IMG/VR virus record: IMGVR_UViG_2627853765_000006
Span: 1 to 9,135 of that record
DNA: 9,135 bases
Strand: one strand, 5' to 3'
Source of the DNA: a virus
Lineage: Duplodnaviria; Heunggongvirae; Uroviricota; Caudoviricetes
How positions within the stretch are numbered: position 1 is the stretch's first letter; each line of letters begins with the position of its first letter. Of the stretch, positions 1-9,135 are shown piece by piece. Made by a program: the position numbers and the translations under genes. The notes beneath the pieces were generated by a model. The model did no database searches. It saw only the letters and a list, made by a program, of their open reading frames with translations, and was not told where the DNA came from.

Positions 1-1254
1 ATGCTGGAACAAATGGGCATTGCCGCGAAGCAAGCCTCGTATAAATTAGCGCAACTCTCCAGCCGCGAAAAAAATCGCGTGCTGGAAAAAATCGCCGATG
101 AACTGGAAGCACAAAGCGAAATCATCCTCAACGCTAACGCCCAGGATGTTGCTGACGCGCGAGCCAATGGCCTTAGCGAAGCGATGCTTGACCGTCTGGC
201 ACTGACGCCCGCACGGCTGAAAGGCATTGCCGACGATGTACGTCAGGTGTGCAACCTCGCCGATCCGGTGGGGCAGGTAATCGATGGCGGCGTACTGGAC
301 AGCGGCCTGCGTCTTGAGCGTCGTCGCGTACCGCTGGGGGTTATTGGCGTGATTTATGAAGCGCGCCCGAACGTGACGGTTGATGTCGCTTCGCTGTGCC
401 TGAAAACCGGTAATGCGGTGATCCTGCGCGGTGGCAAAGAAACGTGTCGCACTAACGCTGCAACGGTGGCGGTGATTCAGGACGCCCTGAAATCCTGCGG
501 CTTACCGGCGGGTGCCGTGCAGGCGATTGATAATCCTGACCGTGCGCTGGTCAGTGAAATGCTGCGTATGGATAAATACATCGACATGCTGATCCCGCGT
601 GGTGGCGCTGGTTTGCATAAACTGTGCCGTGAACAGTCGACAATCCCGGTGATCACAGGTGGTATAGGCGTATGCCATATTTACGTTGATGAAAGTGTAG
701 AGATCGCTGAAGCATTAAAAGTGATCGTCAACGCGAAAACTCAGCGTCCGAGCACATGTAATACGGTTGAAACGTTGCTGGTGAATAAAAACATCGCCGA
801 TAGCTTCCTGCCCGCATTAAGCAAACAAATGGCGGAAAGCGGCGTGACATTACACGCAGATGCAGCTGCACTGGCGCAGTTGCAGGCAGGCCCTGCGAAG
901 GTGGTTGCTGTTAAAGCCGAAGAGTATGACGATGAGTTTCTGTCATTAGATTTGAACGTCAAAATCGTCAGCGATCTTGACGATGCCATCGCCCATATTC
1001 GTGAACACGGCACACAACACTCCGATGCGATCCTGACCTGCGATATGCGCAACGCCCAGCGTTTTGTTAACGAAGTGGATTCGTCCGCTGTTTACGTTAA
1101 CGCCTCTACGCGTTTTACTGACGGCGGCCAGTTTGGTCTGGGTGCGGAAGTGGCGGTAAGCACACAAAAACTCCACGCGCGTGGCCCAATGGGGCTGGAA
1201 GCACTGACCACTTACAAGTGGATCGGCATTGGTGATTACACCATTCGTGCGTAA
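1..1254 (+). CDS. proA: gamma-glutamyl phosphate reductase (glutamate-5-semialdehyde dehydrogenase)
   Basis: 417-aa ORF ending at TAA 1252-1254; translation ([43 protein letters not shown]...) matches enterobacterial ProA as I recall it, and the gene lies immediately upstream of thrW as in E. coli. Confidence 0.95.
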
Positions 1255-1368
1255 ATAAAACCGGGTGATGCAAAAGTAGCCATTTGATTCACAAGGCCAT
1301 TGACGCATCGCCCGGTTAGTTTTAACCTTGTCCACCGTGATTCACGTTCGTGAACATGTCCTTTCAGG

Positions 1369-1444
1369 GCCGATATAGCTCAGTTGGTAGAGCAGCGCAT
1401 TCGTAATGCGAAGGTCGTAGGTTCGACTCCTATTATCGGCACCA
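1369..1444 (+). tRNA. thrW: tRNA-Thr (anticodon CGT)
   Basis: 76-nt sequence GCCGATATAGCTCAGTTGGTAGAGCAGCGCATTCGTAATGCGAAGGTCGTAGGTTCGACTCCTATTATCGGCACCA with cloverleaf-compatible arms, anticodon CGT at 1402-1404 and 3' CCA. Confidence 0.92.
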
Positions 1445-1458
1445 TTTAAATCAATAAG

Positions 1459-1930
1459 TTACACATCATTAGTACGTTCCTTATTTCTTGACTGGGACAA
1501 ATTTGGGACCGATGGGTTCAGAATCGAGTCTATTTGCCGTGCGTGTTCGGTAAGGTGATTAGGTGCGAGGTGAGCATATCGACGAACCATTTCGATAGAC
1601 TCCCAGCCTCCCATTTCCTGTAACACTGATAACGGGACTCCGGCCTGAACCAGCCAACTTGCCCAGGTGTGTCTCAAGTCGTGAAATCTGAAATCATCAA
1701 TACCTGCTCGTCTCAGCGCCGCTTTCCAGGCTGTGTTTGCGTCATACCGCATCTTCCTGACTGTTGGCGCTTTCGTTCCGTCTGGTTTGGTACAGCTTTC
1801 CTTATACACAAATACCCAACGGTGATGATTCCCGATTTGTTTTTTCAATACGCGACATGCAGTATCATTCAGCGCAACGCCAATTGCGCGGTTTGATTTA
1901 CTCTCTTCCGGGTTTATCCATGCCACCCGG
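1459..1930 (-). pseudogene. phage tyrosine integrase, C-terminal catalytic fragment (5' end removed at the IS600 boundary)
   Basis: Minus-strand ORF with tyrosine-recombinase motifs ([39 protein letters not shown]: HxxR box and catalytic Tyr). The ORF-track start codon at 1960-1962 lies inside the IS, so the N-terminal domain is missing. 3' end is 14 bp from thrW, as expected for a tRNA-integrated element. Confidence 0.8.
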
Positions 1931-1973
1931 TGAGGTGTACTGGCAATAGCGGACACTACCATTTGTTCTTTTT

Positions 1974-2792
1974 TTAAGCAGCCATCTGATGATATTTTTC
2001 CCTGAAGGCTGCCGGGGAGATATTCCCCAGACGAGAGTGACGACGCTGACGATTGTAGAAAATCTCAATGTATTCCCGTATTACTGAGATGGCTTCATCC
2101 CGGTTATTAAAACGATAGTGGCTCAGGCTCTCATTTTTCAGCGTTCCCCAGAAGCTTTCCATCGGAGCGTTGTCGTAACAGTGACCTTTACGCGACATTG
2201 ATGTTTTCAGACCAGACTGCTCCTGTATGACCCGGTAATCGTATGCGCAGTACTGTGAACCTCGATCAGAGTGGTGGATTAGCCCGGCAGGTGGGCGCTG
2301 GCTCCTGAGCGCCATAAACAGGGCTTTACCTGTCAGCTCTTTTGTCATGCGCTCTCCCATGGCGTAGCCGACAATTTCGCACGTATAAACATCTTTGATG
2401 CCAGCGAGGTACAACCATCCCTCCTGTGTGGCAACATACGTCAGGTCCGCCACCCAGACCTGATTTGGTGCTGTAGGAGCGAACGTCTGGTTCAGCAGAT
2501 TTGGCGCAACTGGCAGATTGTGGTTCGGGTTCGTAGTCGCTCTGAACTTGCGTTTCTGCTTACAGCGTAGCCTTAGCTCCTTACGAAGACGTGCCAGTCG
2601 GTCACGACCAACGATGATGCCATTCTCTGCCAGCTCCGTCTGGAGCCGCCGGGTTCCATATGTTTCGCGAGTGCGGATATGTGCCACCTTAATCTCCAGT
2701 TTTAGCCGCTCATCACTTTGTTTTCTGTCTGAGGGTTCATGCTGTACCCAGTTGTAATAACCGCTCCTGGATACACCAAATACCTGACACAT
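1974..2792 (-). CDS. IS3-family transposase OrfB (IS600-like), DDE domain; probably expressed as an OrfAB fusion by -1 frameshift
   Basis: 272-aa ORF with integrase-core motifs (…HSDRGSQY…, …[17 protein letters not shown]…) typical of IS3-family OrfB; lies downstream of orfA inside the IS. Confidence 0.85.
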
Positions 2793-2827
2793 CGCTTCAA
2801 TGGGAAATTGTTGTCGCCATTGTTCGA

Positions 2828-3130
2828 TTAACGCGTATTTTTCAGCGACTCCTGTGCAAAATACGCTGTTGCTTTTTTTAATATATCTCGCTCAAGGCGA
2901 GCTTCATTTAACGCCTTACGCAGTTGCAGAATTTCAGATTCCAGTTCAGCCACCGTGCGGGAACCAGGAGTACCGAGCCCTTTTCTGGCGGCGGTAACCC
3001 ATTGTCCTAAAGTGCCTTCAGGAAGGGATAATCGGGAAGCGCCTTCACTGATCGAAAGTTGATTTTCAAGAACCGTTCTGACAGCTTCGGCTTTGAACTC
3101 TTTAGAGTAACGTTGGTTTTTTCTGCTCAT
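2828..3130 (-). CDS. IS3-family transposase OrfA (IS600-like), HTH and leucine-zipper
   Basis: 100-aa ORF MSRKNQRYSKEFKAEAVRTVLENQLSISEGASRLSLPEGTLGQWV… matching IS600 OrfA as I recall it; positioned at the IRL-proximal end of the IS. Confidence 0.85.
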   Translation of the reverse strand: MSRKNQRYSKEFKAEAVRTVLENQLSISEGASRLSLPEGTLGQWVTAARKGLGTPGSRTVAELESEILQLRKALNEARLERDILKKATAYFAQESLKNTR

Positions 3131-3194
3131 TATTAGCTCCTTCTGATGCCATTCTATTTCAGGAAGGAGTGTCCGTTAAACTCAGGCTACCTCA

Positions 3195-3434
3195 GCGGTT
3201 ACCCTGGCGACGCGCCTTACGCGTTAACCAGCCTTCTGCTTCCAGCCGTGCGATAGCCGTTCTGACGGTACTCATCCCCGCGCCAATCTGACGGGCAATG
3301 GTTTCAATTGATGGCCAGCACACACCTTCGTCATTACTGAAATCAGCCAGGCGGGCCATAATTGCCACGCTGGATAACTTCATGCCTGATGCAGCGCAAC
3401 CATCCCATACATAGCCGGTTAATTTAGTGCTCAT
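3195..3434 (-). pseudogene. lambdoid replication-initiation protein (O-like), N-terminal winged-helix fragment, truncated by IS600
   Basis: 80 codons (MSTKLTGYVWDGCAASGMKLSSVAIMARLADFSNDEGVCWPSIETIARQIGAGMSTVRTAIARLEAEGWL…) with the C-W-P-S…IA…G-S-RTV…AI..LE..GWL pattern of HTH_36-type N-domains of phage replication initiators. The frame runs into the IS600 end, which supplies the stop (3192-3194). Confidence 0.6.
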
Positions 3435-3443
3435 GACCGACCT

Positions 3444-3782
3444 CTATTTCCCTGAATTTACGACGAAACTGTTCGAGCGGACTGAAGCATTCATGCTCAT
3501 AACCTCCGCGGAGGTAGATAACCCGCTGTGTTTCCGGCTCCCAACGAATGACTCTGACGGGCACTCCGTAGTGATCTTTGAACCAGCGGTTAACTTGTCG
3601 CAAAGGACTGTCTCCTTCTGCCGGTTGAAATCACCCACAGCCCACTCTGCAAAGCTGTGGGTTACAATTTCCCTGTCACCTGGTACATTCACTGCATAGC
3701 AATATTTCACCTTCGCTTTTCCACCCGGTACAGAAAGCGCAATCAGTTGCGAGCGACGGTAGTGTGTTGTTAAACTGTTCAT
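3444..3782 (-). CDS. hypothetical prophage protein, probably frameshifted (protein-like continuation in the -1 frame to 3424)
   Basis: 112-aa ORF whose ATG (3780-3782) overlaps the stop of the upstream CII-like gene (ATGA). Its C-terminal half is Ser-rich and low-complexity, whereas the -1 frame over 3424..3630 reads …[64 protein letters not shown]. Confidence 0.4.
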
Positions 3783-4348
3783 GCGTTAGTTTCTCCACAA
3801 CCAGAAGCAATCGACGCCACGACGCCCGGAGCTGCACACTCGCGGGCGTCATTACTTTCTGAAATGCAAAAAATTTTGTAGACAAGTGCTGCATGCTCCT
3901 GCAGCTTCGAAATTGAGAGATACAGCTCGTCGTTAATTGCTGTCTTCTCATGCGGTTCCACTACACCGTCTTCGATTGCTGAACGAATCTGTTTTGAATA
4001 ACTGCCGATCTGTTCAATGACTTCCAGCAGACGCTGGTTAATATCGGCGTTGTCCACATCCTCGATGTCAGGAAGAGACACAAAGACGCCATTTGCAGAC
4101 TGCGCCACAGCATCAGCAATGAAGTGAGTGCCACCAGCACGCTGTAAAACCATTGCCCATCCCAGCGGGAAAATCTGATCGCCATCTGCACGAAGGCGGT
4201 TGAATAAAGCGTTTTCTGTTACATCGAGCCAGTCAGCCGCTTCAGCGTAACCACCCGGCAACTTTGCGATAGTTTTTCTGACAGCTTTCACGTACCACTC
4301 AGGCTGTTTTTCTATTTTCCAGTGATGCTTACCCACGATTAGCCTCAT
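3779..4348 (-). CDS. phage regulatory protein, CII-like (YdaT-type) downstream of cro
   Basis: 189-aa ORF directly downstream of the Cro-like gene on the same strand, with an N-terminal HTH-like segment ([27 protein letters not shown]). Position and size fit the YdaS/YdaT (Cro/CII-analogue) pair of Rac-type prophages; family assignment is from memory. Confidence 0.55.
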
Positions 4349-4379
4349 CGTTCTGTGGTTAAAAATTGAAAGTGTTCTG

Positions 4380-4580
4380 CTAATCTTTCGGATAGATATC
4401 CGGTCTTAAGTCAGATTTCGTAATTGCACCTGACGTGCATTGCTCAAGTTTTTTAGCCAGCACAAAACTGGCTTTTTTATAGCCATTGAAAACCAGCCGT
4501 AAGTAGCCTTGTGTTGAGCCAACTTTTCCGGCCAACTCACCCTGCTGTTCTTTGGTTAAAGAGTCCCAATACGCTTTCAT
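4380..4580 (-). CDS. Cro-like HTH regulator (YdaS-like)
   Basis: Preferred start is the ATG at 4578-4580, preceded by GGAGG about 10 nt upstream; the longer ORF-track version (to 4883) runs antisense through cI. The 66-aa product MKAYWDSLTKEQQGELAGKVGSTQGYLRLVFNGYKKASFVLAKKLEQCTSGAITKSDLRPDIYPKD has an HTH and the C-terminal RPD(I/V) motif of YdaS-type Cro proteins; divergent from cI. Confidence 0.65.
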   Translation of the reverse strand: MKAYWDSLTKEQQGELAGKVGSTQGYLRLVFNGYKKASFVLAKKLEQCTSGAITKSDLRPDIYPKD

Positions 4581-4583
4581 ACA

Positions 4584-4656
4584 ATATGTACCTCCAGCGT
4601 ACATATTACATGATTGAAATGAACCTTCACGATACTTGTACCTTAGCGGTACAAGG
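4584..4656. promoter_or_regulatory. OR-like operator/promoter region: two 23-bp palindromic operators (9-5-9) between divergent cI and cro
   Basis: O1 4584-4606 ATATGTACC-tccag-CGTACATAT and O2 4634-4656 ACTTGTACC-ttagc-GGTACAAGG; half-site consensus A(T/C)(A/T)TGTACC; centres 50 bp apart. O1 overlaps a minus-strand TAATAT -10 upstream of cro; O2 overlaps a TTGTAC -35-like element, with TTTAAT (4658-4663) just before the cI ATG, suggesting a leaderless cI transcript. Confidence 0.5.
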
Positions 4657-4670
4657 GTTTTAATTTCGTT

Positions 4671-5345
4671 ATGAAAACAATCCATGACATCCGGCGGTCT
4701 AACGCCAGAAAACTGAGAGATGGTGTTGGCGGGAATTCTTCCTTTGCCACTATGATTGATCGCGAGCCAACCCAGACCAGCAGGTTTATGGGAGATGGTG
4801 CTACTAAAAATATCGGTGACAGCATGGCACGACACATTGAAAAATGTTTCGACCTGCCTATCGGATGGCTCGATCAAGAACACCAGACAACGAACATCAC
4901 AAAAAAACCTGATGTTTCAATCACTAACAAACAAATAACGTTAGTCCCTGTCATATCATGGGTACAGGCCGGAGCATGGAAAGAAGTTGGCTATTCTGAG
5001 GTTGATTTGAGCACAGCAGAAACTTATCCCTGCCCTGTACCCTGTGGCGAAATGACTTATATCTTGCGGGTGATTGGTGATTCAATGATTGATGAGTACC
5101 GTCCGGGAGACATGATTTTTGTTGATCCTGAAGTCCCTGCTTGCCACGGTGACGACGTTATTGCGTTGATGCACGATACAGGCGAAACCACCTTCAAGCG
5201 ATTGATAGAAGATGGAACACAGCGTTATCTCAAAGCATTACACCCAAACTGGCCTGAGCCCTACATTAAGATTAACGGTAATTGCTCTATAATTGGCACT
5301 GTGATTTTCTCGGGAAAACCAAGAAGATACAAAATAAAGGCCTAA
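4671..5345 (+). CDS. CI-like phage repressor with C-terminal S24 (LexA-type) autopeptidase domain
   Basis: 224-aa ORF with an N-terminal HTH-like region (…IGDSMARHIEKCFDLPIGWLD) and a C-terminal S24 domain carrying the Ser (GDSM) and Lys (TFKRL) dyad; divergent from the cro-like gene across the operators. Confidence 0.85.
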   Translation: MKTIHDIRRSNARKLRDGVGGNSSFATMIDREPTQTSRFMGDGATKNIGDSMARHIEKCFDLPIGWLDQEHQTTNITKKPDVSITNKQITLVPVISWVQAGAWKEVGYSEVDLSTAETYPCPVPCGEMTYILRVIGDSMIDEYRPGDMIFVDPEVPACHGDDVIALMHDTGETTFKRLIEDGTQRYLKALHPNWPEPYIKINGNCSIIGTVIFSGKPRRYKIKA

Positions 5346-5357
5346 TCAATATTTATG

Positions 5358-5380
5358 AACCTGCTTCGGCAGGTTTTTTT
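5358..5380 (+). terminator. intrinsic (rho-independent) terminator downstream of cI
   Basis: AACCTGC-TTCG-GCAGGTT hairpin (7-bp stem, UUCG tetraloop) followed by a run of 7 T, 13 bp after the cI stop. Confidence 0.75.
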
Positions 5381-5381
5381 A

Positions 5382-5418
5382 TACATTGACAATGTACCCC
5401 ATGGACACACAATGTACC
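5382..5418 (+). promoter_or_regulatory. putative PL/OL-like region: operator-like repeats overlapping a -35 TTGACA
   Basis: Palindrome TACATTGACAATGTA (5382-5396) and two direct copies of ACAATGTACC (5389-5398, 5409-5418, 20 bp apart) sharing the TGTACC core of the OR half-sites; TTGACA at 5386-5391 with a weak -10 CACAAT (5408-5413) after a 16-bp spacer. Confidence 0.3.
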
Positions 5419-5518
5419 AAAACGAAACAACAAACAGGCAGGATGCCCACGAAGTAGCCGCCTGGGGCATATGAAGTCCAAGATGATTCGTTAGCAACAA
5501 AACGCCCATAGGACGCTT

Positions 5519-5531
5519 CGCTCTTTAACAA
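5519..5531 (+). promoter_or_regulatory. boxA-like antitermination motif (rrn/nut type)
   Basis: CGCTCTTTAACAA on the + strand about 100 nt downstream of the putative PL; matches the boxA consensus (rrn TGCTCTTTAACAA; lambda nut CGCTCTTA). Flanked by the inverted repeat GACGCT (5512-5517) / AGCGTC (5545-5550). Confidence 0.45.
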
Positions 5532-5835
5532 TTTGAATATTTTCAGCGTCAATGATCTGTTTAGCTCCCTACAAGTAAATGTAGCGTAGCACCATGATAA
5601 ATCCTGCTAGTGTTTAGTTAAAAATCGCGCGAGAGCAAGAACGATGTGAGGGCAGGCAATACTGATAGTGTTATTGCTATTAGTTTATCAAAAATATTTA
5701 GACGACCCAGATGAATATTTTTAATACATACTCCCCCTAATTTAACAGGAGTAAATGTTGATGAATAACGAGACATCTATACTCAACAATTGTATGATAT
5801 GAACAATTATATAACATAATGTAGGAAAAATAAAA

Positions 5836-5970
5836 ATGGATTGGCATGACCTTATATCAAAGGTAATTATCGGACTTGTTACAGGCTCAATCGCAGCTTA
5901 CTTAACTGCGCGATATGCACTCGGCCGTTATTATAAAGAAAAATGGTGGGACAAAAGAATAGATTTGTAG
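5836..5970 (+). CDS. small predicted membrane protein (44 aa), possibly truncated by IS1
   Basis: ATG at 5836 preceded by AGGA about 9 nt upstream; MDWHDLISKVIIGLVTGSIAAYLTARYALGRYYKEKWWDKRIDL has one hydrophobic helix followed by a basic/aromatic tail. The stop TAG (5968-5970) uses the first G of the IS1 terminus, so the native C-terminus is unknown. Confidence 0.3.
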   Translation: MDWHDLISKVIIGLVTGSIAAYLTARYALGRYYKEKWWDKRIDL

Positions 5971-6024
5971 GTGATGCTGCCAACTTACTGATTTAGTGTA
6001 TGATGGTGTTTTTGAGGTGCTCCA

Positions 6025-6300
6025 GTGGCTTCTGTTTCTATCAGCTGTCCCTCCTGTTCAGCTACTGACGGGGTGGTGCGTAACGGCAAAAGCACTGCCG
6101 GACATCAGCGCTATCTCTGCTCTCACTGCCGTAAAACATGGCAACTGCAGTTCACTTACACCGCTTCTCAACCCGGTACGCACCAGAAAATTATTGATAT
6201 GGCCATGAATGGCGTTGGATGCCGGGCAACTGCACGCATTATGGGCGTTAGCCTCAACACGATTTTACGTCACTTAAAAAACTCAGGCCGCAGTCGGTAA
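6025..6300 (+). CDS. insA: IS1 InsA (transposition inhibitor/DNA-binding protein)
   Basis: 91-aa ORF (GTG start) [43 protein letters not shown]… matching IS1 InsA. Confidence 0.9.
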
Positions 6301-6344
6301 CCTCGCGCATACAGCCGGGCAGTGACGTCATCGTCTGCGCGGAA

Positions 6345-6722
6345 ATGGACGAACAGTGGGGATACGTCGGGGCTAAATCGCGCCAGCGCTGGCTGTTTTA
6401 CGCGTATGACAGGCTCCGGAAGACGGTTGTTGCGCACGTATTCGGTGAACGCACTATGGCGACGCTGGGGCGTCTTATGAGCTTGCTGTCACCCTTTGAC
6501 GTGGTGATATGGATGACGGATGGCTGGCCACTGTATGAATCCCGCCTGAAGGGAAAGCTGCACGTAATCAGCAAGCGATATACGCAGCGAATTGAGCGGC
6601 ATAACCTGAATCTGAGGCAGCACCTGGCACGGCTGGGACGGAAGTCGCTGTCGTTCTCAAAATCGGTGGAGCTGCATGACAAAGTCATCGGGCATTATCT
6701 GAACATAAAACACTATCAATAA
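6345..6722 (+). CDS. insB: IS1 InsB (transposase domain; normally made as InsAB' by -1 frameshift from insA)
   Basis: ORF …[110 protein letters not shown] matching IS1 InsB. The ORF-track start is the first in-frame ATG; the true frame opens upstream within the 3' end of insA. Confidence 0.8.
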
Positions 6723-6737
6723 GTTGGAGTCATTACC

Positions 6738-7074
6738 CAGACGGCGTACCACACAGGAAAAGATCGCAATTGTTCAGCAGAGCTTTGAACCGGGGATGAC
6801 GGTCTCCCTCGTTGCCCGGCAACATGGTGTAGCAGCCAGCCAGTTATTTCTCTGGCGTAAGCAATACCAGGAAGGAAGTCTTACTGCTGTGGCCGCCGGA
6901 GAACAGGTTGTTCCTGCCTCTGAACTTGCTGCCGCCATGAAGCAGATTAAAGAACTCCAGCGCCTGCTCGGCAAGAAAACGATGGAAAATGAACTCCTCA
7001 AAGAAGCCGTTGAATATGGACGGGCAAAAAAGTGGATAGCGCACGCGCCCTTATTGCCCGGGGATGGGGAGTAA
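6738..7074 (+). pseudogene. insC: IS2 InsC (OrfA), N-terminally truncated at the IS1 junction
   Basis: …[111 protein letters not shown] matches IS2 InsC from about residue 10; the apparent TTG start at 6724 and first residues MESLP come from the IS1 terminus. Confidence 0.8.
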
Positions 7075-7937
7075 GCTTAGTCAGCCGTTGTCTCCGGGTG
7101 TCGCGTGCGCAGTTGCACGTCATTCTCAGACGAACCGATGACTGGATGGATGGCCGCCGCAGTCGTCACACTGATGATACGGATGTGCTTCTCCGTATAC
7201 ACCATGTTATCGGAGAGCTGCCCACGTATGGTTATCGTCGGGTATGGGCGCTGCTTCGCAGACAGGCAGAACTTGATGGTATGCCTGCGATCAATGCCAA
7301 ACGTGTTTACCGGATCATGCGCCAGAATGCGCTGTTGCTTGAGCGAAAACCTGCTGTACCGCCATCGAAACGGGCACATACAGGCAGAGTGGCCGTGAAA
7401 GAAAGCAATCAGCGATGGTGCTCTGACGGGTTCGAGTTCTGCTGTGATAACGGAGAGAGACTGCGTGTCACGTTCGCGCTGGACTGCTGTGATCGTGAGG
7501 CACTGCACTGGGCGGTGACTACCGGCGGCTTCAACAGTGAAACAGTACAGGACGTCATGCTGGGAGCGGTGGAACGCCGCTTCGGCAACGATCTTCCGTC
7601 GTCTCCAGTGGAGTGGCTGACGGATAATGGTTCATGCTACCGGGCTAATGAAACACGCCAGTTCGCCCGGATGTTGGGACTTGAACCGAAGAACACGGCG
7701 GTGCGGAGTCCGGAGAGTAACGGAATAGCAGAGAGCTTCGTGAAAACGATAAAGCGTGACTACATCAGTATCATGCCCAAACCAGACGGGTTAACGGCAG
7801 CAAAGAACCTTGCAGAGGCGTTCGAGCATTATAACGAATGGCATCCGCATAGTGCGCTGGGTTATCGCTCGCCACGGGAATATCTGCGGCAGCGGGCTTG
7901 TAATGGGTTAAGTGATAACAGATGTCTGGAAATATAG
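7032..7937 (+). CDS. insD: IS2 InsD (OrfB, DDE transposase domain; normally expressed as InsCD by -1 frameshift)
   Basis: 301-aa [52 protein letters not shown]… matching IS2 InsD; overlaps the 3' end of insC in the -1 frame. Confidence 0.85.
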
Positions 7938-7948
7938 GGGCAAATCCA

Positions 7949-8230
7949 GGAGCGTTCTGGCTCGTTTTGCTGATCATCGCAGGTTGGGGCGGTCTGGTCC
8001 GCTACCTGATAGATGTGAAGCAGAGTAAAGCAACGTGGAGTTGGATAAATGCTCTGGCTCAGATAGTGGTATCAGGATTCACCGGTGTTATTGGTGGCCT
8101 GATCAGCATCGAAAGTGGATTCAGTATTTACATGATTCTCGCGACAGCGGGGATTAGTGGTGCGATGGGTTCGGTTGCACTGACGTACTTCTGGGAACGA
8201 CTGACAGGGGTGAAAAATGCAAAATCTTAA
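7949..8230 (+). pseudogene. phage holin, 5'-truncated at the IS2 right end
   Basis: 93 codons with three hydrophobic segments (AFWLVLLIIAGWGGLV / WSWINALAQIVVSGFTGVIGGLI / FSIYMILATAGISGAMGSVALTYF) and a charged C-terminus; overlaps the start of the lambda R-like endolysin. The first 9 codons of the ORF-track entry (MSGNIGANP) are IS2 sequence. Confidence 0.5.
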
Positions 8231-8473
8231 TCCTCAGCGTAAAGCTTTCCTCGATATGGTGGCATGGTCAGAAGGAACGGATAACGGGCGACAACCGACA
8301 CGTAACCACGGTTATGATATTATTGTCGGTGGTGAACTCTTCACTGATTACTCCGATCACCCTCGCAAACTTGTCACGCTAAACCCCAAACTCAAATCAA
8401 CAGCTGCAGGCCGTTATCAACTTCTTTCACGCTGGTGGGATGCTTACCGCAAGCAGCTTGGGCTGAAAGACTT
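8217..8473 (+). pseudogene. lambda R-like endolysin (lytic transglycosylase), 3'-truncated by the IS911-like element after codon 86
   Basis: MQNLNPQRKAFLDMVAWSEGTDNGRQPTRNHGYDIIVGGELFTDYSDHPRKLVTLNPKLKSTAAGRYQLLSRWWDAYRKQLGLKDF is near-identical to the N-terminal half of lambda R as I recall it; similarity stops at the IS terminus TGAAGTGG (8474). Confidence 0.8.

Positions 8474-9135
<662 letters not shown>

What the first reader, a model, noticed from the sequence alone, without database searches (positions are those of the whole stretch)
1459..8473. thrW-linked lambdoid prophage reduced to three fragments by four different IS elements, with the immunity segment inverted
Phage-derived DNA falls into three blocks: int' (1459-1930, minus strand), an immunity/early block (3195-5969: O', orfX, cII-like and cro on minus; cI and the PL leader on plus), and a lysis block (7949-8473, holin' and R' on plus). 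In canonical lambdoid order int and cI share one strand, and cro/O/S/R the other. Here the middle block is inverted relative to both flanking blocks; flipping 3195-5969 restores the canonical order exactly. Every block boundary is an IS end (IS600, IS1/IS2, IS911) and every boundary gene is truncated, so the locus records successive IS-mediated deletions and at least one inversion.
Basis: partly seen in the sequence, partly recalled or inferred. Interest (0 to 1): 0.45.

Follow-up and report, generated by a model that had tools for sequence, protein, structure and literature searches.

The report
IS-scrambled SfV-like prophage remnant at thrW
This is the wreck of an SfV/SfIV-type prophage next to the thrW tRNA gene of Shigella boydii, cut to three short pieces by four insertion sequences with the middle (immunity) piece flipped; the description is correct, but it is ordinary Shigella genome decay.

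Summary
Downstream of proA and thrW lie three phage fragments: int' 1459-1930 (-), an early/immunity block 3195-5969, and holin'/R' 7949-8473 (+). They are separated by IS600 (1931-3194), IS1 (5970-6737) joined to a 5'-truncated IS2 (6738-7948), and IS911 (8474 onward). Against four canonical relatives (SfIV, SfV, an intact E. coli ECONIH4 prophage, and a thrW prophage contig), the int' and lysis blocks are co-linear and the middle block is reversed. One phage (ECONIH4) matches all three blocks at 99.4%, 97.6% and 100%, so a single ancestor is likely. It is SfV/SfIV-like, not P22-like. The window is 100% identical to a draft contig, and its junction proteins are annotated in Shigella boydii CDC 3083-94. 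At least 12 assemblies show the same fixed orientation, so it is neither an artefact nor a switch. The block-bounding IS600 and IS1 lack target-site duplications, whereas simple insertions in relatives have them. Best model (inferred): IS600 copies in int and in O recombined and inverted the DNA between them, then one IS1-adjacent deletion of about 10 kb removed both missing segments. The reciprocal junction was not found. Only cI, cro, the cII-like gene and a DUF4222 gene remain intact. This is a known kind of event and of low interest.

The parts
1..1254 (+). proA (417 aa, complete); chromosomal anchor
   Evidence: ORF; annotated as proA in relatives; Aldedh Pfam in gene tables
1369..1444 (+). 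thrW, tRNA-Thr(CGT). Its 3' 46 nt (1399-1444) are the att core shared with SfIV/SfV attP, so this is attL
1459..1930 (-). int': the 3' part of an SfV-type integrase gene (last 156 of 387 codons), cut by IS600. The chimeric ORF 1459-1962 takes its start from IS600
   Evidence: Pfam Phage_integrase E=5.6e-32; 97.7% to SfIV and 99.4% to ECONIH4
1931..3194 (-). IS600, complete (1264 bp; orfA 2828-3130, orfB 1974-2792). Flanks CGG / GCG, so no 3-bp target duplication: a hybrid or recombinant copy joining int' to O'
3195..3434 (-). O': first 80 codons of the replication-initiator gene (HTH_36 domain). The stop codon is supplied by the IS600 end
3424..3603 (-). DUF4222 gene (59 aa, intact). It overlaps the 112-aa 'orfX' ORF at 3444-3782
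   Evidence: Pfam E=9.6e-18; annotation in ECONIH4
3779..4336 (-). cII-like regulator (ymfL, Phage_CP76 family; 185 aa, intact)
4380..4580 (-). cro-like repressor (ymfT, 66 aa, intact)
4581..4670 (.). cro-cI intergenic region with palindromes (putative OR/PR/PRM)
   Evidence: SfV annotates the homologous stretch as a putative operator region; inferred
4671..5345 (+). cI repressor (LexA/S24 type, 224 aa, intact; 222/224 identical to ECONIH4)
5346..5969 (+). PL-side DNA: cI terminator 5357-5376, promoter-like site and palindromes 5376-5428, then the first 44 of 198 codons of a hypothetical gene (5836-5969) cut by IS1
   Evidence: the promoter assignment is inferred
5970..6737 (+). IS1 (768 bp, complete), no 9-bp target duplication. 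Left end in the phage gene, right end inside IS2
6738..7948 (+). IS2 lacking its first 120 nt (left inverted repeat, promoter, start of orfA), so immobile
   Evidence: 100% over 1211 of 1331 bp
7949..8230 (+). holin': LydA-type holin with 93 of 101 codons. The first 8 codons are replaced by 9 IS2-encoded codons (hybrid ORF 7922-8230)
   Evidence: relative L007 keeps 89 bp more
8217..8473 (+). R': endolysin gene, first 86 of 158 codons, cut by IS911
8474..9135 (-). IS911 (right end and most of orfB; runs off the window)

Best explanation
The locus is a dead remnant, about 3.8 kb of roughly 40 kb, of one SfV/SfIV-like temperate phage integrated at thrW in a Shigella boydii lineage. Shown: it has three fragments, the two outer ones keep prophage orientation, and the middle one (O'-DUF4222-cII-like-cro / cI-PL side) is inverted. 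The boundaries are IS600, IS1 joined to truncated IS2, and IS911. Inferred history: (1) IS600 inserted into int, and a second IS600 copy in opposite orientation inserted into O after codon 80. (2) Homologous recombination between these inverted copies flipped everything between them (int 5' part, xis, PL genes, cI, cro, O 5' part). This left one hybrid IS600 joining int' to O' without a target duplication. (3) IS2 inserted about 66 bp upstream of the holin gene. (4) IS1 inserted in the PL-side gene and made one adjacent deletion of about 10 kb. After the inversion, that single deletion removes both missing segments at once (rest of the PL genes-xis-int 5' part, the second IS600, O 3' part through Q, and 120 nt of IS2). 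(5) IS911 cut the endolysin gene, and everything to its right was lost or rearranged. (6) A further 89-bp deletion next to IS2 clipped the holin start in this sub-lineage. The element cannot excise, replicate or lyse. Only the cI-cro-cII-like module is intact and might still give immunity.
For: Orientation and identity: searches show the outer blocks forward and the middle block reverse against SfIV, SfV and ECONIH4. One phage matches all three blocks at 99.4%, 97.6% and 100%. The canonical order at thrW in a relative (L023: proA, int(-), cI(-), cro(+), O(+)) is. Source and reality: the window is 100% identical to L014 and 99.98% to CP001063.1. The junction proteins are annotated in S. boydii CDC 3083-94. 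The same arrangement and orientation appear in at least 12 assemblies. Recombinant or deletion junctions: the IS600 flanks are CGG/GCG and IS1 has no duplication. Simple insertions in relatives do carry duplications: IS1 9 bp twice, IS600 3 bp. The middle block was once longer: context-D genomes carry the same block (5 mismatches in 2.25 kb) running past the IS1 cut through three more PL-side genes. Ongoing IS-driven change at this locus: an IS600 x IS600 deletion variant (L006 versus L022), extra IS1 copies, and the 89-bp difference. General principle that inverted repeats give inversions and direct repeats give deletions, in IS-rich Shigella: PMC8072062.
Against: The reciprocal product (int 5' part-IS600-O 3' part) was not found in any fetched genome. 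Protein searches for N-terminal Int fragments and C-terminal O fragments gave none attributable to it. So the inversion partner and the order of events are inferred from parsimony. The context-D block is bracketed by inverted IS911 copies, so its orientation is not independent support. The middle block is less similar to ECONIH4 (97.6%) than the outer blocks (99.4-100%). That is compatible with phage mosaicism but also with a second source. I could not scan the whole source genome for relocated pieces.
Confidence: 0.6

Rival explanations
1. The net inversion came by another IS route. One option is two successive larger inversions using distant IS600 and IS1 copies. Another is a one-step duplicative (intramolecular) transposition of IS600 from int into O, rather than RecA recombination between two pre-existing copies.
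For: The inverted block is now flanked by two different IS types. The locus sits at a larger rearrangement breakpoint: ykgG-F-E to the right are inverted relative to the E. coli K-12 order. Sister strains show IS1- and IS600-mediated reshuffling here. A one-step transposition gives the same end product as the favoured model.
Against: It needs more events, or a mechanism not typical of IS3-family elements, which mostly transpose by copy-out/paste-in (my own knowledge). The outer blocks remain in canonical order and orientation right next to the middle block, which long-range inversions would not be expected to preserve.
Confidence: 0.22
2. The three blocks come from two or more different prophages or loci and were brought together by IS-mediated recombination. 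There was then no in-situ inversion of a single prophage.
For: Shigella genomes hold several lambdoid remnants and are heavily rearranged (PMC8072062). The same int'/IS600 junction lies next to quite different DNA in other lineages (contexts B and C). The same immunity block occurs away from proA-thrW in context D. Identity to ECONIH4 differs between blocks.
Against: A single intact phage carries all three blocks at 97.6-100% identity. The blocks lie in the correct relative order, at the phage's own attachment site. Only one block is flipped, and flipping it restores the canonical map exactly.
Confidence: 0.15
3. The arrangement is an assembly artefact across repeated IS copies, or a reversible site-specific inversion switch.
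For: All block boundaries are repeats, which are classic sources of misassembly.
Against: The arrangement and orientation are identical in at least 12 independent assemblies, including several complete genomes. No invertase gene and no matching inverted repeats flank the block. The flanking IS elements are of different types.
Confidence: 0.02

Closest known systems
Shigella flexneri serotype-converting phages SfV and SfIV (thrW-integrating, lambdoid early region)
   Same: Same integrase type and the same 46-bp thrW att core (97-98% identity). Same cI-cro-cII-like-O module (95.6% to SfIV, 92.5% to SfV over the shared part). Homologous endolysin (91-93%). Same canonical gene order, which the window reproduces once the middle block is flipped.
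   Different: No gtr O-antigen modification genes and no morphogenesis genes survive here. The holin is a different (LydA-type) allele not found in SfIV or SfV. The closest single relative is an E. coli prophage (strain ECONIH4), not a Shigella phage.
int'-IS600 remnant next to proA/thrW in Shigella flexneri host strains
   Same: PMC3306764 (Fig. 2 legend) draws a putative int plus IS600 (and IS629) as conserved host features of the proA-yaiC region. Partial Int proteins of 153-158 aa from S. flexneri fall in the same 90% cluster as the window's int'.
   Different: I did not read an S. flexneri locus base by base, so an identical breakpoint is likely but not shown. The inverted immunity block and the IS1/IS2/IS911 junctions are documented here only for the S. 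boydii lineage.
IS-mediated inversions and deletions in Shigella genome decay
   Same: Recombination between inverted IS copies gives inversions, and recombination between direct copies or IS-adjacent events gives deletions (PMC8072062). The junctions lacking target duplications, and the strain-to-strain variants here, fit this pattern.
   Different: This inversion is small (originally about 7.5 kb) and lies inside a prophage, not at chromosome scale. One of its two IS600 copies has since been deleted, so the usual signature of a matching inverted IS pair is gone.
Defective lambdoid prophages of E. coli K-12 such as e14 (ymfK-ymfT-ymfL)
   Same: RefSeq names the window's homologues ymfK (cI), ymfT (cro) and ymfL (cII-like). 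These are also decayed prophages that keep a repressor module.
   Different: Different integration site and different decay route. No IS-mediated inversion of the immunity region is involved there, to my knowledge.

Membership tests
SfV/SfIV-like thrW-integrating lambdoid prophage | SfV-type tyrosine integrase gene abutting thrW through the shared att core | tested here: met
   Window 1399-1930 is 97.7% identical to SfIV attP plus the int 3' end; the core equals the thrW 3' 46 nt; Pfam Phage_integrase. Only the C-terminal 156 aa survive.
SfV/SfIV-like thrW-integrating lambdoid prophage | Divergent cI / cro-cII-like-O early region homologous to SfIV/SfV | tested here: met
   95.6% over 2345 bp to SfIV and 92.5% over 1748 bp to SfV; Pfam S24, CP76 and HTH_36
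SfV/SfIV-like thrW-integrating lambdoid prophage | Canonical order: int and cI on one strand; cro, O, S and R on the other | tested here: not met
   The middle block is reversed relative to both outer blocks. Order is restored by flipping 3195-5969, so this is a rearranged derivative.
SfV/SfIV-like thrW-integrating lambdoid prophage | gtrA-gtrB-gtr(type) serotype-conversion cassette next to the att site | tested here: not met
   No gtr homology anywhere in the window. That end of the prophage is absent, so it cannot be called serotype-converting.
SfV/SfIV-like thrW-integrating lambdoid prophage | Complete replication, Q, lysis and morphogenesis modules (a functional prophage) | tested here: not met
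   About 3.8 kb of phage DNA remains; O, holin, R and int are truncated
IS600 (IS3 family) | 1264 bp, terminal inverted repeats TGAGGT..., orfA/orfB with DDE (rve) domain | tested here: met
   1931-3194; 99.5% over 1264 bp to a copy annotated as IS600 family; Pfam HTH_Tnp_1 and rve; ends shown
IS600 (IS3 family) | 3-bp target-site duplication of a simple insertion | tested here: not met
   Flanks are CGG and GCG. A simple IS600 insertion in relative L022 has CAG/CAG. Read as a recombinant or hybrid copy.
IS1 | 768 bp with insA/insB and terminal repeats GGTGATGCTGCC / GGTAATGACTCC | tested here: met
   5970-6737; 98.8% to an IS1A family copy
IS1 | 9-bp target-site duplication of a simple insertion | tested here: not met
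   Flanks AGATTTGTA and CAGACGGCG. IS1 copies in L020 and L021 have 9-bp duplications. Read as an IS1-adjacent deletion junction.
IS2 (IS3 family) | Complete 1331-bp element with both inverted repeats | tested here: not met
   Only nt 121-1331 are present (100% identity); the left repeat and the orfA start are missing
IS911 (IS3 family) | Terminal repeat TGAAGTGGTCAAC... and orfB homologous to IS911 | tested here: met
   8474-9135; 99.5% to a copy annotated as IS911 family. The element runs off the window, so completeness was not assessed here; relatives show the full element.
Programmed invertible DNA segment (site-specific switch) | Both orientations present in a population, with a recombinase and matching inverted recombination sites | tested here: not met
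   There is one orientation in all assemblies of this lineage. No invertase gene is present and the flanks are unlike IS elements.

The most novel reading that the evidence does not exclude
The one part of the prophage that stays intact (cI, cro, cII-like, DUF4222) might be kept by selection as a domesticated immunity module protecting these Shigella against SfIV/SfV-type phages of the same immunity. It is preserved in two differently decayed lineages and occurs as an IS-bounded block in hundreds of assemblies. The inversion and deletions would have made it permanent by removing int/xis, replication and lysis functions.
Probability: 0.2. Interest if true: 0.35.

Novelty: already known. Interest (0 to 1): 0.15.

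Why it matters
It matters little beyond annotation. It is a clean, fully resolved example of how IS elements dismantle a prophage in Shigella. It shows that an inversion followed by one deletion can mimic several independent deletions. It also provides junction markers (chimeric ORFs at IS600/int', IS600/O', IS2/holin' and IS911/R') that distinguish S. boydii sub-lineages. If the surviving repressor is active, it could affect susceptibility to serotype-converting phages, but nothing here tests that.

Tried and rejected
(1) I searched for the reciprocal inversion product. A full-length Int query and an N-terminal 232-aa Int query gave no separate cluster of N-terminal fragments of about 235 aa. 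The C-terminal O query gave P0223 (236 aa), which looked promising. Its contigs read through the breakpoint with native sequence, so it is not an IS600 junction.

(2) L023 first looked like a pre-inversion intermediate with IS600 already in O. Its contig end is native O sequence, so I use it only as a canonical-order relative.

(3) Context C (int' near an O 3'-to-Q block) looked like the missing partner. It is instead a lineage with a P4-type island integrated in tandem at thrW and its own rearrangements. Its O breakpoint lies next to an IS66-family element and is 134 bp away from the window's.

(4) I considered the orientation of context D as proof of an old shared inversion. I rejected it as independent evidence because that block lies between inverted IS911 copies.

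(5) An inversion between IS600 in the gp30 homologue and IS600 in O was rejected. It predicts the left end of IS600 next to gp30', but the right end is observed.

(6) The operator motif test for OL/PL was not significant: 3 hits against 2.1 expected.

(7) The E. coli genome collection holds no record with this arrangement (no place covers 80% or more of the query).


Full report
WHAT IS IN THE WINDOW

The window opens with a complete proA (1-1254, 417 aa) and thrW, a tRNA-Thr(CGT) gene at 1369-1444. Everything from 1445 to the end is phage or insertion-sequence DNA. Pfam assigns the following:
- 1459-1962(-): phage integrase.
- 1974-2792(-) and 2828-3130(-): IS3-family orfB and orfA.
- 3192-3434(-): an HTH_36 replication-initiator N-terminus.
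- 3424-3603(-): DUF4222.
- 3779-4348(-): phage CII (CP76) family.
- 4671-5345(+): an S24 LexA-type repressor.
- 7922-8230(+): a LydA-type holin.

CHECKING THE OBSERVATION

I fetched the complete genomes of Shigella phages SfIV and SfV. Both place int and cI on one strand and cro, the replication gene, Q, holin and endolysin on the other. BLAST of the window against them gives:
- 1399-1930: forward to attP plus the int 3' end (97.7% and 97.4%).
- 3195-5535: reverse to the cI-cro-O region of SfIV (95.6%).
- 3746-5492: reverse to the cI-cro region of SfV (92.5%).
- 8226-8473: forward to the endolysin gene (91-93%).

An intact prophage in E. coli ECONIH4 matches all three blocks better than either Shigella phage does: int' 99.4%, the whole of 3195-5969 at 97.6%, and the lysis block 100%. 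It shows the same pattern, with the outer blocks co-linear and the middle block reversed. A contig from another assembly (L023) shows the canonical order at thrW itself: proA, full-length int(-), cI(-), cro(+), O(+).

INSERTION SEQUENCES AND TRUNCATED GENES

- IS600 is 1931-3194, 1264 bp, and 99.5% identical to a copy RefSeq names IS600 family.
- IS1 is 5970-6737, 768 bp, and 98.8% identical to IS1A.
- IS2 is 6738-7948, 100% identical over 1211 of 1331 bp. Its first 120 nt (left inverted repeat and orfA start) are missing.
- IS911 starts at 8474 (99.5%).

Every boundary gene is truncated. Int keeps 156 of 387 residues, O 80 of 313, a PL-side hypothetical protein 44 of 198, and the endolysin 86 of 158. 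The holin keeps 93 of 101 residues; its first 8 are replaced by 9 residues read from the IS2 end. The internal genes cI, cro, the cII-like ymfL homologue and DUF4222 are full length. About 3.8 kb of phage DNA remains.

SOURCE, AND WHETHER THE ARRANGEMENT IS REAL

Exact-protein look-ups with the chimeric junction ORFs found the same arrangement in many assemblies. One draft contig (L014) is 100% identical to the window, and CP001063.1 differs by one mismatch and one gap. The junction proteins are annotated in Shigella boydii serotype 18 strain CDC 3083-94. All assemblies of this lineage show the same orientation. It is therefore neither a misassembly nor a flipping switch.

EVIDENCE FOR MECHANISM

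The IS600 that joins int' to O' has flanks CGG and GCG, so it has no 3-bp target duplication. The IS1 has none either. As controls, simple insertions in sister genomes do have duplications:
- An extra IS1 in L021 has CTAACGAAT twice.
- An IS1 at the IS600/O' junction in L020 has ACCGCTGAG twice.
- An IS600 in a DUF417 gene in L022 has CAG twice.

So the block-bounding IS copies are recombination or deletion joints, not fresh insertions.

The locus is still changing in sister strains:
- L006 has lost the whole middle block by recombination between this IS600 and the DUF417 copy seen in L022.
- L007 and L020 keep 89 bp more upstream of the holin gene.
- L022 has its IS1 joined to other chromosomal genes.

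A differently decayed lineage (context D, for example CP055124) carries the same block with 5 mismatches in 2.25 kb. There it continues past the window's IS1 cut through three more PL-side genes to another IS600. The IS1 boundary in the window is therefore secondary.

BEST MODEL (INFERRED)

IS600 copies in int and in O, in opposite orientation, recombined and inverted the roughly 7.5 kb between them. After that inversion, the two segments now missing lie next to each other. These are the rest of the PL genes, xis and the int 5' part on one side, and the O 3' part through Q on the other. One IS1-adjacent deletion of about 10 kb, running into an IS2 that had inserted upstream of the holin gene, removes both together with the second IS600. 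IS911 then cut the endolysin gene, and the rest of the prophage was lost. To the right, relatives show IS911, a truncated IS66-family element, and ykgG-F-E inverted relative to the E. coli K-12 order. So that edge is also a chromosomal rearrangement breakpoint. This is the standard logic of IS-driven rearrangement in Shigella (PMC8072062).

WHAT COULD NOT BE SHOWN

I did not find the reciprocal junction (int 5' part-IS600-O 3' part).
- Searches for Int N-terminal fragments gave nothing attributable to it.
- Searches for O C-terminal fragments gave only contig-edge partial genes that read through the breakpoint with native sequence.
- Context C, where the same int'/IS600 junction lies near an O 3'-to-Q block, proved to be a lineage with a P4-type island integrated in tandem at thrW and its own inversion. 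Its O breakpoint differs by 134 bp and abuts an IS66-family element.
- The orientation of context D cannot count as independent support, because inverted IS911 copies bracket that block.
- I could not scan the whole source genome, so deletion versus relocation of the missing parts is untested.

COMPARISON WITH WHAT IS KNOWN, AND VERDICT

This is a rearranged, non-functional derivative of an SfV/SfIV-like thrW prophage. It is not P22-like, and it has no surviving gtr genes, so it cannot be called serotype-converting. An int remnant with IS600 next to proA/thrW is already drawn as a host feature in S. flexneri (PMC3306764). IS-mediated inversion and deletion is the recognised mode of Shigella genome decay.

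The only mildly interesting open point is whether the intact cI-cro module is retained by selection for phage immunity. Nothing here tests that.

Noticed in passing
window 7922-8230; L007 3931-4019: Sister genomes (CP026762, CP026872) keep 89 bp more phage DNA next to the IS2 right end, including the native holin start. In the window that DNA is deleted, and a hybrid ORF starts at an ATG inside the IS2 terminal repeat (9 IS2-encoded residues plus 93 holin residues).
   Followed up: partly
L004, L005, L011-L013 at about 10520-13340; L034: In other Shigella lineages the same int'/IS600 junction is followed not by thrW but by the far end of a P4-type integrase island (PerC, pRiA4b ORF-3 and 119-aa genes). 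The junction retains only ATAATAGGA of the thrW core. E. coli O139:H1 P15-25 shows the un-rearranged tandem layout. In L012 the piece carrying int' is inverted relative to proA.
   Followed up: partly
L024, L026-L028, L030, L031 at 7800-15600: The same immunity block (5 mismatches in 2.25 kb) sits between inverted IS911 copies, flanked by yafL/fhiA/mbhA on one side and ecpB/ecpA on the other in E. coli K-12 order. There is no proBA-thrW at that place. It extends through gp32, gp31 and gp30 homologues to a separate IS600 insertion.
   Followed up: partly
window 3195 (O breakpoint); L023 end; L035-L041 starts: Contigs from several unrelated assemblies and metagenomes begin 10-11 nt before, or end 2 nt after, the exact position where IS600 sits in O, yet they carry uninterrupted O sequence. 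This may be a mosaic or domain boundary that breaks assemblies. The cause is unknown.
   Followed up: partly
window 3424-3782: Two overlapping minus-strand ORFs in different frames. The 112-aa ORF (3444-3782) is annotated as a hypothetical protein in SfIV. The 59-aa ORF (3424-3603) has a strong DUF4222 Pfam hit and is the one RefSeq annotates.
   Followed up: no
window 5357-5428 and 4577-4655: Downstream of cI there is a stem-loop terminator (5357-5376). It is followed by a palindrome TACATTGACAATGTA, a second ACAATGTAC, and a TTGACA-16-CACAAT promoter-like site on the plus strand. The cro-cI intergenic region has GTAC-centred palindromes. This looks like an OL/PL and OR arrangement, but the motif count is not above chance.
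   Followed up: partly
right of the window (L025 13800-20300; L019): IS911 is followed by an IS66-family element lacking its first ORF, then ykgG, ykgF and ykgE on the minus strand. That is inverted relative to E. coli K-12 order, so the remnant's right edge coincides with a larger chromosomal rearrangement.
   Followed up: no
protein cluster of window 4671-5345: In the 90%-identity protein collection, the cI repressor is filed in a cluster whose representative and many members are 486-aa cardiolipin synthases. This is evidently a clustering artefact of the database, not biology.
   Followed up: no
window 1459-1962; cluster 1: Partial integrase proteins of 153-158 aa from many S. flexneri assemblies fall in the same cluster as the window's int'. 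This suggests that the IS600 insertion in int at this position is old and shared across Shigella lineages, or that the site is a hot spot.
   Followed up: no

Follow-up and report, generated by a model that had tools for sequence, protein, structure and literature searches.

The window (the whole 9,135-nt stretch of viral DNA analysed here) holds proA (1-1254) and tRNA-Thr(CGT) (1369-1444), adjoined by a decayed lambdoid prophage whose contents include an integrase fragment, a cI-like S24 repressor, several IS elements and a holin gene. The prophage is heavily degraded: besides the several IS insertions, its O, integrase and lysozyme genes are truncated, and a truncated ORF that overlaps and follows the holin gene is, together with that gene, cut off from the remaining prophage. 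Such a layout, an IS-riddled prophage beside proA/tRNA-Thr, is typical of Shigella. The minus strand keeps the order of an early-right operon (cro-like gene, the cII-like gene ymfL, the ymfM/DUF4222 region, O-like gene), and the DNA of this region is 97-99% identical to that of phages SfII, SfIV, Kati and others, several of which name the flanking genes YmfL and YmfM. It was matched in 2053 of 5426 complete E. coli genomes, among them K-12 with its e14 element, to which the identity is 98.8%. This early-right operon, which is repressed in lysogens, is that of a lambdoid prophage of the e14/SfII type. The tRNA was the sole match in an Rfam scan, and a promoter and terminator scan returned nothing convincing within the ymfM/DUF4222 region. 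The main features are:

3779..4348, minus strand: ymfL, a cII-like gene of 189 aa (Pfam Phage_CP76, CII family, E 2.6e-13; RefSeq homologue ymfL)
3779..3782, minus strand: ATGA junction between the ymfL stop and the ymfM start (TGA 3781-3779 overlaps ATG 3782-3780)
3444..3782, minus strand: ymfM-like long ORF of 112 aa, homologue of the e14 cell division inhibitor YmfM/SfiC
3612..3782, minus strand: ymfM N-terminal domain, about 57 codons, the sole part of the long ORF under amino-acid constraint
3612..3617, minus strand: Shine-Dalgarno sequence AAGGAG of the DUF4222 gene, 8 nt upstream of its TTG (3603-3601)
3424..3603, minus strand: DUF4222 gene of 59 aa with a TTG start, in the -1 frame; predicted RgdR-like small beta-barrel protein
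3444..3603, minus strand: S/T-rich ymfM tail of 53 aa lying over DUF4222, a 160-nt out-of-frame overlap
3444..3446, minus strand: ymfM stop TAG, overlapping the Shine-Dalgarno sequence of the replication gene (GAGG, 3444-3441), 9 nt before its ATG and in the same frame
3192..3434, minus strand: O-like replication gene, N-terminal 80 codons only (Pfam HTH_36, E 3e-12); truncated
1974-3130: IS3-family OrfA and OrfB, about 60 nt beyond the point at which the O-like gene is truncated
6025-6722: IS1
6724-7937: second IS3-family element
8482-9135: third IS3-family element, at the window edge

The 112-aa ORF (3444..3782, minus strand) begins as the first-pass annotation had described it, with the same N-terminal sequence and with an ATG coupled by ATGA to the upstream ORF (3779..4348). 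It matches phrog_1170 over residues 1-112 (E 2.3e-66), a Pfam search of the frame matched no family, and the protein matches a Shigella boydii entry at 100% identity, differing from the common form of YmfM at a few residues (P17S, E26K). The window and K-12 e14 have the synteny ymfL-ymfM-replication gene in common, and ACGCATGA or CCGCATGA is kept at the ymfL/ymfM junction in nearly all related loci. The N-terminal part of about 57 residues exists as several types with a common motif: A (e14 YmfM), B, C and an SfV type. Within types its NG86 dN/dS is 0.37 (A), 0.26 (B) and 0.33 (C), and the type-A alignment has 29 invariant columns in residues 1-51 and none in the tail beyond L60/C61. The remainder of the frame is Ser-rich, as had been noted, with 12 S in 53 residues, and an AF2 model of YmfM was uninformative (pLDDT 39.6).

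Opposite the ymfL/ymfM junction and the ymfM RBS of K-12, Shinhara et al. 2011 (PMC3175480) report a candidate cis-antisense sRNA, ECS003, as the most abundant of their candidates. It corresponds to 3740-3865 on the plus strand of the window and resembles the lambda oop RNA; on that strand, AUUACUUUCU comes directly after a GC-rich hairpin (about 3821-3850), a combination that would suit an ECS003 terminator (z -1.8).

Nested in the second half of ymfM, the -1 frame is open from 3630, just after the TGA at 3633-3631 that closes it upstream, to the TAA at 3426-3424, and its TTG at 3601-3603 is preceded at good spacing by AAGGAG (3617-3612, 8 nt upstream), again in agreement with the first-pass annotation, which had also judged this frame to be the more protein-like. 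It proved to encode a DUF4222 protein: the ORF matches Pfam PF13973 with E 9.6e-18 and 63.9 bits (cut-off 27) across profile positions 3-52, that is, 50 of 53, and phrog_1343 with E 6e-34. In PHROGs, phrog_1170 (the 112-aa frame) and phrog_1343 (DUF4222) are separate families, both of unknown function. An AF2 model of the protein is a confident beta-barrel (pLDDT 82.7), and 118 database homologues, mostly of 59-70 aa, are named DUF4222 across Enterobacterales. The start codon is TTG, ATG or GTG in all loci, with ATG in most relatives, and GGAGG-like purine runs stand 7-12 nt upstream of it in every locus. Phages of Serratia, Yersinia, Morganella and Providencia carry DUF4222 as a gene by itself, and RgdR is a further stand-alone case. 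These data, with the selection estimates given below, support the -1 ORF as a real DUF4222 gene that would use its own Shine-Dalgarno sequence and start codon and that is under strong purifying selection.

Several further elements lie in or near this gene. An 11-bp perfect hairpin (CCCACAGCUUU...GGGCUGUGGG) occupies 3633-3661 on the minus strand, in the coding region of the N-domain just upstream of the DUF4222 Shine-Dalgarno sequence, and in a weak 6-bp hairpin that Shine-Dalgarno sequence pairs with bases one and two of the TTG; the local RNA fold, taken over the whole stretch, is not exceptional (z -1.36). On the opposite strand, a 90-aa antisense ORF (3427-3699, plus strand) faces DUF4222 and part of ymfM, and a Klebsiella phage record (L002, 1652-1939) annotates its homologue as a hypothetical protein; the ORF is probably no more than a shadow of the conserved gene.

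The two-frame layout is widely conserved. A scan of viral contigs gave near-identical e14-type copies only, which served as a measure of intactness and not as a source of diversity; both frames are intact in all 79 of them, as they are in E. coli K-12 and in the viable phages SfII, SfIV and Kati. A scan of one genome per species yielded the same layout in 39 loci from Escherichia, Shigella, Citrobacter, Enterobacter, Kosakonia, Kluyvera, Raoultella, Leclercia, Phytobacter, Atlantibacter, Buttiauxella and others, with DUF4222 proteins 66-97% identical to that of the window. All 39 loci have an ATG 167-179 nt upstream of the DUF4222 start, usually within ACGCATGA and overlapping the stop of the preceding gene, and in all 39 the frame from this ATG crosses DUF4222 in the +1 frame and ends at a stop between +157 and +163; in nearly all loci the third frame is already closed at +5 or +11. 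Klebsiella and Pantoea phages have the same two-frame layout. The tail is nearly constant in length (52-55 codons), and four or more N-domain types carry it. In the Klebsiella phage KpF5 (L003, 1484-1873) no stop closes the DUF4222 frame upstream any longer, and from a GTG it stays open for 129 codons; therefore both frames are open there over the whole ymfM region.

Other relatives arrange the same parts differently. In Providencia, a type-C-like N-domain gene reaches its stop 11 nt inside DUF4222, whose own stop overlaps the ATG of the replication gene; with overlaps at both junctions, three genes are thus chained by short overlaps. Serratia, Yersinia and Morganella phages carry a stand-alone DUF4222 followed by the replication gene, which encodes either O or primosomal protein I. 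Entomohabitans has an internal deletion of DUF4222, and there the replication gene directly adjoins a type-A gene of 78 aa. The +1 frame of SfV, Stx and Hafnia phages meets neither a stop nor an ATG after DUF4222 and runs on into a Pfam Phage_ASH domain: the 278-aa product of SfV orf37 (L130, 552-1388) has its Ash domain at residues 117-210. These Ash-fused ORFs (SfV orf37; L131; L133, 684-1367; L137) range from 227 to more than 330 aa and overprint an unannotated DUF4222 gene; that of L131 has a Rha domain besides the Ash domain. To judge from this continuity, SfV-type phages must read through the tail frame to make the Phage_ASH domain, since neither a stop nor an ATG separates the two. The layouts of these relatives (Providencia; Serratia, Yersinia and Morganella; Entomohabitans; SfV, Stx and Hafnia phages) indicate that DUF4222 is the older frame and that the ymfM tail is a younger, overprinted extension.

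Selection on the overlap was estimated with a simplified implementation of an OLGenie-like site classification, applied to 38 distinct sequences over 52 gapless codons; the compared sites are saturated. For DUF4222, dNN/dSN was 0.06 (CI 0.03-0.125). For the ymfM tail, dNN/dNS was 0.94 (CI 0.62-1.45), which is no detectable amino-acid constraint, and the sites that are synonymous in DUF4222 and change the tail are saturated (p = 0.73). Purifying selection on amino acids in both products, as a criterion of overprinting, was thus found in DUF4222 (0.06) and not in the tail (0.94). The first-pass annotation had proposed that the gene between the CII-like gene and the replication gene switches coding frame midway. 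For amino-acid selection this holds: the N-domain is constrained (0.26-0.37), DUF4222 is constrained (0.06) and the tail is not (0.94), and therefore amino-acid selection switches frame midway. The long frame itself is still kept open. The GC3 comparison that had been suggested for telling the frames apart was run and did not discriminate between them on such short stretches.

That the long frame is kept open can be read from the codons of DUF4222. When its synonymous codons were resampled, the mean probability per sequence that the +1 frame stays open was 0.056 with E. coli codon usage or 0.28 with within-gene permutation, against which observed openness was 38/38 (expectation 0.06-0.28 per sequence). 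Where a synonymous choice could create a +1 stop, Val is encoded by GTT or GTC in 97/97 cases, compared with 18/52 for GTG or GTA elsewhere, and Leu by CTC or CTT in 55/55. The safe codons alternate by lineage (at one site GTC 20 times and GTT 18 times), which means that the stop-risk sites do mutate. With one representative for each of 14 clusters, defined at 70% third-position identity, stop-making synonymous codons were used at 0 of 60 positions and codons ending in TA or TG at 20 of 67 where no stop is possible (Fisher p 6e-7); the loci are phylogenetically related, and combined p-values are for that reason not exact. Only four sequences have less than 50% pairwise third-position identity, and the most conservative openness product, calculated from these four, is 0.025. 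Among five stand-alone DUF4222 genes used as a control, three (RgdR, Serratia, Morganella) have stops in the +1 frame; those of Yersinia and Providencia, both distant, have none. We read these patterns as evidence that the long frame is a maintained ORF, in which stop-making codons are avoided and the terminal stop is selected. Given the lack of amino-acid constraint, the word "gene" fits the tail only in this sense of a maintained ORF. In this respect the first-pass annotation had underrated the 112-aa frame, which is no annotation artefact: codons that would make a stop in it are avoided, and the stop that closes it just before the next gene is under selection.

The position of that stop is itself conserved. 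Across clusters, the DUF4222 codon that supplies it is without exception a rare xTA (ATA, TTA, CTA or GTA) with A or G as the next base, and the residue encoded there varies (I, L or V). In nearly all loci the ymfM stop overlaps the downstream Shine-Dalgarno sequence (TAGAGG, TAAAGGA) and stands 6-9 nt before the next ATG, and this holds for five different types of downstream gene, usually a replication gene. The DUF4222 stop falls at varying distances past the downstream ATG, giving proteins of 59 to 86 aa. In the window, the overlap of the -1 frame with the start of the O-like gene is as the first-pass annotation had it: ATGAGCACTAA spans the start codon of the O-like gene (ATG, 3434-3432) together with the TAA that ends the -1 frame. 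The geometry of translational coupling is thus found at both ends of ymfM, as ATGA at ymfL/ymfM and as TAG-N9-ATG at ymfM/O; the fold around the ymfM stop and the O start is nothing notable (z +1.17). Intact homologues of the O-like gene encode 281-455 aa, and since the replication gene is here cut by an IS, the ymfM/DUF4222 layout in the window may be a relic.

The downstream ATG is always in the reading frame of the ymfM stop, at a distance of 9 or 12 nt, and loss or read-through of that stop would therefore fuse YmfM to the downstream protein. A fusion of this type has happened with Ash in SfV-type phages.

Taken together, the comparative data favor two real, overlapping genes on the same strand, in which an older DUF4222 has been overprinted by an extension of ymfM whose frame and stop position are selected; we put the probability of this reading at roughly 0.8. 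In such an arrangement, ribosomes would pass from ymfL into ymfM through the ATGA-coupled start, would translate the first ~57 codons, which encode the selected domain, and would then continue across the nested gene; DUF4222 would be made by independent initiation at its own Shine-Dalgarno sequence and TTG. The last 53 codons of ymfM would constitute the overprinted extension, whose sequence drifts freely, and ribosomes leaving it would terminate on the Shine-Dalgarno sequence of the replication gene and promote its translation by termination-reinitiation coupling. In SfV-type phages the same frame would serve as a linker fused to the downstream Ash domain. That the frame is held open for the sake of this coupling to the start of the replication gene is suggested by the geometry alone, and we offer it tentatively, at slightly less than even odds; ribosomes translating DUF4222 likewise pass the start of the O gene, which speaks against it.

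The main alternative to coupling as the purpose of the open frame, and one that could hold alongside it, is strict dual coding, in which the Ser/Thr-rich tail is itself functional (as a disordered linker, a degron or an interaction tail) and is selected for length or composition. The maintained openness and the nearly fixed length of 52-55 codons would fit such a role, as would the occurrence of the same tail on at least four N-domain types and its onward fusion to Ash in SfV-type phages, and the confidence interval of its dNN/dNS (0.62-1.45) leaves room for weak constraint. Its point estimate of 0.94 and its saturated tail-changing sites (p 0.73), however, amount to no sequence constraint; N-domain genes also exist with short, unrelated tails (the 78-aa gene of Entomohabitans and that of Providencia, with its stop 11 nt into DUF4222), and the low-confidence model of YmfM (pLDDT 39.6) tells nothing of a fold. 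We therefore regard a functional tail as rather unlikely. Much less credit is due to the possibility that DUF4222 alone is real and the 112-aa ORF a non-functional frame open by chance. This is in effect how PGAP presents the locus (only DUF4222 is called in K-12 and the other E. coli records inspected, with a 175-nt gap after ymfL), and both the unconstrained tail and the lack of a Pfam family for the 112-aa frame would agree with it, but it leaves unexplained an N-domain with dN/dS of 0.26-0.37 and 29 invariant residues, which persists as a gene where DUF4222 is deleted, as well as the conserved ATGA-coupled start, the avoidance of stop-making codons, the positioned stop and the Ash fusion of SfV-type phages; we consider it very unlikely.

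Programmed -1 ribosomal frameshifting, which would join the N-domain to DUF4222 in a fusion of ~118 aa, is more improbable still. The two frames do stand in a -1 relation, and the databases contain a few in-frame fusions of N-domain and DUF4222 (P0031, P0053, P0058, P0065), but these have four different junctions, each from a single contig, and are best taken as sporadic indels or assembly errors. No X_XXY_YYZ heptamer occurs in the 112-aa frame, which bears out the first-pass annotation on this point; the -1 frame has a stop 27 nt before the DUF4222 start, and its own Shine-Dalgarno sequence and start codon; DUF4222 stands alone elsewhere; and the local RNA fold is unexceptional (z -1.36). 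The programmed -1 frameshift cassettes of dnaX, IS3 orfAB and the tail chaperone G/GT resemble the locus in that the second frame is -1 relative to the first, and differ from it in their slippery site and conserved fusion product, both absent here, and in that the -1 frame of the locus is started independently. The first-pass annotation had left two alternatives, a frameshift-inactivated gene or two overlapping small genes. The second stands, DUF4222 being well supported as a real gene. As for the first, a single ancestral gene of ~115 aa inactivated by a frameshift in a decaying prophage would suit the state of this one, with its IS elements and its truncated O, integrase and lysozyme genes, but 79/79 viral contigs, several viable phages and all 39 species-level loci have the same layout intact, and this candidate is ruled out by it, leaving a chance close to nil; nor was there any homologue family with the single conserved ORF of about 115 aa that had been envisaged. 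It had also been argued that homologues with a 112-aa frame conserved along its full length under purifying selection, and with an interrupted -1 frame, would speak against a frame switch. The long frame was indeed open over its full length, but its tail was unconstrained and the -1 frame was never interrupted.

Out-of-frame embedded genes are familiar from phages, as in lambda Rz/Rz1 and the lysis genes of phiX174 and MS2, where both products are constrained proteins. The present locus is like these in that one strand is read in two frames and the nested ORF, with its own Shine-Dalgarno sequence and start, is kept in relatives; unlike them, the overprinting frame of ymfM is without amino-acid constraint and has only stop avoidance and a positioned stop. 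Orf37 of the SfV "immunity region" (278 aa) and the Ash/Rha ORFs of Stx and Hafnia phages come closer, with the same ATGA-coupled start and the same +1 passage through DUF4222; they differ from the window in having no stop before the next module, so that one ORF runs into Phage_ASH.

The nested protein has a characterized relative. RgdR (ECs1581), from prophage CP-933C/Sp7 of EHEC O157, activates LEE1 and type III secretion and represses motility, and its RGD motif at residues 20-22 is important for activity (Flockhart et al. 2012, PMC3378721). RgdR matches Pfam DUF4222 (E 2e-23) and is 39% identical to the DUF4222 protein of the window over 49 residues (E 5e-10), which by this similarity is an RgdR homologue. 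In E. coli O157 Sakai, RgdR (ECs_1581; L138, 8304-8603) has an ATGA overlap with the primase gene directly downstream; the lambdoid DUF4222 genes likewise directly precede a replication gene whose start overlaps their stop. Unlike the window protein, RgdR is 99 aa long and comes from a free-standing gene of a P4-like element, with the +1 frame interrupted by stops, and its RGD aligns with NRW in the window protein, so that the motif is not conserved. The kinship with RgdR and a Tudor-like fold would hint that the lambdoid DUF4222 protein may bind RNA polymerase or DNA.

The orthologous 112-aa ORF of e14, ymfM, lies in the same place between ymfL and the replication gene, and e14 YmfM (b1148) has been identified as SfiC, an SOS-inducible inhibitor of FtsZ-ring formation whose expression causes filamentation, the block to the Z-ring having been tested for the e14 allele only (Ansari et al., bioRxiv 10.1101/2020.11.19.390815). 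Published work treats e14 ymfM as one simple ORF, whereas here its second half overlaps the conserved DUF4222 gene; in our literature searches, no paper connected ymfM with DUF4222 or with a second, overlapping frame. Annotation is divided in the same way. The reference K-12 record NC_000913.3 has only ymfM (b1148, "cell division inhibitor YmfM"), and PGAP, in a second K-12 assembly as well as in all genomes sampled, has only the 59-aa DUF4222 ORF (WP_001250269.1), leaving 175 nt empty after ymfL, such that two RefSeq records of K-12 MG1655 disagree (DUF4222 by PGAP at 1398-1577 of L004 versus curated ymfM at 2823-3161 of L129).

For biology, this matters since ymfM/sfiC is a characterized E. 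coli K-12 gene of which each main annotation system shows one ORF only, and since the nested protein belongs to the family of RgdR, an EHEC virulence regulator. The constructs that assign the filamentation phenotype to ymfM all carry the nested Shine-Dalgarno sequence, the TTG and most or all of the codons: the filamentation clone D1-8E (ymfL 142-185, ymfM, ymfN 1-92) includes the entire nested gene, and the pBAD24-ymfM ORF clone includes the DUF4222 Shine-Dalgarno sequence, the TTG and at least 52 of its 59 codons. Because the published clones carry both frames, SfiC activity may in principle be encoded by either of them. It is conceivable, if doubtful, that the SfiC phenotype comes from or needs the DUF4222 protein, or that the ymfM frame is a selected "ribosome bridge" whose peptide is irrelevant. 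The two products are separable by one mutation each, synonymous in one frame. More generally, the locus would be a clean natural case of an overprinted frame that is selected for its openness and its stop site, and not for the sequence that it encodes.

Follow-up and report, generated by a model that had tools for sequence, protein, structure and literature searches.

The window, a 9,135-nt stretch of DNA analysed here at its full length, carries what its gene content and sequence identify as the module for immunity and early control of a lambdoid prophage of the SfIV/SfV/e14 type, located at thrW of a Shigella genome. The module comprises cI, a PRM/OR/PR region, cro, the cII-like gene ymfL and ymfM, with PL/OL close 3' of cI. 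Judged by these similarities it is the cI-cro-cII-ymfM immunity region already known from SfIV, SfV, Ayreon and K-12 e14 and not a novel retained switch. It lies in the proB-proA context of the matching genomes, where proA (1-1254) is next to a thrW-type tRNA gene, here a tRNA-Thr(CGU) serving as thrW-type attachment site (1369-1444, + strand, ARAGORN).

What surrounds the module is, as the first-pass annotation had recognised, a wrecked prophage. It has int and rep fragments, a holin gene and a truncated lysis gene between IS1, IS2-like and IS3-family elements. The phage tyrosine integrase is reduced to its C-terminal 167 aa (1459-1962, - strand), the N-terminus having been removed by IS600, and Pfam Phage_integrase covers only profile positions 52-171 of 172. 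An IS600-like element of the IS3 family, with transposase ORFs at 1974-3130 (- strand), E. coli matches named IS600 at window positions 3100-3195 and an end near 3195, links this fragment with the rep fragment. The latter, truncated by IS600, encodes the N-terminal 80 aa of a replication-initiation (O-like) protein (3192-3434, - strand; Pfam HTH_36) that match positions 1-80 of 225-298 in PHROG 11896/391; the full-length gene encodes 313 aa in SfIV and L025. On the other side, the first gene of the PL operon keeps its N-terminal 44 aa (5836-5970, + strand) in an ORF interrupted by IS1, compared with 198 aa in the intact relatives ECONIH4 and L025. IS1 (insA/insB; 6025-6722, + strand) is abutted by an IS2-like IS3-family element (6724-7937, + strand), both recognised by their ORFs and by the Pfam families of the same genes in L010 and L014. 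Next come ORFs for a holin (102 aa, Phage_holin_3_3) and an N-terminal endolysin fragment (96 aa; together 7922-8507, + strand), the latter of a lambda-R-like endolysin, going by the lambda R sequence. The endolysin gene is cut by a further IS3-family element, recognised from its ORFs (8482-9135, - strand). In the matching genomes the remnant stops at IS66, adjoining ykgEFG. About 4 kb of phage DNA is left here, and, compared with complete phages of this type, the stretch from cI to rep is turned round with respect to int.

Early genes and the repressor

Every ORF from cI through ymfM is open. The cro gene (ymfT; 4380-4580, - strand) encodes 66 aa with YdaS/HTH_3 and PHROG 35 matches, is divergent from cI and has a GGAGG Shine-Dalgarno (SD) sequence at 4595-4591. 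Relative to e14, SfIV and SfV its product carries P24Q at the start of the recognition helix; we rejected this change as a lesion because an identical Cro is found in intact-looking E. coli prophages. The CII-like regulator gene ymfL (3779-4336, - strand; 185 aa) matches Pfam Phage_CP76 (E 2.6e-13) and the CII-like activator PHROG 101, is 98-99% identical to its relatives and could begin at 4348. The ymfM-like ORF (3444-3782, - strand; 112 aa) is 96% identical to K-12 YmfM, and the window protein has four lineage-unique replacements (P17S, E26K, N86S, K93E) in an ORF that is still open. YmfM/SfiC is a division inhibitor of K-12 e14, and ymfM causes filamentation (bioRxiv 10.1101/2020.11.19.390815). 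The 3' half of ymfM is overlapped in another frame by a DUF4222 gene (3424-3603, - strand; 59 aa; Pfam DUF4222 E 9.6e-18), and substitutions are mostly synonymous in the DUF4222 frame.

The cI gene (ymfK/cohE type; 4671-5345, + strand) encodes 224 aa, has no earlier in-frame start and was assigned by Pfam, PHROGs, a PDB profile and a structure model. Peptidase_S24 (PF00717) matches residues 93-212 (Pfam, E 8.9e-25), and an alignment with lambda cI pairs S138, K176 and the cleavage site A100-G101 with its S149, K192 and A111-G112. Across 104 rows, the window's own cI included, the Ser is conserved in 102, the Lys in 100, the Ala in 99 and the Gly in 93. The C-domain profile finds the lambda cI C-terminal domain (CTD) at E 7e-21, and Foldseek pairs the model with 8gmu (lambda cI with RecA) at E 1.4e-8. 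The N-terminus gives no Pfam match even at E 10; residues 1-74 match PHROG 12107 'transcriptional repressor' (E 8.8e-13), and the N-domain matches that of SPC32H Rep (5d50) both by PDB profile (E 3e-10) and by Foldseek (rmsd 1.9 A, 73 columns). In the AF2 model (pLDDT 80.7) the N-domain forms four helices (HTH), followed by a linker (73-85) and the S24 autopeptidase domain, which resembles the lambda cI CTD, LexA and UmuD. The window cI shares 99.1% identity with YmfK and with the SfIV and Ayreon repressors. By homology it is a LexA/lambda-cI-type S24 repressor, for which self-cleavage with RecA and SOS inducibility would be expected. Its 90% cluster is headed by a cardiolipin synthase, a clustering artefact that we set aside.

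Operators, promoters and related modules

A palindrome search of the 90-nt cI-cro intergenic region found two OR operators with nothing site-like between them. The left one, ATATGTAC-N7-GTACATAT (4584-4606), shares bases with both the predicted PR -10/+1 region and the cro SD (4591-4595), and the right one, CTTGTACC-N5-GGTACAAG (4635-4655), overlaps the PRM -35 and spacer. In both palindromes the 8-bp arms are perfect. TGTAC-N7-GTACA, with at most one mismatch, occurs three times against 0.16 expected, and none of 200 shuffles reaches three. TGTACC is common to four sites, and the pattern (at most one mismatch) gives eight strand-hits at six places against 0.47 expected, the two palindromes scoring on both strands. 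The half-sites are kept and the spacers variable across SfV, SfIV, Ayreon, e14 and the Hafnia and Edwardsiella phages, and the operators are conserved even in phages with a cI only 74-79% identical. The first-pass annotation had likewise seen two palindromic operators with a shared half-site; its written consensus was slightly off, since the left site has CGTACA in place of GGTACA, and the last letter of the right site is G, not T. TGTACC at 3682 and 3727 was rejected as operator sequence, having no partner half-site and encoding a repeated V-P-G peptide in ymfM.

PRM (4636-4670, + strand) consists of TTGTAC (4636-4641) and an A/T-rich -10-like TTTAAT (4659-4664), followed by 6 nt and the cI ATG at 4671, upstream of which there is no SD. 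The region equals that of K-12 save one operator-spacer base, and the mapped transcription start site (TSS) of K-12 ymfK has a 0-nt leader (PMC4681348), so that by analogy the window cI is probably translated from a leaderless PRM transcript as well. A terminator-like match at 4635-4655 is explained by the right operator palindrome together with the T-rich PRM -10 that comes after it. The intrinsic terminator of cI (5357-5383, + strand), annotated also in SfV and Ayreon, has an 8-bp stem, a UUCG loop and U7; for the hairpin (5357-5376) and U7 together, the folding energy is -13.2 kcal/mol and z is -4.9. Thus a full-length cI with both S24 catalytic residues, an HTH plus S24 architecture, a divergent Cro-like gene, a leaderless start and a clean intrinsic terminator, all of them proposed in the first-pass annotation, agree with our analysis, the leaderless start at the strength of its K-12 orthologue.

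PR would lie at 4603-4630 (- strand), with GTGAAG (4630-4625) as -35, a 16-nt spacer and TAATAT (4608-4603) as -10. This is the best sigma-70 match on that strand, and its geometry is kept in distant phages. Ten intact or functional relatives have TTGAAG and TAATAT, with TTGCAG and CATAAT instead in Edwardsiella; the match to consensus is modest, at 8/12 in the relatives. For a ymfT (PR) TSS the literature yielded only iModulon and Reg-Seq mentions. PL/OL (5386-5430, + strand), outside the 4380-5380 segment first described, was located from the sequence and by comparison with relatives. PL has TTGACA (5386-5391), a 16-nt spacer and CACAAT (5408-5413), compared with CATAAT in intact relatives; OL1 (5392-5410) reads ATGTACC-N5-GACACAC, where relatives have GATACAT or GGTACAT, and OL2 (5412-5430) reads ATGTACC-N5-GAAACAA. 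The two OR and two OL sites of the TGTACC-N5-GGTACA type thus keep the placement of PRM, PR and PL, with substitutions in the PR -35, the PL -10 and the right half of OL1.

The synteny of cI with cro-cII(ymfL)-ymfM/DUF4222-rep is that of the e14/SfV/SfIV-type module, and DNA identity to e14 ymfK-ymfT-ymfL-ymfM, SfIV and PhiR29/49 reaches 96-97%. K-12 e14 is the closest counterpart: it has the same genes in the same order (ymfK (cohE), ymfT (croE), ymfL, ymfM) at 97% DNA identity, identical operator half-sites and PRM region, the same PL/OL layout 3' of cI and, like the window, a truncated rep gene in a defective prophage. The two differ in location, e14 being at icd and the window remnant at thrW. 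Moreover, e14 has the ancestral PR (TTGAAG/TAATAT), PL (CATAAT), OL1 (GATACA) and cI residues V64 and N191, whereas the window has GTGAAG, CACAAT, GACACA, I64, H191 and the four YmfM replacements. The phages SfIV, SfV, Ayreon, cdtI, PhiR29/49 and Stx2c have a cI 97.8-99.1% identical and a cro 98% identical; unlike the window, they are complete and plaque-forming or inducible. The SfV GenBank record annotates a 'putative operator region' and a rho-independent terminator at the same places, and the Ayreon record a promoter directly 3' of the cI terminator.

The window resembles lambda in its divergent PRM/PR, leaderless cI, S24 C-domain with A-G site and Ser/Lys dyad, PL/OL beyond the cI terminator and cII-like gene after cro. 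It differs in having two OR palindromes 50 bp apart centre to centre instead of three adjacent sites, in having no OR2-like site placed to activate PRM, in operator sequences unrelated to those of lambda and in a cI N-domain of the SPC32H Rep-like family and not the lambda cI NTD family. The module would thus behave as a cI/Cro switch with an operator layout other than that of lambda. RacR with YdaS/YdaT (Rac) and DicA with DicB (Qin) are likewise repressors kept in defective prophages, and for each of RacR, DicA and YmfK the divergently oriented neighbour is a Cro/YdaS-like gene with toxic early genes behind it. RacR and DicA are not known to have an S24 autocleavage domain. The repressor mRNA is leaderless for racR, dicA and ymfK alike (PMC4681348), and the RacR/YdaS-T module is described in the literature. 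Unlike in these modules, the toxic arm in the window lineage appears to be silenced by mutation.

Substitutions in the Shigella remnants

Across the Shigella remnants 11 point substitutions are variable over 1,821 nt, and six of them fall within the 90 nt of OR, with a binomial probability of 5e-6, or 8e-4 when a conservative neutral target is assumed. Of these OR substitutions four, on separate branches, hit the 12 hexamer positions of the predicted PR (6e-7; 2e-5 against the conservative target), and one further substitution strikes the cro SD. Type A has a mutated PR -35. A -10 change at 4604 is common to types B and C, to which B adds 4607 and C adds 4605 together with the cro SD change. 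A mutational hotspot in palindromic DNA might account for part of this clustering, which would speak against disarming. In sister remnants ymfM is interrupted by IS elements, and since B-type remnants without ymfM still have cI, ymfM alone cannot explain why the repressor is retained.

Compared with the closest intact prophage, the window cI has two nonsynonymous changes, V64I and N191H, and no synonymous one. Residue 191, the Asn of an L-N-P-x-[YW]-P motif, is N in 103/103 homologues and H in the window, whose cI thus departs from the family-invariant Asn of the C-domain. Lambda cI has N at the aligned position, and so do LexA and UmuD. The replacement is chemically mild, HMMER scores the pair positive, and N191H may be tolerated. 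With the remnant-private changes D81E and T173I the count on the remnant lineages comes to four nonsynonymous and no synonymous changes, a small sample. The DNA-binding domain (residues 1-60) is unchanged, so that repression and immunity may still work fully. Selection to keep cI after the decay of the prophage is not supported by these sequences: the 4:0 count gives no sign of it, and the remnants diverged so recently that an intact 675-nt ORF is uninformative on retention. The claim of an apparently intact switch holds for the ORFs only, since the predicted lytic PR -35, the PL -10, an OL1 half-site and cI itself (V64I, N191H) are altered. The derived mutations in PR, PL and OL1 make bistable switching doubtful.

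Interpretation of the altered module

We consider it probable that the window holds an e14-type repressor/toxic-early-gene module undergoing disarming, and not a preserved working switch. The ancestral cI would have been LexA-like, with RecA-responsive autocleavage, produced from a leaderless PRM transcript and binding 17-bp sites of the form TGTACC-N5-GGTACA. The OR site over the PR -10/+1 would silence cro-ymfL-ymfM-rep, the one over PRM would serve autoregulation and as a Cro target, and two sites would cover PL. If the operons silenced by cI are toxic, with YmfM/SfiC as a division inhibitor among their products, losing the repressor would be lethal, as for ymfK in K-12 e14. There, ymfK was found essential, together with dicA and racR, in the Keio collection and two Tn-seq studies, by our reading because the repressor silences toxic early genes, whereas all nine K-12 cryptic prophages are deletable; the e14 PL and PR genes show late SOS induction under a CI-like repressor. 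Leaderless mRNA, essentiality, SOS induction and YmfM toxicity would thus extend to the window by analogy with K-12 orthologues; essentiality and toxicity were established for the K-12 allele and would only by analogy hold for the window strain, a point against disarming. Disarming would then account for PR hexamers mutated independently in sister remnants (a T>G change in the window -35), for the mutated PL -10 and OL half-site, for a ymfM with amino-acid changes only or, in sister remnants, cut by IS elements, and for cI changes that are solely nonsynonymous.

A functional switch, kept for superinfection immunity against homoimmune phages or for regulation of host or other prophage genes, strikes us as rather unlikely overall. 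Phages of the SfIV/SfV type infect Shigella, according to the host lines of their records. They integrate at thrW. Superinfection immunity to SfIV/SfV-like phages is plausible because the N-terminal DNA-binding domain of cI is identical to that of the live Shigella phages SfIV and SfV and of coliphage Ayreon; PRM and the half-sites of both OR operators are unaltered and the ORFs from cI to ymfM open. Against a working switch stand the derived mutations in PR, PL and OL1, N191H at an invariant site and the missing sign of purifying selection on cI since decay, and within the window no operator copies lie beyond the module. A literature search on SfIV/SfV immunity and cohE returned nothing pertinent.

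Neutral survival, in which the 2.9-kb segment between IS600 and IS1 has simply been spared so far, open frames are a sign of recent decay and the clustered substitutions reflect a palindrome hotspot and not selection, seems to us unlikely. The remnant types differ by about 0.2-0.5%, and at this distance a 675-nt ORF would be expected to stay intact by chance; int, rep and endolysin fragments persist without a function too; and PL/OL has a 20-21-nt tandem duplication in the B-type remnants and, in the window, an insertion of 1 nt, which points to local instability. Nevertheless, the four derived OR mutations, on different branches, all strike a single predicted promoter within its 12 hexamer positions. 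The mutation at 4630 is outside any palindrome arm, the palindromes are left no more perfect, contrary to template switching, and the K-12 orthologue is essential and thus under selection. It is more improbable still that the OR mutations adjust how tightly cI or Cro binds the left operator, for instance to make up for a repressor that has changed. Positions 4604 and 4605 do fall in its outer right arm and 4598 in its spacer, and the OL1 half-site is changed as well. Yet 4630 and 4607 lie outside the 23-bp operator, a weaker operator guarding toxic genes should be harmful, and the remnants do not differ in the recognition regions of cI and Cro.

If the module is indeed being disarmed, it might be possible, and we suggest this only tentatively, that the thrW remnants show how different Shigella lineages escaped, in parallel and step by step, from a repressor/toxin addiction module. 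The shared early changes would be V64I and N191H in cI, the PL -10 and the OL1 half-site; each lineage would later have acquired its own PR knock-down and a ymfM neutralised by replacements or IS insertion. N191H might have been the trigger, by making the repressor leaky or non-inducible. Such an escape, if true, would be a natural example of bacteria defusing an essential cryptic-prophage repressor.

As first described, the window holds an ordinary, already annotated phage immunity region, a finding of no consequence by itself. What the comparison adds concerns evolution: K-12 e14 has the module in an 'armed' and essential form, and in Shigella its predicted lytic promoter has been mutated repeatedly and its repressor has acquired amino-acid replacements only. 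Hence the Shigella remnants may serve as a small natural series on how toxic cryptic-prophage modules are neutralised during genome reduction, and they would predict which Shigella lineages might remain immune to serotype-converting phages of the SfIV/SfV type.

Immunity module and prophage remnant

The first-pass annotation had placed the immunity region in an otherwise destroyed prophage, and the destruction is borne out by a feature inventory of the window. It begins with proA (1-1254) and a tRNA-Thr(CGU) gene (1369-1444), followed by a C-terminal integrase fragment on the minus strand (1459-1962; 167 aa, Pfam profile positions 52-171 only), the ORFs of an IS600-like element (1974-3130), about 2.9 kb of phage DNA (3195 to about 6000), IS1 (6025-6722), an IS2-like element (6724-7937), a holin gene (7922-8230), a 96-aa endolysin fragment (8217-8507) and a further IS3-family element. 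Complete genomes that share this arrangement have IS66, beside ykgEFG, as the end of the remnant. Given the integrase and endolysin fragments, the IS elements and this end point, integration, replication, lysis and morphogenesis are all lost. The cI-to-rep segment runs opposite in direction to int when compared with intact relatives such as ECONIH4, in which cI is followed downstream by int, on the side of the promoter PL. In the window the int and rep fragments are joined via IS600 (1459-3434 versus 4671-6000), an orientation that needs an inverted cI-to-rep segment. We infer an IS-mediated inversion and then deletions.

Between 3195 and about 5540, the window shares 96-97% identity with ymfK-ymfT-ymfL-ymfM-oweE of the cryptic prophage e14 of E. 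coli K-12 and with the immunity region of SfIV and PhiR29/49; SfV, Ayreon, cdtI and Stx2c phages give more partial matches. Its cI is 99.1% identical to YmfK and to the cI proteins of SfIV and Ayreon, and the operator region OR occurs in about 1,010 of 5,426 complete E. coli genomes. In the SfV GenBank record the homologous positions already bear annotations for a 'putative operator region' and a rho-independent terminator. The kind is fully known: this is the e14/SfV immunity module, and the window carries a slightly degenerate new example. The exact cI protein is found on 391 contigs with the source names Shigella boydii or multispecies Shigella, which assigns the window to Shigella. A 486-aa cardiolipin synthase represents the 90%-identity cluster of cI, and the cluster of Cro is headed by a 'phage portal protein, partial'; both are likely clustering artefacts of the protein collection and not biological relatives.

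On the minus strand (3424-3782), the 3' half of the ymfM ORF (112 aa) overlaps a 59-aa DUF4222 gene (Pfam, E 1e-17) in a different frame. Compared with SfIV and ECONIH4, the overlap shows 0 synonymous to 7 nonsynonymous changes in the ymfM frame and 6:1 and 5:2 in the DUF4222 frame, and PHROG 20047 (63 aa) matches YmfM residues 1-63 only. Because of these ratios and this span, the true product may be either YmfM cut down to its N-terminal ~60 aa or the DUF4222 protein; the clone behind the published filamentation result would have carried the two together.

Repressor, operators and promoters

The cI gene (4671-5345) encodes 224 aa and has no possible in-frame start upstream. It was proposed to be full length with both S24 catalytic residues, and it is: Pfam detects Peptidase_S24 (E 8.9e-25), and alignment to lambda cI places the dyad at S138/K176 and the cleavage site at A100-G101. 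Pfam found no HTH in the cI N-terminus. The expected pairing of HTH and S24 is nevertheless recovered, as the N-terminal domain is matched by PHROG 12107 and, in a profile search of the PDB, by the N-domain of SPC32H Rep (5d50, E 3e-10). An AlphaFold model (pLDDT 80.7) has a four-helix N-domain matching 5d50, a disordered linker (73-85) and a beta-rich C-domain matching lambda cI CTD, LexA and UmuD. Leaderless transcription of cI, also suggested at first pass, agrees with the absence of an SD ahead of the ATG and with the class-I TSS of the K-12 orthologue, which was mapped with a 0-nt leader (PMC4681348 and supplement); the cI promoter PRM is identical to K-12 except for one operator-spacer base. 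Folding likewise supports the terminator after cI (-13.2 kcal/mol, z -4.9).

The two palindromic operators described between cI and cro are real, with perfect 8-bp arms and the common half-site TGTACC; the pattern search gave three hits against 0.16 expected, a number reached in 0/200 shuffles. Their centres lie 50 bp apart and no third, OR2-like site was found in the OR region, so that the architecture is unlike that of lambda although the logic is similar. Cro (66 aa, 4380-4580) has GGAGG ten nt upstream of its ATG. Its predicted promoter PR (minus strand; -35 at 4630-4625, 16-nt spacer, -10 TAATAT at 4608-4603) is the best sigma-70 match on the strand, and its placement rests on this match and on conservation in distant phages (TTGAAG/TAATAT or TTGCAG/CATAAT). 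On this reading the left operator would span the PR -10/+1 region and the cro SD, and the right operator the PRM -35 and spacer. On the plus strand (4635-4668), the palindrome of the right operator together with GGTTTTAATTT after it scores as a terminator-like hairpin (-11.4 kcal/mol), which transcripts entering cI from upstream, for example from a CII-dependent PRE-type promoter, would have to read through.

Directly after the cI terminator, just beyond the region first delimited, the strong promoter PL (TTGACA-N16-CACAAT, 5386-5413) encloses OL1 (ATGTACC-N5-GACACAC, 5392-5410) and OL2 (ATGTACC-N5-GAAACAA, 5412-5430). The homologous K-12 promoter scores 11/12 and lies ahead of ymfJ-xisE-intE, genes whose late induction in the SOS response is shared with ymfM. 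Two phages with a cI of only 74-79% identity, yong2 of Hafnia and EPP-1 of Edwardsiella, keep the layout; OL1 of EPP-1 is a perfect palindrome. The Ayreon record annotates a promoter at this position. TGTACC occurs 13 times in the window (3.0 expected; 13 reached in 0/200 shuffles), nine of these within 3680-5420: five copies fall in the four operators and two in cI (4961, 5036), while those at 3682 and 3727 code for a V-P-G peptide that recurs in ymfM.

Substitutions among Shigella remnants

We compared the module with the intact-looking E. coli prophages L025 and L028 and with further Shigella remnants found via the exact Cro protein. Type A (the window, L006, L010, L013, L014) adjoins proA; type B (L005 and others, L023) lies between the OmpA-like gene lafU and ecpB, without proA and thrW and with ymfM cut by an IS after 43 nt; type C (L027) is a separate remnant. 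The identical 224-aa cI occurs in differently decayed remnants (L005, L007-L009, L011 and L012 of type B; L027 of type C). The flanking genes suggest that the types all arose by decay within one insertion neighbourhood, consistent with a single ancestral thrW prophage decaying by separate paths.

Ancestral PR hexamers are kept in 10/10 intact or functional relatives and altered in the remnants, differently in each type: the -35 TTGAAG>GTGAAG (4630) in type A, the -10 TAATAT>TGATGT (4604, 4607) in type B, and TAATAT>TAACGT (4604, 4605) together with a cro SD change GGAGG>TGAGG (4595) in type C. The remnants vary at 11 point substitutions in 1,821 nt, six in the 90-nt OR region (binomial 5e-6; 8e-4 if only about 750 sites are free to vary) and four on the 12 predicted PR hexamer positions (6e-7; 2e-5 with about 750 free sites). 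In PL/OL, CATAAT>CACAAT and GATACA>GACACA are common to all remnants, and type B has an extra tandem duplication of the OL1/-10 segment (21 nt; 20 nt in L023); L021 carries the ancestral GATACA in one duplicate copy. Only the window has an A inserted at 5385, just ahead of the PL -35; four other type A genomes lack it.

Window and L028 differ at 12 sites within 4239-5700, namely nine in OR or OL/PL DNA, two cI replacements and one downstream. Both differences in the 675 nt of cI are nonsynonymous (V64I, N191H); with the remnant-private changes D81E (L023) and T173I (L027), the ratio of nonsynonymous to synonymous changes becomes 4:0. All 103 homologues have N at position 191, which aligns with the Asn of 'LNPQYP' in lambda cI. 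Between functional phages, by contrast, nearly all differences are synonymous. In ymfM the window has four replacements unique to its lineage, and none of its changes there is synonymous.

Retention and decay of the switch

Of the apparently intact switch described in the first-pass annotation, the open ORFs stand; a working bistable switch is doubtful, given the PR, PL and OL1 changes, the 4:0 ratio in cI and N191H. That the ORFs are still open reflects the short time elapsed, as the remnant types have diverged by only 0.2-0.5%. The changes point to a silenced lytic arm and relaxed or altered constraint on cI rather than to a bistable switch conserved in working order. The most economical route would have three steps, in an order that is itself conjectural. 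When the phage could no longer replicate or lyse its host, any output of the PR operon (YmfM and others), whether SOS-triggered or leaky, would only have carried a cost; promoter-down mutations would therefore have been favoured in each lineage; and weak PR and PL would then have left cI dispensable and beginning to drift. K-12 ymfM belongs to this operon and encodes SfiC, a division inhibitor induced by the SOS response (bioRxiv 10.1101/2020.11.19.390815). Alternatively, the shared N191H may have come first, making repression weaker and prompting compensatory changes in the promoters.

Superinfection immunity had been offered as a possible reason for keeping the repressor. As the DNA-binding domain is unchanged, cI should, if stable, still bind SfIV/SfV-type operators, and homoimmunity to such phages is therefore possible. 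The documented essentiality of the K-12 orthologue would in our analysis be the stronger reason: ymfK/cohE is classed as essential with racR and dicA (Keio collection and two transposon studies), although all nine cryptic prophages of K-12 are reported to be deletable. In sum, this is a module of known kind that became a relic recently, and its parallel promoter changes are a modest evolutionary observation.

Follow-up and report, generated by a model that had tools for sequence, protein, structure and literature searches.

A decayed phi80-type nutL module, headed by an exact boxA, in the putative early-left leader of an SfV/e14-type prophage remnant

Introduction

What is an rrn-type boxA doing downstream of a phage repressor gene, in a region with no recognisable N gene? 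In phage lambda boxA uses NusB/S10, while antitermination in ribosomal RNA (rrn) leaders involves a boxB-boxA-boxC arrangement with NusB, NusE, NusA, NusG, SuhB and S4. A sequence-only reading of the 9,135-nt stretch of viral DNA analysed here (the window) placed such a motif at the nutL position of a PL transcript, and proposed either that an N gene had been lost to an IS1 insertion or that the leader works independently of N, through host factors or RNA. Here, we compare this locus with those of related phages and prophages and weigh the explanations for it.

Results and discussion

The left edge of the window is occupied by a 417-aa ORF that runs in from outside, likely a putative proA, followed by a tRNA-Thr gene (1369-1441). 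The prophage remnant at this thrW site is of the SfV/e14 type, riddled with IS elements and heavily rearranged, and contains the following features.

1459-1962, - strand: truncated integrase
1974-3130: IS3-family element
On the - strand: ymfM-like, CII-like (ymfL) and cro-like (ymfT) genes
4671-5345, + strand: cI-type repressor gene (LexA-family, YmfK/CohE-like), 224 aa, from the ORF list
5836-5970, + strand: first 44 codons of an AT-rich 198-aa ORF (phrog_17948), cut by IS1
5970-6737, + strand: IS1, 768 bp, ends read from the sequence, adjoining a 5'-truncated IS2-like element

The immunity region is 95-98% identical to phages SfV, SfIV and PhiR29 and to the E. coli e14 element, and the 224-aa cI is 95-100% identical to the cI proteins of the three phages and to e14 ymfK. 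Downstream of IS1 lie transposase domains, an orphan holin gene and another IS. Synteny with E. coli ECONIH4 stops at 5969, with none past IS1; the PL operon beyond this point has been removed by IS1 and an associated deletion, and the prophage is defective.

The loss of an N gene to IS1 does not survive comparison with uninterrupted loci. Sixteen E. coli genomes span at least 80% of 5346-5970 with no IS1 interruption, and the one inspected, ECONIH4, has an intact 198-aa ORF, followed by an HD hydrolase and excision/integration genes, and no N. The small membrane-protein ORF previously described ahead of IS1 does exist (5836-5970), as the start of this longer ORF. The stretch from boxA to IS1 measures 438 nt (5532-5969; earlier given as about 440 bp), and its tiny + strand ORFs are not Arg-rich, in keeping with the statement that none is N-like. 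Searches with phi80 N and lambda N (tblastn) found nothing in the window, ECONIH4, PA2 or the complete genomes of SfIV and PhiR29_1, and PHROGs gave no antiterminator among the ORFs downstream of the module described below.

The sequence between cI and the boxA has the layout of an early-left promoter and leader.

5357-5376, + strand: cI intrinsic terminator (terminator scan; annotated as a terminator in SfV)
5386-5413, + strand: PL-type sigma-70 promoter TTGACA-16-CACAAT, directly after the cI terminator (promoter scan)
5389-5398 and 5409-5418: two operator half-sites ACAATGTACC overlapping the promoter
5429-5492, + strand: three-way-junction leader RNA, starting a few nt after the transcription start (covariance model R1)
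5503-5515, + strand: short imperfect hairpin CGCCC-AUA-GGACG just 5' of boxA (read from the sequence)
5519-5531, + strand: boxA CGCTCTTTAACAA, an exact consensus match at the 5' edge of a phi80-type nut module, predicted single-stranded

Relatives carry the promoter version TTGACA-16-CATAAT, and the ACAATGTACC motif recurs between cro and cI, where it forms palindromes (TGTACC-N5-GTACA). The promoter and the cI half-operators place boxA at about +100 in a cI-controlled, + strand early-left leader; together with the homology to phi80 nutL described below, this bears out the proposal that the motif, about 100 nt downstream of the TTGACA/operator cluster, occupies a nutL position.

The boxA itself is as exact as first reported, CGCTCTTTAACAA lying on the + strand. 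Its GCTCTTTAACA fits perfectly the Nus-factor boxA consensus GYTCTTTAANA (Baniulyte et al. 2017, PMC5725501). Over 15 consecutive bases, GCTCTTTAACAATTT, it is identical to the E. coli rrnH leader. Chance is indeed an improbable source, since this is the sole match in the window even at one mismatch, with only 8 of 200 shuffled windows giving any match (expectation 0.04). The inverted repeat noted around boxA (GACGCT at 5512-5517, AGCGTC at 5545-5550) is present but unconserved: each arm is part of a different module, the repeat is missing in relatives with other upstream sequence, and the consensus fold leaves boxA unpaired, so we rejected it as a conserved stem. The hairpin at 5503-5515 belongs to a 'hairpin + boxA' linker of SfV-type leaders, in which relatives have GCGCCC-UAYA-GGACGC and one variant has GCGUC/GACGC.

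The likeness to an rrn leader consists of the 15-nt identity, the lack of any evident dedicated phage protein and perhaps the hairpin directly upstream of boxA, which in the window is weak. It ends at the phage PL context and at the GU-rich boxC, of which there is no clear example, UCUGUUUAG downstream resembling the rrn boxC UCUGUGUGGG only loosely. As in lambda nutL and nutR, the boxA stands in a cI-repressed early-left leader, and use of NusB/S10 would be expected by analogy. The window differs from lambda in having the full rrn consensus, where lambda boxA is CGCTCTTA, in lacking an Arg-rich N and a nutR, and in lacking a boxB pentaloop hairpin within about 10 nt. The last point agrees with the earlier observation that no lambda-style boxB adjoins the motif: one has to go 38 nt downstream to reach the closest hairpin (5569-5584), whose 5-bp stem carries a 6-nt loop, AGUAAA, where a boxB has a GNRA-like pentaloop. 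As for a second, nutR-like site in the window, there is no boxA downstream of cro, and the other near-match has two mismatches and lies inside the cro ORF.

Alignment of the leader with those of relatives, the check proposed for this motif, found it kept in many related prophages and brought out two covarying leader RNAs. The downstream one begins at boxA itself. Positions 5520-5664 are homologous to phi80 nutL (70% identity over 145 nt, E = 2e-8, blastn), and an nhmmer model of the module matches 5518-5682.

5518-5682, + strand: degenerate phi80-type nutL module, about 165 nt, comprising boxA, a 13-nt spacer and a structured domain (blastn, alignment, nhmmer)
5544-5564, + strand: conserved block CAGCGTCAATGATCTGTTTAG, invariant in alignment A3
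5569-5584, + strand: hairpin CUACA-AGUAAA-UGUAG, in shifted register, where phi80 has its 'nutL core' (a boxB analogue)
5626-5664, + strand: conserved block CGCGCGAGAGCAAGAACGATGTGAGGGCAGGCAATACTG of the nut domain (alignments A2 and A3)

In phi80 the site carries the GenBank annotations 'nutL regulatory signal' (M11919) and 'nutL boxA' and 'nutL core' (JX871397), although phi80 nutL is itself annotated only as putative. HK225 and Klebsiella phage KO-TP1 also have the module in their early-left leaders, as do Stx2a phages of the PA2/P13374/TL-2011c type, and a scan of viral contigs with one conserved block yielded 126 copies, 92 of them unique. Its homology starts exactly at boxA below at least seven unrelated upstream contexts, and in PA2 and phi80 the domain is single-copy and confined to the left operon.

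Across 20 representatives, the window copy included, the supported structure has a single-stranded boxA, a spacer (13 nt in the window) and a multi-helix domain of about 137 nt, which has no counterpart after lambda boxA. The domain is closed by a helix CAGCGUCA/UGGCGCUG, the first 7-8 nt of CAGCGTCAATGATCTGTTTAG providing its 5' strand in intact copies and UUGGCGCUG the partner. Pairing holds in 97% of the cells of the domain alignment, where slid partners give 31-42%, and changes on both sides occur at 9 pairs, against 0-2 in the controls. Relatives have a core hairpin CACG-UAAA-CGUG, with one compensatory variant, CACA/UGUG. Both leader RNA families were gathered with exact 21-23-nt seeds, so that conservation inside the seeds is uninformative, and the sampled sequences are related. 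A single-sequence fold of 5420-5600 is no more stable than shuffles (z = -1.0), and covariation is the basis of every structural claim made here on the leader RNAs. Neither RNA has an Rfam match, in the window or in the intact phi80 and PA2 copies; the Rfam searches returned just a tRNA for the window and, for PA2, isrK and C4.

Set against the intact copies, the window module is most likely a fossil, with boxA and the 5' blocks kept and the domain decayed. The phi80-type 5' edge is preserved in the PL leader as boxA (5519-5531) and the block CAGCGUCAAUGAYCUGUUWAG at 5544-5564. However, no more than 28 of the 39 consensus pairs are possible, where the 19 other representatives have 36-39. Two of the four pairs of the core hairpin (consensus CACG-(U/A)AAA-CGUG) are broken, CUACA/UGUAG standing at the same place, and three of the seven pairs of the closing helix are broken. 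Past about 5675 the 3' strand of that helix is replaced by AT-rich DNA, which leads into the 198-aa ORF. Comparison with the nearest intact subtype gives 31 differences over 102 positions of the domain, of which 22 are GC-to-AT, and 6 over 52 in the boxA-proximal part. The window thus resembles phi80 nutL in its homologous sequence and blocks, its place downstream of a cI-controlled PL, its boxA at the 5' edge and the presence of a hairpin, though in another register, at the place of the 'core'; it differs in the decayed domain with the 3' strand of the closing helix gone, in having no phi80 N downstream, and in boxA, which is of the rrn consensus in the window and GCTTTTTAACA in phi80. This phi80 subtype, the commonest, is altered at C4, a position described as critical for Nus binding, and boxA would therefore seem less constrained than the blocks downstream of it.

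The second leader RNA precedes the linker. It consists of a closing helix (P1), a hairpin GGC-AGGAU-GCC, the junction strand CACGAAGUAGCC, a hairpin B with a 12-nt loop and a junction strand AUGA, corresponding to a family version with a GGC-AGGAY-GCC hairpin, an invariant CACGAAGUAGCC and a 5-bp second hairpin with a 12-nt loop. The window matches covariance model R1 over 5419-5502 with 87 bits, and its copy has two mismatches, A.C in P1 and C.A in hairpin B. In alignment A5 95% of cells pair, a share that drops to 23-44% once partners are slid, and changes on both sides are seen at 10 of 14 pairs; the closing helix appears as AGCGAA/UUCGCU, CCACC/GGUGG and GUCAUC/GAUGAC, and the second hairpin in at least nine stem versions. 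By the covariance model SfIV and PhiR29_1 have one copy each and none in the right operon, and the RNA is absent from phi80, from HK022 and from the early region of PA2. No match to its sequence was found in open-access full text.

All SfV-type relatives share the promoter and the first ~75 nt of the leader, after which several classes diverge. In the 'hairpin + boxA' class (SfIV, PhiR29) boxA plus 6 nt is followed by at least seven unrelated sequences; in the class of the window boxA runs on into the phi80-type domain; and in the SfV-type and e14-type leaders the promoter and three-way junction are kept and the leader, with no boxA, passes straight into an ORF. As many as 1361 E. coli records match only the first 195 nt and probably belong for the most part to the 'hairpin + boxA' class, as did the one inspected. 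Since SfV and e14 leaders lack it, boxA must be dispensable for phages of that type.

How, then, is the motif best explained? Sequence comparison leads us to favour the reading that this boxA is a genuine loading sequence for Nus factors (NusB/NusE), part of a phi80-type nutL module in a cI-repressed PL leader that is now a fossil, and we think this is probably, though far from securely, correct. In intact relatives the transcript would begin with the junction RNA, followed by the single-stranded boxA, to which some lineages add the ~137-nt multi-helix domain. Through boxA the elongating RNA polymerase would acquire NusB-S10, together with NusA, NusG and probably SuhB, which may render PL transcription Rho-resistant over the long untranslated or moron-containing stretch before the recombination and excision genes, a lambda-type N protein being apparently dispensable in most carriers. 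We infer Nus-factor binding, antitermination and independence from N; the mechanistic steps follow what is established for lambda nut and the rrn leaders. The role of boxA as the critical part is weakened by the non-consensus boxA of the phi80 subtype and by the boxA-less SfV and e14 leaders. Three further findings count against the favoured reading: the phi80 site is annotated as N-dependent, there is no enrichment of intrinsic terminators downstream, and the presence of boxA does not follow the length of the untranslated stretch. We also discarded the idea that boxA persists wherever the DNA after it is left untranslated, as first-ORF distances overlap between leaders with and without it.

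The strongest alternative, which we nonetheless consider unlikely, is a classical N-dependent nutL, in which a phi80-type N or an unrecognised analogue would bind the core hairpin, the AT-rich 198-aa moron would have replaced N before IS1 arrived, and the site would now be dead and decaying. It draws on phi80, where N lies 350 nt downstream of the homologous annotated nutL boxA and core; the AT-rich ORF starts where phi80 has N, and the survival of boxA beside a decayed domain fits as well. Across the family, though, a phi80-N homolog lies within 1.2 kb downstream of only 8 of the 106 module copies with enough flank, and a lambda-N homolog at no module locus. In all eight phi80-N-bearing copies boxA departs from the consensus, but as these copies represent essentially a single lineage, the pairing of N with such a boxA is not independent evidence. 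The first ORFs downstream of near-identical modules are hypervariable, none being Arg-rich or a recognised antiterminator, and within 5 kb either side no co-inherited trans-factor was found, the most widespread protein cluster reaching 30 of 50 loci. In the functional Stx2a phage PA2 the sole annotated antiterminator is of the Q type, and no N is annotated. Further, there is no nutR site, even in phi80, the whole SfIV genome has a single boxA, and it was not IS1 itself that removed N. With N generally absent, no nutR and two conserved structured RNAs, there is scope for an N-independent mechanism based on RNA. The second of the two original proposals, an N-independent or RNA-based leader, is thus compatible with what the sequences suggest, namely no N in most carriers and two covarying leader RNAs.

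Such a mechanism could also rest on the upstream RNA. If the junction RNA at 5429-5492 were the active element, it might act in cis on RNA polymerase as HK022 put does, leaving boxA as an optional accessory. This we regard as distinctly unlikely, even though the RNA lies a few nt from the transcript start under dozens of unrelated early promoter/operator regions, covaries very strongly, is found in every SfV/e14-type leader whether or not that leader has boxA, and is carried by phages that lack N; no sampled copy varies at the unpaired nucleotides, though 23 of these are fixed by the search pattern. It is similar to putL in being a structured RNA of about 64-70 nt, a few nt from the PL start, in phages without N. 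The two differ in architecture, a three-way junction supported by covariation against two stem-loops with a triplex, and in number, a single copy per genome, absent from the right operon, against both putL and putR. Moreover, there is no blastn similarity to the HK022 PL-nun region, and we rejected the identification with put. An argument from downstream terminators in need of read-through found no support either, intrinsic terminators being found on the + strand at 31 of 162 loci, fewer than on the - strand (45 of 162). Other roles would fit equally well, among them a CsrA-type protein site (two GGA motifs are present), mRNA stabilisation or a processed small RNA.

Alternatively, boxA may be a functionless hitch-hiker, a shared recombination patch of lambdoid genomes kept by descent and recombination and unselected in phages without N. 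Mosaic junctions do immediately flank boxA on both sides, SfV and e14 manage without it, and the window prophage is defective. The conservation of the motif makes this explanation improbable: the 11-nt consensus survives whole below at least 12 different upstream contexts and ahead of at least seven downstream ones, most of the variation in SfV-type leaders being confined to its single free position (GCTCTTTAAAA) and only 1 of 163 copies being broken (GCTCTTTAGCA), and in the lineage of the window boxA and the adjacent 50 nt have diverged far less than the rest of the module.

Least probable of all, in our view, is a boxA of the suhB type, a perfect GYTCTTTAANA in a 5' leader outside rRNA at which the Nus complex would repress translation of the next ORF and so promote premature Rho termination, limiting the PL operon. 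This mode was demonstrated for suhB and a ParE-like toxin gene (Baniulyte et al., PMC5725501). It would suit the 68-aa ORF of SfIV-type leaders, which has a strong Shine-Dalgarno sequence and starts about 45 nt after boxA, and the 19 of 32 boxA-bearing leaders in which an ORF starts 60-150 nt after the three-way junction. Elements of the suhB type lie at most 50 nt from the start codon (PMC5725501), whereas 305 nt, the structured domain among them, separate boxA from the next start codon (5836) in the window and in ECONIH4, and about 600 nt pass before the next ORF of PA2. The PL-leader position and nut-site homology favour antitermination.

Beyond the window, phages without N (SfV, SfIV, ST64B and e14, and Stx2a phages of the PA2/O104:H4 type) might control early-left transcription by cis-acting RNA and host Nus factors, through the junction RNA, the boxA-headed domain or both, RNA polymerase becoming resistant to termination with no need of an N protein, a generalisation that we put forward tentatively and regard as doubtful. 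A survey from 2025 (PMC12315714) guesses at a 'put-like' mechanism for one phage lacking N. If control were by RNA only, HK022 put would be joined by another class of RNA-based processive antitermination, and a widespread one. Many lambdoid phages lack N, and their early antitermination is now testable through two delimited, covariation-supported leader RNAs that are both new to Rfam, the boxA-headed domain of phi80 and the O104:H4-type Stx2a phages and the three-way junction. As a dead remnant the window element has no direct consequence where it stands, while the module of the Stx2a phages precedes the early-left (recombination) operon and may thereby influence prophage induction and, indirectly, toxin production. 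The junction RNA is widespread, occurring in 51 phage records that include ST64B, SfII, ZF40, YeP1-3, mEp237 and SPN3UB as well as the terminal repeats of T5-like Providencia phages, and at 82 loci in some 60, mostly Enterobacterales, species.

Leader RNAs of the early-left operon

The phi80 'nutL' is a module of ~165 nt that comprises boxA and a covarying multi-helix domain. Three intact copies from relatives (L- and H-numbers are our handles for their loci or records; L210 is the Stx2a phage PA2) are listed with the decayed window copy.

L212 2499-2665, phi80-type nutL module, intact
L210 2501-2668, phi80-type nutL module, intact
L213 1999-2166, phi80-type nutL module, intact
Window 5518-5682, phi80-type nutL module, window copy

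The module is ~95% conserved among phi80, O104:H4-type Stx2a phages, HK225 and one Klebsiella phage, despite which the genes 3' of it are unrelated among these phages, and Rfam contains no family for it. Many relatives (e.g. L275, L327 and L221) carry, after the nut domain and about 175-200 nt 3' of boxA, a mini-ORF of 2-3 codons with a strong Shine-Dalgarno sequence; it reads AGAGGAGUGAUUCCA AUG AAG CAC UAA, with variants AUGAAGCAGUAA and AUGAAGUAGUAA. This arrangement points to either a leader peptide that is translated or a site at which ribosomes load.

In PA2, the long 'non-coding' leader running from the nut module to a Rha/Ant-like gene contains two further RNAs, and this isrK/C4 pair gives the PL operon of this Stx2a phage an arrangement like that of P1 immI.

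L210 2867-2942, plus strand, isrK RNA (58.7 bits)
L210 2967-3054, plus strand, C4 antisense RNA (77.1 bits)

Early-left transcripts open directly with a second leader RNA, an unannotated three-way junction of ~64 nt in the window, with very strong covariation and two GGA motifs spaced ~40 nt apart; copies occur in 51 phage records as well as in ~60 Enterobacterales species. A search of Rfam returned no match for this RNA, and its sequence bears no likeness to put, the antiterminator RNA of HK022.

Window 5429-5492, plus strand, three-way-junction RNA
L207 28382-28465, minus strand, example copy
L209 6103-6187, minus strand, example copy
KY363465.1 (H218) 5191-5230, core, T5-like lytic Providencia phage
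MW057857.1 (H220) 55457-55496, core, T5-like lytic Providencia phage

The presence of the core in T5-like lytic Providencia phages shows that the RNA is not confined to temperate phages; in vB_PreS_PR1 it occurs at two sites, the listed one lying within an annotated repeat region. Some phages (records L350, L351, L384 and L340) carry a further conserved stretch (…GUUAACGCGCAGCAGGUGAUAAACGUUCCGCUGGCCGGCGAUAAGGCAAAC…) 5' or 3' of the junction RNA, a hint that the leader RNAs there are tandem or composite.

Operator repeats and prophage decay

The PL operator region (window 5389-5428) is a 20-bp direct repeat (ACAATGTACCCCATGGACAC / ACAATGTACCAAAACGAAAC); the related locus L006 has a cI identical to that of the window and one additional copy of this repeat. 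A second boxA-like site lies within the cro-like ORF, ~30 nt past its start, and is probably there by chance.

Window 4564-4554, minus (rightward) strand, boxA-like ACTCTTTAACC, two mismatches

Insertion sequences have shredded the prophage at 1369-3130, where a truncated integrase adjoins tRNA-Thr and is followed by an IS3-family element, and at 5970-9135, where IS1 directly contacts a 5'-truncated IS2-like orfA. The IS1 junction found no match among species-representative genomes. Beyond an orphan holin 3' of the IS1/IS2-like elements lies another IS, and the overall IS pattern looks Shigella-like.

Window 7922-8230, orphan LydA-type holin

Follow-up and report, generated by a model that had tools for sequence, protein, structure and literature searches.

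Does a 44-codon open reading frame (ORF) that ends on the first base of an IS1 element, inside a decayed lambdoid prophage, encode a small membrane protein in its own right, or is it what remains of something larger? The question arises from a 9,135-nucleotide stretch of virus-derived DNA (IMG/VR record IMGVR_UViG_2627853765_000006), hereafter called the window, in which a sequence-only reading had picked out this ORF, together with a mini-ORF shortly upstream of it, as a small membrane-protein gene at the position of gene N. Here we compare the locus with its uninterrupted relatives, and we ask what the uninterrupted gene could encode and how both it and its surroundings are likely to be expressed.

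A prophage remnant at thrW

The window starts with proA (1-1254) and the tRNA gene thrW, tRNA-Thr(CGT) (1369-1444), followed by the 3' part of a phage integrase gene on the minus strand (1459-1930), an IS3-family element (1931-3194), and a lambdoid immunity-region gene block (3195-5969). On the minus strand this block carries a replication-gene fragment, DUF4222, and ymfL-like and ymfT/cro-like genes, and on the plus strand a 224-aa ORF for a cI-type (LexA/S24, ymfK-like) prophage repressor (4671-5345), which is annotated as LexA family or ymfK in the syntenic E. coli loci L001 and L002. Next come IS1, a truncated IS2, and the lysis genes, represented by a holin-like and a lysozyme-like fragment, with another IS3-family transposase beyond them. 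The holin-like ORF (7922-8230) takes its first 9 codons from the right end of IS2, and the lysozyme-like ORF (8217-8507) overruns into the IS transposase gene on the minus strand (8482-9135), so that both lysis genes are damaged.

The prophage site is thus thrW, adjoining proA, and the prophage is of the e14/SfV-like kind, broken into fragments by four IS elements. Intact E. coli relatives hold the same prophage at thrW with cI and int on one strand. In the window the two are on opposite strands, so an inversion between IS copies has turned the immunity block (3195-5969) around with respect to what remains of the integrase gene (1459-1930). A contig of GCA_900457245.1 (locus L155) matches positions 2835-8970 at 99.98% identity, and the 44-aa product is attributed by its source to Shigella boydii. 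The surroundings of the ORF are AT-rich, as had been remarked, with a GC content of 32-38% over 5500-6000 against 42-48% in cI and the flanking phage genes and 50-59% in IS1.

A membrane-protein gene truncated by IS1

Much of what had been read from the ORF itself stands. Its coordinates (5836-5970, plus strand) and translation are as originally described, a plausible ribosome-binding site (AGGA, 5823-5826) lies 9 nt before the ATG, and the product has one hydrophobic helix followed by a basic and aromatic tail. The supposition that the native protein was longer also proved right, and the homologue search that had been proposed as a check recovered the uninterrupted gene with its frame conserved. 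Sixteen complete E. coli genomes carry the sequence of 5346-5969 without interruption at 97.4-97.6% identity, and in these genomes the gene is 198 codons long, encodes WP_001764244, and occupies the position downstream of cI. The similarity between the window and these intact loci stops exactly at 5969. All 134 coding bases before that point (5836-5969, codons 1-44 plus 2 nt) are identical to the start of the intact gene, found at 6490-6623 of L001, and we therefore take them to be true coding sequence, the 5' stump of a conserved gene. The remaining 463 nt of the gene (codons 45-198) were found nowhere else in the window.

The stop codon, TAG at 5968-5970, is fortuitous: its TA belongs to Tyr45 (TAT), and its G, at position 5970, is the first base of IS1, just as the sequence-only reading had seen. 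The description of the product as a small membrane protein, on the other hand, does not hold, since the stump amounts to 22% of a 198-aa protein with a predicted cytoplasmic four-helix bundle, and truncation at residue 44 removes that whole bundle. The exact 44-aa product occurs in 86 collection blocks, mostly contigs of 2-5 kb that break at IS1, and the exact junction of ORF and IS1 is absent from the complete E. coli RefSeq genomes. Judged by these alignments, the 44-codon ORF is a pseudogene stump, cut by IS1 after the second base of codon 45 in a Shigella lineage. The cell may still produce a 44-aa membrane peptide, since the stump keeps its promoter, ribosome-binding site, transmembrane (TM) helix, and juxtamembrane motif. 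Nothing points to a role for such a peptide, and the function of the gene is lost in the window.

The IS1 copy is 768 bp long (5970-6737, plus strand), with terminal inverted repeats, insA at 6025-6300, insB at 6345-6722, and about 95% identity to annotated IS1A copies. No 9-bp target duplication surrounds it, the left flank being ATAGATTTGTA and the right flank CAGACGGCG; in the test for a target-site duplication, the flanks GATTTGTA and CAGACGGCG were unlike, and the gene does not resume on the right. Directly abutting IS1 is an element without its left end (6738-7948, plus strand; ORFs 6724-7074 and 7032-7937; terminal sequence GGGGCAAATCCA at 7948), which we take to be IS2, presumably with its left ~270 bp missing. 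The lack of a target duplication, combined with a right flank that is internal to IS2, shows that deletion or recombination came after the insertion. IS1 inserted first, and a later IS-mediated rearrangement took codons 45-198 along with the early-left genes, leaving the present order of IS1, truncated IS2, and lysis genes.

The early-left promoter, boxA, and a structured leader RNA

Several expression signals can be recognized between the repressor gene and the stump, all on the plus strand. The intrinsic terminator of the repressor gene (5357-5376; an 8-bp stem and a T-run), also annotated in SfV, is followed by a putative early-left promoter resembling PL (5381-5418), in which TTGACA (5386-5391) and CACAAT (5408-5413) are separated by 16 nt and match at 10 of 12 positions. 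Operator repeats ACAATGTACC at 20-bp spacing overlap this promoter, with a palindrome over the -35 element. About 100 nt downstream of PL lies a boxA (GCTCTTTAACAA, 5520-5531), invariant in 64 distinct copies, which we take to be equal to the rrn/lambda boxA consensus. No gene stands between this promoter and the 44-codon ORF, so its assignment to the early-left position of a lambdoid prophage was sound, as was the remark that exclusion genes are frequent there, given the SieB and RelA/SpoT defense genes in the corresponding slots of sibling prophages described below.

Between boxA and the gene, at 5554-5668 (plus strand), is a conserved structured leader RNA of roughly 115 nt, predicted to consist of a closing helix, P1, and three hairpins. 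The window carries a divergent variant whose P3 is AT-rich; canonical copies are found at 3975-4123 of L040 and 2372-2517 of L057. The structure was assessed in a MAFFT alignment of 64 distinct copies built from sequence only. In it, CCUGUUU pairs with GAAyGGG to close P1, and two hairpins show strong covariation, with 96.3% of cells paired compared with 37-46% when the 3' partners are slid, and compensatory changes in 11 of 20 pairs compared with 1-4 in the slid controls; none of 500 shuffles reached the observed values for pairing and covariation. The third hairpin exists in 34 sequence variants, nearly all of which fold at the same place. A search of Rfam 15 with three leader copies returned no family at E<=1 apart from noise, and nothing relevant emerged from a literature search on boxA-linked leaders in prophages.

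By pattern scan, the leader block is present in 108 IMG/VR prophage contigs, with one match per locus, always located between PL and a hypervariable cargo slot. In the 12.6 kb of L001, which take in the rightward operon as well, the element occurs once, within the PL operon and immediately ahead of this slot. The element may be a Nus-dependent, nut- or put-like antitermination leader, allowing PL transcripts to pass the terminators of inserted cassettes. Two further loci show how the region varies. The leader copy in L049 (10455-10639) loses similarity in the middle of the third-hairpin region, which suggests a point of recombination or insertion inside the element. In SfV (L003, 4173-4469), similarity to the window stops about 147 nt past cI, before boxA, and is followed by orf33, a 98-aa ORF with its own terminator, so the SfV lineage seems to use the position downstream of cI differently.

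A cargo gene with its own promoter in a hypervariable slot

The gene also appears to have a promoter of its own. A scan combined with conservation points to a putative sigma-70 promoter at 5770-5798 on the plus strand (GAGACA, 17 nt, TATGAT). Across 7 loci whose proteins share 52-84% amino acid identity, AGACA and TAT(G/A)(A/G)T are near-invariant at a fixed spacing of 17 nt, and the spacers and flanks have diverged; hexamers that are conserved while the spacer varies, at the very place that the scan picked out, constitute a signature expected of a sigma-70 promoter.

This promoter bears directly on the upstream mini-ORF, a string of 15 codons (MLMNNETSILNNCMI*) on the plus strand. The string does exist, at positions 2 nt upstream of those originally given (5755-5802, with possible ATGs at 5755 and 5761 and a TGA at 5800-5802). 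It could in principle be translated into a leader peptide with a regulatory effect on the gene downstream: an AGGAG (5747-5751) stands 3 nt ahead of its ATG, and an ORF at the same position is kept in the E. coli, Citrobacter, and Raoultella loci. As a gene, however, the mini-ORF did not survive the conservation check. Its start, frame, and Shine-Dalgarno (SD) sequence are kept in the three closest relatives only and have disappeared from 4 of 7 diverged loci (P0004, P0005, P0007, and P0009), where no homologous start or frame is present, and in the Citrobacter locus the SD is destroyed and the ORF extends to 22 codons. Conservation within it is confined to the -35 and -10 hexamers with their 17-nt spacing, and transcripts from the 5770-5798 promoter would begin past it. 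These observations lead us to treat the mini-ORF as most likely a chance ORF that overlaps a promoter, and a regulatory leader peptide is highly improbable.

Several further features set the gene apart from its neighbors. Its GC content is 33%, compared with 42-48% in the flanking phage genes. A hairpin with a U-tract follows it in 4 of 7 loci (L001, L004, L008, and L152; none was found in the other three), in the part that is deleted in the window. In close relatives it always stands after the S24 repressor gene and on the same strand, with differing neighbors, and among otherwise syntenic prophages it may be present or absent, most sibling phages with the shared backbone lacking it. Distant members of the family lie between portal and scaffold genes (L017 and L018), in Mu-like prophages of Vreelandella among Mor, endolysin, holin, and gp27 genes (L033 and L036), or next to integrases or transposases. 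The conserved promoter, the low GC content, the patchy presence, and the unrelated positions, all read from sequence, strongly support the view that the intact gene is a single-gene moron. It had been suggested that the early-left ORF might be a kil-type gene or occupy the place of N; our comparison shows it instead to be a variable cargo gene with a putative promoter of its own, neither kil-like nor an analog of N.

The slot that the gene occupies is a hotspot for such cargo. It extends from 150 to 1400 nt downstream of boxA in loci L041-L148, corresponding to 5670-6900 of the window before the IS1 event, and across 91 loci the 1.4 kb after the leader contains 54 protein clusters; past it, the common backbone resumes with a 54-aa ORF, YfdP, and YfdQ/DUF2303. 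Among 37 cluster representatives that were scanned, SieB was found in 2 and a RelA/SpoT protein in 1, the other cargo comprising Rha/Ash, HNH, PD-(D/E)XK/DUF2800, and Nmad5 proteins, along with many of unknown function. In PADLOC the RelA/SpoT protein corresponds to PDC-S33 (3e-90); it is the cargo that follows the boxA leader in sibling E. coli prophages L040, L067, L104, and L108. An anti-phage action of fused RelA/SpoT toxin-antitoxins has been proven for those of E. coli prophages (PMC9712102), and sieB is one of four prophage-expressed systems of P22 that interfere with superinfection (PMC10883804). With a recognized anti-phage annotation in 3 of the 37 scanned clusters, guilt by association is weak. 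The slot does have some anti-phage content, and this association is the ground on which we consider a function for the intact gene.

A predicted single-pass membrane protein with a helical bundle

Close homologs of the intact protein are 195-201 aa long, share 52-99% identity, and come from E. coli, Citrobacter, Raoultella, and metagenomes, and a profile search of 1.84 billion representatives extended the family to 369 clusters at E<=1e-3, nearly all of about 150-200 aa. An alignment of 72 members shows an N-terminal hydrophobic helix, a juxtamembrane motif, and a helical domain that ends in AK-x-(D/E)LK. The motif, (R/K)(F/Y)Y-x-EKWW(E/D)K(K/R), is of the RYYKEKWWDKR type, and W38 is invariant among the 72 members. 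In 70 of the 72, more Lys and Arg residues occur in the 15 residues after the hydrophobic helix than in those before it (means 4.1 and 0.4), which by the positive-inside rule would place the bundle in the cytoplasm; a candidate second hydrophobic segment was seen in 1 of the 72. AlphaFold2, run with the 72-sequence alignment, gave a model with a pLDDT of 90.3 in which one helix spans residues 3-70, running unbroken through the TM segment, the motif, and the first bundle helix, and is followed by three more helices, with lower confidence (pLDDT about 60) over the C-terminal ~30 residues. Topology and model together strongly support the prediction of a single-pass inner-membrane protein oriented N-out/C-in, whose short acidic N-terminus lies outside the cell and whose four-helix bundle is cytoplasmic.

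Database searches attach little to this protein by way of function. The one family match was PHROG 17948 ("unknown function"; E=6e-95 over residues 1-185). Pfam and NCBIfam contain no family for the protein or its 72 relatives, and PADLOC-DB v2 has none for the protein, with scattered matches at E values of at least 7e-4 among the 72 members. A sequence-profile search of the PDB gave nothing credible, and comparison with solved and viral structures matched generic helical bundles only. Conserved residues of a catalytic kind are absent from the bundle, there is no evident partner gene, and literature searches on WP_001764244 and PHROG 17948 returned nothing relevant. A scan of GTDB with the alignment of close homologs found no relative, and one with a 19-member alignment found 25 loci. 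Some distant homologs are on MAG contigs without obvious phage genes, and the records of distant members P0011 and P0018 are contigs of only 1-2 kb.

What the intact gene may do, and what the truncated products may not

The most likely role of the intact gene product is that of a prophage exclusion or abortive-infection protein, made in the lysogen and acting at the inner membrane, an assignment by association that we put forward tentatively and with somewhat less than even confidence. In a lysogen, where PL is repressed, the intact gene would be expressed from its own promoter, and the protein would protect the lysogen against superinfecting phages at the inner membrane. It might do so by blocking genome entry, in the manner of SieA, Imm, or gp15, or else the bundle might sense a product of infection and oligomerized TM helices might permeabilize the membrane, an abortive infection of the RexB or SieB kind. 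For the explanation as a whole, that is, an IS1-made stump of a moron-borne membrane protein with an inferred anti-phage role, we lean slightly toward its being correct.

The proposal has to be weighed against other uses for a membrane protein carried by a prophage. If the gene were a lysogenic-conversion or housekeeping factor, concerned with membrane stress, the envelope, or the control of induction, the stump would still be a pseudogene, and the absence of any match in defense databases, the generic fold, and a slot whose cargo is mostly of unknown function would all be in keeping with this. On the other hand, SieB and PDC-S33/RelA-SpoT genes share the slot, and fast turnover among siblings, together with unrelated positions in unrelated prophages, is the typical pattern of defense cargo; we consider such a factor unlikely, though not to be dismissed lightly. 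The Vreelandella Mu-like prophages, in which the homolog is found among Mor, endolysin, holin, and gp27 genes, could instead suggest a role in the lytic cycle, as a lysis or holin accessory or as a membrane anchor for some phage process, not expressed in lysogens, and an N-terminal TM segment followed by a helical domain is superficially like that of i-spanins. Identification as an i-spanin was rejected, however, since the predicted N-out/C-in topology is opposite to theirs. A lytic role is also difficult to reconcile with a position that varies, from after cI in enterobacterial lambdoids to between portal and scaffold in L017 and L018, with a putative promoter of the gene's own and a terminator hairpin in 4 of 7 loci, and with the absence of the gene from most sibling phages with the same backbone, and it strikes us as distinctly improbable.

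Finally, selection might act on the short product itself. An independent nonsense allele of the same gene, C139T (Q47*), gives a 46-aa product and is present in IMG/VR loci L048 (6012-6327, minus strand) and L146 (3932-4528), with copies also at 3001-3141 of L163/L164. The Q47* allele occurs in 493 collection blocks, compared with 86 that carry the IS1 allele; the 493 include two complete chromosomes, CP026731 and CP026811 (4.4 and 4.7 Mb), where it lies within IS-rich prophage remnants. The two truncation points almost coincide (46 and 44 aa), and a functional small membrane protein, whether toxin-like or a dominant-negative decoy, would explain two nearly identical products, would account for a stump with its promoter, ribosome-binding site, TM helix, and motif intact, and might be read into a weak similarity to the Ldr type I toxins (E=0.014, 15.9 bits). 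Yet there are just two events, each in an IS-ridden, decaying prophage remnant, where pseudogenes are the rule; the high block counts of both alleles reflect clonal sampling; the Ldr score is well under the 27-bit cutoff; the stop codon of the stump is an accident of the IS1 sequence; and outside the truncated lineages the family is uniformly 150-200 aa long. A selected short peptide is thus very unlikely, and we regard the two independent truncations as decay in IS-laden genomes.

Implications

The finding itself is an ordinary one, a prophage gene truncated by IS1, and the unannotated protein family and the leader RNA are the parts of more value. What looked like a small membrane protein with a leader ORF can be set aside as a false lead, formed by a pseudogene stump of IS1's making and a promoter. 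The protein family is unannotated and widespread, and it sits in a slot that elsewhere holds proven or recognized anti-phage genes, which makes it a candidate for phage challenge. The leader, present in more than 100 enterobacterial prophage contigs, is a possible landmark for mining defense cargo and may help explain how the distal early genes of prophages stay expressible when insertions bring in terminators.

Comparison with known systems

The stump, taken alone, is like the Ldr type I toxins (PF13940) in its short length (44 aa), its one TM helix, and its charged and aromatic tail. Membership in that family was rejected on score (the stump scores 15.9 bits and the full-length protein 11.8 bits, against the gathering cutoff of 27 bits), and the stump differs in that it derives from the truncation of a larger gene, with no antisense RNA evident.

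Among the proteins that prophages use against superinfection, SieB of lambda and P22 (PF14163) is like the intact gene product in size (~180-200 aa), N-terminal membrane anchoring, early-left location, and possession of its own promoter, and SieB homologs sit in the same cargo slot of sibling prophages, but on the opposite strand. Kinship with SieB was rejected, with no match at E<=1, none among the 72 members, and an hhalign probability of 1.8%; the protein described here, unlike SieB, has one TM helix and a four-helix bundle. The genome-entry blockers HK97 gp15, P22 SieA, and T4 Imm likewise resemble it as membrane-anchored, moron-style single genes expressed from the prophage, but no homology to them was detected, and the bulk of the protein here is predicted to be cytoplasmic. 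CapRel-type fused toxin-antitoxins (PDC-S33) are another single-gene prophage defense (PMC9712102) in the same slot, but they are unrelated soluble enzymes that have the genomic address alone in common with it.

The order of PL, boxA, and first ORF matches the PL-nutL-N order of lambda. An N-type antiterminator was rejected as the identity of the gene product, which begins with an acidic N-terminus (MDWHDL) that leads into a TM helix and has no arginine-rich motif; in contrast to N, the gene here would be dispensable cargo with its own promoter. If the TM-EKWW-bundle family were an unrecognized single-gene membrane anti-phage system and the boxA-linked RNA a new processive-antitermination leader, a conjunction that we hold to be doubtful, then the leader would enable transcription from PL to continue past the terminators of any defense cassette that fills the hotspot. 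In its build this leader differs clearly from nutL of lambda, for it is a multi-hairpin element of ~115 nt that occurs once per prophage and not a 15-nt boxB.
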